Source: Gemmatimonadaceae bacterium
GTDB lineage: Bacteria; Gemmatimonadota; Gemmatimonadetes; Gemmatimonadales; Gemmatimonadaceae
Assembly (NCBI GenBank): GCA_052389995.1
Contig: JBQTHJ010000040.1
Span: 9,491 to 73,490 of the forward strand
Direction: 5' to 3'
Length of the DNA stretch: 64,000 nucleotides
Shown one piece after another: positions 1-64,000 of this stretch (positions are counted from its first letter, which is position 1; the number at the start of each line of letters is the position of its first letter). Both the position numbers and the translations under genes were made by a program. The notes under the pieces are model-generated. The model was not told the DNA's origin and searched no databases. It saw only the letters and a list, made by a program, of their open reading frames with translations.

Positions 1-1
1 C

Positions 2-1168
2 GCCGCGCTCACCGCCGCCCCTGCGCTGCTCTTCACGTACGCGTACGTGGCGTACCCCGCGCTGCTCCGCATCCTCGCTCCACGAGCACCTTCGCTGCCT
101 CTCGGCGAGCACAGCGCGAATGACGACGCCGACTCGTGGCCGCACATCACCGTTACGGTGCCCGCATACAACGAGGAGCAGCGGATCGCGAGCGCGCTCG
201 ATGCGATCCTCGCCTCCGATTATCCGGCGGATCGGCGGCAGATGCTCGTCATCTCCGACGCGTCGACTGACCGCACCGACGAGATCGTGCGCTCGTACGC
301 GGATCGCGGTGTCGAGCTGCTGCGTCTCTCTCAGCGGAGAGGGAAGTCGGCTGCCGAGAATGCGGCTGGTCGCCACGCACGCGGTGACATCATCGTGAAT
401 GTCGATGCGTCGGTGAGCATCCTGCCCGGGTCGCTTCGCGCGCTGGTTCGCGTCTTCCGTGACCAGCGCATCGGCCTCGCGTCCGGGCGCGACGTGAGCG
501 TTGCCCCGGGGAATGCATCGCACGGTGGCGGCGAGTCGAAGTACGTCGGGTACGAGATGGGGATTCGCGCGCTCGAAACGCGTATCGACTCGATCGTTGG
601 CGCGAGCGGATGCTTCTACGGCATTCGCCGCGAGCTCTACGATCCGTCGTTCCCCGAGGAGCTGAGTCGCGATTTCGCGTCGGCGCTCATGGTTCGAGAG
701 CGCGGCTTCCGCGCCGTGTCGGTCGATGAGGCGGTGTGCTTCGTCCCTCGCGCGAGCGCGCTGCGAGCCGAGCTGCGACGCAAGGTGCGCACGATGGCGC
801 GTGGTCTGGAGACGCTCTGGTACATGCGCGCCCTGATGAACCCGGCGCGCTTCGGCGCCTACGCGTTCATGCTCGTGAGCCACAAGCTCTGTCGCTGGCT
901 CGTGTACCTCGCGCTTCCCGGTGCACTCCTCGGGTTGGCGATGCTGAGCGTGACGACACCGGAGATGCGGCTCGCGCTTCTGGCCGTGGTCGGAGGGATG
1001 GCACTCGGCACCGTCGCGCTCACCTGGCCGCGCGCCCGTGCACTCCCGCGCCCGCTCGCTCTGCTTGGCTTCGCGCTCGCCTCAGCGGTCGCCGGCGTGC
1101 TGGCGTGGATCAAGGTCGCGCGTCGCGAGCGGCTGCCAATCTGGGAGCCGACGCGCCGTACTGCCTAA
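2..1168 (+). CDS. Family 2 glycosyltransferase, membrane-bound (5' end outside window)
   Basis: Track ORF 47..1168. The same frame stays open back to base 2 (AALTAAPALLFTYAYV, TM-like), so the N-terminus is cut by the window edge. GT-A hallmarks TVTVPAYNEE and ISDASTDRTDEI are present, with hydrophobic C-terminal helices. Confidence 0.85.
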   Translation, partial: AALTAAPALLFTYAYVAYPALLRILAPRAPSLPLGEHSANDDADSWPHITVTVPAYNEEQRIASALDAILASDYPADRRQMLVISDASTDRTDEIVRSYADRGVELLRLSQRRGKSAAENAAGRHARGDIIVNVDASVSILPGSLRALVRVFRDQRIGLASGRDVSVAPGNASHGGGESKYVGYEMGIRALETRIDSIVGASGCFYGIRRELYDPSFPEELSRDFASALMVRERGFRAVSVDEAVCFVPRASALRAELRRKVRTMARGLETLWYMRALMNPARFGAYAFMLVSHKLCRWLVYLALPGALLGLAMLSVTTPEMRLALLAVVGGMALGTVALTWPRARALPRPLALLGFALASAVAGVLAWIKVARRERLPIWEPTRRTA

Positions 1169-1210
1169 CTGGAGCGTATTGGCAGCAGGAACCGTCCGGC
1201 ACCCCAGAAG

Positions 1211-1247
1211 AAAAGGAGTGAGGAACCAGGTTCCTCACTCCTCTTTT
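1211..1247. terminator. Bidirectional hairpin terminator between convergent GT2 and sugar-transferase genes
   Basis: AAAAGGAGTGAGGAACC a GGTTCCTCACTCCTCTTTT: 14-bp perfect stem plus A/T extension. An A-run on one side and a T-run on the other serve both strands. Confidence 0.6.
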
Positions 1248-1278
1248 CGCATGGCTCATCGCCAGTGATCGCGCGCTC

Positions 1279-2100
1279 TTACCAGCCTCCGCGATGGAAC
1301 AGCATGACCGGCACCGTCTTCGCCATGATCTTGAGGTCCTCGACGACGCTGCGGCGCTCGAGGTACTCGAGATCGTAGCGCACCTTGCGCCGCACGTCGT
1401 CGACGCATGAGTCGTACGACTGATTGATCTGCGCCCACCCCGTGATGCCCGGGCGAGCCAGCTGGCGCTTCGGATACTCGGCGATGTCCTCACGCAGCCG
1501 GGCGAAGATGCTCGGGCGCTCCGGGCGAGGGCCGACGATATTCATGTCGCCGCGCACCACGTTGATCAGTTGCGGCAGCTCATCGAGACGGCTCCTGCGC
1601 AGGAAGCGACCGACCGTGGTGACGCGCGAGTCGCGTCGCGCCGCCCACACCGCGCCCGATTCGCGCTCGGCATCCACGCGCATCGTCCGGAACTTGTAGA
1701 TCGTGAAGATCGTGCCGCCGAGGTCGCGTGTGCGACGGTCGTACCGCGTGTCGGAATGACGACCGCGCCGATCGAGCCCGACGCGCGGCTGCAGATAAAA
1801 GATCGGTCCGCGCGATGTGACCTTGATCGCGAGCGCGATCACGAGCAGCAGCGGTGACAGAAGCATCAGCGCGACCAGCGCGAGCGTGACATTGACAACG
1901 CGTATGGCGCGTTCCGATGAGAGAGCGCCGCTCGGCGCTGCTTCCGGGCGCGCGAGCAGCGAGACGTCGGCACGGCGGCCTGTGTCGAGACTTCGGGCCG
2001 CGCCCGGCGAGCTCCCCGTGCTCGAGGGAGCCGCCGTCGTCCGCAGCATCGCGAGACGCTCGGCATTGCTCCCCATCGACAGCTCGATCTCAGGAGTCAC
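1279..2100 (-). CDS. Undecaprenyl-phosphate sugar phosphotransferase (bacterial sugar transferase, WbaP/EpsL-like)
   Basis: 273-aa ORF with an N-terminal TM helix, then IFYLQPRVGLDRRG, FTIYKFRTM and DELPQLINVVRGDMNIVGPRPERP, the classic bacterial sugar transferase signature. Confidence 0.9.
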   Translation of the reverse strand: MTPEIELSMGSNAERLAMLRTTAAPSSTGSSPGAARSLDTGRRADVSLLARPEAAPSGALSSERAIRVVNVTLALVALMLLSPLLLVIALAIKVTSRGPIFYLQPRVGLDRRGRHSDTRYDRRTRDLGGTIFTIYKFRTMRVDAERESGAVWAARRDSRVTTVGRFLRRSRLDELPQLINVVRGDMNIVGPRPERPSIFARLREDIAEYPKRQLARPGITGWAQINQSYDSCVDDVRRKVRYDLEYLERRSVVEDLKIMAKTVPVMLFHRGGW

Positions 2101-2109
2101 GAGGTCGAA

Positions 2110-2886
2110 TCAGCGCGTAAGGCCCACGATCGCCACCAACGCTCCCCCCAAGGCGACGAACATCTGCACCGTCGAGCCGAGTCCGCCACGGCGTCGCTGT
2201 CCAACGATGATCTCATCACCTGCTCGGAGATTCAGTTGATCGAGCGTCATGCCCTGCGACATCGCGATGCGAACGTCCTTCTTCGTCCACACTTCTCGCG
2301 TGCCGCGTCGAATTACGGTCGCGCTCAGGTCCGCGTCGCCCGTTGGGCCGCCAGCGAGCATGATCACGTCTGCCAGCAGGGACGACGGAGTGACGGGGAG
2401 GAACCCAGGTCGGTTGACGCTACCGACGACCGCGACGCGCATTAGTGACGCCGTTTCAATTTGCGGATCGCGTACGTAACGGCCTATGTGGCGCGTGAGC
2501 ACGCTCTGAAGCTCGGAGCGCAGCACACCCACGAGCGAGAGTTCGTCGAGGTTCGGCAGCTGGAGAGCGCGGCCGGCGCGAACCGTGAACGTGTCGGTGA
2601 GACTGGAGTCTCCGCGCACGCGGAGGAGGACGCGGTCGCCGACCTGAAAATCCCCGTCGCGTAGCCGCTCGCGAAGCCCCTCTCCTTCGAGCCGCTTGCG
2701 TTCCCGCGTCTGCTCATCGACCTGGCGGTCGCGCGATTGACGCTCCGCCTCCTCAGCCGCAGCCTCGAGCTCGGGGCGCGTCGCGAAGGCGCGGCGTTCC
2801 GCGTCGTTGGACTGCGCCTGGAGGGGCGAGAAGAGCGACAGCGCGACGAGGGCGAGCGCGGAAACGAAACGCGGGGGGGTAGGCAT
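2110..2886 (-). CDS. Polysaccharide export protein (Wza/SLBB-type)
   Basis: Signal peptide MPTPPRFVSALALVALSLFSPLQAQ. FQVGDRVLLRV...TVRAGRALQLPNL and GDEIIVG SLBB-like segments. Stops 9 nt upstream of the sugar-transferase start. An alternative GTG start lies at 2904. Confidence 0.8.
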   Translation of the reverse strand: MPTPPRFVSALALVALSLFSPLQAQSNDAERRAFATRPELEAAAEEAERQSRDRQVDEQTRERKRLEGEGLRERLRDGDFQVGDRVLLRVRGDSSLTDTFTVRAGRALQLPNLDELSLVGVLRSELQSVLTRHIGRYVRDPQIETASLMRVAVVGSVNRPGFLPVTPSSLLADVIMLAGGPTGDADLSATVIRRGTREVWTKKDVRIAMSQGMTLDQLNLRAGDEIIVGQRRRGGLGSTVQMFVALGGALVAIVGLTR

Positions 2887-3343
2887 GGCGGCGCCGAGTT
2901 GCACTCCGCGTGCTAGGCACCGCGTCGAACGGTGCGCGCGTCAACCGCTTATGCTACACAGTTTTGCGTGTCAGAGCACACAGCGCGCACAGGGCCCACT
3001 GCGCATTCTGTGGCGGAGTGGCCACAACAACCCGAAGCAACTCCACAACGCGCGATCCTCTTCCATGTGGTCTTGGCTGGCCACGTGATTGCAGAGTCTT
3101 CTCGAAGAGGTCTCTGGTGCCGCCCGCAGGTTCAAGGAGGTCATGTCCTGCCCAATGCCTCACGTATCCATCGCGTTGTGTGGCGACAGTGCGTCAGGAG
3201 CATACGAATCTGGTGTTGTTCGTCGTGTCAACCCAAAGTGGCCGAACGAGTTGGAAAACGGCTCGTCGGACGCATGACTCCTGCGTGCACGATGGCGCTC
3301 CGTCCCCCCGTGCCTTGCGCCGCTAGGAGAATGCAATCTGTCC

Positions 3344-4303
3344 ATGAGTCGTAGCGAGAATCTGACGCGTCCGCCCCTGGTCCTGATCGCCAACGACCAG
3401 GAATGGTCCGCGCGCTCGCTCGAGAGCATTCTCGGCCCGGCTGGCTATGCCGTCCTGCGCGCCTACACGGGCCGACAGGCCCTCGAGCTCGCGCGGAGCG
3501 CGCAGCCCGATGTCCTGGTGATCGACGTTCGTCTTCCCGACATCGACGGCGCCGATGTGTGCCGCACGATTCGCGACGACCCGCGTGTCAGCGACACGAC
3601 GCCGATCCTGATGACGTCGTCCGGCCCGCTCTCGAGGTCGCAGCGCGCCGAGACGTACCGCGCGGGAGCGTGGGAGATCTGCGCGCAGCCGCTGGACGGC
3701 GAGATCCTGCTCGTGAAGCTCGAGACGTTCATGCGCTCGAAGCGCGAAGTCGACCGCGTGCGCGAAGAGAATCTCGTCGACGACCTGACTGGGTTGTACA
3801 ACATGCGCGGGCTCGCGCGCCGCGCGCGCGAGATGGGCGCTGAGGCGTTCCGCCGCCATGACCCACTCGCGTGCGTCGTCTTCGGACCGGACATCTTCGC
3901 CAGCGGGTCGGGCGGCGATGGTCTCGACGCCGCCGTGCAGGAAGCGATTCGCCGAATCGGCGAGGTCTTCCGCACGACCGGCAGAGTGTCCGACGCGATC
4001 GGTCGCCTCGGCCAGAGTGAGTTCGCGATCATCGCTCTCCGGACGGAGGCGAACGGTGTGCTGCGCCTGGTCGATCGCTTCCGTGCCGCCGTCGAAGGCG
4101 CCACGGTGACCGTCGCGGGGAGTGAAGTCCCCATGCGGTTGCGGGCTGGCTATTACGCCGTGCCCGACTTCGCATCGGCCTCCGTGGACGCGGTGGAAAT
4201 GCTCCTGCGCGCAACGGCGGCGCTTCATCACACTCGCACGTCGGACGGTGTGGTGCTTCGGTCGTTCGATGCCCTCCCGAGCGAAGCGCTGAGCTGCCCG
4301 TAA
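3344..4303 (+). CDS. Response regulator: receiver domain plus degenerate GGDEF-like domain
   Basis: The receiver has DVLVIDVRLPDIDG. The C-terminal half has DDLTGLYNMRGL (GGDEF N-terminal motif), but the active-site position reads RLGQSEFAII (GQSEF instead of GG[D/E]EF) and the DxFK..ND..GH block is not recognisable. Confidence 0.8.
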   Translation: MSRSENLTRPPLVLIANDQEWSARSLESILGPAGYAVLRAYTGRQALELARSAQPDVLVIDVRLPDIDGADVCRTIRDDPRVSDTTPILMTSSGPLSRSQRAETYRAGAWEICAQPLDGEILLVKLETFMRSKREVDRVREENLVDDLTGLYNMRGLARRAREMGAEAFRRHDPLACVVFGPDIFASGSGGDGLDAAVQEAIRRIGEVFRTTGRVSDAIGRLGQSEFAIIALRTEANGVLRLVDRFRAAVEGATVTVAGSEVPMRLRAGYYAVPDFASASVDAVEMLLRATAALHHTRTSDGVVLRSFDALPSEALSCP

Positions 4304-4308
4304 GACAC

Positions 4309-4360
4309 GACCGCCGCCCCGTGCTCGATCGAGCACTGGGCGGCGGTCGTTTTTGTTCTT
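4309..4360. terminator. Rho-independent terminator shared by convergent genes
   Basis: GACCGCCGCCC cGTGCTCGATCGAGCACt GGGCGGCGGTC followed by GTTTTTGTTCTT. It sits between the stop at 4303 (+) and the stop at 4359 (-). Confidence 0.65.
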
Positions 4361-6866
4361 ATCTGCTGATGATGCCGGCGGGAAGACGCCGTACTTCCTC
4401 CTCCTCCTCATCGTCCATGTGATAGCCGTACTCGTACGAGTAGTACCGGTACGCGCCGGCGTCTCCGATGTCGTTGAGAACCGCGCCGAGGATCCGCACC
4501 GGAAGGCGATCGAGCACCTCGAGCTTCGCTTCGGCCAGCTTGCGATCGCTCTCGCCGGTGCGCAGGACGATCACGAGGTTGTGCGTCGTCGCACCGAGGG
4601 CGAAGGGATCGATGCCGGCACTGAGCGGCGGACTGTCGACGACGATCGCATCGTACTGCGCGCGAAACGCGCGCATCAGCGCGTTCATCGACTCCGACGA
4701 GAGCAGCTCGGGACCGCGTCGCCGCCGCGCACCGCAGGGGATGAGCGTGAGATTGTGGTGCGTCGAGGGCCGTACGATCTCTTCCTGTCGCGCGTCGCCA
4801 AGCAGGCAGTCGACGAGGCCCGGGCGTCGGTCGGCGCCGAACATGTCGTGAAGCTGGCCGCGACGGATGTCGCCGTCGACGAGCAGCGTACGGTAGCCGG
4901 CTTCGGCGAACGAGAGCGCGAGGTTCGACGACACGAACGACTTGCCGTCGCCCGCGTTCGGGCTCGTGATCGTGACCGTCAGCGGCCCGTCGGGCTCCCG
5001 CGCCTGGCTCAATCCGAGCCGGATGGTGCGGAACGCCTCGACGACCTGGGACGCTTCCTCCGGATCGAGCTTCCCGCGTTTGACTTTTCGAATCGACGGC
5101 ACGCCGCCAATGATGTTGAGGCCGAGCTCGCGCGTGACCTGCGACGGATAGCGTATACGACGGTCGAGGTGGTCGAGCAGAATCGCCAACGCGATCGCGA
5201 TCCCAAAACCCGCGAGCACCGCCATCAGGATGAGCTTCATGCCCATGCCGTTGCTAGGAAACTGAGGTGCGACCGCGGAGTCGAGGAGCTGCACATCCGG
5301 TACGGCGCTCGCTTCCGCAAGTCTTGCCTCCTCGTAACGGCTCTTGAGCGACGTGTAGAGATTGTCCGCGACGCCGACCTGCCGCTGAAGGCGCATCTCC
5401 TCAATGGTGCGTGTCGGGATCTCGCGCATTTCACGCGACGCGCTCGCAATTCGCCGGTCGAGCTCCCCCTCGCGCCGACGCAACTGATCGAGCAGGCGCG
5501 TGGCGAGCGCGGGAATCGTCTGCGTGCGAAGCGTTTCGATGTTCGCGACCAGATCCTTCACTGCATGGTGCTCGTCCGTGTAGAACTCGCGCGCCGATCG
5601 AAGCTGCGACTCCTTCGTGTTGAGCTCGGAGAGCGCCGTCCGGAGATTCTGCGATCCCTCGAGAATCGACGGCACTGACAGGAACGCCTCGGGCGTGATC
5701 GATCCACGCCGTGCCTCCGCGATGATGTTCTCGAGTGCCTCGCGGTCGCGGCGGATATCGTCGAACTGGAGCTTCTGATTGAAGAAGCTCTCGAATACCG
5801 GGTCGCGCGTCAGCTCGGAACCGCCCGCTACTGGCGTTCCCTCGGATGGTTTGGTGATGGTGCTGATCTTGAAATCTTCGAGCGCGATCTCGGACTTGCG
5901 GAGCTCGCGCTCAGCATAGCGGAGCTGCTCTTCGAGGATCTTCGTGAACTCGACGAGCTCCCGCTTTTTGAGCACGGCGGCGGTGGCGAGGAACTGGTCG
6001 ACCCACTCGTTGAGCGTCGCGGCCGTCTTTTGGGGATCGTTGCCCGACAGCGTCAGGCGCAAGAAGTTGCTTCCTTGCGGAAGGATCGCGGTAATTCGCT
6101 GCGCGAGAGTCAGCGACGCCTCGCGCGGAGTCACGACGGCGAATCGAATCACCCCACCCGGGGGAAGGAGCTGCTGCCCCGGCCGCCACCCGAATCCGAC
6201 GGCCCGCCCGATGGAGTCGCCGATGGCACCGCGTTCGACGACGTTCTCGTCACCAACGACGAGCATATACTCGGTTCCGCCGCGATCGACACGCAGCTCG
6301 TAGATTCCGGAACGCATCCGCTCTGTGGGAGCGAAGCTGCCAAACACGAGGGAGTCGCCGGCTGACGCTGGCAGGAGGTAGAGTTGCCGCTTGCGGACCA
6401 CCGGATCGAGCACGACGCCACTGCGGAGTAGCTCGATCCACGAGCCCGATGTTAGAAGCTCCTCTGCCCGAATCGGCCCGCGGTCGCGATCGGGAGTTTC
6501 ACTCGCCACCCACACTTTCGCGCTCACGGTATACACGGGCGCGATGAATCTCGTGAAGGTGGCGCCGGCGGCGCCGCCGAGGATTACGATCGCGGCGATC
6601 AGCCACTTGAAGCGGAGGATCGCGGCGATGTACCGACCCCATGGAAGCCCTTCCTCACCGGTGTCCGGCGGCTCGGCGGGCCCCCACGCTGCTGGCGGCG
6701 GTGTGTACGAGGAAGGTGCGAGTCCCGTGGCCGGGCGCGTAACGGACGGAAGATTGGAGTCGGGCATGTCCTGGCGGTCGATGAGCCGCAGTCGGTCGCG
6801 GTGCCTCGCGTGAGCAACACTGCGAGACAGACGCCGCCTGCTGCGCAATTCCGGGCCCATGCCCAC
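4359..6866 (-). CDS. Polysaccharide co-polymerase / tyrosine autokinase (Wzc/GumC-like)
   Basis: Wzz-type TM plus coiled-coil periplasmic region. Walker A in TITSPNAGDGKSFVSSNLA. C-terminal tyrosine cluster AYRYYSYEYGYH followed by an acidic tail. Start uncertain (alternative ATG at 6767). Confidence 0.9.
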   Translation of the reverse strand: MGMGPELRSRRRLSRSVAHARHRDRLRLIDRQDMPDSNLPSVTRPATGLAPSSYTPPPAAWGPAEPPDTGEEGLPWGRYIAAILRFKWLIAAIVILGGAAGATFTRFIAPVYTVSAKVWVASETPDRDRGPIRAEELLTSGSWIELLRSGVVLDPVVRKRQLYLLPASAGDSLVFGSFAPTERMRSGIYELRVDRGGTEYMLVVGDENVVERGAIGDSIGRAVGFGWRPGQQLLPPGGVIRFAVVTPREASLTLAQRITAILPQGSNFLRLTLSGNDPQKTAATLNEWVDQFLATAAVLKKRELVEFTKILEEQLRYAERELRKSEIALEDFKISTITKPSEGTPVAGGSELTRDPVFESFFNQKLQFDDIRRDREALENIIAEARRGSITPEAFLSVPSILEGSQNLRTALSELNTKESQLRSAREFYTDEHHAVKDLVANIETLRTQTIPALATRLLDQLRRREGELDRRIASASREMREIPTRTIEEMRLQRQVGVADNLYTSLKSRYEEARLAEASAVPDVQLLDSAVAPQFPSNGMGMKLILMAVLAGFGIAIALAILLDHLDRRIRYPSQVTRELGLNIIGGVPSIRKVKRGKLDPEEASQVVEAFRTIRLGLSQAREPDGPLTVTITSPNAGDGKSFVSSNLALSFAEAGYRTLLVDGDIRRGQLHDMFGADRRPGLVDCLLGDARQEEIVRPSTHHNLTLIPCGARRRRGPELLSSESMNALMRAFRAQYDAIVVDSPPLSAGIDPFALGATTHNLVIVLRTGESDRKLAEAKLEVLDRLPVRILGAVLNDIGDAGAYRYYSYEYGYHMDDEEEEEVRRLPAGIISR

Positions 6867-6979
6867 CCACGCTCTCGCTGGCTCGAACGCCTCCTTTGTG
6901 ATTCAGGCTGTTGGCGTTACGCCACAAAAGCGTTGTGTTCGGGAAACAAATAAGTGTGGCTTCCGGTCTACGATCGCCC

Positions 6980-7006
6980 TTGACACGCGCCACAGCGGGT
7001 TAATAT
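6980..7006 (+). promoter_or_regulatory. Possible sigma70-type promoter for the sigma54-activator/kinase operon
   Basis: TTGACA (6980..6985) and TAATAT (7001..7006) lie in an AT-richer island about 100 nt upstream of the ATG at 7106. The spacer is only 15 nt (16-17 if the -10 is read as AATATT/ATATTG). Confidence 0.3.
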
Positions 7007-7105
7007 TGGTCTCCGCCCACCAGTCGCGGGCCAGACCCTTGCGGTCCCCGGTGCTCGCAAATCCCCCCGATTTCCGCACTACTCGTTCTCTTCCAGGGAG
7101 CATCG

Positions 7106-8626
7106 ATGACGACCCCGGTCGCCGAGCAGGCCGAGTACACTCCGAGCGCCGACGCGCAGCGTGACCCGCTCTCCATTCCATCCGAGGTCAAGGCGTCGAT
7201 CTCCATCCTGGTAGTCGACGACGACCGCACCCTCCGTGAAGGCTGCGCGAGCGTCCTCCAGATCGACGGCTACAATGTGAGCTTCACCGGGCGCGGTGAC
7301 GAGGCCATCGAGATGGTCCGGCGGCGGAAGTACGACGTCATCCTGGTTGACCTCTACATGACCCCCGTCTCGGGCATGGACGTGCTCAAGGCGGCTCTGG
7401 GCGGGCACAAGGATACGATCGTCGTCGTCATGACGGGTAACCCAAGTGTCACGACCAGCATCGAAGCGTTGCGGGCGGGCGCCTGGGACTATCTGCCCAA
7501 GCCCTTCTCGGCCACCCACCTTCAGGTGCTGATCGGCCGCGCTTCGCACGCCGTGATGGTGGCGCGGGAAACGCGCGATCTCCGATTCCAACTCCTCAAG
7601 CAGAACGGCAACAGCGACAAGATCGCCCTCCTCGGCGTCTCGCCCGCGTTCAGAAAAGCGGTGGAGCTGGCGCGCAAGGTTGCTCCAACGGACGCGTCGG
7701 TGATGATCACCGGCGAGAGCGGAACGGGGAAGGAAGTCATCGCGCAATTCATTCACCGACACAGCCGCCGCGCGAGCCGCAAACTCGTTCCGGTGAACTG
7801 CGCCGCGCTCCCGGAGCCGCTGCTGGAGTCGGAGATGTTCGGCCACAAGAAGGGTGCGTTCACTGGGGCCGATCGTGACAAGCCGGGTCTGCTCGAGGTG
7901 GCGAACGGGGGAACGTTCTTCCTCGATGAGCTGACGGAGATGTCGCAGCCGCTTCAGGCGAAGCTGCTCCGCGTGATTCAGGATGGCGTGGTCCGTCGCG
8001 TCGGAAGCGAGAACCAGGACGCCGTCGTCGACGTCCGCTTCATCTCGGCCACGAACCGCGACCCCCAGGATGCGGTGAAGCAGGGCGTGCTGCGGGAGGA
8101 CCTGTTCTATCGCCTCCGCGTGGTCCCGATTCAGCTCCCGCCGCTGCGGAAGCGTCTCGAGGACATTCCGCTCCTCGCCAATCACTTCCTGGCCTACTAC
8201 TGGGAGCGCCACCGCCAGACGGGCGAGCCCGCGCCGAAGCTCACCGAATCGGCGATCGATTTCCTTCGCGCGAAGCCGTGGCGGGGAAACGTCCGCGAGC
8301 TACAGAACGTGATCGAGCACGTCGCGGTGCTGGCCGAGCCCAATCAGCCGATCCAGCCCGACGACATTCCGATGTACGATGAGGCGCCTCTCGAGGTGCC
8401 GTCCGATGGGGCCATTCCGTCCGGCATTCTGGATGACGCGTACCATCCGGCGAAGGACCGGCTGGTGGCGCACTTCGAGAAGGAGTACCTCTCCAGGCTG
8501 GTGTCCCGGGCGGGGGGCAACATGTCCAAGGCCGCCCGTCTTGCGAGTATCGATCGGACGACCTTATATCGTCTCATGGAGAAGCACAATTTCCAGCGGA
8601 GTGAGTTGACCGGGTTCGCCGAGTGA
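7106..8626 (+). CDS. Sigma54-dependent response regulator (NtrC family: receiver, AAA+, Fis-type HTH)
   Basis: Receiver with DVILVDLYMTPVSG. Walker A GESGTGKEV. GAFTGA loop (KKGAFTGADR). C-terminal HTH NMSKAARLASIDRTTLYRLM. Confidence 0.92.
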   Translation: MTTPVAEQAEYTPSADAQRDPLSIPSEVKASISILVVDDDRTLREGCASVLQIDGYNVSFTGRGDEAIEMVRRRKYDVILVDLYMTPVSGMDVLKAALGGHKDTIVVVMTGNPSVTTSIEALRAGAWDYLPKPFSATHLQVLIGRASHAVMVARETRDLRFQLLKQNGNSDKIALLGVSPAFRKAVELARKVAPTDASVMITGESGTGKEVIAQFIHRHSRRASRKLVPVNCAALPEPLLESEMFGHKKGAFTGADRDKPGLLEVANGGTFFLDELTEMSQPLQAKLLRVIQDGVVRRVGSENQDAVVDVRFISATNRDPQDAVKQGVLREDLFYRLRVVPIQLPPLRKRLEDIPLLANHFLAYYWERHRQTGEPAPKLTESAIDFLRAKPWRGNVRELQNVIEHVAVLAEPNQPIQPDDIPMYDEAPLEVPSDGAIPSGILDDAYHPAKDRLVAHFEKEYLSRLVSRAGGNMSKAARLASIDRTTLYRLMEKHNFQRSELTGFAE

Positions 8627-9819
8627 CGCTGAGATCGACTGCGGCCGGCCGAGCCAGTCCGCGGCGCCGCAGGTCTGCCAACGCCATGGCACGCGAGAGT
8701 GGAGATTCGTACTTGACCGAGTACGCTCCCCCGCGGATCTCGGGGGAACTCGCCGAGTTTACCGCGGAGGGCATCACCGGCGAGATCGGGGGCGCGTTGG
8801 AGCGCGCGATCCTCCGCGTCCGCGAGTCATGGGACACGGGCCAGGACGGCTCGAGCCCGGAAGACTTGCGCATGCGCCTCGCGTGCCTGTGCAAGGCCAT
8901 CCGCCAGACGTTCGTCGGTGAAGAGCCGGAGCTCACCGAGATCGCGCCCCCGGTGCCCGGGCGTCGGATGCTCGAGAGCGTACGGTCCGGGTTCATCGCC
9001 GAGATGGAATCGGTGGAGTCACCGGACCCGCAGCTGCTGATTCACGTGCTGGGCACGATAGAGCGTGTACAGACCGCGCTCGACCGCGACAGCGCGCAGC
9101 GCTTCGCGAACAAGCTGAGCGGGCCCGACGGCCTCGACATGGTGGTCGAGGTCGCACACGACCTGCGATCGCCGCTCGCGTCGATTCTCTTCCTCGCGGA
9201 AACACTTCGCAAGGGACAGAGCGGCGCGATCAATCCCATCCAGGAGCGGCAGCTTGGCCTCGTCTACAGCGCCGCGTTTGGTCTGAGCGCACTGGCGAGC
9301 GATGTCATCGAGCTGGTGCGTGGCGGCGAGCGTCTCATGGATCTGCATCCCTCGCCGTTCTCGGTGGCCGAGACGCTCCAGGCGGTACGGGACATCGTGC
9401 TGCCGATCGCAGAGGAGAAGGGGCTGAGGGTTCGCGCCACGCCTCCCGACACGGATCTGCGCATCGGTCATCCGATGGCTCTCAACCGCGTGCTGCTGAA
9501 CCTCACCACGAACGCGCTCAAGTTCACCTCGGAAGGGCAGGTGGAGGTCACCTGCCGCCCGCTGACGAAGACGCTCCTCGAGTTCTCGGTGAAGGACACC
9601 GGGCGCGGCATTCCCAACGAGGTGCTTCCGACGCTGTTCGACGCGTTCCGCCGTCGCGTGAAGCCCGGCCAATACACCTTCTCCAGCGCCGGTCTCGGAC
9701 TCTCCATCTGCCGGAAGCTGGTCTCGCGGATGGGCGGCGAGATGAAGGTGGAGACGGCGCCCGGCTACGGGACGCGCTTCCACTTCGAGCTGGAGCTCCC
9801 GGTCGCGACACGCCTGTAG
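8623..9819 (+). CDS. Sensor histidine kinase, apparently soluble (HisKA + HATPase_c)
   Basis: H-box VAHDLRSPLASI. N-box LLNLTTNALKF. G-boxes DTGRGI and GLGLSICRKLV. No obvious TM segment. The GTG at 8623 overlaps the upstream stop (GTGA). An alternative ATG lies at 8686. Confidence 0.85.
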   Translation: MTLRSTAAGRASPRRRRSANAMARESGDSYLTEYAPPRISGELAEFTAEGITGEIGGALERAILRVRESWDTGQDGSSPEDLRMRLACLCKAIRQTFVGEEPELTEIAPPVPGRRMLESVRSGFIAEMESVESPDPQLLIHVLGTIERVQTALDRDSAQRFANKLSGPDGLDMVVEVAHDLRSPLASILFLAETLRKGQSGAINPIQERQLGLVYSAAFGLSALASDVIELVRGGERLMDLHPSPFSVAETLQAVRDIVLPIAEEKGLRVRATPPDTDLRIGHPMALNRVLLNLTTNALKFTSEGQVEVTCRPLTKTLLEFSVKDTGRGIPNEVLPTLFDAFRRRVKPGQYTFSSAGLGLSICRKLVSRMGGEMKVETAPGYGTRFHFELELPVATRL

Positions 9820-9833
9820 ACGAGAAACCGCTG

Positions 9834-11210
9834 TTGCCCGACGGCGTATGTAAGCCCATGACGTCGTCGTCGCAGCGTTCCTTGGTGCGAATTCGCGGTG
9901 CGCTCTCCTGGTCACTCCTCGCCGTGCTCGCGCTTGGCGCGTGCGACCGGGCGAGATGGTTAGGCGACCGCGGTTCCCCCTCGCCACGCGACGCATACAT
10001 CCGCGCGCTGGAGAAGGCCGACCTCCACGCCACGGCACTCGGCCGCGACTGGATCGCTGCGGGCGACGTCGCATTGGCGCGCGCGGCCGCCGTCACGGCG
10101 CCGCATCGCGAGGCGATCCACGTTCCTGCGGCCGAGCCGCGTGCCGTAGCCTGGCGCGTGCCGCTTCGCCGCGGCGACCGCCTCATCGTCTCCACCGAGG
10201 TGGCGATGGAGCCGGTTGGGCGCGTGTTCGTCGATCTCTTCACCGTCCCGCGCGATACGACCGAGACGCATGAGCGCGTCGCGAGCGCTCCCGACAACGG
10301 CACGTCGATCGACGTCGAGATCCGGCGTGATGGTGAGTACATCGTGCGGGCGCAGCCAGAGCTGTTGCGTGGCGGACGTCTCGTCATCACGATCACGACC
10401 GGTCCGACGCTGGCCTTCCCGGTGGCGGGCCGCGACGCGCAGATCGCGCGAAGCCTCTTCGGTGCGCCGCGCGAAGCGGGACGCCGTTCGCACCACGGAG
10501 TCGACCTCTTCGCTCCGCGCGGTACGCCGGTCGTGGCGGCGACCCCGGGCATCGTCCGCCGCGTGGGTCAGTCCGGGCTGGGCGGCAACGTCGTCTGGCT
10601 GCTCGATCCCCGACGTGAGCAGTCGCTGTACTACGCACACCTCGACACGCAGCTCGTGTCGACAGGTCAGGTCGTGCAGGTGGGGGACACGCTCGGCCTC
10701 GTGGGAAACACGGGCAACGCGCGGGGAACGCCGCCACACTTGCACTTCGGGATCTACCGTCGCGGCCAGGGTCCCGTGGACCCACTTCCGTTCATCGACA
10801 CGCGGCGCGGCGAGCCCGCCGAGATTCGCGCCGACACGTCGCTGCTCGGGCAACGCGTGCGCGTGGCGCGAGCGCAAGGGACGCTACGCGTGTCGCCCGG
10901 GTCGAATGGCGCGACGCACACGGTACCGCGTACGGCCGTGCTCATGGTCGAGGGCGCGGTGGGAAGCTTTCTCCGCGTGCAGCTTCCGAGTGGGGAGATC
11001 GGCTTCGTGGTCGCGGGCGCGATCCAACGTGCGGACGCGCCACTGAGCGTGGTGACTCGTGAGGCGGGATCGGTGTTGCGCGAGCGTCCGCTGCCCTCGG
11101 CCGTCATCGTCGACTCACTCGCCGAGCGGACGCGACTGTCCGTGCTCGGCCGCTACGGGCGGTGGCTGCTGGTGGAGCGTGAGGGAAGGGAGGGGTGGAT
11201 AACGGACTGA
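9834..11210 (+). CDS. M23/LytM-family metallopeptidase lipoprotein with C-terminal SH3-like repeats
   Basis: Lipobox LLAVLALGAC. HHGVDLFAPRGTPVVA and PHLHFGIY zinc-ligand motifs. Two C-terminal RV..G..G.V SH3b-like segments. Alternative ATG at 9858. Confidence 0.85.
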   Translation: MPDGVCKPMTSSSQRSLVRIRGALSWSLLAVLALGACDRARWLGDRGSPSPRDAYIRALEKADLHATALGRDWIAAGDVALARAAAVTAPHREAIHVPAAEPRAVAWRVPLRRGDRLIVSTEVAMEPVGRVFVDLFTVPRDTTETHERVASAPDNGTSIDVEIRRDGEYIVRAQPELLRGGRLVITITTGPTLAFPVAGRDAQIARSLFGAPREAGRRSHHGVDLFAPRGTPVVAATPGIVRRVGQSGLGGNVVWLLDPRREQSLYYAHLDTQLVSTGQVVQVGDTLGLVGNTGNARGTPPHLHFGIYRRGQGPVDPLPFIDTRRGEPAEIRADTSLLGQRVRVARAQGTLRVSPGSNGATHTVPRTAVLMVEGAVGSFLRVQLPSGEIGFVVAGAIQRADAPLSVVTREAGSVLRERPLPSAVIVDSLAERTRLSVLGRYGRWLLVEREGREGWITD

Positions 11211-11233
11211 GCCACGGTGTTGGGGAAACGGCG

Positions 11234-11656
11234 CTATCGACCGCGTGATTTCCCCGTTCGTTTCCCGTTGCGCTGCTCGAAGACGACCTCGCCCTCCACG
11301 ATCATGTAGCGGATGAAGCGGCGGTTGAGCTCCTTGAACTCCGCCATGCGGTCGCGGAAGCGATCGTTGCTGACGACGCGCGCATCGAGCTCGCGTGCGA
11401 AGGATAGGATGAAATAGTCGGCATCGGTGCCCGCCGGCGCCTGCTTCACCTCGCCGTCGTCGACCATCTTCTCGTATCCCGCGCGGTCGTCGATCTGATG
11501 CCGCAGTGCCGCGTCGACGACGACGATCGGCTCGAGCCCCTTCTCGGCCAGCTTGTTCCTCATGATGAGGATGTTCGACAGCCGCGCCGCTCCGCCTTCG
11601 GTGGAGTGCGCCACGTTCGATCCGTCCACGATCGCGATCCTGGACTTCTTCGTCAT
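11234..11656 (-). CDS. Zc3h12a-like NYN-domain ribonuclease
   Basis: IAIVDGSNVAHS, IVVVDAALRH and DADYFILSFARELDARVVSNDRFRD reproduce the acidic-residue pattern of the RNase_Zc3h12a/NYN fold. 140 aa, stand-alone. Confidence 0.8.
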   Translation of the reverse strand: MTKKSRIAIVDGSNVAHSTEGGAARLSNILIMRNKLAEKGLEPIVVVDAALRHQIDDRAGYEKMVDDGEVKQAPAGTDADYFILSFARELDARVVSNDRFRDRMAEFKELNRRFIRYMIVEGEVVFEQRNGKRTGKSRGR

Positions 11657-11814
11657 GCCGCCCGGTTATGCAGGGTTGGTACCGTCAGGCTCCGTACGCC
11701 GGATCGGTGACCGCAAGGGCCGCAGACGGAGGCGGTCCTCCGGGTCCCTGCGGTTCCGCGGGTCCAGTCCAGGGAGATCTAGACGCCATCGCACGGAACC
11801 CCGATCATCACGGC

Positions 11815-13089
11815 ATGCCATCCCGCCGCGATTTCATCGCCGGCCTCGCCGCCACGGCCGTCGCGCCGAGCTTTCGCCGCGATGCGATGCGCCGGGTGAG
11901 CGAGCTCGCCGCTCCGCAGGGTGGTGCGGCGGACGACGAGGATTACTGGCGCGAGGTGCAGCGCGCGTTCGACCTCGATCGCTCGATCATCAATCTCAAT
12001 AACGGTGGCGTCTCCCCGTCGCCGACCCACGTTCTCGACGCGATGGTCCGCGATCTTCGCTTCTCGAACGTCGCGCCCGTCCACCACATGTGGGATGTGC
12101 TCGAGCCGCGCATCGAGGGGGTGCGTCGTGAGCTCGCGCGCGAGTTCGGATGCGAGCCCGAGGAGCTGGCGATCACGCGCAACGCGTCGGAGTCGATGGA
12201 GACGCTCATCCTCGGCCTCGACTTGAAGCGCGGCGACGAGGTCATCGTCACGACGCAGAACTACCCGCGCATGCTCACCACGTGGGAGCAGCGCGAGCGG
12301 CGTGAAGGGATCGTCCTCAAGCGGATCACCTTCGAGGTTCCGCCGCGCTCGATGGCGTACGTCGTCGATCGCTTCCGTGAGGCGATCACGCCGCGGTCGC
12401 GGGTGATCGAGGTCCCGCACATCACGAACCTCACCGGCCAGATCATGCCGGTCCGCGACCTGGTTCGTTTGGGACGCGAGCGCAACATCGAGGTGCTCGT
12501 CGACGGCGCGCACTCGTTCGCGCATTTCCCCTTCACGCGCGATGAGCTCGAGTGCGACTGGTTCGGCACGAGTCTCCACAAGTGGCTGCTCGCCCCGATC
12601 GGAACCGGCTTTCTCTACGTTCGGCGCTCGCGCATTCCATCGCTGTGGCCGCTCATGGCCGCCCCGGCGACGATGAGCGCGAACGTGCGCAAGTACGAGG
12701 AAATCGGCACCCACCCGGCCGCGAACCACAATGCGATCGCAGTCGCGCTCGCGTTTCACCGCGCGATCGGCGCCGTGCGGAAGGCGACGCGCCTGCGCTT
12801 CCTGCGGGACCGGTGGGCGAAGCGGCTGCCCGCCGCGAACGACCGCATCCGCGTGCTCACTCCACTTGCCGACCCACCGCAGGCGTGCGGCATCGGATTG
12901 TTGCACGTGGACGGCATCGAGGTACCCAAGCTCGTCGCGCATCTCTGGGACAAGCACCGGATCATCACGACGCCGATCGTCCATGCGGAATTCAACGGAC
13001 TCCGCATCACGCCGAACGTATACACGACTCCTGAGGAGGTTGATGTCTTTTCGGAGGTCGTACTGGCGGCTCTGAGGTCGGGGTTGTAA
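11815..13089 (+). CDS. Class V aminotransferase-fold PLP enzyme with Tat signal peptide
   Basis: The internal ATG at 11815 gives MPSRRDFIAGLAATAVAP (twin-arginine motif). NASESMETLI and the SLHKW lysine region fit the aminotransferase class V / cysteine desulfurase-like fold. The upstream part of the track ORF is Gly/Pro-rich junk. Confidence 0.85.
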   Translation: MPSRRDFIAGLAATAVAPSFRRDAMRRVSELAAPQGGAADDEDYWREVQRAFDLDRSIINLNNGGVSPSPTHVLDAMVRDLRFSNVAPVHHMWDVLEPRIEGVRRELAREFGCEPEELAITRNASESMETLILGLDLKRGDEVIVTTQNYPRMLTTWEQRERREGIVLKRITFEVPPRSMAYVVDRFREAITPRSRVIEVPHITNLTGQIMPVRDLVRLGRERNIEVLVDGAHSFAHFPFTRDELECDWFGTSLHKWLLAPIGTGFLYVRRSRIPSLWPLMAAPATMSANVRKYEEIGTHPAANHNAIAVALAFHRAIGAVRKATRLRFLRDRWAKRLPAANDRIRVLTPLADPPQACGIGLLHVDGIEVPKLVAHLWDKHRIITTPIVHAEFNGLRITPNVYTTPEEVDVFSEVVLAALRSGL

Positions 13090-13219
13090 GGCAGAGATGA
13101 CAGATGTCAGATCACAGAATTCAGAGAGCACCAACGGGGAGCCAGCAGGTGGCTCCCCGTGTCGTTTCTGAACTCTGTCATCTGTATTCTGACATCGGTC
13201 ATCTTTGCCTTACAACCCC
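13080..13219. repeat. 140-bp imperfect palindrome: inverted arrays of GAnnnCA heptads around a GC hairpin
   Basis: Left arm: GGGGTTGTAAGGCAGA then GATGACA GATGTCA GATCACA GAATTCA GAGAGCA. Centre: GGGGAGCCA gcagg TGGCTCCCC (13136..13158). The right arm is the reverse complement with one extra heptad. The arms overlap the stop codon of the aminotransferase and end 6 nt before the ftsH stop. Confidence 0.7.
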
Positions 13220-13224
13220 ATAGG

Positions 13225-15123
13225 CTAGGCAGCCACCGGGCGCGCAATCCCGCACTGTTCCGCGAGCTCGTACACTTCTTCGGACGAGATCACATCTCGC
13301 TCGAGCAGCGCGTCGGCGATTGCCTCGACCGCCTCGCGATGCTCCTTGACGATCGCGACCGCGCGCTCCGACTGCGCGGTGATCAGCGTCCGGACCGCGG
13401 TGTCGATCGCCGACTGGAGCTGCGCGCTCGGCGCGCCGCCCTGGGCGCTTGGGTCGGCGCTGATGAGGCCGACCTCGTCGCTCATACCGAACTCGCCCAC
13501 CATCCGGCGCGCGACGTGCGTCGCATGCACCAGATCGCTCCCCGCGCCCGACGTCACGGCATCGGGGCCGAGGAACACCGACTCGGCCGCCCGCCCGCCT
13601 AACGCCTTGGCGATGACCCCCTCGAGGTAGCGACGCGAGTGGAGGTGACGGTCCGCCTCCGGTGCGAAGTGCGCTGCGCCAAGGGAACGGCCGCGTGGCT
13701 CGATGGTCACCTTGTGCAGCTTGTCGTCGGGGCAGGCGACCATGCCGACGACGGCATGCCCGGCCTCGTGCAACGCGATGAGCCGGCGCTCGCCGCTCGT
13801 CACCATGACGCCGGCGCGGACGCGGCCGAGGAGGATGCGGTCGCGCGCCTGCTCGATGTGGTCGGCGGTGATGAGCGGCGACTCCGCCTGCACGGCGATG
13901 ATCGCCGCTTCGTTGAGCAGGTTCGCGAGGTCGGCGCCCGAATGGCCGACGGTGAGGCGCGCGAGACTCTCGAGGTCGACGTCGGCCGCGAGCGGCGCCT
14001 TCGCCGCGTGAATCTTCAGGATCGCGAGACGGTCGTTCACCGTCGGGAGCTGGACCTCGACGATGCGATCGAAGCGTCCCGGGCGGCGGACAGCCGGATC
14101 CAGCATGTCCTCGCGGTTCGTCGCCGCCATCCAGACGACGCCGTCGCTTCCCTGCATGCCGTCCATCTCGACGAGCAGCTGGTTGAGCGTCACTTCCTCT
14201 TCGCCGGAACGATTCGGACGGCCGCGGCGGCCGCCGAGCGAATCGAACTCATCGATGAAGACAATGCACGGCGCCTGCTCGCGGGCCTGCTTGGCGAGCT
14301 GGCGGACGCGTCTCGATCCCACGCCGACGTACACCTCGTTGAAGTCCGATCCAGCGGCCATGATCACCGGGCAGCCGGCTTCGCCCGCCACGGCACGAGC
14401 GAGCAGCGTCTTGCCGGTTCCTGGCGGCCCGACGAGGAGAACGCCCTTCGGACATTTCGCTCCCATCGCGCGGAACCGCTCGGGGTCGCGCAGATAGGCG
14501 ATCACGTCGCGCAAATCGGCTTGGGCCTCCGCGACGCCGCCGACGTCTGCCATCGTGAGCTGCCGCGACGGCGGAGTGGCGATGAAGCGGCGCGACGCGC
14601 CGCCCCGCTGCCGGAACGCGACGAACGCGACGAGCGAAAGCAGCGCCAACAGGCTTATGACCTGAATCACAGTTTCTGCGGACGGCGTCTTCGACGTGTC
14701 CCCCATCCGGACCTTGGCGCCATTGGCCGCCCACCGCTCGAGGTCGCCGAGCGTGAGGGCGTGGGCTGGAACGGCGGTGGAGACGATGCGCGACCGGCTA
14801 TCGGCCGCGCGGTACGGCGCGCGAAGCGTGGCAATGATCCGGTTTCCGCCGTCCTCGAGCGTGAGCTCCTCGATGCCGCCCGCCGCAAGTGCGGACGCGA
14901 TCTCCGAGTAGGGAACGACGGGAATCGCGGCGGTATCGGTCCTGGTCATGACCCAGCCGCTCACACCAATCGCGGCGGCGATGGTGAGCACGAGGAGAAC
15001 GAGCCTGGGGCGCCCTGGCCCGCGCCGCCGCATCACGGCGAAGGCATCGCGTTCCCGGGTTCGGCGCCGCGACTTGGGTAAGGTCGGCGGCTCGCTCTTG
15101 AGAGGCTGGTTGGGCGAGGACAC
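13225..15123 (-). CDS. ftsH: ATP-dependent zinc metalloprotease FtsH
   Basis: Two TM helices. Walker A GPPGTGKTLLA. Walker B IVFIDEFD. SRH region. HEAGHAV zinc motif. Confidence 0.9.
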   Translation of the reverse strand: MSSPNQPLKSEPPTLPKSRRRTRERDAFAVMRRRGPGRPRLVLLVLTIAAAIGVSGWVMTRTDTAAIPVVPYSEIASALAAGGIEELTLEDGGNRIIATLRAPYRAADSRSRIVSTAVPAHALTLGDLERWAANGAKVRMGDTSKTPSAETVIQVISLLALLSLVAFVAFRQRGGASRRFIATPPSRQLTMADVGGVAEAQADLRDVIAYLRDPERFRAMGAKCPKGVLLVGPPGTGKTLLARAVAGEAGCPVIMAAGSDFNEVYVGVGSRRVRQLAKQAREQAPCIVFIDEFDSLGGRRGRPNRSGEEEVTLNQLLVEMDGMQGSDGVVWMAATNREDMLDPAVRRPGRFDRIVEVQLPTVNDRLAILKIHAAKAPLAADVDLESLARLTVGHSGADLANLLNEAAIIAVQAESPLITADHIEQARDRILLGRVRAGVMVTSGERRLIALHEAGHAVVGMVACPDDKLHKVTIEPRGRSLGAAHFAPEADRHLHSRRYLEGVIAKALGGRAAESVFLGPDAVTSGAGSDLVHATHVARRMVGEFGMSDEVGLISADPSAQGGAPSAQLQSAIDTAVRTLITAQSERAVAIVKEHREAVEAIADALLERDVISSEEVYELAEQCGIARPVAA

Positions 15124-15346
15124 GGGGAGTGGGATTGTGGATCGATTGTCGTATCGATTCGAGCGGAGACCGGTGCTCGAATTGTCCGGGCGGCGGAGCG
15201 CGCGATCGGCTCTAACGGACCGTGCCGCGCTCGTATTTCGAAGACGGCGGAGGCGGGTGTTGGTAACCGTTCGCGCGCGCCGCGCGAACTCTCTTGGTAC
15301 TACCGAGAAACATGGGGAAGGGTTCCAGAAGTTTCGTGGAGGGCGA

Positions 15347-15430
15347 CGAGGGGCCGGAGGGGCCGAGGAGCGAGCCGCGTAACCCGGCTTTCCGCTGCAT
15401 CCGAGTCACCCTTTGAACGTCGATGCCCGG
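15347..15430. repeat. Partial copy (one end) of the MITE-like repeat family
   Basis: CGAGGGGCC..GAGGAGCGAGCCGCGTAACCCGGCTTTCCGCTGCATCCGAGTCACCCTTTGAACGTCGATGCCCGG aligns with the terminal roughly 80 bp of the elements at 18134..18345 and 29711..29910. Confidence 0.6.
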
Positions 15431-15452
15431 CCGCAGCTCCTCGAGGCCTGGG

Positions 15453-16733
15453 CTAAGAGACCTTGCGCGTCTTCCGCCGCAGGAAGTCCATGAGGATGAA
15501 CTGCCCGAGGGTCATCGTGTTCGTGAAGTACGCCTTTCCGCGACTGATCTCGGAGACCTTCTTGACGAACTCCACCAGGGCGCGGTCGCGCGCGAGCATG
15601 AAGGTGTTGATCATGATGCCGGCGCGGCGGCAGAGCGCCACCTCGCGCAGCGTCTGCGCGATGACCATCGCGTCGAGCCCCATCGAGTTCTTGTAGATCT
15701 GCCCGTTAGGCATCGTCAGCGCGCTGGGCTTCCCGTCCGTGATCATGACGATCTGGCGCATGTCCTTCTTCTGCGCGAGCAGGATGCGCCGCGCGAGCTT
15801 GAAGCCCTCGGCCGTGTTCGTGTGATAGGGGCCCACCTGCGAGCGCGCGAGCTCGGCCAGCGGAATCTCTTCGGCCGAGTCGTGGAAGAGGACGACGCGG
15901 AGCGTGTCGCCGGGGAATTGCGTTCTTATCAGATGGGTCAACGCAAGCGCGACTTTCTTCGCGGGCGTAAACCGATCCTCGCCGTAGAGAATCATCGAGT
16001 GCGACGTGTCGAGCATCAGCACCGTCGCGCACGAAGACCGATACTCGGCCTGCCGGACCATAAGGTCGGAGTAGTCGAGATCGATCGGGACGCTGATCTT
16101 CCCCGTGCGCGCGAGCGCATTCGTCAGCGTTGCGTTGACGTCGAGATTGAGCACATCGCCGAACTCGTATGGCTTGCTCGACGCGTCCGCCTCGACGCCG
16201 GTCGCGAGATACGGCGTGTCGTGACTTCCGAAGCTCGACTTGCCGAACGATCCGAGGAGATTGCGCAGCGTCTTGAAGCCGAGGAAGTCGATGCCCTTCT
16301 CGGTGAGCTGAAACTGGACGTCGCGTGAGGCGGCGCGCGCGAGTCCCGCGGGTCCCGTCACCGACTCGTGATTCGCCGGCATCTGCGGCGGCGCGTCGCT
16401 GGTGAGGTAGCCCTCCTGCATCAGTCGATTGACGAGCTCGTCGAGCAGCTTCGCGAGGTTGGCCTGTGCCTCCGGCGAGCCGTCGCCGCGAAGCGCCTCG
16501 AGCATCTCCGGCGTGAACTGTCCGCTTTCCATGAGCGCGTTGAGGATCGCCTCGCGCAGCGCGTCGAGAGAGCGATCCTCGTCGGCGCCGAACTCTCCCC
16601 AGTACGGGTGGAACTGGCGTCCGCCCGCGAACCCGGACTGGAGAAGAAAATCCGCGAGCTTGTCGAGGAGGGTCTGGAGGTCGACCGCATCGGCGAGCTC
16701 GGGGGAGAACTTCGAATACGTGTGCTTCCGCAT
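15453..16733 (-). CDS. vWA (von Willebrand factor A) domain protein, ChlD/CoxE-like
   Basis: MIDAS motif in VLMLDTSHSM, with the vWA fold following. Start taken at the internal ATG 16733 (MRKHTYSKF) to avoid overlap with the divergent MFS gene. Confidence 0.85.
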   Translation of the reverse strand: MRKHTYSKFSPELADAVDLQTLLDKLADFLLQSGFAGGRQFHPYWGEFGADEDRSLDALREAILNALMESGQFTPEMLEALRGDGSPEAQANLAKLLDELVNRLMQEGYLTSDAPPQMPANHESVTGPAGLARAASRDVQFQLTEKGIDFLGFKTLRNLLGSFGKSSFGSHDTPYLATGVEADASSKPYEFGDVLNLDVNATLTNALARTGKISVPIDLDYSDLMVRQAEYRSSCATVLMLDTSHSMILYGEDRFTPAKKVALALTHLIRTQFPGDTLRVVLFHDSAEEIPLAELARSQVGPYHTNTAEGFKLARRILLAQKKDMRQIVMITDGKPSALTMPNGQIYKNSMGLDAMVIAQTLREVALCRRAGIMINTFMLARDRALVEFVKKVSEISRGKAYFTNTMTLGQFILMDFLRRKTRKVS

Positions 16734-16771
16734 GAGATGACCTTGCCCGCCGGACGTGGTAAAATCAAGCC

Positions 16772-18013
16772 ATGTCCGAGGAGGGGGAGGAACCGCCACC
16801 GCGATCGCTGAATCCGTTCCGCGCGCTCCAGCGGCACCGCAACTACCGGCGCTTCTGGATCGGGTACACCGTCTCCCTCATCGGGACGTGGATGCGGAAC
16901 GTCGCGCAGGGCTGGCTGGCACTCGAGCTGACGAACGACGCGTTCATGGTCGGGCTCGTGAGCGCCGTCGGAAATCTGCCGGTGCTCATCTTCTCGCTCT
17001 ACGGCGGCGTCCTCGCGGACCGCTACTCGAAGCTGCGCATCGTGCGATCGACGCAGACGCTGCTGCTCGTCGAAGCGACGCTCATGTGGTGGTTCACCTG
17101 GAGCGGCCGCATCACCGTCCCGTGGCTCCTCGCGCTCGCGACGTTCGCGGGACTGGTCAGCGCGTTCGACGTCCCGGCGCGTCAGTCGCTTCAGGTCGAG
17201 CTCGTCGGGAAGGAAGATCTGCTCAGCGCGATCGCGCTCAACTCGAGCGGGTTCAATCTCGCGCGCATCATCGGTCCGGCGATCGCGGCGCTCATCATCG
17301 CCCATGCGGGGCTCGCGTGGTGCTTCGGCGTCAACGCGGTGAGCTACCTCGCGGTGTTGATCGGGCTGATGACGATCCGGCTCGCCGACCCTCCGCTCCG
17401 ACGCGCGACGATGTCGCCCCTCCGCGATCTCTGGCGTGCGTTGCTCTACATGACGCGCACGCGTGAGGTGTCGGCGCTCATGCGTCTCGTAGCAGTGTTC
17501 TCGGTGTTCGGGGTTCCGTATCTCGTGCTCATGCCCGTGGTCGCGCGCGACGTGCTGCACACCGACGCGAGCGGATACGGACTTCTGCTGACGTGCGTAG
17601 GGGTCGGCGCGATCGTCGCCGCACTCGCGCTGGCTGCGTTCGGGAGTCGCGTGCGACAGGGGATTCTGCTCGAGCGCGCCGCGTATGCATTCTCGGCGCT
17701 GCTGATCGGACTCGCGCTGTCGAAGTCAGTCTGGCTCTCCGCGGCGCTCATGGTCACGATCGGATTCACAATGATCCTGAACAACGCGCTCGCGAACACG
17801 CTGCTCCAGACCATCGTGCCCGACGCCCTGCGCGGGCGCGTGATGGCGGCGTACGCACTCGTGTTCATCGGCTTCTCGCCGATCGGCCACCTCGTTGGCG
17901 GGATGGTGGCGAGCCGCTTTGGCGTGCAGTGGGCGATCGGCGGCGGTGCCGTCGTGATGCTCGCGTACGCGGCGTGGGCGTTCGCGAAGTTCGACGAGCT
18001 GCGCGGTCTTTGA
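16772..18013 (+). CDS. MFS transporter (EntS/MFS_3-like)
   Basis: About 12 hydrophobic helices. N-terminal FRALQRHRNYRRFWIGYTVSLIGTWM is typical of this MFS subgroup. Confidence 0.85.
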   Translation: MSEEGEEPPPRSLNPFRALQRHRNYRRFWIGYTVSLIGTWMRNVAQGWLALELTNDAFMVGLVSAVGNLPVLIFSLYGGVLADRYSKLRIVRSTQTLLLVEATLMWWFTWSGRITVPWLLALATFAGLVSAFDVPARQSLQVELVGKEDLLSAIALNSSGFNLARIIGPAIAALIIAHAGLAWCFGVNAVSYLAVLIGLMTIRLADPPLRRATMSPLRDLWRALLYMTRTREVSALMRLVAVFSVFGVPYLVLMPVVARDVLHTDASGYGLLLTCVGVGAIVAALALAAFGSRVRQGILLERAAYAFSALLIGLALSKSVWLSAALMVTIGFTMILNNALANTLLQTIVPDALRGRVMAAYALVFIGFSPIGHLVGGMVASRFGVQWAIGGGAVVMLAYAAWAFAKFDELRGL

Positions 18014-18126
18014 GTGAACGTTGTCAACAACAATCACGGCTCTGGCGCTAGGGACGCGCGGGTTCGCGGGGACTATCCGCACCATCCGCCGCATCCGCGT
18101 CGCCCCTGAACATTGATGTCGAGACA
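18014..18126. repeat. 5'-truncated, inverted copy of the MITE-like repeat
   Basis: GTGAACGTTGTCAACAACAATCACGGCTCTGGCGC matches the reverse complement of 29786..29826. CCGCCGCATCCGCGTCGCCCCTGAACATTGATGTCGAG is a degenerate terminal repeat. Confidence 0.6.
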
Positions 18127-18133
18127 CCGCGGG

Positions 18134-18345
18134 CCGGGCACTCACGTTCAAAGGGTGAAACGGATGCAGCGGAAACGCCGGGTCATACGGGTCGCTCCTC
18201 GACTGTTCCGGCTCCGCGCACCAAGTCCCGTGATGTTGCTAACAAGCTCCTATTCAGGTTCGTTGTGCGAAGCGCTCTCGCCGTGCACCGCGGCAACCCG
18301 GCGTTTCCGCTGCATCCGTTTCCCCCTTTGAACGTTGATGCTCGG
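18134..18345. repeat. Full-length MITE-like element (about 212 bp) with about 47-bp terminal inverted repeats
   Basis: Left end: CCGGGCACTCACGTTCAAAGGGTGAAACGGATGCAGCGGAAACGCCGG. Right end: CCGGCGTTTCCGCTGCATCCGTTTCCCCCTTTGAACGTTGATGCTCGG. The interior is alignable with 29759..29863. Confidence 0.75.
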
Positions 18346-18347
18346 CG

Positions 18348-19784
18348 CTATCGTCTGGGCGACAGCGAGAAAGTCCGCCGGAGCGCCGTGCGCGCCGCGT
18401 AGTACCCACACATCCCGTGCACTGCGCCCCCGGGCGGGGTCGAGGCGGAGCAGATGTACAGATCACGAACGGGGGTCGCGTACGGCGTTAGGCTTACCGT
18501 CGGCCGGAAGAAGAGCTGGCGAAAGTCCATCACGCCACCGGCGATGTCGCCTCCGATCAGGTTCGGGTCGCGTCGCTGAAGGTCCGCCGGCGTCAGCGTG
18601 CATCGGGCGAGAATGCGGTCGCGGAATCCTGGAGCGAAGCGCTCCACCTGTTGCTCGACGCGCTCGGTCACATCCACGGTCGAGCCAACCGGCACGTGGC
18701 AGTATCCCCATGCGATGTGCCGCCCATTCGGCGCTCTCGTCGCGTCGAACACCGTGGGCTGGCCGAGGAGCACGAACGGTCGCTCCGCGTGCTCGCCGCG
18801 CCAAGGCGCCGAGTCGGCGGTAATCACCTCGTCGGCGAGGCCGCCCACATGGACGGTCGCCGCACGTTTGCACTCTGCCGCACGCCAGGGAATCGGCTCA
18901 TCCAGCGCCCAGTCGACCTTGAAGACGCCGGGCCCATAGCGAAAGCGCTCGAGCTTGCGACGATATCGGTCCGGCAAGCGTCGACCGGCGACGTCGAGGA
19001 TCTGCCGCGGCGTGAGATCGAGCAGCACCGCGCGCGATGTCGGAAGCTCGTCGAGCGATCGGACGAACGTGTTGAGCCGGATCTCGGCACCGAGTGAGCG
19101 CAAATGGTCCGCGAGGGCTCGTGCGAGCGCGCGTGATCCACCACGCGGTATCGGCCAGCCCACGGCGTGGCCGGAGATGAAGAGCGTGAGGCCGAAGGCG
19201 GCCGTCGGCCGCCTCGTTAGGTGCACGGCGCCGTGTGCCGCGACGCCGGCGAATAGCGCGCCGGCGCGGGGGCTCCGGAACGTCGCGCCGGCCAGTCCCG
19301 CCGCCGATCTCATGCCCTTGAGTCCGAACCGGGCGAACGTCAGCGGATGGTAGGGGAAGTGGAGGGGCGCGAGGACGTCATCCATCACCTTCTCCCAGCG
19401 CTCCGCGAACGGCTCCATCAATCGCGTGTACGCGTCGCCGTCGTTCCCGAGATTCGCGGCGGTGTCGCTGATCGACCGCTCGAGCGTGACCGCAGTCCCG
19501 TCGTCGAACGGATGCGCGAGCAGCGCCGGCGAATGCACCCATTCGAGCCCGAATTTCTCGAGCGGAAGCCGGCGGAAGAATGGCGACGCGGCGGCGAGCG
19601 GGTGGACGGTGGCGCAGACGTCGTGGACGAGGCCGGGGAGTGTGAGCTCGTCGGCGTGCAGCGCGCCGCCGACCTGGCTCGTGCCCTCGAGGAGCAGCAC
19701 CGAGAGACCCGCTTCGGCCATGGCGATGGATGCCGCGAGGCCGTTCGGGCCGGAGCCTACGACCACGACGTCATGTTCCGGCAT
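18348..19784 (-). CDS. FAD-dependent oxidoreductase, phytoene desaturase (CrtI) family
   Basis: N-terminal dinucleotide-binding motif VVVVGSGPNGLAASIAMAEAGLSVLLLE. Length and C-terminal GGAVHG motif fit the CrtI-like amine oxidase fold. Confidence 0.85.
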   Translation of the reverse strand: MPEHDVVVVGSGPNGLAASIAMAEAGLSVLLLEGTSQVGGALHADELTLPGLVHDVCATVHPLAAASPFFRRLPLEKFGLEWVHSPALLAHPFDDGTAVTLERSISDTAANLGNDGDAYTRLMEPFAERWEKVMDDVLAPLHFPYHPLTFARFGLKGMRSAAGLAGATFRSPRAGALFAGVAAHGAVHLTRRPTAAFGLTLFISGHAVGWPIPRGGSRALARALADHLRSLGAEIRLNTFVRSLDELPTSRAVLLDLTPRQILDVAGRRLPDRYRRKLERFRYGPGVFKVDWALDEPIPWRAAECKRAATVHVGGLADEVITADSAPWRGEHAERPFVLLGQPTVFDATRAPNGRHIAWGYCHVPVGSTVDVTERVEQQVERFAPGFRDRILARCTLTPADLQRRDPNLIGGDIAGGVMDFRQLFFRPTVSLTPYATPVRDLYICSASTPPGGAVHGMCGYYAARTALRRTFSLSPRR

Positions 19785-19808
19785 ACGGCAGGGTTCGAGG
19801 GTGGGGAA

Positions 19809-20501
19809 TCACACCCGAAGTCGATACCCCACCTTCCACACAGTCAAGATGTGCTTTGGCTCGGCTGGATCCGCCTCGAGCTTGCGTCGGAGCTCCGCGA
19901 CGTGCGCGTCCACGGTTCGCGTCGTCACCGACGATGCGTATCCCCAGATGTCGCGCAATAGCTCGTGCCGCGACGCGACCTTGCCCTGTTTTCGGTGAAG
20001 CGCGAGGAGCAGCTCGAACGCTTTCGGCGTGAGCGAGACTTCCTCGCCATTCCGGCGGACCATGTGTCCCTCGATGTCGACTTCGACATCGCCAACGCGT
20101 ACGACCTGGCCGGCTCGCGACCCGTCATCCCCACGAGGCGGTCCGCGGCGCAGGAGTGCCTGAATGCGAACCAGGAGCTCCATCACGCCGAAGGGTTTCG
20201 TCACATAGTCATCCGCACCCGTGCGGAATCCGCGCACCTTGTCCACTTCCTCGGCGCGGGCGGTGAGCATGAGGACAGGCGCTTCGACACGCATGGCGCG
20301 AAGCTTCGCGAGGACTTCGTAGCCGTCGATGCCGGGGAGCATGATGTCGAGAATGACGAGATCCGGCTTGCGCTCGCTCGCGATGCGCAGCGCGTCCTCG
20401 CCCGTGGGCGCGACGTCGACGACGTAGCCTTCCACCTCGAGGTTCGCGCGGAGACCGAGGGCGAGGTCGCCCTGATCCTCCACGACGAGAATGCGGGTCA
20501 C
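19809..20501 (-). CDS. OmpR-family response regulator
   Basis: The GTG at 20501 (VTRILVVEDQ) overlaps the kinase stop as GTGA. Receiver has DLVILDIMLPGIDG. Winged-helix C-terminus has TVDAHVAELRRKLE..ILTVWKVGYRL. Confidence 0.9.
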   Translation of the reverse strand: MTRILVVEDQGDLALGLRANLEVEGYVVDVAPTGEDALRIASERKPDLVILDIMLPGIDGYEVLAKLRAMRVEAPVLMLTARAEEVDKVRGFRTGADDYVTKPFGVMELLVRIQALLRRGPPRGDDGSRAGQVVRVGDVEVDIEGHMVRRNGEEVSLTPKAFELLLALHRKQGKVASRHELLRDIWGYASSVTTRTVDAHVAELRRKLEADPAEPKHILTVWKVGYRLRV

Positions 20502-22222
20502 GGAGACGAGGCTGTCACTTCTTCGAGCGCTGTGGGAACGGGCGGATCTCCGCGTTGCGGAGCCTCGACTGCGCGCAGCGCGATGCTCACGCGTGTGCCT
20601 CCAGAGGGAGCGTCCTCGATCCACACGCGACCCGCATGCGCGATGACGAGGTCGCGCACGACAGCGAGGCCGATTCCCGCGCCCGAAGTCTTCGGCGCGT
20701 CCCGACGGTCGAGCCGCTCGAAGGGATCGAATACGCGCCGCCTGTCAGCCGGCGCGATGCCAGGGCCGTCGTCGTCGACCGACACGACGACCTCGTCGCC
20801 GCCGCGAACGACGCGGACGACGATCGTCTGCCCCTCCGGCCCGTATTTCACGGCGTTGTCGAGCAGATTGAGCAGAATCTGACGCATCGCGCCGGGATCG
20901 ACCATCGCGTGCGCGTCGTCGTCGAGCTGCGAATGCAGGCGAGCACCCGCCGCCGCTGCCAGCGGACCGAAGGTGCCGAGCGTGTCGCGTGCCTCCGCCG
21001 CGATGTCGCGTGGCTCGGGACGAACGCGTGTCGCCCCCGCCTCGCCGCGTGAGAATCGCAGCACGCTCTCGACGAGCGAGGCGAGTCGGCGCGTCTCGCG
21101 GAAGATGACCGAGAGGAAGTGGCGACGCTCATCCGTGGAGCGTTCGCGGCCGAGCAGCAATGTCTCGCTGAACATCGAGATTTGCGAGAGCGGCGTGCGG
21201 AGCTCGTGCGACACGTTGGCGACGAACTGGTTGCGGAGGCGCGCCAGCTCGCGACTCCGCCGGAGCTGCGCGAACGCCCCCAGCGCCAGGAGAACGGACA
21301 GAATCAGCAGCGCGAGCAGGGCGGGAAGCCGGGACGGCGGCAGCCCTCCGATGATGAGAGACGACGCGAGCCTGGGCTCGAGACTGACGGTGACGATGAG
21401 GCCGCCCTGATCGGCCGACATCGTGTCGGATGCGGCGAATCGCTCGTCGAGCCGCCCCCGCTCGAAGAACGGCTCGCCGTCGGGACGGCTCACGCGAATG
21501 GCGATGACGCTGTCGTTAGGTATGTTCCCGACGAGCGCCCGGGGAAGCAGCTGTTCGTTCCGTGCGACGGTGTGGAAGAGCGTGTCGAGCGCTTTGGGCG
21601 GCGCATCGACTCCGTACGCGGCCCACACGCCCGCCACCGAGTCGCGCACCAGCGCCAGCGAGATGACGCGCTCGACGCCGCCGATCGTGTCCACGGCGAG
21701 CCGGTGCGGATCCCGGTTCGTCGCCGTCTCGCGGACGATGCGCGCGACGCGCTCGGGGAGCGCGTTCCGCGTGGCGGCACCAAGGGGTTCGCCGGCGACA
21801 ACGATGCGTCCATCACGAAGGTCCACCAGGAACGCAGACTTCGCCCGCTTCGCGATCCAGCAGGTGACGATGGTCGTGTCGACCTCGAGCAGCGTCGACG
21901 GCGGGGGGAGCTGTGTCCCCGGCGCGGCGGTGAGGTTGCCCATCGACGGCACCAGGGACGCTGCGGCAGCCCCATGGAGCGCGTCATCCGCGTGCCGGAC
22001 GTATTGCCAGGTCGCGACAGACGCGTAGTCCCGCAACGCACGGTCCGCCGTTCGGCGCTGCGACCGCTCAGCCGCCCGCGCGTGCAGAGCGAGTCCGAAG
22101 ACGAGCGCGACCAGTGAGAAGAGGGCGACCGCGACCACGGTCTGCCCTCCACTCACCCCTCGTCCTCGCCGGAAAGAAAAGGTGCTCATCGCTCGCCTGT
22201 GGGTGGGCTCCTCCGAATGCAT
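20498..22222 (-). CDS. Membrane sensor histidine kinase
   Basis: TM helix, periplasmic region, second TM. H-box SHELRTPLSQI. N-box LLNLLDNAVKY. DDGPGI and GAGIGLAVV G-boxes. Alternative ATG at 22189. Confidence 0.88.
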   Translation of the reverse strand: MHSEEPTHRRAMSTFSFRRGRGVSGGQTVVAVALFSLVALVFGLALHARAAERSQRRTADRALRDYASVATWQYVRHADDALHGAAAASLVPSMGNLTAAPGTQLPPPSTLLEVDTTIVTCWIAKRAKSAFLVDLRDGRIVVAGEPLGAATRNALPERVARIVRETATNRDPHRLAVDTIGGVERVISLALVRDSVAGVWAAYGVDAPPKALDTLFHTVARNEQLLPRALVGNIPNDSVIAIRVSRPDGEPFFERGRLDERFAASDTMSADQGGLIVTVSLEPRLASSLIIGGLPPSRLPALLALLILSVLLALGAFAQLRRSRELARLRNQFVANVSHELRTPLSQISMFSETLLLGRERSTDERRHFLSVIFRETRRLASLVESVLRFSRGEAGATRVRPEPRDIAAEARDTLGTFGPLAAAAGARLHSQLDDDAHAMVDPGAMRQILLNLLDNAVKYGPEGQTIVVRVVRGGDEVVVSVDDDGPGIAPADRRRVFDPFERLDRRDAPKTSGAGIGLAVVRDLVIAHAGRVWIEDAPSGGTRVSIALRAVEAPQRGDPPVPTALEEVTASSP

Positions 22223-22280
22223 AACCGGGGGCCCGTACGCCGGGAGAAAGAAGTGTAAAAAAAGTGTGAAACGGTACCAG

Positions 22281-23681
22281 TCAGAGCCTGGCCAGCCGCT
22301 CCCAATCGGCGAGGCTCAGCTTCGCAACGACCTCGAACCTTCCGCTCGCGCTGTTGGGCCGAAGCACCACGCAGTCCCCCTCGTTGATTTCCCCCCGGCG
22401 AAACATGGTCAGGATGCGGTAGAGCGTGCCCTGATGCGTCATGAGGACGCGGTTCTGTCCCTCGGGTGGATCATTGGTGAAGAGCGGCATGAGCTCGCTC
22501 AGCGGCGGTTGGCCACGGAGAAGCCGGGTGATGGCAACCGCCGTATCGCCGAACGCCAGCTCCGCCGACTCGCGCGTCCGAAACATTGGGCTGGCAAGCA
22601 CCGGGCAGACGCCGACGCGCGCTGCGCGCACGGCCCGGCCGATCGCGAGCGCCTGCTGCCTGCCTTCCTCGCTCAGATTGCGCTGCAATGCGCGGTCCGT
22701 TGACGACTCGTCTCGTGCGCCGTCGACGGTGATCGCGTGTCGGCACGCGAGCACGAGACCTCCTGCTCGCAAGGCGGCAAGCAGTGACGCGTCATCCAGT
22801 TGCTTGATTCTCGTCTTCCACGCGAGCGGGTCGCGCTCCTGTGCTGAGGCGGGCTCAGCTGCCGCGATGCTGAGGACGAGAAGCGCCACCAGTGCACGCG
22901 CCACGGATACGCTGGCAGTACGGCGTTTCATGCCGATGACGAGCGCGAGAGCGAACGGCGCGGCATAGCTCCCGGCGCGCTCGACAAACTCCCATACTGG
23001 CGCGCCGCCGACGATCCACAGCGACTCGGTCGCGAGCTTCCACGCGACGATCCCGAGCGCCGTCGCCGCGGTAGGGCGGAAGATCAGCATGGCGACGAGC
23101 GCGAGCTCGAGCCAACCGAGAATTGGCGTCGCAATCACCGCGTTCTCATGGCCCAGGCCGAGCGCCATGTAGTGAGTCGTGAGCGCGGGCTCGCCATAGA
23201 CCCCAAGCGCGCCGTGCCCGCTCAGGAGAAGCGCGGTGGTCGCCGCGAACACCAGGCTGAGCGTCCGCTGCACTTCGGGCGTGAGCGGCTGCGGGACGGC
23301 GGGCGCGAACCAGGTGCGCCACCCGTGGAGCGGCCAGGAGATGAGCAGCATGGCGAAGGGGACGCCGTAATTCCCCGCGCGCTCGAGCAGCTCGAACGGG
23401 GAATCACCGGTCAGCGGACGAAGCGCCGCCGTCCAGAGGGCCCAGGCGACCATGTAGAGCAACGCCGCCGGGCGCGGGGAGATGAGCACCGAGAGGCCCA
23501 CCAAGATATCCACGGCGCCGATGACCGGCATGAGCGCGAACGCCGCCGTGCGTCCGATCCCGAGGAAACCAAAGAATGGAAGCCACGCTTCCTTGGTGAT
23601 GATACCGAAAGCGCCGTGGCCAATGAAGCAGAGTGCGGCGCCAACGCGAAGCGTCCACCAGAGCGCGCGAGTGGAGGCCAT
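22281..23681 (-). CDS. Fusion protein: duplicated 4-TM membrane module plus histidine-phosphatase (PGAM-like) domain
   Basis: Two internal repeats (GHGAFG...ERAGNYGVPFA and GHGALG...ERAGSYAAPFA). Then MKRRTASVSVARALVALLVLSIAAAEPASAQ (signal-peptide-like, ATG 22931) and LVLACRHAITVDG, the RHG-type motif of the histidine phosphatase superfamily. No stop codon lies between the modules. Confidence 0.7.
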   Translation of the reverse strand: MASTRALWWTLRVGAALCFIGHGAFGIITKEAWLPFFGFLGIGRTAAFALMPVIGAVDILVGLSVLISPRPAALLYMVAWALWTAALRPLTGDSPFELLERAGNYGVPFAMLLISWPLHGWRTWFAPAVPQPLTPEVQRTLSLVFAATTALLLSGHGALGVYGEPALTTHYMALGLGHENAVIATPILGWLELALVAMLIFRPTAATALGIVAWKLATESLWIVGGAPVWEFVERAGSYAAPFALALVIGMKRRTASVSVARALVALLVLSIAAAEPASAQERDPLAWKTRIKQLDDASLLAALRAGGLVLACRHAITVDGARDESSTDRALQRNLSEEGRQQALAIGRAVRAARVGVCPVLASPMFRTRESAELAFGDTAVAITRLLRGQPPLSELMPLFTNDPPEGQNRVLMTHQGTLYRILTMFRRGEINEGDCVVLRPNSASGRFEVVAKLSLADWERLARL

Positions 23682-23827
23682 ACCCGTCTCCCCGATCGAT
23701 AGTCGAGAAGGAAGCTCGCGTCGCCCATCCCAGCGGTGGTGAAGCCAGCGCGAGAAAGTTGTGCGGAACGTGCACGGTTCTTTCACCGTCCGCGCGTGGT
23801 GTCCTGTCATTCTGCTGGTGTCAGCGG

Positions 23828-26494
23828 ATGGGAGGACCCGTGGTCGCAGCAGTCATGCTCGTTTTCTCGCTTCTGCTCGTGCTGCCAATGCGCGCGCAAA
23901 CCATGCCCGTCTCGACCCCGGCGGATACTGTGCGCACTGCGGCAGTTGCCGCATCGCGCGCGGTCGGGGCGCTCAGGATCAGCCACACGATATCCATTGA
24001 TGGGGCGTTGGATGAACAGCCGTGGCGCGAGGCCGAGGCGGCTGGTGATTTTGTGCAGCAACGTCCCACGCCGGGGGCGCCGGCGAGCCAAAGCTCGGAG
24101 GTCCGCGTCCTCTACACCGACGAGGCGCTGTACGTCGGCGCGACCCTGCTCGACTCGGCCCCGGACTCGATCGTGGCTCAGCTCGGACGCCGCGACACCG
24201 AGCTCGTCGCCGACTGGTTCTGGGTGCAGGTCGACAGCCGCGACGACAACCGGTCCGCGTTCGTATTCGGCGTCAACGCTGCCGGCGTCATTCGGGACTA
24301 CATGCGAGTTGATGACACCGGAACTCACGCGGACTGGGACGCGGTGTGGCACGGTGTCGCGCGCGTCGGAAGGGACGGATGGAGCGTGGAGATGCGCATC
24401 CCGCTCTCGCAGCTGCGATTCTCGACAGGCGACCGGAGCTGGGGCGTCAACTTCGCGCGCGAGATTGCGCGGCGCGAGGAGATCTCTTACTGGGCGCCGA
24501 TCGCACCCACAGCGTCGGGATTCGTGTCGCTCTTCGGCGAGCTTCGCGGCCTTCGCGATCTCGAGCCCGCGCGCCAGATCGAGCTTCGACCGTACGTTGT
24601 CGCCCGCGTCACGCAGGCCCCGGGCGAACGGGCGAATCCCTTCTACGAGCCGTACGACGCTTTCTCCTCACTGGGTGGGGATATCACCATCGGCCTAACG
24701 AGCGGCGTCACGCTCACTGCCACGCTCAACCCCGACTTCGGCCAGGTGGAGGCCGATCCGGCGCAGATCAACCTCACTGACCAGGAGCTGTGGCTGCCGG
24801 AGCAGCGACCATTCTTCCTCGATGGCGCGGAGCTCTTCGACACAGGCCACCCGCAGCTGTTTTACTCGCGGCGGATTGGGCGCGCGCCGCAAGCCGCGCT
24901 TCCTGGCGAGGCCGTGTACGCCGAGCGACCGGATGCGGCGACGATCCTTGGTGCAGTGAAGGTGGCGGGCACCACCGCCGGCGGTTGGTCGATCGGGATG
25001 CTCGATGCCGTCACCGCGCGCGAAACGGTGGCGCTGGTCACCGCAGATGGGGTAGGTGGCGAAGCGATCGTCGAACCGATGACCAACTATTCCGTGGCAC
25101 GCCTCGCGCGGGAATTCCGTGAAGGAAAGAGCGGCCTCGGCGTCATCGCGACGACCGTGCATCGCGATCTCGATCGCGAGCCCGGGCTGCAATTCCTCAC
25201 GTCACGTGCGTTCAGCGGCGGCATCGACGGCCACCATCGGTTCGGCAAGGGCGACCTCGAGCTGAGCGCGTCACTGCGCGCGAGCCACATCTCGGGGTCG
25301 GCGAATGCGCTGACGCGCGTGCAGCGGAACTCCATTCATCGATTTCAACGGCCGGACGCCGATCATCTGGAGCTGGACTCCACGCGAACGGCGCTGTCCG
25401 GTGCGCGGGCGGAAGTCAACTTCACGAAGATCGGCGGCGGCAACTGGCGTTGGGAGCTCGGCGGGTACGTCGCCACGCCCGGCTTCGAGGTGAACGATCT
25501 CGGCTTTGCCGGCGCGAGCGACCGAGGCGTCGGTTGGGGCACGTTCGGCTATTCGCGCTTCGCCCCCGGTCGGATCTTTCGCCGGTGGGACCTCAGCGGT
25601 TTCGCGAACACGAGCCGCACGACGGGCAATGAGCCACTTGGCTCCTACTTCGACCTGACGCTCGATGCGCAGTTCGCTAACTACTGGACCGTGTATGCGT
25701 GGGTGGATTACGAGACGGCGGCGTTCAGCACCGAGGCGTTGCGCGGCGGGCCCGCGCTGCGCCGTCCGGGTGCGTGGTGGTATTCCCTGAGCCTCACGGG
25801 TGACCGCCGAAAGCCGCTCGTGCTCGGTGCTTCGATCATGCATCGGGCCGAGGACGAGACTGACGGAGCGTGGACATTTGTCTCGTCGAGCGTGACGATC
25901 CGGCCGTCATCGCGCATGGACCTCACCCTCAGGCCGCGCATGGAGTGGAACCGTGAGGCGGCGCAGTTCGTCTCGTCGCACATGATCGACGATAGTACCC
26001 ACTACGTTTTCGCGCCGCTCAAGCAGCGGACCGCCTCGCTGACTGCGCGATTGAACTACGCTGTGTCACCGAGACTGTCGCTCCAGGTGTATGCGCAGCC
26101 GTTCGTCAGCGCCGGTGATTATCGCGGATTCACGGTGGTTCGAGATCCCCACGCTCGCCGTGAACGTGAGCGCTTCGGCGCATTGCAGAGTGATCGGGTG
26201 CAGGAATCACGTGGGCCCGGGGGCGGGCGGCGGTACGCTCTCGATCTGAACGACGACGCTGCGTTCGATCTCGAGCTCTCCGATCCCGATTTCAACAGCC
26301 GACAGTTCCGCTCGAACGTGGTCATGCGCTGGGAATTCCGGCCCGGCTCGACGCTCTTCGTGGCGTGGAGTCAGAGCCGCGATTCCTTCGATCCCGACGG
26401 ATCATTCGAGCTCGGCCGGGACATGGGAGCGCTGTTCGGCGGACCGGGCACAAACGCCGTGATGGTCAAGCTGAGCTACTGGTTGGGGCTTTAG
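23828..26494 (+). CDS. Outer-membrane CBM9-like / DUF5916 family protein
   Basis: The ATG at 23828 gives signal peptide MGGPVVAAVMLVFSLLLVLPMRAQT. IDGALDEQPWREAEAAGDFVQQRPTPGAPAS..VRVLYTDEALYVGA is the characteristic N-terminal CBM9-like module. A long beta-rich C-terminus ends in YWLGL. Confidence 0.75.
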   Translation: MGGPVVAAVMLVFSLLLVLPMRAQTMPVSTPADTVRTAAVAASRAVGALRISHTISIDGALDEQPWREAEAAGDFVQQRPTPGAPASQSSEVRVLYTDEALYVGATLLDSAPDSIVAQLGRRDTELVADWFWVQVDSRDDNRSAFVFGVNAAGVIRDYMRVDDTGTHADWDAVWHGVARVGRDGWSVEMRIPLSQLRFSTGDRSWGVNFAREIARREEISYWAPIAPTASGFVSLFGELRGLRDLEPARQIELRPYVVARVTQAPGERANPFYEPYDAFSSLGGDITIGLTSGVTLTATLNPDFGQVEADPAQINLTDQELWLPEQRPFFLDGAELFDTGHPQLFYSRRIGRAPQAALPGEAVYAERPDAATILGAVKVAGTTAGGWSIGMLDAVTARETVALVTADGVGGEAIVEPMTNYSVARLAREFREGKSGLGVIATTVHRDLDREPGLQFLTSRAFSGGIDGHHRFGKGDLELSASLRASHISGSANALTRVQRNSIHRFQRPDADHLELDSTRTALSGARAEVNFTKIGGGNWRWELGGYVATPGFEVNDLGFAGASDRGVGWGTFGYSRFAPGRIFRRWDLSGFANTSRTTGNEPLGSYFDLTLDAQFANYWTVYAWVDYETAAFSTEALRGGPALRRPGAWWYSLSLTGDRRKPLVLGASIMHRAEDETDGAWTFVSSSVTIRPSSRMDLTLRPRMEWNREAAQFVSSHMIDDSTHYVFAPLKQRTASLTARLNYAVSPRLSLQVYAQPFVSAGDYRGFTVVRDPHARRERERFGALQSDRVQESRGPGGGRRYALDLNDDAAFDLELSDPDFNSRQFRSNVVMRWEFRPGSTLFVAWSQSRDSFDPDGSFELGRDMGALFGGPGTNAVMVKLSYWLGL

Positions 26495-26518
26495 CCGCGC
26501 CCCCGCCGCCGCATGACT

Positions 26519-26559
26519 TGCATTTGCCAGTTGCATTTGCAAGCCGTGGATCGTATAGT
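26519..26559 (+). promoter_or_regulatory. Promoter with tandem TTGCATTTGC repeats (putative operator) of the RES-Xre TA operon
   Basis: TTGCATTTGC cag TTGCATTTGC (26519..26528 and 26531..26540). The second TTGCAT serves as -35, then an exactly 17-nt spacer, then TATAGT (26554..26559). AGGAGG lies 7 nt before the ATG at 26580. Confidence 0.5.
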
Positions 26560-26579
26560 GAGTGGCAGGAGGAGCGACC

Positions 26580-26939
26580 ATGGCCACAGCCGCCGCCAGC
26601 GTATCAGCCGACCTTCGGGTCCTCGATCGAGCCCACGACCGCCTCCAGCTCAGCTGGGCGGACATCGGCGCCATCATCGGCGTCGACGAGAGCACCGTCC
26701 ACCGCTGGAGGAGCCGCACGTCGACGCCGCGCCCCATGGTGCGCACCCGCGTTGCCCAGCTCCACGAGACGCTCGACCTCTTGAAGCGCGTCTTTGCGGG
26801 TCCCGATCTCGCCCGCCAGTGGCTCACCGAGAAAAAGCCGAAGGGCCTCGGTGGCAGCGAGACGCCGCTCGACGTCATGCGCGCGGGTCGGATCGACCGC
26901 GTCCTGATGCTCCTGCACTACCTCGCACGCGGAGCCTGA
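26580..26939 (+). CDS. Xre/MbcA/ParS-type antitoxin (DUF2384 C-terminal domain)
   Basis: HTH-like LSWADIGAIIGVDESTVHRWR. C-terminal A..WL..P...LGG.TPLDVM..G....V motif (ARQWLTEKKPKGLGGSETPLDVMRAGRIDRVLMLL). Immediately precedes a RES gene. Confidence 0.85.
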   Translation: MATAAASVSADLRVLDRAHDRLQLSWADIGAIIGVDESTVHRWRSRTSTPRPMVRTRVAQLHETLDLLKRVFAGPDLARQWLTEKKPKGLGGSETPLDVMRAGRIDRVLMLLHYLARGA

Positions 26940-26997
26940 AATCCCGGGAGCAAGCGACGGGCTGACCTGGATCGGTTCGCCGGTCGAGGTCTTTCGC

Positions 26998-27525
26998 GTG
27001 GTGCACAGCGTCCACGTCGACGAGGCCAGACACGACTTTCTCGGGTACCTCCGGCAAACGCTCTCGGGCAGCCAACGCCAGGGCGGGCGGTTCAACCCTC
27101 CCGGGGAATTCGGCGCGCTCTACACCAGTGCCGATGAGGAGACGGCGTGGTTCGAGGTGGCGGCGCGCTTCCAGCGCGAGGGAATCGACGGGCTCCCGCC
27201 CGACATGGGTGTGCTGCGTCTGGTGGTCTCCGCCGGCCGTTATGCCGACGTCACCACCGAGGACGGATGCGCGGTGTGGGACATCTCGCCCGCGGCGGTC
27301 GCGGACCCGGAGCCCGACAAACGCGACATCGAAGCGTGCTGGGAGCTCGCACGCGCCATACGCGCCGTCGCCGACGCCATTCTCGCGCCTTCGGCGCGCG
27401 CAGAAGGCGTGAACATGCCGCTCTTTCCCGATCGTGAGGAGGGCGAGCTCGCGCTCGAGCTGCAAGCGGTGAGCGATCGCGCGGTTCCCGACCGGTTCCT
27501 CCAGCGCGCGAACGAGTCCTGGTGA
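26998..27525 (+). CDS. RES-domain toxin (MbcT/ParT-like NAD+-targeting family)
   Basis: GGRFNPPGEFGALYTSADEETAWFEV carries the R..E..S signature. Start uncertain: the frame is open upstream to about 26941, but no ATG/GTG lies there. Confidence 0.85.
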   Translation: MVHSVHVDEARHDFLGYLRQTLSGSQRQGGRFNPPGEFGALYTSADEETAWFEVAARFQREGIDGLPPDMGVLRLVVSAGRYADVTTEDGCAVWDISPAAVADPEPDKRDIEACWELARAIRAVADAILAPSARAEGVNMPLFPDREEGELALELQAVSDRAVPDRFLQRANESW

Positions 27526-27538
27526 GATTCGGCCGACG

Positions 27539-27976
27539 TTAGGCTGGTGGGGCGGGCTCCAGCGGTGCCTTCATCGGTCCGCGTCCGTAGGCCATCTGCG
27601 TTCCGGTCCAGGTTGATATAGGAACGCCGACCGCGGCTGCGACGAAGAACCAGACTGGATGCGGGATCGTGAACATGTTGTAGAGCGAAGCGACGAGGAT
27701 CAGCGTGCCCACGAGGTAGCCGGGCCAGCGCACCGCGCGGTGGACGACGCGGACGGCCATGAAGGCGCCGAGGCCCGCGCCCAGCATCCAGCCCACCACG
27801 ATCACGAGAAACGCGGTGAAGGGAAGCTGCGCGATGAGCACCCGCATCGCGTCAGGGTTGCGGGGGTCGAATCCAGGCGGCGGAGGGTGAATGGTGTGGC
27901 TGACGAGATTCATCGCGTATATTACGGTCACGGCCACGATGAGTCCCGCGACGACGCTGAAAATGGCACGCGCCAT
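27539..27976 (-). CDS. Small integral membrane protein (4 predicted TM helices)
   Basis: 145-aa ORF made almost entirely of hydrophobic helices (IFSVVAGLIVAVTVIYA, FLVIVVGWMLGAGLGAFMAV, LVGTLILVASLY, VWFFVAAAVGV). GC3-rich codons. Confidence 0.6.
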   Translation of the reverse strand: MARAIFSVVAGLIVAVTVIYAMNLVSHTIHPPPPGFDPRNPDAMRVLIAQLPFTAFLVIVVGWMLGAGLGAFMAVRVVHRAVRWPGYLVGTLILVASLYNMFTIPHPVWFFVAAAVGVPISTWTGTQMAYGRGPMKAPLEPAPPA

Positions 27977-28113
27977 GGCTGCCCCGCGTTTGAAGACGCG
28001 GCGAAGTTACGACATTCGCGGCGATCGGACAAAGAAGGCGAGGCGCGAAACCACCGCTTCGCGCACTCCGTAGGCTTCATCGGTCCCTCCGTCGTTTCCC
28101 CTCGGATCTCACG

Positions 28114-29112
28114 ATGCGCATTTCGGGGTTCGTACTCGTCGCGGCAGCCATTGCCGTCATGGATCTTTCTGCGCAAACGGCTGCGGCCACGTGTCCGGTG
28201 GCGAAGCGCACGTTCACCGAGCCTGCGCCGGTGTCGCTGTTCACATACGGCCGCACCGCGGCGCTCGAGCTCGAAGATTCGCTCGCGTTCAACGAGTTCG
28301 GCGTCGACGTCTACCGGGTGAGCTTCGCGAGCCCACATGGCGGTCGGGCGACCGCACTGCTTCACGTGCCACACGATTCCCTGCGCAACGGCAACGGGAA
28401 GTTTCCGGGCGTGGTGATGCTACACGGCGCGCCTGGTGATGCATGGGGCATGGGCGGCATCGCGATGCCGGTTGCGCGTCACGGATCGATCGTGCTCGCG
28501 CTCGACGCGCCGTTCGCGCGCCGCGACAAGGACAATCCGCTGTCATTCACGCCCCGCGACAGCGTCGATCAGGTGCAGCTCCTCGTCGACCTCCAGCGCG
28601 CCGTCGACGTTCTCCTCGCTCGCTCGGACGTCGACCCCACACGACTCGGCTTCGTGGGTGTGAGCTACGGCGCCGCCATCGGCTCCGCCTTCGCGGGCGT
28701 CGAACGTCGCATCGCCGCCTATGCGCTTCTCGTGGGTGACGCCGGGCTCGCGGCGCACTTCACGCTCCCCGACGGAAGACGCATGACGCGTCTTCCGCAC
28801 CTCACCGAGGCGCAGTGGTGTCGATGGTTCGAGGCGATGGAGCCGCTGTCATCGGCGCGGTTCATTGGACGTGCGGCTCCGGCGCGCGTGCTTTTCCTCT
28901 GGGGGCGGCAGGATCGCCTCGTGCCGCCGTACCTCGCGGATGCGCTCTACCGCGCCTCCGGCAAGACGGCGGAAGCGCGGTGGTACGATGCCGGCCACGG
29001 TCTCACGCCGGGCGCGTACCTCGACATGATCGACTGGATGGCGACTCGGATCGGTCTCGCGCCCGTGTCGGCGGATGAGAGAGCGAGGCTCGTGTCGGCC
29101 GCGGGCCAGTAG
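28114..29112 (+). CDS. Secreted alpha/beta hydrolase (dienelactone hydrolase / S9-like)
   Basis: Signal peptide MRISGFVLVAAAIAVMDLSAQ. Nucleophile elbow GVSYGAA (GxSxG). C-terminal D and H candidates (GRQDRLV, DAGHGL). Confidence 0.8.
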   Translation: MRISGFVLVAAAIAVMDLSAQTAAATCPVAKRTFTEPAPVSLFTYGRTAALELEDSLAFNEFGVDVYRVSFASPHGGRATALLHVPHDSLRNGNGKFPGVVMLHGAPGDAWGMGGIAMPVARHGSIVLALDAPFARRDKDNPLSFTPRDSVDQVQLLVDLQRAVDVLLARSDVDPTRLGFVGVSYGAAIGSAFAGVERRIAAYALLVGDAGLAAHFTLPDGRRMTRLPHLTEAQWCRWFEAMEPLSSARFIGRAAPARVLFLWGRQDRLVPPYLADALYRASGKTAEARWYDAGHGLTPGAYLDMIDWMATRIGLAPVSADERARLVSAAGQ

Positions 29113-29215
29113 GCTTCCGTGGCCTCGGCGCACTGAAGGCCGCGGCCGCCTGAAAGCCTCGCCTCGACGTTCCGGCGCAACTAGCTTTGCGGTACCGCCG
29201 ACGAGGGAGGAGTTC

Positions 29216-29698
29216 ATGGAGAGCCGCGCCAAGCTGTTCGGGCATCCGATCCACCAGCAACTCATCGTGTTCCCGCTCGGTCTGCTGGTCACGTCGGTCG
29301 TGTTCGACGTCATCTACCTGATCACGCGCAACTCGCTGTGGACCGTCGTCGCGTTCTGGATGATCGTCGCGGGCGTCGCCGGCGGTCTCGCCGCAGCGCC
29401 GTTCGGTCTCTGGGATTGGATCGGCATCCCGAACGGTACCCGCGCGAAGCGCATCGGGCTTCTGCACGGCGTCGGTAACGTCATCGTCGTGCTGCTGTTC
29501 GCCGCGAGCCTCATGATTCGCAAGGATAACACGGCCGCCCCCGAAGGATTCGCGATTCTCCTCTCCGCGGTTGGCGTCCTCCTCGGCGCGGTGACCGGCT
29601 GGCTCGGCGGAGAGCTCGTCACTCGGCTCGGCATCGGCGTCGATTCCGGCGCGAGCGCAGACGCGCCCAGCTCGTTGGGCGAGCGGCCTGCGCGTTAG
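29216..29698 (+). CDS. DUF2231-like membrane protein
   Basis: The ATG at 29216 is preceded by GAGGGAGG. KLFGHPIHQQLIVFPLGLL and four TM helices are typical of DUF2231. Confidence 0.7.
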   Translation: MESRAKLFGHPIHQQLIVFPLGLLVTSVVFDVIYLITRNSLWTVVAFWMIVAGVAGGLAAAPFGLWDWIGIPNGTRAKRIGLLHGVGNVIVVLLFAASLMIRKDNTAAPEGFAILLSAVGVLLGAVTGWLGGELVTRLGIGVDSGASADAPSSLGERPAR

Positions 29699-29710
29699 GC
29701 TCTGCCCGGT

Positions 29711-29910
29711 CCGAGGTTCAACGTTCAAAGGGGGAATCGGATGCAGCGGAAACGCCGGTTGCTTCGTCTGCTCCTCGGGCCCCTCGCGCCAGAACGGTGA
29801 TTGTTGTTGACAATTTACGTTCACGCTCCCTGCGCGAAGCGCTTCGCAGTACGCGGAGGCAATCCGGCGTTCCCGCTGCATCCGATTCCCCTTTGAACGT
29901 TGAACCTCGG
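29711..29910. repeat. Full-length MITE-like element (200 bp) filling a convergent intergenic gap
   Basis: The terminal inverted repeats are near-perfect reverse complements: CCGAGGTTCAACGTTCAAAGGGGGAATCGGATGCAGCGGAAACGCCGG (29711..29758) and CCGGCGTTCCCGCTGCATCCGATTCCCCTTTGAACGTTGAACCTCGG (29864..29910). Confidence 0.75.
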
Positions 29911-29915
29911 ACGGG

Positions 29916-30239
29916 CTAGCCTTCGATCCTGTAAATCTCCCGGCGGCCGTAGTCGACGAGGTCGTGATAGCCCTTCATCAGTTCCTCGAACTGCTTCGTG
30001 GCCTCGGGCGTGATCCCCTTGCCCTGCATCATGTCGTCGAACGTTTGCATGTCGGGCACTTCGAACTCGCCCACGAGCATCCAGTATCGCTCGCCGCAGT
30101 AGTCGGTCATGACTCGGATTCTTCCGAAACCGAGCTCCTCGTTGATCTTCGACATGGCGAGAAACTTCTCGACCATCGGACGGACCTTCCCCGGCTTGCA
30201 GTACATGATCTCGCGGACGAGCAGCATGGCGTTCTCCAT
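29916..30239 (-). CDS. Hypothetical small cytoplasmic protein (107 aa)
   Basis: Balanced, protein-like composition (MENAMLLVREIMYCKPGKVRPMVEKF...). No motif I can name. Confidence 0.6.
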   Translation of the reverse strand: MENAMLLVREIMYCKPGKVRPMVEKFLAMSKINEELGFGRIRVMTDYCGERYWMLVGEFEVPDMQTFDDMMQGKGITPEATKQFEELMKGYHDLVDYGRREIYRIEG

Positions 30240-30455
30240 GAGTAGCGGTGCGGCCAGGGCTGCTGCGTCTTCCGTGCCGTTGGGGCGGACGCTTGCCGCC
30301 GCCGCCCACCGCGCGTAAGGTCAGGGCGAGCGCGAGGGACGCCTCCAGTCCGCGGAAAGGGCCGTGCCCACCCACTGTTGGCTCGACACGACACGATCTT
30401 CTTTCAGCCTGATTCGGGCGGACTCCAGGCGCTTCCGTGAAAGGAGGTCGTCATC

Positions 30456-31386
30456 ATGTCCGTCGGAGCGCTCTCCGCGCGCATCAACCTGGAGCAGTCC
30501 AGGAAGCAGGCGAAGGACCTCGTAAAAGCGTTCAAGGCGGGCGATGGTGAGGTCCTCGACCGCATTCGGTGGAGTCACCCGCGCTTTCGCGGGCTCACCG
30601 ACGCGCAAATCCGGAAACAAAGGTTCGTGCTGGCCGACGCGCAGCTCGTGGTCGCGCGCATGCACTACTTCGAGAGCTGGCCGAAGCTCGCGCGGCACAT
30701 CGAGTCCCTCGAGGCTGAGGACCCGCGCGTAATCCGCTTCGACGGCGCTCAATCTGACGGCCACGAGCACGCCGCCGCGGCTTGCAGGCGTGCAGATTCC
30801 GCTTCTGGATCTCCTGCTCGAGCGCGGTGCCGCCATCGACGGCGTGAGAGCGGGAGACAGCACGGTGAGGGCAGCGCTCGCGAACAACTGTCCCGAGGCG
30901 GCGGTAGCGCTCGTTGAGCGCGGGGCCAGAGTGCCAGACGTCATCGTCGCGGCAGGTGTGGGCCGGCTCGAGCTCGTCAGGCAGTTGGCTGGCAACGCCA
31001 CCAAGGAGCAGCTGGAGCACGCGTTGATCATGGCAGCGCGCTACGGCCGGCCCGACGTCGTCGAGCACCTCCTCGAGCGGAACGTCGACGTTGCCGCATC
31101 AGATGGGATGACCGCGCTACACTGGGCGGCCGGTGGTGGTCATCTCGAGATGGTAAAGCTGCTGATCCAGGGTGGCGCGCCACTCGAGGTGAAGAACGTG
31201 TACGGCGGAACAGCGTTGGACAGCACGCTCTGGTTTGCCTATAACGTTCGCCCCGAGGAGTTCACGCGGAACGATTATCCTGCGGTCATCGATTTTTTGA
31301 TCACTGCCGGAGCCCGTGCTGATCTCTATCCCGAGATGAGTACGTACATCAGCGAGGTGTACCGACGCGCGGGCAGATCGGCTTGA
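30456..31386 (+). pseudogene. Ankyrin-repeat protein, reading frame broken once (frameshift near 30733..30790)
   Basis: The ATG at 30456 follows GAAAGGAGG. The N-terminal module (LEQSRKQAKDLVKAFKAGD...LADAQLVVARMHYFESWPKLARHIE) runs in frame 0 and decays into Arg/Ala junk. Ankyrin repeats (LLDLLLERGAAID, TALHWAAGGGHLEMVKLLIQGGAPLE) continue in frame +1, which is open from 30733. Confidence 0.7.
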
Positions 31387-31572
31387 GCGCTCGTCGGACC
31401 GTTGACCCTCACGGCCGAGTTCACCGACCTCGGCGGCGGGCGTACGAAGATCGTGTCGACGTCGCTGTTCCACACCGCAGAGGAGCGTGACGGGATGCTC
31501 CAGTCGGGAATGGAGGAGGGGCTCAATCAGAGCTACGAGGCGCTCGATCGGCTACTGTCGACGCTGAGCTGA
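31387..31572 (+). pseudogene. C-terminal remnant of an SRPBCC/AHSA1-family gene (no start, about 60 codons)
   Basis: Directly after the ankyrin stop, in the same frame: LTLTAEFTDLGGGRTKIVSTSLFHTAEERDGMLQSGMEEGLNQSYEALDRLLSTLS*. This is the typical C-terminal third of Activator-of-Hsp90-ATPase-like SRPBCC proteins. The N-terminal two-thirds is absent. Confidence 0.55.
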
Positions 31573-31641
31573 CGACACGCCGGTGGAATCGAGGGGAGGC
31601 CACACATTCCGTGTCGGCCTCCCCTCGATTTCATTAGGCGT

Positions 31642-32385
31642 ATGAAAGTCGCGACCTGGAACGTCAACGGCATTCGTGCGCGGGCGACGCAGCTGCGCGA
31701 GTGGCTGGAGCGCGAGCAGCCGGACGTCCTGTGCCTCCAGGAGCTCAAGGCGGAGGCACCTCAAATCCCGGAGCAGTGCAAGTCGGCGGACTATCACGCC
31801 TACTGGCACTGTCTGAAGGCGTACTCAGGCGTCTCGCTGATGCTGCGCAAAGGCGTGTTCAGCGCGGAACCCAGCTACAGTCATCCGCCCTTCGACTATG
31901 AATCACGGATCGTGCAGGTGGAGCAGGGCGATCTGGTGTTGGCGTCCGTATACGTGCCGAATGGAGGGAAAGACTACCCGGCGAAGCTCAACTTTCTGTC
32001 GCGCATGATCGAGTGGATCCGACAGGTGCACGCCGATGGGCGCTCGTTGATTCTCTGCGGCGACATCAACATCGCGCGGACGGAGATGGACGTCCATCTG
32101 AAGGAGCGGAAGCCGAACGTGGTCGGGCAGTTGCCGGAGGAGCGCGCACTATTCCAGAGCATGCTCGACGCCGGCCTCGTCGATGTCGGGCGGACGCTCG
32201 ATCCCAATAACGAAGGTCTGTTCACGTGGTGGGCGCCATGGCGAAGCATGCGCCAGCGCAACATTGGGTGGCGCCTCGACTACGTGCTCGCTGCTACCAC
32301 AATTGCGGGGCAGGCGACGAGCTGTGTGGTGCAGACCGACGTCGGCACGAGCGATCACGCGCCGGTCGTGATGACGACCGCCTGA
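31642..32385 (+). CDS. xthA: Exodeoxyribonuclease III
   Basis: MKVATWNVNGIRAR...PDVLCLQELK, CGDINIA and SDHAPV match the EEP-fold AP endonuclease motifs. 247 aa. Confidence 0.92.
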   Translation: MKVATWNVNGIRARATQLREWLEREQPDVLCLQELKAEAPQIPEQCKSADYHAYWHCLKAYSGVSLMLRKGVFSAEPSYSHPPFDYESRIVQVEQGDLVLASVYVPNGGKDYPAKLNFLSRMIEWIRQVHADGRSLILCGDINIARTEMDVHLKERKPNVVGQLPEERALFQSMLDAGLVDVGRTLDPNNEGLFTWWAPWRSMRQRNIGWRLDYVLAATTIAGQATSCVVQTDVGTSDHAPVVMTTA

Positions 32386-32396
32386 GCAAGCTGCCG

Positions 32397-33782
32397 TCAG
32401 CGTTGACGAAAGCGCTCCGGCGTTGACGTGTCCATGGCGAGATCGAGCTCGAGCCGAGTGGCGCCGTCGTCCGCAACGGCGCCCAGCGTGAATGCGCCGT
32501 AACTGATCAGCTCGATCGTGGCCGTACCATTCGCATCGACGGCCTCGGAGATGACATCCGGCCGAAACGTAGGGTGCAGGTGGAACGTCACCGTGCCCTT
32601 TAAGGGATGCTCGGGATCCGTAGACCTGACCGACACCGTGACCGCGAACCAGTCCGGATCACCTGCTATCTCGCTCACTACCGGAGTCACGCGCCGTCGA
32701 TTTCGCTCCGGAACCCCACCGAACTGACCCTTGTGAGGATCCTCGGGACACGGGAGTGGCTCGATGACTGGCAACGCGGGCTCCGCGGTGTGAGCGGACG
32801 GGGGTGCGTCCCTGACTTTCCGCGCGGGCTGCGTCGCTTCGGCCGTGGCAGTCGCGAACTCCTCCTCTGGCACGTTCCGTCCCGAGCGTCGCAGCAGCTC
32901 GTTCATGAGTAGTCGAAGCCGTTCGTGCTTGTTCGTCTTATCGTAGAAGATCGCCTCGATCCCGAATTTCGTTCGGAGGCGACGGCGGTCGACCTCACGC
33001 TCCTCGCCGGCATGCATGCCGATGAACGCGAAGTGCCGCGGTGACTGAAAGCCTAACGCGCCGGTCACCTGCCGCAGAATCGCCATCAAGTCGGGATCGG
33101 AGAGCGAGAATCCGAAGATCACGATGCGCTGCATCGCGAAAATGGCGAAGAGCTTTCGAACCGCGGCGTCGGAGCGAAGATACCGCTTCGCATAGTCGCG
33201 GTCGGTGAGCACGATCGAGGGCGGATCACTGATGCATCCGTGCAGGTAGATCAGATACCGCTCCGGCTCGTGCTCGAGAAAGCTGAACATCAACCGGAGC
33301 ACCGCCTCGTCGTCGGCCCAGTTCACGCACTTGGGTGCTGGAAGACCCAGGCGGTGGTGCGTTATCTCGAGCGCCTCGTCGTAGTTGGTGGTCAGGATGT
33401 GGCGGAATGGGAGCCGGACGAGCGCATCGAGAACGGGATCTGTTCCCGGAGCCGCGCCGAATGCCTCGGTGAGCATCGCGAAGTATTCCGTTTCGCCCAG
33501 GCGGTCACGGTATTCCTCTCCCCGCCAGAGAACGTCGTCGAACCGCTTGAGATTGGACGGCAGATGCTGCGTCGTGCCTTTGTGTGTCGAGTCGACCTTC
33601 TCGCGTACGCGTGACAAGCGCTGTTCCATCGCTTCCAGCAGGCTATCCCAGCCCGGATAGCCGACGCGGGCACTGAACCCGGCGCCGACGAGCGCCACGG
33701 CCTTTCCGCCGGCGACGCAGGTTGCGAGATGGCTGAACGCCTCGACGTCGCGCTCGTTGACGAGCAGGTCGGCAAGAACCAT
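32397..33782 (-). CDS. SIR2-like (SIR2_2 family) NADase-type domain fused to a C-terminal pYEATS-like domain
   Basis: The ATG at 33782 overlaps the upstream stop (TGATG). VALVGAGFS, ILTTNYDEALE and YLHGCISDP are SIR2_2 hallmarks, followed by FGFSLSDPDL. The last roughly 115 aa (DPHKGQFGG...VTFHLHPTF...GAFTLGAV...RLELDL) match my memory of the prokaryotic YEATS domain. Confidence 0.85.
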   Translation of the reverse strand: MVLADLLVNERDVEAFSHLATCVAGGKAVALVGAGFSARVGYPGWDSLLEAMEQRLSRVREKVDSTHKGTTQHLPSNLKRFDDVLWRGEEYRDRLGETEYFAMLTEAFGAAPGTDPVLDALVRLPFRHILTTNYDEALEITHHRLGLPAPKCVNWADDEAVLRLMFSFLEHEPERYLIYLHGCISDPPSIVLTDRDYAKRYLRSDAAVRKLFAIFAMQRIVIFGFSLSDPDLMAILRQVTGALGFQSPRHFAFIGMHAGEEREVDRRRLRTKFGIEAIFYDKTNKHERLRLLMNELLRRSGRNVPEEEFATATAEATQPARKVRDAPPSAHTAEPALPVIEPLPCPEDPHKGQFGGVPERNRRRVTPVVSEIAGDPDWFAVTVSVRSTDPEHPLKGTVTFHLHPTFRPDVISEAVDANGTATIELISYGAFTLGAVADDGATRLELDLAMDTSTPERFRQR

Positions 33783-34900
33783 CAGCGGAGCGCCTCGCAC
33801 AGCCGGTCCATCGCCCCCATCACTCGCCGCGTCAGGCTCGGAGTGCGGCGGGGCCCGGCCACAGGGGCCACGTTGGGCGGGAGCCCGAACTCGTCGGACC
33901 GGATCGCATCGAACACGAGTCCCACGTGGACGTAACGTGTGTCGTCCAGGAAGCCGAGGTTGTAGTAATCCATGCCCTGGTAATAGCGAACGAACAGTCC
34001 CCAACCGCCGAGGCGCTGCAATGTCTGCGAGAGATCGGCGGTGAAGGTCCACGGTGAGAGGTGTGGAGCTACCGTACGGAGGTACTCCACCTGCCCGCCG
34101 ACCGACATGCGGCCGTTGAGCCAACTCGTGCGAAACGATCTCCAGGAAGCATCCGCCCCGGAGAAGATGCGCATCGTCGGGTACAGGGCCTTCTGTTCGT
34201 TGGGGATCGTTCCGGGGCCGAACGGCTGCGGATTGCCCTCGACACCTAACGTGAACGTGCACATCTGATTGGCGCGGAGCTGCTGGTCCGGGTCGAGGTC
34301 GTCGAGGCGCATGTGGCGATACGAGGTCCAGACGCGGAAGTAGTTCGTCGAGAAGGTGCCATTGATCTTGTTCGTGGTGCGACGCGTCCCCGGCGGCAGC
34401 ACGCCGTCCGAGCAATTCCCCTCGGCGTCCATCGTTTGATCTGTGTAGAGACACCCCTCCTGACCGTTCGAATGGTGCCCCCACGGAATGACGTTCAGCG
34501 CCGCGACGCGAATGGGGCTATCGAGCCGGAGCGAGGGGTCGACCAGGCTCGCCCAGAAAAGCTGGAGGTTGAACTTCGGCATGAACGACGGTGTCCGCAC
34601 CGGATTCGACCGGGTGCTGAACATCCGCAGCCTGACCATCGGCGTGAACGAGAATGACCACGACCGCGCGGCGAAGTCCGGCCCCTCGTAGATCTCGCCC
34701 GCATTCTGATACAGCCCCTGCCGGAAGAAAAGATGCGGCGCGAGATGGGCCTCGAAGAGCAAGTCGTCGGAGGGGAAGCGATGGAAGATGTAGGAGCGCT
34801 CGAGGAAAACCGGCGAATTGCGGTTGTCGACATCCTGCGCGGCGGCGATGGCGGCCGAGGCGAGCGCGGCGGCGAGTGCGATGGGGAAGCGCAGCATCAT
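33782..34900 (-). CDS. Secreted outer-membrane phospholipase A1 (OMPLA/PldA)-like beta-barrel protein
   Basis: ATGATG at 34900 with GGAGG upstream. Signal peptide MMLRFPIALAAALASAAIAAAQD. WGHHSNGQEG resembles the OMPLA H-x-S-N-G catalytic motif. A downstream STNYFRV Asn candidate is present. Alternating beta-strand pattern with an aromatic-rich C-terminus. Confidence 0.7.
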   Translation of the reverse strand: MMLRFPIALAAALASAAIAAAQDVDNRNSPVFLERSYIFHRFPSDDLLFEAHLAPHLFFRQGLYQNAGEIYEGPDFAARSWSFSFTPMVRLRMFSTRSNPVRTPSFMPKFNLQLFWASLVDPSLRLDSPIRVAALNVIPWGHHSNGQEGCLYTDQTMDAEGNCSDGVLPPGTRRTTNKINGTFSTNYFRVWTSYRHMRLDDLDPDQQLRANQMCTFTLGVEGNPQPFGPGTIPNEQKALYPTMRIFSGADASWRSFRTSWLNGRMSVGGQVEYLRTVAPHLSPWTFTADLSQTLQRLGGWGLFVRYYQGMDYYNLGFLDDTRYVHVGLVFDAIRSDEFGLPPNVAPVAGPRRTPSLTRRVMGAMDRLCEALR

Positions 34901-35205
34901 CCGCCTCCGGGGGTTACCGCCACCACGTTTGGGACGGGTGCAGCGGGACGAAATGCCCCGTAGATCGGATCGCTCTCGGAGTGCAACGAGAAGACGTAGA
35001 ACATCCGCCCTGCATACTGCGCCGCGACGAGCTGCAAGCGGTCGTTGATCTCCACGAACTGTTTCTGAGAAATCTTGCTGGCGCGAAGCGTCTGATTCGT
35101 CAGCGTCTCGAGCTTCTGCGCCGGAAAGCAGTCCGCGATCGCGATCAGGATGCTCGGCAGCGCCGGATCGTTGGTCGCGACGTCCCACGAGAGAAGTGCG
35201 CGCAT
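34897..35205 (-). CDS. Orphan 102-aa protein, no recognisable domain
   Basis: The ATG at 35205 lies 5 nt after the MBL stop, and its own stop overlaps the next start (ATGA). No TM or signal peptide. Sequence MRALLSWDVATNDPALPSILIAIADCFPAQKLETL... Confidence 0.6.
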   Translation of the reverse strand: MRALLSWDVATNDPALPSILIAIADCFPAQKLETLTNQTLRASKISQKQFVEINDRLQLVAAQYAGRMFYVFSLHSESDPIYGAFRPAAPVPNVVAVTPGGG

Positions 35206-35210
35206 GTCCG

Positions 35211-36374
35211 CTAGTCCGTGAGCGGGTCGCCGAGATCCACGCGCAACGACCGCGCATTGTCGGCGCGATAGACCGGCCGCACCTTCCGCCCCGCTTGCTG
35301 CTCGCTGCGCAGTACCGCATCGACCTTGGGCAGCTTGTTCGTCATGTACACGCTGTAGGGTTTGTCGTCGTCGGCGCGTGCCTCGCACAGCATCGTGAGC
35401 GTCGGGACGTCGGGATTCCCATGCTCGCCGTTCGCGGAGATGACGTAGTGATCGGCGGTGATGATGCGGAAGAATTCCGTCGACACGTTTCGGTCGCTGC
35501 CGTGGTGGGGCACCTTGAGGATGTCGACGTGCAGCCGCTCGCCCTTGAGCACCTTCGTTCGCCGGACTGCTTTCAGGATGTCGTCGCCGCGGGCGTCACC
35601 CGTCAGTAGCATCGTTCGACCGTCAGCCTCGGCCACCACGACGATGCTCGACAGGTTGTAGACGGAATCATCGAGAAACGCCGCCGCGAGCTGCTGCAAC
35701 TCCGCTCCCTTCGGCTTCTTTTTCTTCTTGAGCGTCGCCTTCCAGTCCGCCTCGAGCTTGTCCAGCCGCTCCTCGTTCGGACCGAGGATGGTGAAGGTCA
35801 GTCCGTCGCCGAGCTTGACGGTCTTCTTTCCTTTGGCCGGTGAGGAGACCAGGCCCTTGAATGGGCGATTGACATCGAGGTCGAGTCTCGCACTGTTGTC
35901 GCGAAGCCTCCGGCCCTGCGGGACGCTCGCCGCCAGCGCCGCGGTAGGCTCATCGAGGCCTAACGCGGATACGCCTCCGTCGGCACTCGCCGCCGCCGTT
36001 GCCACCGCGTCGAACGCGGCGCCCTGGGCCTTCGCCTTCCTCATGATGTCGTCGAAGCTGTTGTGCCAGAGCGTATCGATGTCGAAGGGCATCTCCTCGC
36101 CATCTTCCTCGAGCTCGAGCAGGTAGTCGGTGAGGCCGAGGATGCCGTTGATGTGGTCGTCATCGATGTGGCTGACCATCACCATGCGGATCGCGAGCGG
36201 ATCCTCCGGGGAGCGTTTCGCTTTCAGCTGCTCGAGCCGCGGTCGGAGGCTGTTCGCCCAGACCTTCGCCGGGCCGCCATCGATGACGATGAGACGCGGA
36301 TCGTCCGGCTTGCCGTAGTGGAGGAGCAGAGAGTCGCCGTGTCGCGCTTCCAATGCTTCGAGTGTGAAGAGCAT
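35211..36374 (-). CDS. ComEC/Rec2-type metallo-beta-lactamase-fold hydrolase (putative nuclease)
   Basis: Start at the internal ATG 36374 (MLFTLEALEARHGDSLLLHYG). IVIDGG. Metal motif VSHIDDDHINGI (HxDxDH variant). LKVPHHGSDRN and VISANGEHGNPD as in the ComEC MBL domain. Lys-run LKKKKKPKG. Confidence 0.85.
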   Translation of the reverse strand: MLFTLEALEARHGDSLLLHYGKPDDPRLIVIDGGPAKVWANSLRPRLEQLKAKRSPEDPLAIRMVMVSHIDDDHINGILGLTDYLLELEEDGEEMPFDIDTLWHNSFDDIMRKAKAQGAAFDAVATAAASADGGVSALGLDEPTAALAASVPQGRRLRDNSARLDLDVNRPFKGLVSSPAKGKKTVKLGDGLTFTILGPNEERLDKLEADWKATLKKKKKPKGAELQQLAAAFLDDSVYNLSSIVVVAEADGRTMLLTGDARGDDILKAVRRTKVLKGERLHVDILKVPHHGSDRNVSTEFFRIITADHYVISANGEHGNPDVPTLTMLCEARADDDKPYSVYMTNKLPKVDAVLRSEQQAGRKVRPVYRADNARSLRVDLGDPLTD

Positions 36375-36427
36375 GACGTCATACTCGCAAAGAAGGCGGA
36401 GCGTCGGGTTGGCTCGTCGTCGAGCCG

Positions 36428-38482
36428 TTACACCGATTGTAGCGCGCGCAGGATGTCGACCATGCCGTAGCCTTGAAAGTCGCGCTCGCGGCCGAGGTCC
36501 GTCGCGGACGTGCAGAGGATTTCCTTGATGCGTCGCGGATTGCCGAGGAGCTCGCGGTGGCGCGCGAGCAGGAGCGCGACGGCGCCGCTCACGTGTGGCG
36601 CGGCCATGCTGGTACCGTCCTTCGTCTTCGATCCATTTCCAGGGATCGGCCCCAGGATCTTCTCGCCGGGTGCAACGAGGTCTGGCTTTCGGCGGCCGTC
36701 GCCCGTGGGGCCCCGGCTCGAGAAGTAGCTCACGCCGTACGTGTGGGGCTGATACCGGTGCGTCGCACCAACCGTGATGACGTTCTCGGCGTTCCCCGGA
36801 TCCTGGATGCTGATGGCCGCGTAGCCTTCCGCCGCGCCGCCGGCGGGAGTGGCGTAGTAGATGTACCCCTTGTTGCCTGCGGCAGCGACGACGACGACCC
36901 CCGTGCCGATGACGCGCTCCGATTCGTCGCACACCGGCGTTCGGCCGCACGCGTAGTTCGCTTTGTCGTGCGGGATCGCGAGGCTCATGTTGACGCCATG
37001 AATCAACGGCTGCTCGCGGTGCGCGTTGAGGTGTCGGATGAACTGGAGCGCCGCCATGATCGTGAACTCGTTCCCGCGGCCTTCGTCGTCGAGCACGCGA
37101 AGGTCGTAGAGATTGATGTCGGGACAGACGCCGACGAGGTCGTGCTCGCCGGGATGATGCCGGTCTCCCGGCTCCCAGTCGAACATGCGCCAGTCGGCGG
37201 CGAGGATGCCCGCGACATGCGTCCCGTGCTCGTGCCGTGGCGATTCGTACTCGGCCACCGCATGGGGGATCTCGATGAATGGCTTGATGGCGTCCCAGTC
37301 GATCGAGCGACCCGTCCGAAGGCTCCTGCGGAGTTGCCTGCCCTGGCGGCGCACGTTCGGGTCGGCCGATCTGAATTTCGCCCAGAAGGCGAGATCGCGC
37401 TGCCACCGCGCTGCACGCGGGTCGCTAGGCTTCGCCGTGAGGTCGGCCTTGAGCTTCCTGATGACGAGGCGAAGCTCGTCGTTGTCGGTGTTCAGGAGCT
37501 GACGGATTCGCGTGAAGTCGTAGGTCGCCCGGACCCGCGTGTGCGCGGGCCACTCGGCGTCCGCCTCTTGCGCCGTCAGCTTACGCCCGGCCGCACCGTC
37601 GGTCTTGAGGCGCGGCTTTTCTCGGTCGTCGCGCTTCCAGAATGCGGGGTGGCGCGCGTCGATCCCGCTGTCGAGGATCGCCCAGGAAATGTTGGAACAA
37701 TCGAGCTTGAACACGCGCTGGGCCGCGTCGGATTTGACAGCGAGCGTCGACCGCCAGACCGCGGTGGTTGCCGCCCGGTCGTGACTCACCAGCCACACGC
37801 GGGCCTTCTCGTCCCGGAGCGGCTCGTGCATCAGCGTCGCGAACGCCGCGACGAGCGCCTCCTCGTCGTCATTGAGCTTGTCGAAGGCTTGTTTCGCGAG
37901 CGGTTCCGTGGCCGGCTCCTTCACCTCGCCGGCGAGCAGGATCGTCCCGACGAGGTGAATCATCCAGAGGAGATCCGCTGACACCGGCGGCGTCTCGGGA
38001 CGTACGACCTGCCCCTTCTGCGCGGCTTCGATCGACGTCGCCAACTCTCGCTGCACTTCCGGGCGCGTGAAGGCGCGGGGCAGGTCGGCCGCTGGCTCGT
38101 ACCGAACGTGGTCGTGCCACCACTTGCTCATCGGCAGCACCACGCGAACGAGCTCGTCGAAGTGAAGGCGCGCGGCGACCGCCGCCTGATTGTAGGCGAT
38201 GTCGGCGGCGACGCTCCCATTCGGATGCCGCTGCTTCCACGGGATCGTCTTCCGCTCGGCGTTGAGTCTGAGCCGAAGCGCCATGCCCAGCTCAGCCGGC
38301 GTGTAACCGCGATGCGGCGTGAGGAGTAGATCGCGCGGCTCATCCGGACCGCGGTCGGGATCCGTGTACTGGAGCCCGAACTCGATCCACACGTCCGGAA
38401 GTACGGGCGAGTCCTGGGTGAACCGGCGAGCTGCGTCCTTTCCGAAGATCAGCTCCTCGAGCCACGGTCGCCGGAGTCTCAT
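36428..38482 (-). CDS. Cytoplasmic S8 (subtilisin-family) serine peptidase with novel N-terminal region
   Basis: Catalytic D in WAILDSGID, H in HEHGTHVAGI, S in DGTSMAAPHVSGAVALL. No signal peptide. About 250 aa N-terminal region without a recognisable domain. By my count about 150 residues separate D and H. The start overlaps the patatin stop (ATGA). Confidence 0.9.
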   Translation of the reverse strand: MRLRRPWLEELIFGKDAARRFTQDSPVLPDVWIEFGLQYTDPDRGPDEPRDLLLTPHRGYTPAELGMALRLRLNAERKTIPWKQRHPNGSVAADIAYNQAAVAARLHFDELVRVVLPMSKWWHDHVRYEPAADLPRAFTRPEVQRELATSIEAAQKGQVVRPETPPVSADLLWMIHLVGTILLAGEVKEPATEPLAKQAFDKLNDDEEALVAAFATLMHEPLRDEKARVWLVSHDRAATTAVWRSTLAVKSDAAQRVFKLDCSNISWAILDSGIDARHPAFWKRDDREKPRLKTDGAAGRKLTAQEADAEWPAHTRVRATYDFTRIRQLLNTDNDELRLVIRKLKADLTAKPSDPRAARWQRDLAFWAKFRSADPNVRRQGRQLRRSLRTGRSIDWDAIKPFIEIPHAVAEYESPRHEHGTHVAGILAADWRMFDWEPGDRHHPGEHDLVGVCPDINLYDLRVLDDEGRGNEFTIMAALQFIRHLNAHREQPLIHGVNMSLAIPHDKANYACGRTPVCDESERVIGTGVVVVAAAGNKGYIYYATPAGGAAEGYAAISIQDPGNAENVITVGATHRYQPHTYGVSYFSSRGPTGDGRRKPDLVAPGEKILGPIPGNGSKTKDGTSMAAPHVSGAVALLLARHRELLGNPRRIKEILCTSATDLGRERDFQGYGMVDILRALQSV

Positions 38483-39735
38483 AGCCGGATCTTCCGTTTG
38501 TTGCTGTCCTTGAGCGCGTCCCTGACCTTTTTCTCATCCAACCAGTCAGGGTGGGGAGGCCGCAGCTCGGGCGCCGGTACTGGCATCAGGGGACTCACGT
38601 GTCGCCGGACGGCGACGTCGGCGAGGAAGTACCCGTGGTTCTCGAGGACGGCGCGCTCTCCGTCGGAGAAGGTGTCGAGATCGGTGCGAATGTTGGCGAT
38701 CAGGTCTCGCGCGACTTCCTTGGAGTATCCCTGCGAGTCGTTCGGGATGTAGCGCGATCGTGCGCTGCTCACGGCCCAGTACGTTCCATCCATCACGGGC
38801 CGCGACGTCGCCGGATCCGTGGTCGAGAAGCTCGCAATGAGCCATCGCCGCCGCAGGGCGCGCGCCTGATTCTGCACGATGTCGGCGTACCGGAAGATCC
38901 GCGACTTGAGTCCGCGATCGGGAGTAAACTCGAAGGGGCCGCCGCCGTCCGAGACGAGAACGATCTCGTGACGCTTCCACACCGGCTCGAGGCCCATGTT
39001 GTCGTAGTTCCCGCCGTCGGTGAGGCGGAGGCCGGCGACACACTTCTTGCGCAGATCGCGATCGGTGCACTTGCCGTTCTTGAAGTCGCGCTCGTGGAAC
39101 TTCGTGCGCAGCGGGTTGAAGAGCGGCGGAAAGCACGCAGACGCCGCGGCGGCGCGGCCGGCGGGGTAATCGTCAGGCGGCGGTGCCTGGTAGCCCACCT
39201 GGTAGTCGCCCATCCGCTGACGCTCGAAGACCCAGTTGACGCCGAAGGCCATGTCGGTCGCGCAGAAGACGAAGTTGGGCGCGGCCGGCAGCTCGGGGAG
39301 CGTGAGCTTCGACGTGCTCTTCTCGAGCAGGGTCGCCATGTGGTCGACGATCTCGCGACCACGGAGGATGTTCAGCGGGTTGATGCGGCGGCGGAGAAGC
39401 TTTCCGCGAAAGTTGCTCGCCGTTAGGTCGTCGGTGGGCTTGGCGACCTGTGCATCGAAGTCGGGGAATGGCCGAGTGAGCGAGCCGCCAAGCTTTCGAA
39501 TCGCATCGGCGAGTACGAGCGCCATGAGGCTTCCGCCGGAGACGGAGCTGATCGTCCGCACGCGATGCAGGACGCCGAGCTCGTTGAGCCGCCGGAGGGC
39601 ACCGAGGTGGAAGAGTGTGGCGCGGAACCCGCCGCCGGAGAGACAGAGGCCGATGCCCTGTCGACGACGTTCGGGAAGGTACGAGTCGGACTCGGCGGCC
39701 TCCGCAGCAGCGGCCGGCGTCAGTGCGGTCGACAT
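38479..39735 (-). CDS. Patatin-like phospholipase
   Basis: Oxyanion hole LSGGGFRA, nucleophile elbow SVSGGS, catalytic Asp in LTDGGNYDN. 418 aa, no signal peptide. Confidence 0.9.
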   Translation of the reverse strand: MSTALTPAAAAEAAESDSYLPERRRQGIGLCLSGGGFRATLFHLGALRRLNELGVLHRVRTISSVSGGSLMALVLADAIRKLGGSLTRPFPDFDAQVAKPTDDLTASNFRGKLLRRRINPLNILRGREIVDHMATLLEKSTSKLTLPELPAAPNFVFCATDMAFGVNWVFERQRMGDYQVGYQAPPPDDYPAGRAAAASACFPPLFNPLRTKFHERDFKNGKCTDRDLRKKCVAGLRLTDGGNYDNMGLEPVWKRHEIVLVSDGGGPFEFTPDRGLKSRIFRYADIVQNQARALRRRWLIASFSTTDPATSRPVMDGTYWAVSSARSRYIPNDSQGYSKEVARDLIANIRTDLDTFSDGERAVLENHGYFLADVAVRRHVSPLMPVPAPELRPPHPDWLDEKKVRDALKDSNKRKIRL

Positions 39736-39807
39736 TGCGCGCTTCGATTATCTGAGGAGCGCGACGGGGGCGGCAGCGTCGCCGCGAGACTCGGCCCGTT
39801 AGCGACC

Positions 39808-39836
39808 TACATATGGTGAGGCCGCAGGGCGGTCAA
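39808..39836 (-). promoter_or_regulatory. Possible promoter of the six-gene operon
   Basis: On the minus strand: TTGACC (39836..39831), 17-nt spacer, TATGTA (39813..39808), about 73 nt upstream of the patatin ATG. The -10 is weak. Confidence 0.25.
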
Positions 39837-39874
39837 GAGTGGCAGCGACGCAACATTGCGGAGACGAGTTGTCT

Positions 39875-40783
39875 CTAAAGCCCTGCGCCGTCCTTGATGA
39901 ACGTCCCACTCTGGAGGTCTCGCATCGCCTGACGCAGCTCCTCCGGCGTATTCATCACGATCGGCCCGTGCCAGGCCACCGGCTCTTCGATCGGCTTCCC
40001 GGACACGAGCAGGAAGCGAATCCCCTGCTCACCGGCCTGCACCGTCACCTCGTCGCCGCTGTCGAACACGACGAGGGAGCGGTTGCCGGTCTGTTCGCGC
40101 ACAATCGTGTCGTCGTCCTTCTCCGTCAGCACGCCAAACGGCTTTGACGCGTTGCGGAACGTGCCGCTTCCCTCGAAGACGTAGGCGAAGGCGTGATGCC
40201 GCCAGTCGACCGGCAGTGTCTTTTTCGCGAGCGGCGGAACCCAGACATCGAGGTAGCGTGGATCGGAAGCCACGCCGTCGACCGGTCCCCGCTTTCCCCA
40301 GAACTCGCCGACGACGACTCGCACGATCGTGCCGTCGTCATCGGTCACCTCGGCCACGTCCTTCGCCGCGATGTCCTGATAGCGCGGCTTCGTCATCTTG
40401 AGCGACGCGGGGAGATTCGACCAGAGCTGAAAGCCGTGCATGCGTCCGCGCTCATCGCCCGTCGGCATCTCCTGGTGCATGATGCCGCTCCCCGCCGTCA
40501 TCCACTGCACGTCGCCCGCGCCAAGCGTGCCTCGGTTGCCCAGACTGTCGCCGTGCGAGACCGAGCCGGCGAGCACGTAGGTGATCGTCTCGATGCCGCG
40601 GTGCGGGTGCCACGGAAACCCGCGGAGGTATTCCTCGGGACGTTCGTTGCGGAAGTCGTCGAACAGGAGGAACGGATCGAACTCTTCGGTCGCGCCGAAG
40701 CCGAATGCACGGCGGAGGTGGACGCCGGCGCCCTCCATGGTGGGCCGAGATTCGACGATGCGCTTTACGGGACGAATGGACAT
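39875..40783 (-). CDS. Pirin-family protein
   Basis: Start at ATG 40783 (MSIRPVKRIV). FPWHPHRGIETITYVLAGSVSHGDSLGN is the bicupin metal-binding motif. Confidence 0.9.
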   Translation of the reverse strand: MSIRPVKRIVESRPTMEGAGVHLRRAFGFGATEEFDPFLLFDDFRNERPEEYLRGFPWHPHRGIETITYVLAGSVSHGDSLGNRGTLGAGDVQWMTAGSGIMHQEMPTGDERGRMHGFQLWSNLPASLKMTKPRYQDIAAKDVAEVTDDDGTIVRVVVGEFWGKRGPVDGVASDPRYLDVWVPPLAKKTLPVDWRHHAFAYVFEGSGTFRNASKPFGVLTEKDDDTIVREQTGNRSLVVFDSGDEVTVQAGEQGIRFLLVSGKPIEEPVAWHGPIVMNTPEELRQAMRDLQSGTFIKDGAGL

Positions 40784-40910
40784 GGGTCTTCGCTGGCGAT
40801 TGGTTACTGGTGATCCATCACCATACCAACAACAATGAGGAACCAAACGTTCCGGGGGAACCAGACGATGGTCTCACACACCGCCACGTGAGCGCCGTGG
40901 CCCGCGATGG

Positions 40911-41735
40911 CTAACGCTCCTTCCTGTACATCCGCATCGCGAGCGGTGCGAAGATCGCGTTCAACACCGCACTGGCGAGGAGGACCCACGCGATGCTCTC
41001 GAGCTGAATGCCTCCGTGCATGAGTCCGCGCGACGCGCTCACCAGGTGAGTGACCGGATTGAAGCGCACAGCGGTCTGGAGCCACCCCGGCATGGTTGCC
41101 GGATCGACGAAGATGTTGCTCACCATCGTGAGCGGGAACAACAGCAGGAAACTGGACGTCATTACCGACTCCGGTGACTTCACGAGCATCGACACCACGA
41201 TCCAGATCCACGACAGGCTGAGCGCGAACACGATGATCAGCGCGACGGCCGCCAGCACGCCGAGCCAGCCGGCCTGTGGACGGAAGCCGAGGATGGTGCC
41301 GAGCGTGATGACCATGACCGCGGCGATCGAGTAGCGCATCACGTCGCCGAGCAGGGCGCCCGCGATTGGCGCCGGCTGCCAGATCGGGAGCGAGCGGAAC
41401 CGATCGTAGAGTCCCTTCGAGATGTCTCCGTTCAGCCCGACGCCGGTGTAGACGGTGATGAAGACGATCGCCTGCACGACGATCCCGGGAAGCAGGAACT
41501 GAATGTAGGCCTTCGTCGATCCCGCCAGCGCGCCGCCGAAGAGGAACGTGAACGTCAACGTCATCATTAACGGAAAGGCGGTGACGTCGAAGAGCTGGAA
41601 GGGGACGTGCTTGATCTTGAGAGCGGCCCGCCATCCCAGCGTCAGCGTCGCAGCAAGGGCACTCGGCGTTCGCGGTCGTGTGGTGCGCGAAAGCGCGCCG
41701 TGCAGGGAACCGTTCGGCGTTATCGAGACGCTCAT
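40911..41735 (-). CDS. ABC-2 type transporter permease (DrrB-like)
   Basis: The ATG at 41735 overlaps the ATPase stop (ATGA). Six TM helices in an ABC-2 pattern. Confidence 0.85.
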
Positions 41736-42694
41736 GGCGTCGCCTCCTTGTCGCGCTCCTCGGCCCCATGGCCGGTGAGTGCGAAGAACACTTCGTCGAG
41801 CGTCGGCTGACCGAGCGAGAACTCGTGCACGCGGACGCCATTCTGCGCGAGCGCGGACATCGCGTGCGGGACGCGGGTGGCGTCGGCGATCTGCGCCGTG
41901 AGGACCTGCGCGTCGACGCCATTGGTGATCGGGGAGCCGAGCGCGGCCGCGAGCAGCCGTTCGGCCACTTCGCGTTGATCGATCGACTCGAGCCGAATGT
42001 GAAGGGTGTTGCCGCCAACCTTTGCTTTCAGCTCGCGGCTCGTTCCCTCGGCGATGAGCTTTCCGTGATCGATGACGGCCAGGCGGTGCGAGAGACGATC
42101 GGCTTCCTCGAGATACTGTGTCGTCAGCAGCACGGTCGTCCCTTCCGACGCGATGGCGCGTACGATGTCCCACACCTGATTCCGGCTTCGCGGATCGAGC
42201 CCTGTCGTCGGCTCGTCGAGAAAGAGCAGCTCCGGGGTGACGATGAGGCTCGCCGCGATGTCGAGCTTGCGTCGCATGCCGCCCGAGTACGTCCGCACCA
42301 GACGTCCGCCGGCGTCAGCGAGTCCGAAAGCGTCGAGGAGATCGGCAGCGCGTGCGCGCGCCTCGCGCCACCCATATCCGAACAACCGGGCGACGAGCAC
42401 GAGGTTCTCGTGGCCGGTGAGGTCTTCGTCGATGGACGCGAACTGGCCCGTTAGGCTTACCTTGGCACGCACCGCCGCGCCTTCGCGAGCGACGTCGTGG
42501 CCGAGGACGCGCGCGCTCCCGCCGTCCGGCTGAAGCAGGGTCGCGAGCACCTTGATCGTGGTTGTCTTCCCGGCGCCGTTGGGACCGAGCAACCCGTAGA
42601 CCGCGCCGCGATCGACCTGGAGGTCGATCCCGTCGACGGCGGTCGTCTGGCCGAAGACTTTCTTCAGCGCTTCCGTTTCGATTGCTGCCGTCAT
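41732..42694 (-). CDS. ABC transporter ATP-binding protein (DrrA-like)
   Basis: Walker [13 protein letters not shown]. Signature YSGGMRRKL. Walker [13 protein letters not shown]. Confidence 0.92.
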
Positions 42695-42728
42695 GAATGC
42701 TGCCTTAATCAGAAGGGGTGGCCTGGCG

Positions 42729-43307
42729 TTAGTTCACCTTACCGCGGCGCACGTAGTCGAGCCCGACGACGCCGGTCGGATATGGCGTCACGGACTCTAA
42801 GGCGAAGGTGCGATGCACGCCATTCGGCAACACTCTTTTTCCGATGCCCAACGTGACCGGGTATACGAGCAGGCGCAGCTCGTCGACGAGGTCGTGCTCG
42901 AGCAGGGCGTGGACGAGCTGGCTGCTGCCGTCGGTGAAGATGCTCTTCCCGGGCTGGCCTTTGAGCTCGCGCACCGACTCCACGACGTCGTCGCGGATGA
43001 TGGTCGTATCTCGCCAGACCGGCTTGTCGAGCGTTCTCGAGACCACGTACTTCCTGGCGTCACCGAAGGGGTCTTCCGTGGGGTTCGGCTCGAACGCCTC
43101 GCCGTGGATGACGTACGTGCGCCGGCCCAGGAGGAGGGCATCTACGTCCTTCAGGATGTTTCCGAAGCGCTCGCCGATGTCGTCGTGCCAGTAGGGGATC
43201 GTCCAGCCGCCGTACGGGAAACCTCCGTCGAGATCTTCGTCCTTCCCGCCCGGCGCCTGCATGACGCCGTCCATGGTCACGAACTCGGAAACTATCAGCT
43301 TTCTCAT
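42729..43307 (-). CDS. Dihydrofolate reductase-like (RibD C-terminal domain) protein
   Basis: [28 protein letters not shown] and [13 protein letters not shown] are typical of this family. Confidence 0.85.
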
Positions 43308-43836
43308 CGGTTCTTTCCTTTATAGGGTCGCTGGACGATTGTGACGGCCTTCGGTATGGACGTCGAAGGAGACAGGGCGAAATCGACATTCCAAGCCTCT
43401 CACCCGCTCGTCCCAGACACAACGTCTCGTGGCCGAACCTGGTTCGAGCGGATTCCGGAGCAACCTCGAGTTGAACCATACGCGAGCGCAATGAACGAGA
43501 CCGTTCGACGCACGCTGGGGCGACGTCCCGTGCTCATTGTGGGTCAGCTATCGCCGTCGTCACGCTTCCCGTCGTCGCTCTCCTTTTCGTCGCCGAGCCA
43601 CTGCCAGGTCAATACCGTCGCGCGTAGCTCCGTTTCACGTGTTCGCGGCGTCGCTTTCAGTGCCCGCGCTCGACAGCCGCCGGCAGTCACCGCTTCCAGT
43701 GCTGCATCCATCCGTGGATGCGCGCGTTGATCAAGGTGAAACCCGGCAGGAATCACGACGAGCATTGAGCTTCGCGCGGGTCTTGAGGGGAGCGCGCCTT
43801 GGCGTCGATAATACCCTGGATGCACACCCAGGGCTC

Positions 43837-45378
43837 GTGAAGCTCGCTGCGCTCGTCCACACGTCCAACGTTGTCGCGGCGGCATCGGGACGATTGGAGA
43901 AGACGTCCACGCTCGCCGCATTCCTGAAGCAGCTCACGTCCGACGAAGTCGCGATCGCGATCGGCTTCTTCATCGGCTGGCCGCGGCAGGGACGCATTGG
44001 CGTCGGCTGGGCGACCGTAGCCGACGCGAGCGCCAGCGAGCCCGCGCTGAGCGCGACGCTCGAGCTCGGAGAGGTCGATCGTGCTTTCGACGCGCTGCAA
44101 GCCGCCAAAGGGAAAGGCTCGGCGGCGGGGCGGCAGCGCATTCTGCGCGAGCTCTTCGCCCGCGCGACTCCTGATGAGCAGCGATTTCTCTCGGCGCTCG
44201 TGGTGGGCGACGTCCGGCAGGGAGCGCTCGAGGGAGTAATGCTGGAAGCGGTGGCGAAGGCCGCCGGCGTGCCGCCGGCGAAGCTGCGGCGAGCGGTGAT
44301 GCTCGCCGGTGATCTGGGCGCGGTGGCGATTGCTGTCTGTTCCGGTGGCGAAGCGGCGCTCACCGCGCTCGCGAGCTACCGATTGGAGCTCTTTCGTCCC
44401 GTGCAGCCGATGCTCGCCGACTCGGCCTCGGACGTGGGCGAGGCGTTAGGCGTCAGTGGCGCTGCGGCGGTCGAGTGGAAGCTCGACGGGGCGCGCATCC
44501 AGGTCCACCGCGCGGGCGATCGCGTGGCCGTGTACACGCGGAATCTGAACGACGTCACGATCCGGGTGCCGGAGGTCGTAGAGGCGGTGTGTGGGTTCGC
44601 GGCGCACGAGCTGATTCTGGATGGTGAGGTCATCGCGCTCGCGGCTTCGGGTCGTCCGCTCTCGTTTCAGGACACGATGAGACGATTCGGACGGCGGCTC
44701 GACGTCGCGGCGATGCGGTCCGAGCTACCGCTCACGCCGTACTTCTTCGACGTACTGTATCACGACGGAGAGGACGTGCTCGATCGTCCGCTGTCATCTC
44801 GCCTGGACCTGCTCGACGCGATCGTCCCGCGTGCCTCTCGAGTCCCCCGTGTGATTACCGGCGATGTGGACGAAGCGAAGCGGTGGCAGCGTGGCGCCCT
44901 CGATCGCGGGCACGAAGGCGTGATGGTGAAGTCGCTGGCGGCGCCGTACGCCGCCGGCCGGCGCGGCTCGGCGTGGATCAAGGTCAAGACGGCACGTACG
45001 CTCGATCTCGTCGTGCTCGCGGTCGAGTGGGGATCGGGACGACGTCAGGGCTGGCTGAGCAATCTCCACCTCGGCGCGCGCGATCCGGCGACGGGCCAGT
45101 TCGTCATGCTCGGCAAGACGTTCAAGGGACTGACGGACGAGCTGCTCGAGTGGCAGACGAGAGAGCTCCTCGCGCGCGAGACGCATCGCGACGGTCACGT
45201 CGTCTACGTGCGGCCCGAGCTCGTGGTGGAGATCGCGTTCAACGAGGTGCAGAAGAGTCCGCACTATCCGGGCGGCGTCGCGCTGCGGTTTGCGCGCGTG
45301 AAAAGCTATCGGCCGGACAAGCCTCCGAGGGACGCGGATACGATTGAGGCGGTCAGAGCGTTCCTGCCGGACCCATGA
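43837..45378 (+). CDS. ATP-dependent DNA ligase
   Basis: Adenylation motif I EWKLDGARIQVH, further motifs LDGEVIA and EGVMVK, and an OB-fold C-terminus. Start set at the in-frame GTG 43837 (VKLAALVHTSN...) because upstream codons look non-coding. Start uncertain. Confidence 0.85.
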   Translation: MKLAALVHTSNVVAAASGRLEKTSTLAAFLKQLTSDEVAIAIGFFIGWPRQGRIGVGWATVADASASEPALSATLELGEVDRAFDALQAAKGKGSAAGRQRILRELFARATPDEQRFLSALVVGDVRQGALEGVMLEAVAKAAGVPPAKLRRAVMLAGDLGAVAIAVCSGGEAALTALASYRLELFRPVQPMLADSASDVGEALGVSGAAAVEWKLDGARIQVHRAGDRVAVYTRNLNDVTIRVPEVVEAVCGFAAHELILDGEVIALAASGRPLSFQDTMRRFGRRLDVAAMRSELPLTPYFFDVLYHDGEDVLDRPLSSRLDLLDAIVPRASRVPRVITGDVDEAKRWQRGALDRGHEGVMVKSLAAPYAAGRRGSAWIKVKTARTLDLVVLAVEWGSGRRQGWLSNLHLGARDPATGQFVMLGKTFKGLTDELLEWQTRELLARETHRDGHVVYVRPELVVEIAFNEVQKSPHYPGGVALRFARVKSYRPDKPPRDADTIEAVRAFLPDP

Positions 45379-45521
45379 CGTGATCGAAAGACACCGTGTG
45401 TTTCCGGCCGCTCACATACTGAGGTTTGCTCGATGGGCGTTGTCGTCTGCTCGTGTTCGGCCTTGTACTCGGATCTGCCGCGCGTACGTTCGGGAGACTT
45501 CCACGATGCGGCCAGGCGCCC

Positions 45522-45839
45522 ATGCTCGTCGTTCACGTGTTCGTCCACGTCAAGGCGGAAGCTGTCGATCGATTCATCGCCGCTACGCGCGAGAACGCGC
45601 GGAACAGTGTTCTCGAGCCGGGGGTCATGCGCTTCGACGTCGTCCAGCAGGAGAACGATCCCACGCGTTTCGTTCTCGTGGAGGTCTACCGCAACCCGGA
45701 AGCTCCGGCACGCCACAAGGAGACCGCACACTACGCGACGTGGCGTGAGGCCGCAGAGCCGATGATGGCCGAGCCGCGTCGCAGCGTGAAGTACCGCGCA
45801 CTCTCTCCCGAGCCGGATGGGTGGGAGATGCCCCGGTGA
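45522..45839 (+). CDS. Antibiotic-biosynthesis-monooxygenase (ABM) domain protein
   Basis: The internal ATG at 45522 gives [50 protein letters not shown], the ferredoxin-like ABM pattern. Confidence 0.8.
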
Positions 45840-46987
45840 ATTTCGAGTTCGCCTCTCCGACCCGGATACTCTTCGGCGAAGGGAGGCTTAGCGAAGCGGG
45901 CGCGTTGGCGGCGAGCATGGGCTCGCGAGCGCTCGTCGTCGAGGGCGGCTCGAATCGCGCCGCGCCCCTGGTGGAACTGCTGCATGCGCGTGGGGTTGCG
46001 ACGACATCGCTGTGCGTCTCGGGCGAGCCGACGACTGCGCTCGTCGAGTGCGGTGTCGAGCGCGCGCGGGCTGAACGGTGCGATCTCGTGGTTGCGCTCG
46101 GCGGCGGCAGCGTCATCGATGCGGGAAAGGCAGTCGCCGCGCTGCTCACCAACTCCGAACCGCTGCGCGATTACCTGGAGGTCGTTGGCGAAGGGCGGCC
46201 GCTCACGCAACGCGCGGCCCCATTCATGGCCATCCCGACGACAGCAGGAACCGGCGCAGAGGTCACCCGCAACGCCGTGTTGATGGTCGAGCAGGCGCGC
46301 GTGAAGGTGAGCCTTCGCAGTCCGCTCATCCTCGCCGCCGTCGCGCTGATCGATCCCGAGCTGACCTACACGCTGCCGCCGGCGGTTACCGCCAGCACGG
46401 GGCTCGATGCGTTGACGCAGTGCATCGAGCCGTTCGTCTCGCCATATGCCAACCCGCTCTCCGACGCGGTTGCGCGAGAGGGGATGCGGCGTGCTGCGAA
46501 CGGACTGCGGCGCGCGTACCGCGATGGCACCGACGTGGAGGCGAGGCGCGACATGGCGGTCGCGAGTCTTTGCGGCGGTCTCGCGCTCGCGAACGCGAAG
46601 CTCGGTGCGGTGCACGGCTTCGCGGCGCCGTTAGGCGGGATGTTCCCGATTCCGCACGGCGTTGCGTGCGCGCGGCTCCTCGCTCCGGTCGTGGAAGCCA
46701 ACGTGCGGGCTCTTCGAGCCCGAGCGCCAGCCTCCTCAGCCCTCGAGCGCTACGAAGAGGCGGCGCGGCTCCTTACCGGCGATGCGAATGCGCGTGCCGA
46801 AGACGGGGCAGCGTGGCTCGCGGAGCTCATCGAAGAGATGGCGGTACCGCGGCTCAGCGGCTATGGCGTGGCGGAGGCTGACATCCCGCGGATCGTCGAG
46901 CAGGCCCGGCGCGCCAGCAGCATGCGGGGGAACCCGATCGCGCTCAGCGGCCAAGAGCTTGGGGAGGCCCTGCGTCTCGCGACGTAG
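45821..46987 (+). CDS. Iron-containing alcohol dehydrogenase
   Basis: [26 protein letters not shown] and the HG..H metal-ligand region ([20 protein letters not shown]) are present. The GTG at 45836 overlaps the ABM stop as GTGA and is an alternative start. Confidence 0.88.
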
Positions 46988-47108
46988 CTTTCTCCGCAGC
47001 GCACGAGGGATCGGTGTGCGCGGCAACGCTGAGGTGATGGGCTCGGAGGCAGGTGCGCGATAGTTGCCACGTGTGCTCTTGCCTCCCCTCACGCCGAGCG
47101 AACAGACT

Positions 47109-47668
47109 ATGGGCATGCCGCTGCCTGTGCCGCGTCTCACGATCGACATGCTCGACGAGCTTCCGGACGACGGGACCCGGTACGAGCTGCTCGACGGCTT
47201 CCTGCTCGTGACGCCCCCGCCAAGCAATGCGCATCAGATCGTTGCCACGCGGCTGGCTGCGATGCTCTCCGTGGCGCTCGAAGGTGCCGCCGCGCGCGTC
47301 GTCGCGGTGGGTGCGATCCAACGCGGCAACGATACGCAATTACAACCCGACGTGCTTGTCTACCCGTCGTCGTTCGTGCCGACTGCTCACTGGCGGGAGA
47401 TCCGCGGGTGGTGGCTTGCCGTCGAAGTCCTGAGCCCCTCATCTCGCTTGTATGATCGGGAAGTAAAGCGCGGAGCGTATCTGGCGCTGGGTGTCGAGGA
47501 GTATTGGATCGTCGATCCCGACGACTGCTGCGTCGGCATCTGGTCGGCGAACCGCCCGGAACTCTGCGCGAGACGACGGAGCTCGTTTGGCGGCCGGCGG
47601 GACTCGATCGGGCAGTCGTGATCGATCTTCACCAGCTGTTCGATGAGGTCTGCGAACCCGCGAAATAG
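47109..47668 (+). pseudogene. Uma2-family (DUF820) endonuclease, C-terminus shifted to another frame
   Basis: Frame 0 gives YELLDGFLLVTPPP, LQPDVLVY, VEVLSPSS and EYWIVDP, then junk and a stop at 47621. The expected family C-terminus (TELVWRPAGLDRAVVIDLHQLFDEV) is in the -1 frame and ends at 47668. The break lies between about 47541 and 47552. Confidence 0.7.
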
Positions 47669-47698
47669 ATCGGGAGGCGCCGACGCCTATCTAATTCC

Positions 47699-48466
47699 TC
47701 ATGGCCGCAGCACGGATTCGAGCAGGTCGATCGCCCGCGGATCGCCGCTCTGCCCCAGCCAGAAGAGGGCCTTGCTTCGCACGCGCCAACTCTGATTGGA
47801 CCGGGCGATCTCGAGCAGCTGCGGGATGCCTTCATCGTGTGGCAGCTGTGACACAACGAAGACCGCGTGCGATTTGAGGTCGTCGTCCTCGCTCTCCGGC
47901 TCTTCATCCTCCGCGAACGGGTTGTTGGGACGCCCCGCGAGAGCGGCGCTGGCGAATCGCGAGAGCCAGAAGAGCGCGTCCTGCCGCGTCGACTTCGACC
48001 GTGTGTCGGCGTCTCGCGCGATCGGGAAGAGCGCAGGCCATACGGTTGCGCTGTCGGCGAGGACCGCGGGGAAGATCGCCTTCGAGCTGGCCTTTGCCGT
48101 CCCGCGTGCGGCGATCGTCATGAGGTAGCGTGCGGCCTCGGGCGCGGACACCTCTCCCAGGTCGCGCGCGCCGCGCGACCGGAGTGGACCCACCCAGCTT
48201 TCGACGCGTTGGACGGCGCCGTCCTCGATCGTAAGGCGGACTTGCGCCGGCCCGAAAATGCACGGCTCCATTCGACGGTTGCTGGCCCACGACCCGTGAA
48301 ACGTCCGAGGGCCCGTCCTGACGAAGGACTCGCCGTCGCCGCATACGCCGGCGCGCGCCGCGTAATGAAAGGTGACGGCTCCGTGGTCGACCGCCGCAAC
48401 ACGAGACGCGAGCGACTGCGCCTGGAGCGGTGTCACCATTAGGAATATTGAGGCAGCGAGCTTCAT
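47699..48466 (-). CDS. Secreted HEAT-repeat protein (paralogue 1)
   Basis: Signal peptide MKLAASIFLMVTPLQAQ. N-terminal Cys-containing module shared with the next gene. C-terminal R..ALFWLGQ HEAT-like repeats. The start overlaps the upstream stop (ATGA). Confidence 0.75.
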   Translation of the reverse strand: MKLAASIFLMVTPLQAQSLASRVAAVDHGAVTFHYAARAGVCGDGESFVRTGPRTFHGSWASNRRMEPCIFGPAQVRLTIEDGAVQRVESWVGPLRSRGARDLGEVSAPEAARYLMTIAARGTAKASSKAIFPAVLADSATVWPALFPIARDADTRSKSTRQDALFWLSRFASAALAGRPNNPFAEDEEPESEDDDLKSHAVFVVSQLPHDEGIPQLLEIARSNQSWRVRSKALFWLGQSGDPRAIDLLESVLRP

Positions 48467-49782
48467 GGCCGCTTCCTCGTTCCTCGGTCCTCGTTCCCCA
48501 GCACCAGCTCGGCGATCAGCTTCTCGATTCGAGGATCGTCCTTCTGCGCCAGCCAGAAGAGCGCCTTGCCGCGCAGCTCGGTGTCGGTGTCGGATCGCGC
48601 GATGCGCAGCAGCTCGTCGATGGCGGCTTCGTCCTCTCGCTGGGAGAGCACGAAGATCGCGTGCTCGCGGAGCTTGCTGTCGTCAACGTCGCGGTAGATG
48701 CGCACGAGCTCGCCGGTGGGTGTCGCCTCGCGCTGCCCAGCCCAGAAGAGCGCCTTCTTTCGCAGCTCGAACGCCTCGCGCTCGTCGAGCGCGCGCTCGA
48801 TAAGCCAGCGTCCTCCATCGCGCTCGTCTTCCTGCATCCCCTGGATGATGGCTTCCTTGGCCTCCTTGTCATCGATGCGCGAATAGAGGTTCCGCAGGTA
48901 TGCGAACTCCGACGCCGGCGCGTCGCCGTGCGTCAGCGAGAAGATGGCGTGCGACCGCACGCGGCCATCCTCGTTCTCGTTCTCGATCACCGCGCGCAGC
49001 GTGCGGCGCGCGCTCTCGCTTCCGTTTTGGCCGAGCCAAAAGACCGCCTGACGGCGTGTCTCGACGTTCCCATTCCTCGAGAGATCGATCAGTGCGGGAA
49101 TTCCCGCGTCCCCCTCGAGCGAACCGAGCGCCGCCATCGCCGTGTTCCCGAGTCCCTTCTTTCTCGCCTTGCCTTCGCTTGCATCTTCGCGTGCGAACCG
49201 GACGAGCGCGGGGACGACACTCGCGTCGCCGAGTAGGCCGAGCCACATGATGGCGCTGCGACGTGTGTGCTCGGTGCGTCGGTCGTCCCGCGCGAGCGCG
49301 AGTAGCGGTTCAATGACCGGGACATCGTCGGCGAGCACCGCCGGGATGAGCAGGCGATCCTTTGCGCGCGCCGACTCCAACTTCGGCACGAGTGAAAAGA
49401 AGTACGACGACGCCTCGTCAGGCCGCACGGCACCGAGATCGGTTACGCGCGACTCGGAGTCCGACCAGGAGCCTGCAACCTGTGTCCGCAGCTGCGTGAC
49501 CTGGCCGTCGGCGACGGTGAGCGTCACGCGCAGTGGCCCGGGCTCGCAGCGGTTGCTGTTCCAGTGTCCGCCGAACGACTGAAAGTTGCGGGCGAAGACC
49601 GCGCTTCTGTATCCGATGAGGTCGCGACCGTCTCCGCACACGCCCACGCGGCTGTCCACCTGCATGCGGACCGCGCCATCGGGCGCCTGTGCCACGCGCG
49701 ATGCCAGCGATTGTGCGCCGAGCGGAGCGACGAACGCGACAGCGAGCGCGGCGGACCTAACGGCAGTCATGGTGATATGCAT
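48463..49782 (-). CDS. Secreted HEAT-repeat protein (paralogue 2)
   Basis: Signal peptide. The N-terminal module GVCGDG...C.PGP..V.LT..DG.V is shared with paralogue 1. At least seven repeats of the R..A.FWLGQ type. Confidence 0.8.
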   Translation of the reverse strand: MHITMTAVRSAALAVAFVAPLGAQSLASRVAQAPDGAVRMQVDSRVGVCGDGRDLIGYRSAVFARNFQSFGGHWNSNRCEPGPLRVTLTVADGQVTQLRTQVAGSWSDSESRVTDLGAVRPDEASSYFFSLVPKLESARAKDRLLIPAVLADDVPVIEPLLALARDDRRTEHTRRSAIMWLGLLGDASVVPALVRFAREDASEGKARKKGLGNTAMAALGSLEGDAGIPALIDLSRNGNVETRRQAVFWLGQNGSESARRTLRAVIENENEDGRVRSHAIFSLTHGDAPASEFAYLRNLYSRIDDKEAKEAIIQGMQEDERDGGRWLIERALDEREAFELRKKALFWAGQREATPTGELVRIYRDVDDSKLREHAIFVLSQREDEAAIDELLRIARSDTDTELRGKALFWLAQKDDPRIEKLIAELVLGNEDRGTRKRP

Positions 49783-49786
49783 GCGA

Positions 49787-51187
49787 TCACGGGCGGTTGA
49801 GAATGTCGATGAGAATCTGCTTGACGCGCGGATCGTTCTTCTGGCCGAGCCAGAACAGCGCCTTCTTCCGCATCTCTTTGTTCGGATCCTTCTGCGCGAT
49901 CTTGATGAGCTTGTCAGTCGCGGCGCGATCGCGCGATGCCGACATCACCCAGATCAGTTTCTCCTTGACTTCGGAGTCCGACACCCGGTCGTAGACCGTC
50001 ACCAGCTCGCTGCCCGGGATGCCTGCCTCTCCGGCGGTCCAGAGCGCGTGTCCGCGGAGCTCGGAGCTGTTCGACTCATCGAGCGCGATGTTGAGCAGCC
50101 AGCGGTCGTTCCCGAACCCGTCCATCTGGGAGAGCGAGAACAGGATCTTCTTTCGGGCCTCCTCACTTCGAGCTTTCCCGAACAAGGAGCGCAGAAACTC
50201 CGCGTTCTCCTGCGACTCGCGCTGCCCGATCCAGAAGATCGCCTTCTCCCGGACGCTCTCGGGCGTTTCCGCACTTTCGGCCAGACGGCGGAGCAACGCA
50301 TCGGCGCGCGGCGATTCCTGGTCGTGCAGTGCCTGGATCGCCTTCTCGCGGAGCTCCATGTCCGGCGACGACGTTGCGATCTCCTCGAGCGCCGCCGCCG
50401 CTCGCTCCGAGTGGACATGGCCTAACCAGAACACCGCCTTCTCGCGGACGGATCGGGCGGGGTCGTTGTTCAAGACGTCGAGCAGCAGCGTCTCCGTCGC
50501 GGGCGATTCATTCTGGGAGAGGAGGAACACCGCCTTCTCGCGTAGCTCGACGGAGCACTCGTCGCGCTTCTGAAGCACCTGTCTAATGATGGGAAGCGCA
50601 CTCTCGGCGTCCATCTGGAGCAGCGCGTTCATCGCCGCCGCGCGGATCTCGTTGTCCTCGTCATTGCGGTCGCACGGCTGCGACGCGGCGCGCGTCACCT
50701 CCTCGGCCGCCTCCACGTCGCCTCGCCTGGCGAGCACGCCCCGGATGCGAATGGCGAGCTCTCTCCCATCCGCAATCGTCGACGCCCGCGAGAAACGCCG
50801 TTGCTGCGCCTCGAGCGCTTTCAACGCCTCGCGCAGATCGTCCTCCCTCCCGGACTTGTAGAGCGCGAAGGCGCGCCAGTACGGCGCATCGGGGGCGTAC
50901 TCGGAGCGCGAATGCTTTTCACTGATCTCGGCGAAGAGCCTGGCGGCGCGGCGGAAGTCGCCACGATTGATCGCTTCGCGACCGAGGCGATACAGGGAAT
51001 CGGCTGGATCCGCGCGGGCCCAGGGCTCCGGCGGTGTCGTAGCGAAGTCCGGCTCCAGCGCGACGACCGCGGACACGACATCCGCGCCGGTCGCCATGGC
51101 ATGAGGCGTTAGGCCGGGAAACTCGGCGAGCAGGGCGACGGCGGCTGCGGGGATGAGAAGTCGGATAATCATTGGTGGGGTCCTCAA
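49787..51187 (-). CDS. Secreted TPR-like plus HEAT-repeat protein (paralogue 3)
   Basis: N-terminal hydrophobic segment, a TPR/YbgF-like stretch (LYRLGREAINRGDFRRAARLFAEI), then repeated REKA.F.L.Q HEAT-like units. The start overlaps the anti-sigma stop (ATGA). Confidence 0.8.
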   Translation of the reverse strand: MRTPPMIIRLLIPAAAVALLAEFPGLTPHAMATGADVVSAVVALEPDFATTPPEPWARADPADSLYRLGREAINRGDFRRAARLFAEISEKHSRSEYAPDAPYWRAFALYKSGREDDLREALKALEAQQRRFSRASTIADGRELAIRIRGVLARRGDVEAAEEVTRAASQPCDRNDEDNEIRAAAMNALLQMDAESALPIIRQVLQKRDECSVELREKAVFLLSQNESPATETLLLDVLNNDPARSVREKAVFWLGHVHSERAAAALEEIATSSPDMELREKAIQALHDQESPRADALLRRLAESAETPESVREKAIFWIGQRESQENAEFLRSLFGKARSEEARKKILFSLSQMDGFGNDRWLLNIALDESNSSELRGHALWTAGEAGIPGSELVTVYDRVSDSEVKEKLIWVMSASRDRAATDKLIKIAQKDPNKEMRKKALFWLGQKNDPRVKQILIDILNRP

Positions 51188-51921
51188 ACGCCTGATGCGG
51201 CGCCCGCGCCGGGCGTGCCGGCCGGAACCGCGTTGCGGATTCGTGGGAGCAGGTCGCTGCGCTCGAGCGCGCCTTCGACGAGCGCGCGGTCGGTTGCGTC
51301 GAGCTGGCCGCCGGAGAGTTGAATGAGCTGCACGAGCACGAGCTCGAGATCGTCGAGCAGCGCACGGAGCTGCGGGTCCTCTCCGGCGGGTGAGTCGATG
51401 AGCAGACGCGTGCTGCCGAGTACCTGGCGTCCCCAGGTGCCGAGCTGTCGGAGATCGACGGAGCGGTGCTCGGATGCGCTGCTCGCGCGGAATGCGGTGA
51501 GAAGCGCTTCGGCCTGCGTGAGCGTCTGCGAGGCAGCCATGCGATAGAGGCGCGCCGGGTCAGGCGAGTCCGATGGCGTCTCCGGGGCTGCGGCGATCGG
51601 TGGGCTTGCACGATCGGCGCTTTGGAGTGCGAAACGATCGATGGCGACGCCGAGCAGCAGTGCGGCGGCGATGGCCGACAGGAAGATCCATGGCGTGCGG
51701 CGGCGTGGAGGGGCGCCGGCGGTGCGGCGCGCCGTCTGAATCGCCGCCCACATCTCGAGGCGCGGTGCGGCCTTCTGCGGAGCGTTCAGGGTTGGCCCGA
51801 CTTTCGTGATCCACGCATCGAACGCCGGATCGTCGTGAGGCACGACGTCCTCGTCCGGTCCGAAGTCGACGGGGTCCAGGTTGTTGCGATCGTCGTTCAT
51901 GGCATTCTTCATGGTTTCCAT
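51184..51921 (-). CDS. Putative membrane-anchored anti-sigma factor
   Basis: Lies immediately downstream of, and overlapping, the ECF sigma gene. It has a single central TM (PWIFLSAIAAALLLGVAI). No zf-HC2 cysteines seen, so the assignment rests on position and topology. Confidence 0.6.
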   Translation of the reverse strand: METMKNAMNDDRNNLDPVDFGPDEDVVPHDDPAFDAWITKVGPTLNAPQKAAPRLEMWAAIQTARRTAGAPPRRRTPWIFLSAIAAALLLGVAIDRFALQSADRASPPIAAAPETPSDSPDPARLYRMAASQTLTQAEALLTAFRASSASEHRSVDLRQLGTWGRQVLGSTRLLIDSPAGEDPQLRALLDDLELVLVQLIQLSGGQLDATDRALVEGALERSDLLPRIRNAVPAGTPGAGAASGV

Positions 51922-52496
51922 TCCTCCGCGAACTGCGCGAGCGCGATGCGAAGCTTTCCGCGGGCGCGCGCGAGCTGCGCCTTCGACGTCCCTGCCGTCA
52001 CTCCGAGTGCGGCGCCGATCTCTTCGTGCGTGTAGCCTTCAGCGTCATGCATCAGGAACACCGCGCGACATCCCTCAGGCAGTTCGTTCACTGCTTTCAT
52101 CACCTTCGCGTGCAGAACCGGGTCCGACCGCGGCGCGGATTGCGCGAGCTCGTCCGCGTCCTCGAGCGGCGCACTTCGAGCTCTTTCTCTCTTGAGGCGC
52201 CTGAGCTCGTTGAGCGACACTGACACTGCAATCGTGTGCAACCAGGTCCCGAACGCCGACTCTTCCCGAAATGCCTCGATCCGCTGAAAGGCGCGAACGA
52301 AGGTGTCCTGCGTGAGCTCGCGCGCGAGGTGCTCGACTCCGGTCAGCCGGTGGATCACCCGGTAGATCTGCTCCACGTGCGTGTCGTACAGAGCCCGGTG
52401 GGCGGATGCGTCACCCCGGCGGGCACGCTCGATGAGCGCCCGCTGATTCGCGAGCGCGGGCGCTCGGTCCAGAGCCAGGGTGCTATCCGTCTCCAT
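51909..52496 (-). CDS. ECF-type RNA polymerase sigma factor (sigma-70 group 4)
   Basis: Start at ATG 52496 (METDSTLALD). Region 2 motif YRVIHRLTG..LARELTQDTFVRAF. Region 4 HTH CRAVFLMHDAEGYTHEEIGAALGVTAGTSKAQLARAR. Confidence 0.9.
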   Translation of the reverse strand: METDSTLALDRAPALANQRALIERARRGDASAHRALYDTHVEQIYRVIHRLTGVEHLARELTQDTFVRAFQRIEAFREESAFGTWLHTIAVSVSLNELRRLKRERARSAPLEDADELAQSAPRSDPVLHAKVMKAVNELPEGCRAVFLMHDAEGYTHEEIGAALGVTAGTSKAQLARARGKLRIALAQFAEEWKP

Positions 52497-52551
52497 GTCT
52501 CGCCCGTGGGACAACGGGAGGCCAAAAAGGGTTGATTGGGGAGAGGCGCCC

Positions 52552-52576
52552 AACGGGGCTAGGAAGACCCAGTTCT
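52552..52576 (-). promoter_or_regulatory. Possible ECF-type autoregulated promoter
   Basis: Minus strand: AGAAC (52576..52572), 16-nt spacer, CGTT (52555..52552), about 55 nt upstream of the sigma-factor ATG. This resembles the generic GAAC-N16-CGT ECF architecture. Confidence 0.25.
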
Positions 52577-53221
52577 TGACTCGCGGTGGGAGGTGAATTT
52601 CATCACCGGACCGAAGACCCGGAGAGTCTAGAGACCTGGTGCAGGTGCTGCATTCGGCCACTACGTCAAGCACGTGCCCGTCAGCGACATCGACGGCTAC
52701 GATGGAGACGCATACGGGCATCGGAAGTTTAGCCGACCGTCGCTTACAAGACTGGCCATGTGCCTACGACAATCATGCTTCGGTGGCCACGGACGATACT
52801 GGCGTTCGGTGGCGAGAAGGCTGAATCGAGCCCTGCGGAGCCTCGCCCTCTCCACACTCGAGAGTGATCTCATCGAGCGTTGGTGAACGTAGAACATTCC
52901 TCGCCAATTCCTGGACGAGGTACGTCCCGCGTGGATAGTACTCCGACTCCTCCGTGCACCGTTAGGGCCAGGAGAGGGCCAAAGTGGCGATAGTAAGAAA
53001 TGTGGTCGTCGCCCGCGTAGCCGCAGACGACGATGTTCCGCGTGCACGACAATGTTCAGGCTGGGCGTCGCGTGGCGGAGCACGCGCGAAGGATCTTGAA
53101 ACAATCCTGACAGAGGAGCAGTGGACAACCTGCCGTCGAACATGAAGAATCAGCTCATGCCGCAGCGCAGACAGCCCGGTGTGGATCCGGGGCGAATCGA
53201 GATGTACGGGCCGCCCCCGGA

Positions 53222-53653
53222 ATGACGACGGCGCCCAACGTCCGACAGGCCGTGCCGTTCTTCCTCGTGGCGAGCATCGAGGAATCCGTCCGGTTCTACG
53301 TGGACGGACTTGGCTTCGAGATGACCCACACATGGGTCCCCGAGGGAAAGCTGCGCTGGTGCTGGCTTCAGCGCGGCGGTGGGGCGCTGATGCTCCAGGA
53401 GTTCCGCAAGGATGTGTGGACACCCCGCGGGAAGCTGGGGGAAGGCGTGTCGATCTACTTCATCTGCGACGACGCCCTGGCGATCTACCGCGAGGTGAAG
53501 GCACGCGATCTCGCGCCCTCGACGCCGTTCGTCGGTAACGGAATGTGGGTGACGTCGTTGTCGGACCCTGACGGCTACGAGATCTTCTTCGAGAGTCCGA
53601 CCGATGCTCCGGAAGAGTCCGAGGTTTCCGAACAGTCGGAGCAAATGACATAG
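53222..53653 (+). CDS. VOC-family (glyoxalase/bleomycin-resistance fold) protein
   Basis: VPFFLVASIEESVRFYVDGLGFEM and the paired beta-alpha-beta-beta-beta pattern. 143 aa. Confidence 0.85.
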   Translation: MTTAPNVRQAVPFFLVASIEESVRFYVDGLGFEMTHTWVPEGKLRWCWLQRGGGALMLQEFRKDVWTPRGKLGEGVSIYFICDDALAIYREVKARDLAPSTPFVGNGMWVTSLSDPDGYEIFFESPTDAPEESEVSEQSEQMT

Positions 53654-53676
53654 CTTGCCTGCGACAGGAGGCTGTC

Positions 53677-54411
53677 GTGAACGGATTTCTGCTGTTCGCT
53701 CTCACCGCCGCTATCGTGCTCACGCTGCCGGGGCGTCTCGCCGCTCAGGTCAGGCACTACCCGCTGGAGTCTGCAAGCGGACTCAGCCTGCACAACGTTG
53801 TTGCCCAGGCAGGCGTGCTCGACGGAAAGAAGGGCGTGCGGGTGACGACGCCCGACTCAGTGACTCGTCGAGTCCAGGCCATGACGCCCGAGCAACAAGG
53901 AATGTTCGAGCAGCTCGCCGTGATCGAGGCTCTCGAGTTCACGAACGGCGTCATCGAGGCGGAGATTGCCGGCGCTCCCGCGCCCGGAGCTGCTCAGGGG
54001 GCGCGCGGGTTCGTCGGGATCGCGTTCCGTCTTGGGAGCGACATGCGGACCTACGACGCGTTCTACCTTCGCCCCACGAATGGCCGTGCCGAGGATCAGG
54101 AACGTCGGAACCATGCCGCGCAGTACATCGCGCATCCGGACTGGCCGTGGTTCCGCCTGCGCCGGGAGACTCCGTCGAAGTACGAGTCGTACGTCGACCT
54201 CGAGCCGGGCGTCTGGACGAAGATCAGGATCGAGGTGCAGGGCGATCGCGCGCGGCTCTTCGTGCACGATCAGAAGCAGCCGACGCTCATCGTCAACGAC
54301 GTCAAGACTGGTACGTCGGGCAAGGGCTCGATCGCGCTCTGGCTCGGACCCGGGACCATCGCGCACTTTCGTAATCTCACCGTCGACGTGGGACCTGGCG
54401 CCTCCAGGTAG
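53677..54411 (+). CDS. Secreted concanavalin-A-like/LamG jelly-roll protein (DUF1080-like)
   Basis: GTG start preceded by AGGAGG. Signal peptide MNGFLLFALTAAIVLTLPGRLAAQ. GFVGIAFR, IRIEVQGDRARLFV and GSIALWLGPGTIAHFRNLTV have the lectin-fold beta-sandwich pattern. Confidence 0.7.
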   Translation: MNGFLLFALTAAIVLTLPGRLAAQVRHYPLESASGLSLHNVVAQAGVLDGKKGVRVTTPDSVTRRVQAMTPEQQGMFEQLAVIEALEFTNGVIEAEIAGAPAPGAAQGARGFVGIAFRLGSDMRTYDAFYLRPTNGRAEDQERRNHAAQYIAHPDWPWFRLRRETPSKYESYVDLEPGVWTKIRIEVQGDRARLFVHDQKQPTLIVNDVKTGTSGKGSIALWLGPGTIAHFRNLTVDVGPGASR

Positions 54412-54528
54412 GCGCGTGAGGCGACAGCAGCCAGCGGCATCGGTCCGGCGTCGACCAGGGGCTTGGCCACAGGATCGATGCGAACGTTGCAGCCCCTCGC
54501 GCACAGCGTCACGCGGTTTCGAGCGCGT

Positions 54529-54990
54529 CTATTGCCGGCGGTTCGCATTGTCCATGTCGGAGACGATCATCCACCGGCCGTCGGGCCGCTTGCGGAGCGT
54601 GAGCGTGAACTTGCCGATGTCGGGTTTGCCACGCTCGGTCGTATAGCCTCCAATGATGTATCCGACCGAGCCCTCGGCCGCATAAGCGATCGCCCGCAGG
54701 GAGAGTGGTCCACCACCTGCCCCGTAGTGCGCGGCGATCGCCGCACGCCCGCGGATCGCCGGACGCCCGCCTGAGAGCACGTAGCCGTCCTCAGTGAAGA
54801 GCTGCGAGACGTCGGCGCCGCTCTTGCCCCACGCGACCTCGTAGTCGGTGAGCACGCGCGCGAGCTCGGGCGGAAGGTCGACGCTCGGCAGCTGCGCCGG
54901 GGCGCTGGCGTCAGCCTGTTGCTGGGCGCCAAGTGGGAAGGTCAATGTCGCGCTCAAGAGCAGAGCGGAGAGGACGTGCGAAATCTTCAC
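54529..54990 (-). CDS. Secreted SnoaL-like/DUF4440 (NTF2-fold) protein
   Basis: The GTG at 54990 has GGAGA 7 nt upstream. Signal peptide VKISHVLSALLLSATLTFPLGAQ. The C-terminal GKFTLTLRKRPDGRWMIVSDM is typical of DUF4440. Confidence 0.75.
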   Translation of the reverse strand: MKISHVLSALLLSATLTFPLGAQQQADASAPAQLPSVDLPPELARVLTDYEVAWGKSGADVSQLFTEDGYVLSGGRPAIRGRAAIAAHYGAGGGPLSLRAIAYAAEGSVGYIIGGYTTERGKPDIGKFTLTLRKRPDGRWMIVSDMDNANRRQ

Positions 54991-55071
54991 GGGGTATCTC
55001 CGGCGGTGAGGTGTAGGCCCATTATGTGGGCCGCGCTCTGGTCCCATCAAGACACGGCCCTATAGTTCGGC

Positions 55072-55860
55072 ATGCAGAGGGTCCCCTCTCCGACGGAGCT
55101 CGTCGAGCAACTCCGCGCACTTGGCGTCGAGCCCGGCGACGTCCTTCTCGTCCATTCCTCCTATCGCGCCGTGAGGCCGGTCGAACGCGGCCCGCAAGGC
55201 GTCGTCGATGCGCTAATCAGCGCCGTGGGGCCCGAAGGCACGCTCGTCATGCCATCATGGCCCGGTGACGACGAGAACCCATTCGACCCGCAGGCGCCGG
55301 CGGCGAAGGATCTGGGCGTCATCGCCGACACGTTCTGGCGGCAGCCGGGGGCGATTCGCAGCAATCATCCCTTCACCTTCGCTGCGCTCGGGCCGGCGGC
55401 CGAGCGCATAACGAGCGACCCGTTGCCGATGCCGCCGCATCGGCTCGAGAGCCCCGTCGGTCGCGTGGGGGAGCTCGATGGCAAGATCCTGCTGTTGGGC
55501 GCAGGGCACGACGGGAACACCACGATTCACCTGGCCGAGGTGACGGGTGGCGTTCCGTATGGTGTGGCGAAGCACGTCACGCACGTGCAGGACGGTCGGC
55601 GCGTGCGCATCGAGTATCTCGAGAATGACCACTGCTGTCAGCGGTTCACGCTCGCCGACGAGTGGATGCGGAAGCGCGGGCTTCAGCGCGAGGGAACCAT
55701 CGGGAACGCGCACGCGCGGCTCATGCGTTCGCGCGATCTTGTCGACGTCGTGGTCGAGCAGCTGCGCCGGGACCCGGTGATCTTTCTGCACCCGCGTGGA
55801 TCAGGGTGTGAAGAGTGTGAAGAGGCCTGGAGGAGTATCGGCGCGGAGGCCGCTCGTTAG
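55072..55860 (+). CDS. Aminoglycoside N(3)-acetyltransferase (AAC(3)) family protein
   Basis: [45 protein letters not shown] and [17 protein letters not shown] match the AAC(3) fold motifs. Confidence 0.85.
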
Positions 55861-56052
55861 GGAGACTGGCCGGCGCGAAGGAGCACCGCCACCTCGGTGG
55901 AGCTCGAGATTCCGCGCTCTGGGGCGCGAGGGATGATGCTCACGGTCCCTTCGGCAACGCCTCGCACGATGCCGGTCGTCGTAACGCTCGCAGGGCTCGC
56001 CAGTTGCACATTGTGCCGCGTTACACCGTCCCGATCGCAAGGAGCTTCACAC

Positions 56053-56420
56053 ATGCTTCGCTGCTCGATCGCTCTCGCGGCCGCGCTGGTCATCGGCTCG
56101 CCAATCGCCGCTCAAACTGACTCCTCAACCAGCTGGCCGGTCGGATCGCGCGTGCGTGTCTGGACGGGCCCGAATAAGAACGTCGTCGGCAAGCTCACGG
56201 AGATGCGCGGCGACACGCTCATCATCCGTGGGGGCGACGGCCTTGCAGCGAGCGCGAAACGAACTATCCGAGAGCGGCTCTCATCGGCGCTGTGGGCGGA
56301 GCGGTGGCGGGAACCGTCAGCCTCGTCGACCGGTGGGAGGACACGGACAAGCCGATGCGGATCAAGCTCGACACCGACGCGCGAGGGGCACGACTCGTCG
56401 TCTCGTTCAGGTTCCGGTAA
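56053..56420 (+). pseudogene. Small secreted / glycine-zipper protein with an apparent -1 frameshift
   Basis: Frame 1: MLRCSIALAAALVIGSPIAAQ...GSRVRVWTGPNKNVVGKLTEMRGDTLIIRGG, then junk. Frame 0, from about 56271: AALIGAVGGAVAGTVSLVDRWEDTDKPMRIKLDTDARGARLVVSFRFR*. The break is near 56250..56275. Confidence 0.45.
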
Positions 56421-56444
56421 CTCGTTCTGCGGTCGACGCTCGGC

Positions 56445-56639
56445 GTGTTGACGTTTTGTTTAGCCACCGGGATGCGCATCAATGCGGATGACGGCTGGCT
56501 GGGTAATGGGATTCTGGAGCACTTCACGCTGACGTTCGATACGCGCAACCACTGCGTCCGTCTCGTATCGACGTCCGACGCCGTCCGCGGCACGAAGTCG
56601 TCGATCAGAAGCCCATTGCCTGGGCCGCCGCCACGATGA
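56445..56639 (+). pseudogene. Possible C-terminal fragment of a retropepsin-like aspartyl protease
   Basis: GMRINADDGWLGNGILEHFTLTFDTRNHCVRLV resembles the C-terminal (LG.d.L..f.v.iD....v.L) end of bacterial clan-AA aspartic proteases. No catalytic DTG region is present. It is in the same frame as the preceding fragment, separated by a TAA. Confidence 0.3.
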
Positions 56640-57225
56640 GGTTCGCCGCTCCGTCGATGCCCAGCCACTCGGTGTTGACGGTCAGGTGGTAGTTGTCGTG
56701 CGATTTCCATGAGCGATTGAACGTGGTGCGCACGTACTGGTCGCGCTGCTTGTTGATCTCGTCCACGATCTTCTCTGCCTCCGCGACGGGTACGCGCCGC
56801 CGCTCGGCCACACGGCGCGCGAGCGCCTCACGAGGCGCGTAGCAGAAGACGTGAAGCACACCAGCGCGGCGCGCGAGCACCGATTGCGCGCCGCGTCCCA
56901 CGAGAACGGCGTGTCCGCGCGCGACCGCTTCCTCGATGATGCGACGCGTGACGTCGGCCATGCGCTCCGCGCTCGGCGGCACCTGCTCCGTTGGTGGCGG
57001 CAGAATCTCGGGGGACGCAACCGCCAGCGCAGAAGCGAGCCGCTCGACGAGCGAGGGCGTGCGCTCCTCGCGCGCCTGCACCTCCGAGACGGGGATGCCG
57101 AGTCGCTCGGCGACCGCATCGACGAACGCGTTGTCGAGAAGCGACCAGCCGAGCAGCTGAGCGACGCGCGCGGCGACGTCGGAGCCGCCGGAGCCGTACA
57201 TGCGCGAGATGGTGATGATCGCCAT
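56605..57225 (-). CDS. Cytidylate kinase-like family protein
   Basis: The ATG at 57225 gives MAIITISRMYGSGGSDVAARVAQLLGW, the P-loop variant of the Cytidylate_kin2 family. Confidence 0.85.
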   Translation of the reverse strand: MAIITISRMYGSGGSDVAARVAQLLGWSLLDNAFVDAVAERLGIPVSEVQAREERTPSLVERLASALAVASPEILPPPTEQVPPSAERMADVTRRIIEEAVARGHAVLVGRGAQSVLARRAGVLHVFCYAPREALARRVAERRRVPVAEAEKIVDEINKQRDQYVRTTFNRSWKSHDNYHLTVNTEWLGIDGAANLIVAAAQAMGF

Positions 57226-57233
57226 CGCCGTGA

Positions 57234-57728
57234 TCAGAGCGGACGAAGCCGGATCTGCTCCACCACCTCGAAGCCCAGCGCGGCCCATGCGGCGCGCGCC
57301 AGCGGATTGTCGATCGCGTTCTGAAGACGCATCTCGGCGAGTCCGCGCGAGCGGCTCCACGCGATCGCCGCATCGAGCAGTGAGCGCAGCACGCCCTGCC
57401 GTCTCACCGATGGGTCGACGTAGACGGTCGAGATGAGCGCATAGCGTGCCGGTCGAAGCAGGCGGTGCCCGCGCTGATCGATGCAGCGGAGCACACCGAC
57501 GGTCGCCTCATCGTGCTCGGCGACGAACATCACCTGACCGTCCGAGGAGAGCTGCTCCTCCGTGAGCTTCAGGGAGCGCGCCGGCGCGTCGCGGCGAAGG
57601 CGAGAGTAGATCGCGTTGGTGCCGTGCTCCCCGAGAAGGGCCAGCCGCAGCTCGGCGATGCGCGGCGCGTCCGCCAGAGTCGCCTGACGGACGCGAACGC
57701 GCGATCGAGTCGATGCGGCGTGCGGCAC
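57234..57728 (-). CDS. GNAT-family N-acetyltransferase
   Basis: VRVRQATLADAPRIAEL and the acetyl-CoA motif VDPSVRRQGVLRSLLDAAIAW (Q/RxxGxG/A-like). The start abuts the upstream stop. Confidence 0.85.
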   Translation of the reverse strand: MPHAASTRSRVRVRQATLADAPRIAELRLALLGEHGTNAIYSRLRRDAPARSLKLTEEQLSSDGQVMFVAEHDEATVGVLRCIDQRGHRLLRPARYALISTVYVDPSVRRQGVLRSLLDAAIAWSRSRGLAEMRLQNAIDNPLARAAWAALGFEVVEQIRLRPL

Positions 57729-59198
57729 CTAGGCGGTCATGCCGCCGCCGAAGAGATCGTTCGGCCGGCGGCGCTCCGGCGGCTGCGCACGACCGTACCG
57801 TCCGGCATCGGAGCGCGAGATCTTGCGACGCCCGACGAGCGCCTCGAGCACGAGCTCGCATGCGGCGACGCTCGTCTCCGTGTCGCTCTCGACCGCGAGT
57901 CCCACCGTGCGCACGAGATCGAGCAACGTCGGCACATCCTCGAACGCCGCGAGCAGCGGCTCGCTCGGTGCATCGTCTGGCACCTCGAGTGCGTTGCCGG
58001 TGTCGAACCACATTACGATCTCGTCGGTGTCGGAACCGCCGGCGCGCGCCTGGAACGTCGCGTCGGCCGCGCGACGGATGAGCTCGCGCGCGATCACCTG
58101 ACCGCCAATGAGCTCGCCCTCGTACTCGAGTTCGATCTTTCCGGTGATGGCTGGAAGCGCGGCGTAGATGTCGGAGACGCGAGGGACAACGACGCACTCG
58201 TGGCGCTCGACGGCGCGCCGCTCCGCGTTCGAGACGACGCTCTCGAGCACGGTGATCGGCATGCGCTGCGACACGCCCGACCGCTTGTCGACGCGCTTGT
58301 CGCCGCGCGCCTCGAACGCGACGCGCTCGACGACTTCGGCGATGAATTCGGGCACGCGGACGGGAAGGGAGCCGCGGTCGGTCCAGGCTTCCTGCTGCGT
58401 GATGGCCATGCCAGTCTCGACGGCCTCGGGATAGTGCGTCGAGATCTCGCTCCCGATGCGATCCTTGAGCGGTGTGATGATCTTGCCGCGCGCGGTGTAA
58501 TCCTCGGGGTTCGCCGTGAAGCAGAGGAGCACATCGAGCGGGATGCGAATCGGGTAGCCTTTGATCTGAACGTCGCCTTCCTGCATGACGTTGAACAATC
58601 CCACCTGAATCTTTCCGGCGAGATCCGGGAGCTCGTTGAGTGCGAAGATGCCGCGATTGGCGCGCGGCAGCATCCCGTAATGAATCGTGAGCTCATCGGA
58701 CAGCACGTGTCCGCCGCGCGCCGCCTTGATGGGATCGACGTCGCCGATGATGTCGGCGATGGTGACGTCCGGCGTCGCGAGCTTTTCGACGTAGCGCTGC
58801 TCCCGTCCGATCCACGCGATGGGCGTGTCGTCGCCCGCTTCCTCGGTGAGCTGATGCGCCTGCTTCGAGATGGGCGAGAAGGGGTCGTCGTTCACCTCGC
58901 TCCCGGCGATGATGGGCAGTGCGTCGTCGAGGAGCGTGACGAGCGCGCGAAGAATGCGCGACTTCGCCTGCCCGCGAAGACCGAGGAGGATGAAATTGTG
59001 CTTGGCGAGGATGGCGTTGACGAGTTGCGGAAGAACCGTCTCCTCGTACCCAATGACGCCTTCGAACAGCTGCCCACCGCGGGCGAGCCGTTCGAGGAGA
59101 TTTTCGCGAAGCTCGTCCTTGACCTTGCGCTTCGCGCGCGCGGCATAGGGCGAGCGCTTGAGGGCGCCTAGCGTGGTTGGGTGCTGCTTGCTCGACAA
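57729..59198 (-). CDS. ChlI/MoxR-like AAA+ ATPase (often annotated sigma54-interaction-domain protein)
   Basis: [42 protein letters not shown], Walker B-like [11 protein letters not shown] and [12 protein letters not shown]. Start set at TTG 59198 (GGAG 7 nt upstream, [14 protein letters not shown]). The track ORF extends to 59309 into the neighbouring repeat array. Confidence 0.8.
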
Positions 59199-59270
59199 CT
59201 GGCTGCTCCGGCTGAGTTGTTTCTTCAGGATGACTAGCCGTGCGTCATCGCGCCAGGGCCCTTGGGTGAC

Positions 59271-59297
59271 CACGGACTGACACGGACGCTCACGGAC
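59271..59297. repeat. Triple CACGGAC decamer array (left boundary of GxxExxY cassette)
   Basis: CACGGACtga CACGGACgct CACGGACtgg, with the core at 59271, 59281 and 59291 (10-nt phase). Confidence 0.7.
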
Positions 59298-59305
59298 TGG
59301 GCCAC

Positions 59306-59731
59306 TCAAGGATCGCGTCGGAGCGCCTTTCGATCGTTCGTGTAAATAAGGCGGCGGAAGTCTGCTTCGGGACCGAAGTTGAGGAGCATTCCGACTTCGA
59401 TCGGGGAGGAACGCAGGTAATTGAGAAGCTGCGCTTCGTGACCGCGGTCAATCGCCTGCGCGACCTTGACCTCAACGATTACGCAATCGGCTACGAGCAA
59501 ATCCGCTTTGAACGAGCCTACCCGAGCTCCGTGAAAAAACGCCTCGAGCGGCGCCTCTCGAAGGTTGGGAACACCACGCTCGTCCAACGCAACAGAAAGA
59601 GCGTTGCGATAGACGGATTCGAGGAATCCTCGGCCAAGCTCGCGATGGACATCGAAGAATGCACCAATGATGTCCTTGGTTGTGGCTCTTCGGAGAATGG
59701 CGCTGGTCGAGCGGGCCGAGTCCGTGTCCAT
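59306..59731 (-). CDS. GxxExxY protein (PDDEXK_3 nuclease-fold family)
   Basis: Start at ATG 59731. [25 protein letters not shown] contains the GxxExxY signature. D..VIVEVK and EAQLLNYL match the PD-(D/E)xK core of this family. Confidence 0.85.
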
Positions 59732-59747
59732 TCCGTGTAAGTCCGTG
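59720..59747. repeat. Triple GTCCGTG array (right boundary, inverted relative to 59271..59297)
   Basis: GTCCGTGtcca TTCCGTGtaa GTCCGTG at 59720, 59731 and 59741. It is the reverse complement of the CACGGA(C/A) units and overlaps the start codon of the GxxExxY gene. Confidence 0.7.
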
Positions 59748-59789
59748 GTAGGCCGTTCGGCCCGCCACATCGGACTCTAGCGGTCGCCA

Positions 59790-61877
59790 TCAATCCGCCG
59801 CAATCACCTCCACCAGGTTGTCGTAGAACACGGGGCCATGCCCCATGTCCGTCTCGAGCTGTGAGGTGGTCGCGTTCGCGTTCTGGCCGTCGGCGGCGAA
59901 CTTCGCCCACCAGATCGACGGCGCCCAGACCACGCTCTCGCGCACGGAGTCGTCGACGCGGGCCACGGCCGTGAATTCGCCACGGTCGTTACGCACGACG
60001 ACGCGCATGCCGGTCGAGATCGCGCGCGGCTCGGCGTCGCGCGGATGGATCATGAGCTCCGGCTCGCGCGCGGCTCGGCGCAGCGCGCCGATGTTCACGA
60101 AGGTCGAGTTCAGGAACTGGTGCGCCGGGGACGAGATCAGCGTCAGCGGGAAGCGCCTCGCCAGCGCGGGCACCTCTTCCGGGAACTCGTACGGCGCGGT
60201 GAATGACGGCAGCGGGTCGAGTCCCATCCCCTTCATCGTCTCGGAATAGAGCTCACACTTCCCGCTCGGCGTCAGGAACTTGCCCTCCGCGAACGGGAGA
60301 TAAGGCTTCGGCACGTTGAGACGCATCCAGCCGCGCCCGAGCAGCTCGTCGACCGTCACGCCTCGCATCTTCTCGGCCTTCCACGCACCCGGCGTTGCGC
60401 CTTCGATCGCCTGGTGGATGAGCGTGAGGTCATCGTCCTTCAGCACGGGGTTATCGAGCCCCATGCGCGCCGCGATCAGCCGGAAGATCTCGGAGTTCGG
60501 CTTCGCCTCGCCGAGCGGCTCGATCGAGGGCCGATTGAGCGTGACGTAGTGGTGGCCGTACGCGAAGTGGATGTCCCAGTGCTCGAGCTGCGTCGTCGCC
60601 GGCAGGACGAGGTCCGCCCAGTCCGCCGTGTCGGTCTGGAAGTGATCGAGCACGACCGTGAAGAGATCCTCGCGCGCGAGCCCACGCATGACGACGTTCC
60701 GCTCGGGCGCGACGGCGGCGGGATTCGAGTTGTACACGATCATCGCCCGGACGGGCGGCCCACCGACGCCCGCGTTAGGCTGCGTCAGCGCCTCGCCGAG
60801 TCGGATCATGTTGATCGTGCGCACCGGTGGCGACAGGTCGGGGCGCTCGAGCGTGTGCGTGTCGAACTGGAAGTTCGCGCTCGTCGAAAGCTGGACGCCG
60901 CCGCCCGCACGCCGCCAATGACCGGTGATCGCGGGAAGACAGGCGATCGTGCGCACGGCCATGCCGCCGCCCTTGTGGCGCTGGAGTCCGTAGTTCACGC
61001 GAATGAACGCCGCCTTCGCACGGCCGTATTGGCGCCCGAGCTCGACGATGCGCGACTCCGGGATCCCCGTGATCGACGCGACGCGGGACGGCGCATACTC
61101 CTGCACGCGCTCGCGCAACTGGCCGTGGCCGAGCGTGTAGCGCTCGAGAAAGTCGCGATCCTCGAGCCCTTCGGCCAAGACCACGTGCATCATGCCGAGG
61201 GCGAGCGCGGCGTCGGTTCCGGGGCGTATCGCGATCCACTCGTCGCACTGCGCCGCCGTGCGCGTCCGCAGCGGATCGATCGCGATGACGCGCGCGCCGT
61301 TCTCGCGCGCTCTGAGCACGAACGGCCACAGGTGGGGATTCGACGTCAGCGTGTTCGTCCCCCACAGCAGCACGAGATCGCTCTCGGGCATCCCCTCGGC
61401 GTCGGCGCCGATGTTGGCGCCCACCGTCATCTTCATTCCCATCGAGCCCGCGACGGAGCAGATCGTGCGATCGAGCTTCGAGGCGCCGAGGACGTGGAAG
61501 AAGCGGCGGTCCATCGACTGGCTCTGCACGTAACCCATCGTCCCGGCGTACGAGTAGGGGAGAATCGCCTGCGGACCATCGGCGGAGCGCGCGACGCTCG
61601 TCAGGCGGCTCGCGATCTCGTCCAGCGCGTCATCCCACGAGATGGACTCGAAGCGTCCTTCGCCTTTGCGTCCAATGCGGCGCATTGGGCGGAGCAGACG
61701 CTCGGGGTGATACGTCCGCTCGACGTACCGGTTGACCTTCGTGCACAGGAATCCCTGCGTGAAGGGATGCTCGGGGTCGCCAGCGACTCTCGTGGCGCGG
61801 CCGTCCTCGACCGTCACCAGCATCGCGCAGGTGTCGGGGCAGTCGTGAGGGCAGGCTCCTCGGACTACTGTCGCCAT
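59790..61877 (-). CDS. Molybdopterin (bis-MGD) oxidoreductase family protein
   Basis: N-terminal 4Fe-4S motif CPHDCPDTCAMLV...C. Molybdopterin-binding domains. C-terminal molydop_binding barrel (IHPRDAEPRAISTGMRVVVRNDRGEF). Confidence 0.9.
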   Translation of the reverse strand: MATVVRGACPHDCPDTCAMLVTVEDGRATRVAGDPEHPFTQGFLCTKVNRYVERTYHPERLLRPMRRIGRKGEGRFESISWDDALDEIASRLTSVARSADGPQAILPYSYAGTMGYVQSQSMDRRFFHVLGASKLDRTICSVAGSMGMKMTVGANIGADAEGMPESDLVLLWGTNTLTSNPHLWPFVLRARENGARVIAIDPLRTRTAAQCDEWIAIRPGTDAALALGMMHVVLAEGLEDRDFLERYTLGHGQLRERVQEYAPSRVASITGIPESRIVELGRQYGRAKAAFIRVNYGLQRHKGGGMAVRTIACLPAITGHWRRAGGGVQLSTSANFQFDTHTLERPDLSPPVRTINMIRLGEALTQPNAGVGGPPVRAMIVYNSNPAAVAPERNVVMRGLAREDLFTVVLDHFQTDTADWADLVLPATTQLEHWDIHFAYGHHYVTLNRPSIEPLGEAKPNSEIFRLIAARMGLDNPVLKDDDLTLIHQAIEGATPGAWKAEKMRGVTVDELLGRGWMRLNVPKPYLPFAEGKFLTPSGKCELYSETMKGMGLDPLPSFTAPYEFPEEVPALARRFPLTLISSPAHQFLNSTFVNIGALRRAAREPELMIHPRDAEPRAISTGMRVVVRNDRGEFTAVARVDDSVRESVVWAPSIWWAKFAADGQNANATTSQLETDMGHGPVFYDNLVEVIAAD

Positions 61878-61948
61878 AGCGTCAAAGATAGCGTCGACAC
61901 CTGGAGGGGTCAGGACTCAGACGTCTGACGTCTTCGGGTGGTGCCCCA

Positions 61949-63427
61949 TCAATCTCGAGGGGGCGGGAGGAGCTTCCGCGCGATCTCAGCTCCGTTGTCC
62001 ATTCCTTGAGCGCCAAGCAGGGCAATCAGGTCGCCGCGGAGAGCGCCCTCCACGGCGCGCTCAACCGCGCGCTGGAGCGTCGGCTCGTAGACGTGCGGGA
62101 CGTTCCGCGCCTCGAGCGTTCTGAGCACCGCGTCGCGCTCTTCGTCGCCTACGCGGTCGCGCTCACTCGCGTGATCTTCGCTCGCCGTCACGATCAGCGT
62201 CGCGACCATCGAGCCCACTTCCCGTGCGAGCGCCTCGGCGTTCCGCTCGTTCACCTCGGGGCCGCGCGAGCCTCGAATCGCGTAGGCGACGCGCAGATTG
62301 TGGTGCGGAATGGCGCGAATGGCCTCGAACACCGCGCGAATGCTCTCCGGATTCCCGACCGTGTCGTCGAGCAGCACCGGTCCATCCTCGTAGAGAATGT
62401 GCATGCGACGATGCATCGGCTCCACGCCGGCAAGCGCATACGCGATCGTCGGCGACGGGACGCCGGCGATGAGCGCAGCGGTCGCGGCGAGCGCGGCGTT
62501 CGCGACCTGCTGACGTCCGAGAATCGGGAGGGCGAGCGGAATCGTCTGCGGCGGGACCTCTCCGCCATCGAGCAGCGGCAAGTCACGTCTCACGTGCAGC
62601 GCGAACGTCGATCCGTCGGCATCCATGCGCACGCGCTCCGCGTGGACCGCGGCCGTCGCACGCGACCTCAGCGACACGCCAATGACGGGGCGATCGAGTC
62701 CCGCGCTCACCTCGCGCGCGGTCGGATCGTCGTCGTTGACGACGAGCGGCGCGCCGGGCTTGAGCATGCTGAAGAAGCGCGTCTTCGTGCGGACGTAATG
62801 TTCCGGCGTCGGGTGAAACTCGAGGTGCTCGTACGGCACGATGTTCGTGAGGAGCCCGAGATCGTATTCGAGTCGCGCGACGCGCTTGAGCAGGATGGAG
62901 TGCGACGTCACCTCCATCACGGCGGCGCCCGCGCCTTGCGCGGTGAAGTAGCGCAGCGAGCTGTGAATCGCCGGCGCTTCGGGTGTCGTCATCCCGGTCT
63001 CGACGACGTGTCCCTCGAAACGAATGCCGAGTGAGCCGATGACGCCGACCTTTTCGCCGGCGGCGCCGACTATGGTTTCGAGCAGGAGCGCGGTGGACGT
63101 CTTTCCGAGGGAGCCGGTGATTCCGATCATCCGCAGCTCGCGTGCGGGGTGCCCGTGGAATTCACTCGCGAGCGTGGCGAGCGCGTCGCGCGGATCCTCT
63201 ACGACGATGGATGGAACACCGTCCCACGGGCGCGTCGCGCACACGGCGACGGCTCCGCGCTGAAGCGCGTCGGGGATGAAGCGCGTGCCGTCCGTATTCG
63301 CTCCCGGAATCGCGACAAAGAGTTGGCCCGGTTGAACTTGGCGCGAGTCGAGGGAAATGCCGGTGACCTCCCGATCATCCCCCGAAACCGGCACTCCAAT
63401 GGCGCGAGCCAGAGCGCTCAGCCGCAC
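61949..63427 (-). CDS. Mur ligase family protein, MurE-like
   Basis: DSRQVQPGQLFVAIPGANTDGTRFIPDALQRGAVAV and P-loop IGITGSLGKTST are present. The usual MurE DNPR motif is not evident (TASEDHASE), and the gene is not in a dcw-type context. Confidence 0.8.
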   Translation of the reverse strand: MRLSALARAIGVPVSGDDREVTGISLDSRQVQPGQLFVAIPGANTDGTRFIPDALQRGAVAVCATRPWDGVPSIVVEDPRDALATLASEFHGHPARELRMIGITGSLGKTSTALLLETIVGAAGEKVGVIGSLGIRFEGHVVETGMTTPEAPAIHSSLRYFTAQGAGAAVMEVTSHSILLKRVARLEYDLGLLTNIVPYEHLEFHPTPEHYVRTKTRFFSMLKPGAPLVVNDDDPTAREVSAGLDRPVIGVSLRSRATAAVHAERVRMDADGSTFALHVRRDLPLLDGGEVPPQTIPLALPILGRQQVANAALAATAALIAGVPSPTIAYALAGVEPMHRRMHILYEDGPVLLDDTVGNPESIRAVFEAIRAIPHHNLRVAYAIRGSRGPEVNERNAEALAREVGSMVATLIVTASEDHASERDRVGDEERDAVLRTLEARNVPHVYEPTLQRAVERAVEGALRGDLIALLGAQGMDNGAEIARKLLPPPRD

Positions 63428-63490
63428 GACACACCTCGTCGCGTCTCCGAAATCCTTGCGTTTCTTGCGCTTCGGAACGCTCGTCCGCTC

Positions 63491-63518
63491 TTGACACTAT
63501 GGCCGGGTGCCGTAAAAT
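63491..63518 (+). promoter_or_regulatory. Near-consensus sigma70-type promoter for the small lipoprotein gene
   Basis: TTGACA (63491..63496), 16-nt spacer, TAAAAT (63513..63518), about 80 nt upstream of the ATG at 63599. Confidence 0.5.
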
Positions 63519-63598
63519 ACTTGCCGCTCGCTCCGAGCATCGCGATGCGCGGGGCCGACGAACAACGTGCCTTCTCGCCCCCCACAAGGAGAACGTAA

Positions 63599-63778
63599 AT
63601 GAAGCGCCTGGCCCTCGTTGCCGCTGTGGTCGTGATCGCCGCCTGTAAGGCCAACGAGGCGGACACCGCCGACACCACCACGCAGGTGGCTCCGGCTCCC
63701 GCTCCGGCCGACACGATGATGCGCGACACGTCGATGCGCGACACTTCCATGCGCGACACGACGACGCCACGGCCCTGA
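63599..63778 (+). CDS. 59-aa lipoprotein with tandem MRDTS repeats
   Basis: AAGGAG lies 7 nt before the ATG. Lipobox VVIAAC. C-terminus MRDTS MRDTS MRDTT, encoded by three 15-nt tandem repeats. It is below the 60-aa track cutoff. Confidence 0.6.
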   Translation: MKRLALVAAVVVIAACKANEADTADTTTQVAPAPAPADTMMRDTSMRDTSMRDTTTPRP

Positions 63779-63798
63779 CCGCACGCGGCTCCGACGAC

Positions 63799-63827
63799 AA
63801 GGGCGCGACTCGAGTGGTCGCGCCCTT
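63799..63827. terminator. Hairpin between convergent genes
   Basis: AAGGGCGCGAC tcgagtg GTCGCGCCCTT is a perfect 11-bp stem. No strong T-run. Confidence 0.45.
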
Positions 63828-63842
63828 CGCGCATCAGGGGGG

Positions 63843-64000
63843 TCACGCGATCGCCTCGCCGAGCGCGGAGCGCAGCTGGGCGACCCGTGCGTCGAAGATG
63901 GCGGCGAAGAGGACGGGCTGGGCCCCGCTGACCTCGACGTCGTCCTCCAGCTCCACCCACGACACACATCCGGTGTAGCGGCGCAGCTCTGGGCGCTCTG
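63843..64000 (-). CDS. 3' end of an unidentified gene (continues beyond window)
   Basis: The minus-strand frame reads ...ERPELRRYTGCVSWVELEDDVEVSGAQPVLFAAIFDARVAQLRSALGEAIA* with GC3-rich codons. No start lies inside the window. Confidence 0.4.
   Translation of the reverse strand, partial: ERPELRRYTGCVSWVELEDDVEVSGAQPVLFAAIFDARVAQLRSALGEAIA

Follow-up and report, generated by a model that had tools for sequence, protein, structure and literature searches.

The locus raises the question of whether six adjacent genes, rich in degradative enzymes, form a single undescribed conflict or defence system, as the original prediction proposed. Re-examination of the sequence in the window (the whole 64,000-nt stretch analysed) confirmed six minus-strand open reading frames running head to tail (32397-39735; all coordinates below refer to minus-strand features), with every junction as described. 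The patatin stop and S8 protease start share ATGA, a 53-nt spacer separates the S8 gene from that of a metallo-beta-lactamase-fold (MBL) hydrolase, and the ATG of a 102-aa gene lies 5 nt past the MBL TAG; the stop of this gene and the OMPLA-like start again share ATGA, and TGATG is common to the OMPLA-like stop and the SIR2 start. The spacer contains a hairpin with a 6-bp stem and an ACGA loop (GGCTCG-ACGA-CGAGCC, 36411..36426). Among four close relatives, 2 of its 6 pairs are changed on both sides and 95.8% of cells are paired; more distant loci lack the hairpin, and it does not resemble a terminator. The predicted flanks, pirin and xthA, were also confirmed, with 11 nt between the SIR2 and xthA stops, and the window around the block is housekeeping, with no large defence island. 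No NTPase, cyclase or STAND sensor is encoded within the six genes. Inspection of the N-termini revealed no evident signal peptide in the patatin, S8, MBL and SIR2 proteins, consistent with intracellular action.

The best explanation, to which we assign a probability of about 60%, is that the six genes, co-oriented and translationally coupled, make up a mosaic in which a protease-gated abortive-infection system is combined with an unrelated two-gene cassette. A conflict or defence role for this set of degradative enzymes is supported: PADLOC defence models match the S8 protein ('subtilase'), the MBL (LmuA-hydrolase, Avs1a) and the SIR2 protein (ThsA). All predicted catalytic motifs are present, and those of S8, MBL, patatin and SIR2 are conserved across homologues. 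The predicted domain assignments fared less evenly against Pfam, where Patatin, Peptidase_S8, SIR2_2 and pYEATS score above the gathering threshold, the MBL falls below it, and the OMPLA-like call receives no HMM support.

The S8 protein is composed of two parts. Its subtilase catalytic domain (36428..37696; Pfam Peptidase_S8 3e-40, PADLOC 'subtilase' 1.3e-42) retains D271, H419 and S625 at ≥90% conservation across 52 homologues, with a poorly conserved insertion of ∼150 aa between the catalytic Asp and His. The N-terminal 262 residues (37697..38482) have no Pfam match and constitute a family-specific domain conserved among full-length tblastn matches of the protein. This domain is present in 635 representative clusters, nearly always at the N-terminus (many other matches are fragments), and was followed by a Pfam-confirmed S8 domain in 8 of 8 proteins checked. 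It is a candidate sensor or regulatory part.

The MBL-fold hydrolase (387 aa, 35211..36374) is of the ComEC type and is a predicted latent DNase. Pfam Lactamase_B reaches only 1e-3, under threshold, while PADLOC models for LmuA-hydrolase (3.8e-57), Avs1a (1e-37) and RT-associated MBL (2e-32) all match; the NCBIfam Avs1a match (9.7e-48, 163 bits) is far from the equivalog cut-off of 420 bits. The HxDxDH motif, D260 and HHGSD are invariant in the homologue alignment. Among the best PDB folds for the AlphaFold model (pTM 0.87) are Pce and a beta-lactamase-like domain of ComEC (target TM 0.71). Two regions stand out as candidate gating elements. The first, residues 118-140 (35955..36023), is a disordered, hypervariable loop (pLDDT <50) in a variable alignment block, and corresponds in position to the sites at which VcMBL (Ile133) and EpiAvs1a (Ile134) are cleaved (PMC12642450, PMC12799240). 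The second, residues 201-241 (35652..35774), is a helical insertion of lower confidence (pLDDT 65-76) that includes a Lys-rich stretch of variable sequence, the alignment being variable at residues 213-228; it coincides in position with the second site of cleavage in VcMBL (Ile232) and EpiAvs1a (Ile234) (PMC12642450, PMC12799240).

The core of the locus is the S8 subtilase followed by the MBL. A full-length S8 gene lies directly upstream of the MBL gene in 69 of 70 judgeable metagenome loci, pairwise distances of the two proteins co-vary (Mantel r = 0.87, 46 loci), and one protein, P0433, is an MBL-S8 fusion that is 43% identical to the window's MBL. The evidence thus points away from an MBL that acts as an effector in its own right, and towards one that is bound to the S8 protease as its obligate partner and likely its substrate. 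Shared organismal phylogeny could account for part of the co-variation. Plasmids of cultured Rhizobium, Sinorhizobium, Methylorubrum, Miltoncostaea and Paroceanicella, most of them typed as conjugative, carry the pair as well.

Around this core, the patatin and the SIR2-pYEATS protein are recurrent but optional accessories, and the four genes are found together again in other lineages. The patatin-like phospholipase (418 aa, 38479..39735; Pfam Patatin 8.7e-17), whose GGGxR, SxSxG and DGG motifs are conserved in 15 homologues, is the most frequent of the recurrent flanking genes. Homologues of 32-38% identity lie directly upstream of S8 in 5 of 33 metagenome loci and directly downstream of the MBL in 5 of 46, and the arrangement is also found on S. 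meliloti and Paroceanicella plasmids; at other loci a Tle1-like lipase takes the downstream place. The SIR2-pYEATS protein joins a SIR2_2 NADase-type domain (32853..33782; Pfam 1.7e-22, PADLOC ThsA 4.4e-20), in which GAGxS, TTNYD (N133) and LHG (H181) are invariant among 22 homologues, to a C-terminal pYEATS domain (32439..32648; Pfam 2e-12). N-terminal to pYEATS lie a linker that is hypervariable and rich in Ala and Pro, and a conserved motif, D-D/E-P-x-K-G-x-F/W-G-G (D348 and G355 invariant; P349, K351 and G356 ≥90%). In at least four lineages S8-MBL has SIR2 and/or pYEATS proteins as neighbours. Besides the window's own clade, one locus (L175) carries an intact S8-MBL-SIR2-pYEATS series with the TGATG junction and no cassette between, the L168 lineage joins the MBL directly to a SIR2 gene that is now a decayed pseudogene, R. 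leguminosarum has the order FRG-pYEATS / S8 / MBL / SIR2, and M. extorquens provides a further case.

Defence genes are known to cluster, and the adjacency of these accessories could be read in that light, since SIR2-pYEATS occurs in two loci without any nearby protease (L173, L174), in Deinococcus a patatin homologue and an AAA ATPase are found together amid SAVED genes, and most S8-MBL loci have neither accessory. The block would then be a miniature defence island of three or four self-sufficient modules (S8-MBL, patatin, SIR2-pYEATS, and the 102-aa gene with the OMPLA-like gene), adjacent and co-transcribed, in which S8 acts on the MBL only and patatin and SIR2-pYEATS sense and fire alone. 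We consider this rather unlikely. ATGA and TGATG coupling ties the accessories to the core in the window and in L175; in unrelated lineages patatin, co-oriented with the core, is seen either before or after it; and SIR2 and/or pYEATS lie beside S8-MBL in both Gemmatimonadota and Alphaproteobacteria with their domains shuffled. Moreover, pYEATS proteins also adjoin CHAT and caspase proteases, so that three different protease classes are represented, in 6 of 8 plasmid records.

The remaining two genes behave differently. The 102-aa cytoplasmic protein (34897..35205) had been described as an orphan, which a profile search contradicts: in 29 loci a homologue immediately precedes the barrel gene in the same orientation. 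It has no Pfam match; its top PDB profile hit is Cas2 (4qr0, E 0.11) and hhalign gives 64% probability over 69 columns, so the protein possibly adopts a Cas2-like ferredoxin fold. Its partner (372 aa, 33782..34900) is a secreted OMPLA-like outer-membrane beta-barrel with a signal peptide and an invariant HHSNGQxGC. None of its 286 homologues has a Pfam domain. The OMPLA-like assignment draws on structure and motif, with E. coli OMPLA as the best PDB and top Foldseek match of the AlphaFold model (pLDDT 82; E 1e-4, target TM 0.5-0.57) and HHSNG invariant in 29 homologues (H142, S144, N145, G146).

Together these genes form a separate conserved cassette, unrelated to the core. The pair stands alone in 26 other loci of varied contexts, and beyond the closest relatives the barrel is not accompanied by S8, MBL, SIR2 or patatin. 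A single integrated six-gene system is accordingly very doubtful, even if all six genes are translationally coupled, are kept together in L001/L006, L002 and L007, and an OMPLA-like lipase would suit a theme of stacked degradative effectors. Synteny elsewhere, which the original prediction had named as a test, largely refutes it: the six genes co-occur only in relatives above ∼83% identity, a 77% identical relative (L003) has patatin-S8-MBL alone and misses the last three genes, and MBL and SIR2 are joined directly in L175 and the L168 lineage. Patatin does co-occur with S8-MBL elsewhere; the cassette joins the other four genes only in the closest relatives. In addition, the barrel family has no plasmid matches, and the barrel is exported while the other products appear cytoplasmic.

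A catabolic or envelope-remodelling operon that serves to scavenge nutrients, turn over lipids or take up DNA, for which housekeeping relatives of S8 proteases, patatins and OMPLA, the housekeeping flanks and the DNA-uptake role of ComEC-type MBL domains could be invoked, is scarcely credible given the apparent lack of signal peptides on S8, patatin and MBL, best HMM matches to defence-system models, plasmid-borne homologues beside IS elements and IetAS-like, Hachiman, cyclase/TIR and SAVED genes, patchy occurrence among the window's close relatives, and the immunity-type SIR2_2-pYEATS architecture.

Under the preferred reading of a gated core with optional effectors, the MBL would be made as an inactive pro-nuclease whose two flexible insertions block the active site, by homology with HamMAB, Avs1/Avs2-MBL and canu. 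An infection cue, presumably sensed through the N-terminal domain of S8 or through an accessory protein, would activate the cytoplasmic S8 protease, which would clip the insertions and set free a Zn-dependent DNase able to destroy phage and cellular DNA. The same protease may also switch on patatin and the SIR2-pYEATS NADase, or these two may act alongside it, adding membrane lipids and NAD+ as second and third targets. The genes for the small, possibly Cas2-like protein and the secreted barrel would be an insertion between those for the MBL and SIR2, confined to close relatives of the window. Against this model, the case for cleavage, DNase activity and phage defence is carried over from relatives linked to trypsin or caspase, and both the gene order and the absence of any known sensor fused to the protease set the locus apart from the trypsin clade.

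Comparison with known systems places each component. The SIR2_2 core, with its conserved Asn and His, resembles Thoeris ThsA, DSR1/DSR2 and Lamassu-Sir2 (PADLOC matches: ThsA, PDC-S25, LmuA, Dsr). Unlike these proteins it ends in pYEATS, and it is without the SLOG domain and ThsB of Thoeris, the long DSR sensor region (21 bits against a 1400-bit cut-off) and the LmuB/C of Lamassu. The patatin shares its fold, Ser-Asp dyad and intracellular lipase character with CBASS CapV; it differs in having proteases as partners, no cyclase, and no PADLOC or NCBIfam CapV match. The barrel shares a signal peptide and the HxSNG motif with E. coli OMPLA/PldA, but has 12% sequence identity and no PLA1 HMM match; its motif is followed by a Cys-containing insertion of ∼30 residues, it bears a helix at the C-terminus, and its gene has a small obligate partner upstream.

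The core, for its part, does not count as undescribed, since it belongs with the protease-gated MBL pro-nucleases, a class published by Tuck et al. (PMC12799240) and Evans et al. (PMC12642450) that includes HamMAB, Avs1/2 and canu. The trypsin-MBL pairs of HamMAB, Avs1/Avs2/Avs4, Lamassu hydrolase-protease and UG9 DRT (PMC12799240; PMC12642450; Mestre et al. PMC9226505) have an MBL homologous to the window's, flexible insertions at equivalent positions and strict protease/nuclease co-inheritance. The window differs in its S8 protease, which is not fused to a STAND, HamA, LmuA or RT sensor, in having the MBL downstream rather than upstream of the protease, and in an MBL below the Avs1a equivalog cut-off. 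Canu (caspase-nuclease, KaeCanABC; PMC12799240) is likewise a small stand-alone operon with the protease gene before the gated nuclease, no fused NTPase sensor and variable extra genes, and a homologue of the window's patatin adjoins a caspase-MBL locus; the protease class differs and no CanB-like partner was found at this locus. The nearest counterpart is the subtilisin-associated 'Clade 3' of the Evans et al. 2025 preprint (PMC12642450), presented as a defence module and noted bioinformatically only, in which an MBL gene of the same superfamily as Avs-associated MBLs lies beside an S8 subtilisin-like protease. In the preprint text available, Clade 3 appears as a tree branch with no experiment, anatomy or mention of patatin, Tle1-like, SIR2 or pYEATS genes; the assignment itself is by shared definition, not by shared sequence. 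Because S8 lies upstream of the MBL, their distances co-vary and one fusion exists, the S8-MBL core is placed in the published protease-gated pro-nuclease class, within its subtilisin-linked clade.

The six minus-strand open reading frames encode, in 5' to 3' order, a patatin (38479-39735), a Peptidase_S8 subtilase (S8; 36428-38482), an MBL-fold hydrolase (MBL; 35211-36374), a 102-aa 'orphan' (34897-35205), a 372-aa secreted protein with an OMPLA-like barrel (33782-34900) and a 461-aa SIR2-pYEATS protein (32397-33782). The junctions match the original prediction: an ATGA overlap, 53 nt of spacer that hold a 6-bp hairpin, 5 nt between the MBL stop and the orphan start, a second ATGA and a TGATG, with the convergent stop of xthA 11 nt from the block. 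One flank carries pirin, ABC transporter and RibD_C genes, the other xthA and an ankyrin protein, and the remainder of the window consists of housekeeping genes; base composition did not mark the block as foreign relative to the rest of the window. A sigma-70 and terminator scan, which says nothing about operon structure in this phylum, returned no promoter-like sites and fewer terminator-like sites than the shuffled expectation. The hairpin (GGCTCG-ACGA-CGAGCC, minus strand, 36411-36426) directly follows the S8 stop and is also found in three related loci (L001, L003 and L007). Its pairing is kept through double changes at two of the six pairs in a very small sample of four close relatives, and it has no T-run. 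It may serve in RNA processing, in RNA stability or in the coupling of translation.

The six-gene 'system' is a mosaic. Peptidase_S8, Patatin, SIR2_2 and pYEATS domains scored above Pfam thresholds, and catalytic residues are kept across homologues of the S8, MBL, patatin and SIR2 proteins. Synteny argues against the proposal that all six genes form one undescribed conflict or defence system: only close relatives hold them together, beside xthA in loci L001/L006, L002 and L007 (83-88% identity). The chromosomal surroundings are shared by L003 (77% identity), which has patatin-S8-MBL only, followed by unrelated genes including a RES toxin. Where the window has the orphan-barrel cassette and SIR2, AlkZ-like, RES-toxin and small unknown genes lie on the other strand (L003:11228-14838); the position after the MBL appears to be variable. 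The suggested grouping of orphan, OMPLA and SIR2 as a three-gene unit is rejected, as 26 loci have the orphan-barrel pair but no SIR2, and SIR2 joins the MBL directly elsewhere. The most economical history is an ancestral S8-MBL core with patatin and SIR2-pYEATS, the cassette having been inserted later between MBL and SIR2 in the window's clade.

The core pairing was examined in an MBL-family scan of 80 metagenome loci, 70 of which were judgeable for the upstream gene. In 69 of these the gene directly upstream of the MBL encodes a full-length S8, N-terminal 260 residues included; the sole locus without an upstream S8 match is L127:3131-4108, where the stretch examined ahead of the MBL holds many stop codons. 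Pairwise distances of the two proteins are correlated (Mantel r = 0.87, 46 non-redundant loci). A natural fusion of 1107 aa (representative protein P0433) joins an MBL part, 43% identical to the window's MBL, to the S8 N-terminal and catalytic domains, in an order opposite to that of the operon. The N-terminal 262 aa of S8 had no Pfam match and no alternative architecture; this domain, a candidate sensor, is the sole invariant non-catalytic part and is confined to this S8 protease family.

The MBL is sub-threshold in Pfam and gives strong full-length matches to defence-specific MBL models. Among PADLOC models these are LmuA-hydrolase (Lamassu hydrolase, 3.8e-57), Avs1a (1e-37) and an RT-associated MBL (2e-32); the NCBIfam Avs1a model matches at 9.7e-48 and 163 bits, short of its equivalog cut-off of 420 bits. 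The metal-binding motifs HxDxDH, D260 and HHGSD are invariant, and the AlphaFold model (pTM 0.87) resembles the ComEC beta-lactamase-like domain and Pce. The pair thus combines a ComEC/Avs1a-type MBL with an obligate, adjacent and co-evolving protease, as in protease-associated MBL pro-nuclease modules. Two segments of the MBL stand out in the model: residues 118-140 form a disordered (pLDDT below 50), hypervariable loop, and residues 201-241 (about 205-240) form a lower-confidence insertion with a variable Lys-rich stretch. In position, these candidate gating segments are equivalent to published cleavage sites near residues 133 and 232.

Clustering of flanking ORFs, all against all, identified the patatin as the commonest recurrent neighbour of S8-MBL, in 14 loci, without exception on the strand of the pair. 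The position directly upstream is occupied by patatin in 5/33 loci and the one directly downstream in 5/46, and the association extends to plasmids (S. meliloti M270, Paroceanicella). A homologue of the window's patatin also adjoins a caspase and MBL locus resembling canu, the caspase-nuclease system. In other loci a Tle1-like (DUF2235, PF09994) phospholipase lies directly downstream of the MBL and appears to stand in for patatin as lipase add-on; such genes are found beside S8-MBL at L182:7133-8440, L124:9325-10638, L139, L155 and L181:12857-13209. Other than lipases, no recurrent neighbour of S8-MBL was found in the 80 loci. On the A. tumefaciens plasmid pAtH25_79a (L188:4962-9617), a patatin is followed by a 629-aa protein without a Pfam domain and a 533-aa MBL, immediately ahead of a Hachiman-like DUF1837/helicase pair. 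The 629-aa product may represent a protease class not yet recognised.

The second accessory, SIR2-pYEATS, also recurs beside the core. Locus L175 carries an intact homologue (50% identity) after S8-MBL, joined to it through TGATG, the cassette being absent, and in the L168/L088 lineage a decayed copy, internally deleted and interrupted by an in-frame stop, comes after patatin-S8-MBL. In this lineage the accessory is lost and the core retained. The decayed copies (L168:8302-8868, also L169-L171; L088:5506-5625) join the N-terminal 40 residues to the C-terminal part, the catalytic core being gone, and the stop falls inside the DPxKGxFGG motif. An R. leguminosarum plasmid has the order FRG-pYEATS, S8, MBL, SIR2_2, and on M. 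extorquens pCMU01 a SIR2-pYEATS gene is convergent with another S8-MBL pair.

Elsewhere, pYEATS proteins occur downstream of CHAT proteases or a caspase, and an adjacent protease is present in six of eight plasmid records with a pYEATS match. Examples (L172:991-8308, L178:2798-7296, L180:3249-6348) include a 2005-aa DUF7379/LCAT/CHAT/TPR-S protein overlapping SIR2-pYEATS, a CHAT, SIR2-pYEATS and NucA-type nuclease series, and a 652-aa pYEATS protein whose gene overlaps that of a caspase. This coupling to CHAT or caspase proteases suggests that pYEATS is a protease-associated domain in general. The pYEATS domain comes with a conserved D-D/E-P-x-K-G-x-F/W-G-G motif, which follows a hypervariable linker. 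A literature search, Aravind-lab eLife papers included, found no paper on pYEATS or its protease association. An apparent ~255-aa recurrent partner of SIR2-pYEATS at three loci proved to be a coincidence, the neighbouring proteins being unrelated.

The 'orphan' and the barrel are a separate conserved two-gene cassette. A barrel-family scan returned 79 genome loci, and an iterated profile found the orphan directly upstream of the barrel gene, on the same strand, in 29 loci (Gemmatimonadota, Acidobacteriota and others). Only in the window's own clade does the barrel have S8, MBL, patatin or SIR2 for company; the separation of the cassette follows from these two distributions. The two genes (window 33782-35205; L008-L046, L085-L087) form a widely conserved, translationally coupled and uncharacterised pair in Gemmatimonadota and Acidobacteriota, neither protein of which belongs to a Pfam family. 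Searches of both against Pfam, NCBIfam, PADLOC and PHROGs gave nothing usable. The small cytoplasmic protein, which has no Pfam match, begins with M-Y/R-A-x-L-S-W/Y-D-V and shows a weak, end-to-end resemblance to Cas2 4qr0 (E 0.11 in a PDB profile search; hhalign probability 64%).

The barrel was modelled confidently by AlphaFold as an outer-membrane beta-barrel with a signal peptide; on inspection, none was evident on the other operon proteins. Its top Foldseek matches are OMPLA chains (E 1e-4, target TM 0.51-0.57), and the motif HHSNGQxGC is invariant, including H142, S144, N145 and G146, so that the barrel fold and the His-x-Ser-Asn-Gly motif of OMPLA are both present. N186 is the putative equivalent of the triad Asn. 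Up to E 1, PF02253 (Pfam PLA1) matched neither the barrel nor one of 29 homologues; OMPLA was also missing from the PDB sequence-profile matches of the barrel family and came up in the fold search alone. The 'OMPLA-like' label is therefore kept for fold and motif only and dropped as a family assignment. A Pepco-type pore is rejected in view of the signal peptide and the OMPLA-like fold. In the window's copy and its Gemmatimonadota relatives, residues ~330-372 (window 33782-33920) form a C-terminal extension past the barrel whose last part is a predicted helix bearing a conserved Cys (LDxxC); Acidobacteriota members do not have it. Distant Bacteroidota homologues (L047-L084, 22-28% identity) have no small partner, and several (e.g. 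L051, L054, L055, L062, L079) have a 149-aa ORF upstream instead.

MBLs linked to Avs and Hachiman are zymogens: their trypsin-like partner protease cuts two flexible loops, around residues 133 and 232, which yields Zn-dependent dsDNA nucleases, and in canu a caspase activates the MBL nuclease likewise (Evans et al., PMC12642450; Tuck et al., PMC12799240). These trypsin- and caspase-linked zymogens, together with the variable loops at equivalent positions in the window's MBL, suggest that S8 would activate the MBL by cleavage. Whether such control would extend to the accessories has evidence on both sides. Stand-alone occurrences of SIR2-pYEATS argue for independence from S8. Translational coupling, placement on both sides of the core, recurrence across phyla and the adjacency of pYEATS to proteases argue for a link. 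On the fullest reading, to which we give roughly a one-in-five chance, S8 would be a licensing hub: an NTPase-free sensor-protease arming up to three unrelated latent effectors, namely the MBL as a DNase, a phospholipase of patatin or Tle1-like type, and SIR2 as a NADase, with pYEATS as a general protease-coupling or autoinhibitory module that systems built on S8, CHAT or caspase would share across phyla.

That latent effectors are commonly licensed by proteolysis in bacterial immunity is a recent finding, made so far in trypsin- and caspase-linked modules. The locus shows concretely how the subtilase-linked branch is laid out: a core of two genes that stands alone, an N-terminal domain of its own replacing a known sensor, and a swappable menu of add-ons (patatin, Tle1-like lipase, SIR2 and pYEATS proteins). 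Because homologues reside on plasmids of cultured rhizobia, the licensing model is directly testable. If S8 does also arm the lipase and the NADase, the result would be a one-protease, multi-effector death switch, and the pYEATS domain would gain a function.

The block belongs to none of AVAST type 1, Lamassu, Thoeris, DSR, CBASS and IetAS, each of which fails on a defining partner or score. Thoeris requires a ThsA SLOG domain and a ThsB TIR, whereas the window's 461-aa protein has SIR2_2 and pYEATS only and the block holds no TIR gene. The >1000-aa DSR protein with its C-terminal sensor is not matched (Dsr1 21 and Dsr2 19 bits against a 1400-bit cut-off). For CBASS of the CapV type, the CD-NTase cyclase is absent from the operon and its flanks, and the window's patatin has no PADLOC or NCBIfam match. 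For IetAS, the IetA AAA ATPase is absent and the IetS model matches only the S8 catalytic domain, weakly (7.7e-07). In AVAST type 1 terms, Avs1a falls short (163 versus 420 bits), neither the Avs1b protease nor the Avs1c STAND NTPase is matched, and the neighbours here are pirin, ABC transporter and xthA. Of Lamassu, LmuB (SMC-like) and LmuC were not found and only LmuA-type effector models match the six operon proteins, with pirin, ABC transporter, xthA and ankyrin genes adjoining the block.

The claim that the core is undescribed does not hold, because S8-MBL fits the definition of the published protease-gated pro-nuclease class. Within that class, the trypsin-MBL clade (HamMAB, Avs, Lamassu, DRT) fuses a trypsin-like protease to a sensor (STAND, HamA, LmuA or RT) and places the MBL upstream; here that fusion is absent, the protease is a Peptidase_S8 whose N-terminal 262 aa match nothing in Pfam, and the MBL lies downstream. 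The layout is closer to that of canu, with the protease first and no fused sensor. A third, subtilisin-linked MBL clade is noted, but not pursued, by Evans et al. (PMC12642450). What appears to be new here is how this S8 branch is built: the pair is self-contained, S8 has an N-terminal domain specific to its family, lipases and SIR2/pYEATS proteins serve as add-ons, and pYEATS is associated with proteases.

Follow-up and report, generated by a model that had tools for sequence, protein, structure and literature searches.

Introduction

What would switch on a predicted bacterial NAD+-consuming enzyme that carries, in place of the usual regulatory domains, a relative of a eukaryotic chromatin-reader fold? 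The question is raised by a gene in the window, by which we mean the whole stretch of 64,000 nucleotides from a Gemmatimonadaceae contig (JBQTHJ010000040.1) that was analysed. From the letters alone, the first-pass annotation had read this gene as a SIR2_2-type domain fused to a prokaryotic YEATS (pYEATS) module, and had proposed that NAD+ depletion is gated by a ligand or a modification. Here we follow up that reading with profile searches, structure comparisons and comparisons of gene neighbourhoods.

Results

A complete gene for a SIR2_2-pYEATS fusion

The fusion of SIR2_2 and pYEATS is confirmed. The protein is 461 aa long and consists of the SIR2_2 domain, a disordered Pro/Ala-rich linker and the pYEATS module, in that order.

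32397..33782, minus strand: SIR2_2-linker-pYEATS gene, complete, 461 codons plus stop

The mechanical open reading frame extends upstream as far as 34484. The real start is the ATG at 33782, since homologues begin there (M1 is nearly invariant) and since the preceding gene ends within it (TGATG). All strings quoted in the first pass were recovered from the translation, in the N-terminal part (VALVGAGFS, TTNYDEALE, IYLHGCISDP, FGFSLSDPDL) as well as at the C-terminus (DPHKGQFGG...DWFAV...TVTFHLHPTF...YGAFTLGAV...RLELDL). NCBI holds an identical protein named 'MAG: SIR2 family protein [Gemmatimonadaceae bacterium]', and an exact-sequence look-up returned no entry in the contig index searched. 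No PADLOC or NCBIfam defence model matched the whole protein over its full length; its best PADLOC matches were ThsA, LmuA-Sir2 and Dsr1.

The N-terminal domain resembles defence NADases

32883..33725, minus strand: SIR2_2 NADase-type domain, about residues 20-300 (Pfam, PDB profile, Foldseek, AF2)
33672..33686, minus strand: GAGFS NAD-binding loop, G33-S37, aligning to ThsA GAGxS
33384..33386, minus strand: N133 codon, counterpart of catalytic ThsA N112 (TTNYD aligns to ThsA TTNYD)
33240..33242, minus strand: H181 codon, counterpart of catalytic ThsA H152 (LHG aligns to ThsA MHG)

Pfam SIR2_2 (PF13289) matched residues 128-277, or model positions 2-140 of 141, with an E-value of 1.7e-22 and 80.4 bits against a cutoff of 24.5. 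In the PDB profile search the domain matched ThsA (E 2e-28), and its best structural matches in Foldseek were the NADases ThsA, DSR2 and KomC (E 1e-15 to 1e-12, ThsA and DSR2 each at about 1e-15), with AF2 pLDDT mostly above 90 over the domain. The original SIR2_2 call is thus borne out by the profile score and by the nearest structures alike. The catalytic Asn and His that had been claimed for the protein are present when checked by alignment to ThsA, and N133, H181 and the GAGxS loop were invariant in an alignment of 30 homologues.

ThsA (type I Thoeris; PDB 6LHX, 8BTO) is the best match of this domain in sequence as well as in structure, and the two proteins share the GAGxS, TTNYD and HG motifs and the overall plan of an N-terminal SIR2 effector followed by a C-terminal regulatory domain. 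However, they are only about 20% identical, the ThsA models of PADLOC match the window protein only in its SIR2 part (profile positions 80-231 of 478), and the C-terminus of ThsA is SLOG/STALD whereas that of the window protein is pYEATS, with no STALD or SLOG domain by Pfam. Thoeris also differs in gene content, as no TIR/ThsB gene was found among the Pfam-scanned neighbours at 30.8-40.8 kb (patatin, S8, MBL, 102-aa ORF, 372-aa protein, ExoIII-like, ankyrin and pirin).

DSR proteins are larger than 1000 aa and have helical sensor regions. DSR1 and DSR2 resemble the window protein in that a single polypeptide holds a SIR2 NADase and a C-terminal sensor, activity and sensing being predicted in our case, and the SIR2 domain of DSR2 is a strong structural match. 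They differ in that the window protein has 461 aa and scores 21.4 and 18.9 bits on the NCBIfam equivalogs, where the cutoffs are 1400. Binding of a phage tail tube protein to the C-terminal region of DSR2 is reported to activate its NADase (PMC11087589, PMC10981675).

A different role for the SIR2 domain has to be weighed at this point. Sirtuins are classically lysine deacylases. YEATS domains read acyl-lysine (PMC4573853), and a sirtuin deacylase joined to an acyl-lysine reader would form a chemically coherent pair, in which the SIR2 domain acts as a NAD-dependent deacylase or ADP-ribosyltransferase on acyl-lysine substrates fed to it by the YEATS module, with a regulatory or housekeeping function and not an immune one. 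Many SIR2-pYEATS loci do lie among ordinary metabolic genes. We nevertheless regard this reading as very improbable, for several reasons. The domain is SIR2_2 and not a canonical sirtuin; matches to sirtuin structures are confined to the Rossmann start, at residues about 15-48 (E 0.006 or weaker), and the nearest structures are all NADases. The zinc-binding Cys4 module, or CxxC zinc ribbon, of canonical sirtuins is absent from the 461-aa protein, whose four Cys residues (22, 152, 183 and 345) include no CxxC pair. The module is also carried by TIR, caspase, CHAT and STAND proteins, where a coupling of reader and eraser makes no sense, and the distribution of the SIR2 fusion is patchy, being plasmid-borne in some hosts and differing in presence between close relatives.

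The C-terminal module is a pYEATS domain with a conserved cage

32748..32870, minus strand: Pro/Ala-rich linker, residues 305-345, predicted disordered
32400..32747, minus strand: pYEATS module, residues 346-461, predicted Ig-like beta-sandwich (PF20305, AF2, PDB comparisons)
32715..32741, minus strand: N-terminal signature D-P-x-K-G-x-[WF]-G-G, residues 348-356, outside the Pfam model
32565..32582, minus strand: HLHPTF, residues 401-406, identical to Taf14 H57-F62 (HMMER alignment to Taf14, YEATS2 and AF9; hhalign to AF9)
32490..32501, minus strand: YGAF, residues 428-431, with Y428/G429 equivalent to Taf14 W81/G82

The Pro/Ala-rich linker expected after the SIR2 part lies at residues 305-345, where AF2 gave pLDDT below 50 for residues 317-340; its length varies among homologues and the region does not align. 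The module behind it matched Pfam PF20305 (pYEATS) at E 2e-12/2e-13 and 47.2 bits against a cutoff of 26.9, over model positions 1-72 of 73, and the isolated C-terminus scored 50.3 bits. Chance can account neither for this Pfam match nor for that of the SIR2 part. AF2 modelled it as a confident beta-sandwich (pLDDT 92.7). In the PDB fold comparison with Foldseek the top match was the Taf14 YEATS domain bound to H3K9ac, though at E 3e-3 and TM 0.50/0.46, and further Ig-like folds scored close behind. YEATS proteins accounted for 22 of the 23 PDB sequence-profile matches (E 0.03-1.4), hhalign against AF9 gave 37% probability at E 3.5e-4, and the eukaryotic YEATS model PF03366 reached 12.9 bits on the window protein, below its cutoff of 22, and E < 1e-3 in 8 of 115 other pYEATS proteins. 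By any single measure, the likeness of the module to eukaryotic YEATS is therefore weak. The assignment to pYEATS itself holds up in the profile search, agrees with the top match of the structure comparison, and is further backed by the YEATS cage motifs that the module has retained.

Residues H403, T405, F406, Y428 and G429 align to H59, T61, F62, W81 and G82 of Taf14. In that protein H59, T61 and F62 are the cage and peptide-contact residues in acetyl-lysine binding, and the aromatic sandwich has its second wall in W81-G82 (PMC4573853). Among 405 module instances, the HLHPTF positions were conserved as H (97%), T/S (98%) and F (90%), and the YGAF positions as Y/W/F (94%), G (74%, with E in 23%) and F (94%). 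Conservation of 74-98% at the cage positions suggests that the pocket is under selection and, judged from sequence, the acyl-lysine reader pocket looks intact in the window protein.

On histones, acetyl- and crotonyl-lysine are read by Taf14, AF9, YEATS2 and Yaf9. The module resembles them in its probable Ig-like fold, its conserved cage residues and the motifs FHLHPTF, [YW]G.F and (L/F)D(L/Y)DL, which line up. However, the eukaryotic domains have no counterpart of its extra N-terminal motif and strand, and pYEATS is bacterial, with no chromatin context. That extra motif, DPxKGx[WF]GG, was strongly conserved over the same 405 instances (D 99%, K 90%, W/F 98%, and the two G 98% and 87%).

The module is widespread and has many partners

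At 50% identity pYEATS comprises 2,295 representatives. Many immune-type effectors share it: it is found C-terminal to SIR2, TIR, SLOG, CHAT, caspase, nSTAND1, LRR and GDSL domains, with tandem copies in some proteins and in arrangements such as nSTAND1-TM-prokYEATS; SIR2 was the partner in 9 of 83 sampled mid-length representatives, and only one pYEATS module was found per SIR2-pYEATS locus. The other fusions (TIR-, SLOG-, CHAT/caspase-, nSTAND1-TM- and GDSL-) differ from the window protein in the effector domain, but their module likewise opens with DPxKGxWGG and has its cage motifs. The SIR2-linker-pYEATS layout is common to more than 100 protein clusters, some of which are already so named in JGI annotation. 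Consequently the architecture is not new: it is a catalogued but unstudied design, of which the window protein is one more member. A literature search (pYEATS, prokaryotic YEATS, and YEATS with SIR2, TIR, Thoeris or phage defence) found no paper describing the domain and no enzymatic or phage study of any SIR2-pYEATS protein. The sole literature trace found consists of the labels 'prokYEATS' and 'GDSL+YEATS' in the conflict-system supplementary tables of Kaur et al. 2021, the first of which agrees with the origin in conflict-system comparative genomics given in the first-pass annotation.

Copies of SIR2-pYEATS are carried on rhizobial and Methylorubrum plasmids. No phage-borne copies or decoys of the module were found by tblastn in 50,697 phage records, and a viral fold library returned generic Ig-like matches only.

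This breadth of partners bears on whether the module binds a ligand at all. SLOG domains are ligand sensors themselves, and the module co-occurs with them; it is common to many unrelated effector and NTPase architectures, is repeated two or three times in tandem where the protein is long, and also exists as a stand-alone protein of 116-125 aa. These observations could be accounted for by a docking or self-association domain that recruits the fused effector to another protein acting as sensor or scaffold; what is conserved would then be an interface instead of a ligand pocket. We consider such an adaptor role unlikely, because the best-conserved positions are the YEATS cage residues, including Thr/Ser and Gly with no obvious role in a flat interface, and because most SIR2-pYEATS loci contain no candidate partner bearing a second pYEATS.

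Neighbouring genes form separable cassettes

33782..34900, minus strand: protein of 372 aa without family match, apparently with a signal peptide at its N-terminus; stop codon overlapping the start of SIR2-pYEATS
34897..35205, minus strand: conserved ORF of 102 aa accompanying the 372-aa gene, upstream of which homologues lie in loci L165 and L164
35211..36374, minus strand: MBL-fold hydrolase, partner of the S8 peptidase (PADLOC LmuA 3.8e-57, Avs1a 1.2e-37)
36428..38482, minus strand: S8 subtilase, 684 aa (Peptidase_S8 3e-40; PADLOC 'subtilase' 1.3e-42)
38479..39735, minus strand: patatin-like phospholipase (Patatin 8.7e-17); its stop overlaps the S8 start (ATGA)

Around the SIR2-pYEATS gene, cassettes that can be separated from one another make up a mosaic. 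In a close relative the patatin, the 372-aa gene and the small ORF are present, while S8-MBL and SIR2-pYEATS are both missing. A scan for promoters and terminators at 31.5-40.5 kb gave nothing above shuffled expectation. The 372-aa protein was considered as an outer-membrane phospholipase A, a guess from motifs that was dropped because it found no support in Pfam, PADLOC, NCBIfam and PDB sequence searches, and because the homologues of the protein have no Pfam domain.

The MBL hydrolase resembles the Lamassu LmuA-hydrolase and Avs1a models. As in AVAST type 1, an Avs1a-related MBL hydrolase is paired with a serine protease; however, the protease here belongs to the S8 subtilases and gave no match to any Avs1b model, the hydrolase scored 162.8 bits on NCBIfam Avs1a, below the cutoff of 420, and the cluster has no STAND NTPase (Avs1c). 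The LmuA-Sir2 and LmuA-hydrolase models of Lamassu match the SIR2 and MBL proteins, respectively, but no LmuB or LmuC model matched in the six neighbours scanned.

Across lineages, a protease plus hydrolase or lipase cassette, in the window formed by patatin, S8 and MBL, lies beside SIR2-pYEATS in about 40% (9 of ~23 with a protease), so that SIR2-pYEATS may not always act alone. Bacterial gasdermins are activated by adjacent proteases. By analogy, the adjoining cytoplasmic protease (S8 here, CHAT elsewhere) could cut the linker or the DPxKGxWGG junction and free the SIR2 domain from an inhibitory pYEATS, with lipase and MBL as parallel effectors and SIR2-pYEATS as the terminal effector of a multi-gene unit. 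The subfamily of the window's S8 adjoins SIR2-pYEATS in L003, L004, L005, L016 and L017: in L003 and L004 the genes of S8-MBL-SIR2pYEATS are 3-40 nt apart, an alpha/beta-hydrolase-S8 fusion lies 10 nt upstream in L016, S8 is followed by an alpha/beta hydrolase in L017, and L005 consists of GDSL lipase, SIR2-pYEATS, an astacin-like peptidase and S8. In Bosea and Rhizobium a 1040-aa alpha/beta-hydrolase-CHAT protein is encoded directly upstream, and an M. extorquens plasmid has an unrelated S8+MBL pair beside SIR2-pYEATS, though there the genes are convergent. Protease and lipase have each been swapped for non-homologous versions across these lineages, and CHAT, caspase and GDSL are elsewhere fused directly to pYEATS. 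The linker is predicted to be disordered and, by eye, the window's S8 has no obvious N-terminal signal-peptide-like stretch. None of these proteases occurred in 55 SIR2 loci without pYEATS, although those control loci come largely from one phylum.

Activation by cleavage is, in our judgement, quite unlikely. The remaining 14 of the ~23 SIR2-pYEATS lineages have no recurrent partner gene or nearby protease, and in the window itself two unrelated genes separate MBL from SIR2-pYEATS. Moreover, all 29 metagenome loci of the S8 subfamily (L084-L112), which carry S8-MBL, S8-alpha/beta-hydrolase or S8-Metallophos, have neither SIR2 nor pYEATS in their flanks; the S8 cassettes are thus autonomous, and S8-MBL is ruled out as an obligate partner of SIR2-pYEATS. 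Finally, DPxKGxWGG also opens stand-alone modules of 116 aa and hence is part of the domain, not a dedicated cleavage site.

An acyltransferase 'writer' beside the reader was also sought. A GNAT gene precedes one homologue, a pairing that recurs in no other locus, and the idea was rejected.

Discussion

The reading that we prefer, with a probability of about one half, is that the window protein is a NAD+ hydrolase of the defence-sirtuin kind, self-contained and gated by a trigger, which acts as a single-protein effector. According to this hypothesis the N-terminal SIR2_2 domain would be the effector, hydrolysing NAD+ as in ThsA and DSR2, and the pYEATS module would be the sensor, its aromatic cage (H403, T405, F406, Y428, G429) binding an acyl-amide group. 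The group could belong to an acylated lysine in a protein of the phage or of the host, or to a small molecule of the same chemistry. Binding would either relieve autoinhibition or allow SIR2 domains to oligomerise across the flexible linker, and the resulting depletion of NAD+ would arrest growth of the infected cell. Ligand- or modification-gated NAD+ depletion, as originally proposed, would fit the conserved cage; that SIR2-pYEATS acts as a NADase, what kind of ligand it binds, that oligomerisation activates it and that it works against phages is what we infer.

A more ambitious version, which we hold to be doubtful, extends the reader function to the whole family. The pYEATS module would then be a working acyl-lysine or acyl-amide reader that switches on immune effectors (SIR2, TIR, caspase/CHAT, STAND) across bacteria in response to an acyl mark made or induced by phage, and processing of the reader-effector junction by S8 or CHAT would add a second layer of control in some lineages.

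What the analysis has confirmed is the annotation of an architecture that had been catalogued and not studied. The 461-aa protein is a convenient test case for the about 2,300 related module families, since it is small and encoded by a single gene, and since its catalytic and cage residues are clear targets for mutation. Known triggers of NAD+-depleting defence enzymes include the signalling nucleotides that activate ThsA and the phage structural proteins that activate DSR2. If the cage truly binds an acyl mark, covalent modification would be a new kind of trigger for such enzymes, and a eukaryotic chromatin-reader fold would be tied to prokaryotic immunity.

Results

The SIR2-pYEATS gene is the last of a co-directional minus-strand run, and the features of the window that concern us are the following.

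26562..27525 (+): RES-domain toxin (RES E 1e-19), after an Xre/MbcA/ParS-type antitoxin
30790..32385 (+): ankyrin-repeat protein (198 aa) and ExoIII-like endonuclease/phosphatase
32397..33782 (-): SIR2-pYEATS, 461 codons plus stop
33782..34900 (-): 372-aa protein with apparent N-terminal signal peptide, no family match
34897..35205 (-): 102-aa ORF within the run
35211..36374 (-): MBL-fold hydrolase, LmuA-hydrolase/Avs1a-like
36428..38482 (-): S8 subtilase
38479..39735 (-): patatin-like phospholipase, its stop overlapping the S8 start (ATGA)

The G+C content of the window is 64-69%, and the mechanical ORF of SIR2-pYEATS reaches upstream to 34484. Judged from the sequence, the true start is the ATG at 33782, because homologues begin there with a nearly invariant M1, and because this codon overlaps the stop of the upstream gene (TGATG). 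All peptide strings cited in the first-pass annotation were found at their assigned positions in the translation of 32397..33782, and NCBI lists an identical protein, titled 'MAG: SIR2 family protein [Gemmatimonadaceae bacterium]', from a 108-kb contig.

That annotation had proposed a SIR2_2 domain with the catalytic Asn and His of ThsA-type NADases, and both proposals were borne out. Pfam places SIR2_2 at aa 128-277 (E 1.7e-22, 80.4 bits against a cutoff of 24.5), and the top PADLOC matches (ThsA, PDC-S25, LmuA of the Sir2 type, and Dsr1) are all limited to the SIR2 core; the NCBIfam models for Dsr1/Dsr2, whose cutoffs are 1400, give ~20 bits. In an alignment of 30 homologues (A1), residues G33, G35, S37, T131, T132, N133, H181, G182 and D229 are invariant, and the A1 profile matches ThsA (6LHX) at E 2e-28. 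TTNYD of the window protein there falls on ThsA T110-D114 and its LHG on ThsA MHG, so that N133 is the counterpart of N112, and H181 that of H152; the N112A variant in the PDB reads TTAYD at the former site. Foldseek neighbours of the full-length AlphaFold2 model (mean pLDDT 89.1, residues 317-340 below 50) are ThsA, DSR2 and KomC, at E 1e-15 to 1e-12. Canonical sirtuins match the A1 profile only over the first ~30 residues in the search against the PDB, and the four cysteines of the 461-aa protein include no CxxC pair, and thus the sirtuin zinc module is missing. At the sequence level the domain belongs to the NADase class and not to the deacylase class. A reader-eraser deacylase, to which an acyl-lysine cage on a SIR2 protein might point, is very improbable for a domain of this class.

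The assignment of the C-terminus to pYEATS was upheld by profile search, with PF20305 matching aa 379-448 over model positions 1-72 of 73 (E 2.1e-12, 47.2 bits against 26.9); the eukaryotic YEATS Pfam model scores 12.9 bits on the window protein, under threshold. Modelled alone, aa 335-461 form seven strands and a short C-terminal helix (pLDDT 92.7, pTM 0.85). The likeness to YEATS folds held in part: the top PDB match is the Taf14 YEATS domain with H3K9ac (5D7E; probability 1.00, 96 columns), and GAS41 YEATS is likewise among the matches, but the Taf14 match has E 3e-3 and TM 0.50/0.46, and other Ig-like folds score close by. The profile of the module alone (A3) found 23 PDB sequences, 22 of them YEATS proteins, in the order YEATS2 (E 0.028), Taf14, AF9, Yaf9; each match is individually weak, and it is their agreement that carries weight. 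Against an AF9 sequence whose numbering is consistent with published residue numbers, hhalign aligned the module from the DW strand to the last (L/F)D(L/Y)DL strand (E 3.5e-4, 37% probability). The fusion is real, and the domain interpretation is supported.

The module begins ~30 residues ahead of PF20305 with D-P-x-K-G-x-[WF]-G-G (aa 348-356), which is also how stand-alone pYEATS proteins of 116 aa begin. Conservation among 405 non-identical module instances is 99% for D, 90% for K, 98% for W/F, and 98% and 87% for G. No counterpart was found in the YEATS alignments (A3 PDB matches and hhalign to AF9).

In the sequence-profile alignment H401-L-H-P-T-F406 is identical to the Taf14 hexapeptide H57-L-H-P-T-F62, and Y428-G429 corresponds to W81-G82. 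In Taf14, acetyl-lysine is stacked between F62 and W81; T61 forms a hydrogen bond to its epsilon nitrogen, its acetyl carbonyl is held by the W81 and G82 backbone, and H59 contacts the peptide (PMC4573853). Over the same 405 instances, conservation is 97% for H403, 98% for T/S405, 90% for F406, 94% for Y/W/F428, 74% for G429 (E in 23%) and 94% for F431, and the pocket therefore looks conserved family-wide.

Clustering at 90% identity gives >100 clusters with the SIR2_2+pYEATS architecture; their members belong to Gemmatimonadota, Acidobacteriota, Myxococcota, Longimicrobium and Alphaproteobacteria, and full-length copies are present on three plasmids. Clustered at 50% identity, the module itself counts 2,295 representatives (1,907 with E <= 1e-10); among 115 sampled, it is joined to SIR2_2, TIR, SLOG, CHAT, caspase, nSTAND1, ParA-like NTPases, LRR and GDSL lipase, and two or three tandem copies are frequent. 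It was not found in any phage record searched. Some clusters carry the JGI label 'SIR2-like protein/pYEATS domain-containing protein involved in immunity', stand-alone copies are named 'pYEATS domain-containing protein' in RefSeq, and supplementary tables of Kaur et al. 2021 hold the entries 'nSTAND1+TM+prokYEATS' and 'GDSL+YEATS'; our literature search found no paper tying the module to defence. Public annotation already lists and names the architecture, and the window gene is therefore a further member of a known, though experimentally untouched, kind. That pYEATS is a docking domain and not a sensor would suit so many partners; set beside the conserved pocket, we consider it unlikely.

The survey of genomic context took in 21 genome loci that carry the complete architecture, plus four more contexts and two plasmids. 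In 9 of ~23 lineages, SIR2-pYEATS adjoins a protease. The window group, with S8 and MBL in the same minus-strand run, is counted among these; other arrangements (L numbers denote loci compared with the window) are tightly packed S8-MBL-SIR2-pYEATS (L003, L004), GDSL lipase, SIR2-pYEATS, astacin-like peptidase and S8 (L005), an alpha/beta-hydrolase-S8 fusion (L016), S8 followed by alpha/beta hydrolase (L017), a 1040-aa alpha/beta-hydrolase-CHAT protein immediately upstream in Bosea (L020) and Rhizobium (L022 and an R. leguminosarum plasmid), and a different, convergent S8+MBL pair on M. extorquens plasmid pCMU01. The other 14 lineages have no recurrent neighbour. These proteases occur in 0/55 SIR2 loci without pYEATS, a control set drawn in large part from one phylum. 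The same S8 subfamily occurs in 29 metagenome loci as S8-MBL, S8-alpha/beta-hydrolase or S8-Metallophos, from which SIR2 and pYEATS are absent, and a close relative carries patatin, 102-aa ORF and 372-aa gene in order, without S8-MBL and without SIR2-pYEATS. The S8 cassette resembles an uncharacterised module of the type 'protease + swappable hydrolase', and we interpret the locus as a mosaic whose cassettes are separable. SIR2-pYEATS may be functionally tied to the protease cassettes, though no such tie is required; protease-coupled activation, which the nine lineages would favor and the other 14 would not, seems improbable.

Several side observations concern these genes. The S8-MBL cassette (35211..38482, -) stands alone in metagenome loci L084-L092, and patatin-S8-MBL order is also seen in L092; sister S8 proteins are partnered by an alpha/beta hydrolase in L093-L112 and a Metallophos protein in L096. 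The window MBL is similar to the Avs1a and Lamassu hydrolase models, under cutoff for both, and the C-terminal ~165 aa of the patatin have no domain match. The 102-aa and 372-aa genes (33782..35205, -) form a conserved pair with no match in Pfam, PADLOC, NCBIfam or PDB, which in L165 follows a patatin gene and in L164 has S8, caspase and lipase genes nearby. The 1040-aa protein (L020 6823-9942, L022 6834-9959, L167 3798-6884) comprises an LCAT/PGAP1-like alpha/beta hydrolase, a Peptidase_M17_N-like region and a CHAT protease. The pCMU01 island (L166, NC_011758.1 284037-299245) also holds a 1319-aa SIR2 protein, an IS5 transposase, the unrelated S8 (1032 aa) and MBL, and a DUF2235 protein; its host, M. 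extorquens CM4, is cultured and genetically tractable. In a Steroidobacter MAG (L018 6650-9781, -), a Metallophos, STAND (AAA_16/NACHT-like) and TPR protein is divergent from the adjoining SIR2-pYEATS. The ExoIII-like gene converges on the SIR2-pYEATS stop across an 11-nt gap, a synteny kept in L001 and L002. MbcT-type RES-family toxins are NAD+-degrading enzymes, so the RES pair, which lies ~5 kb away from SIR2-pYEATS, may form another NAD+-targeting module.

Discussion

Three elements are new here: the residue-level argument for retention of the acyl-lysine cage, the conserved N-terminal motif beyond the Pfam model, and the recurrent yet non-obligatory protease/hydrolase cassettes around SIR2-pYEATS. 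Drawing on the architecture, catalytic residues, fold, cage conservation and modular distribution observed in this analysis, the best-supported reading, to which we give a probability of about 0.5, is that SIR2-pYEATS is a single-polypeptide NADase gated by a trigger via the pYEATS cage. The presumed ligand would be an acyl-amide mark or a metabolite bound in the cage, and its binding would relieve inhibition or cluster the SIR2 domains. The SIR2 domains thus freed or clustered would deplete NAD+, in what may be an immune role.
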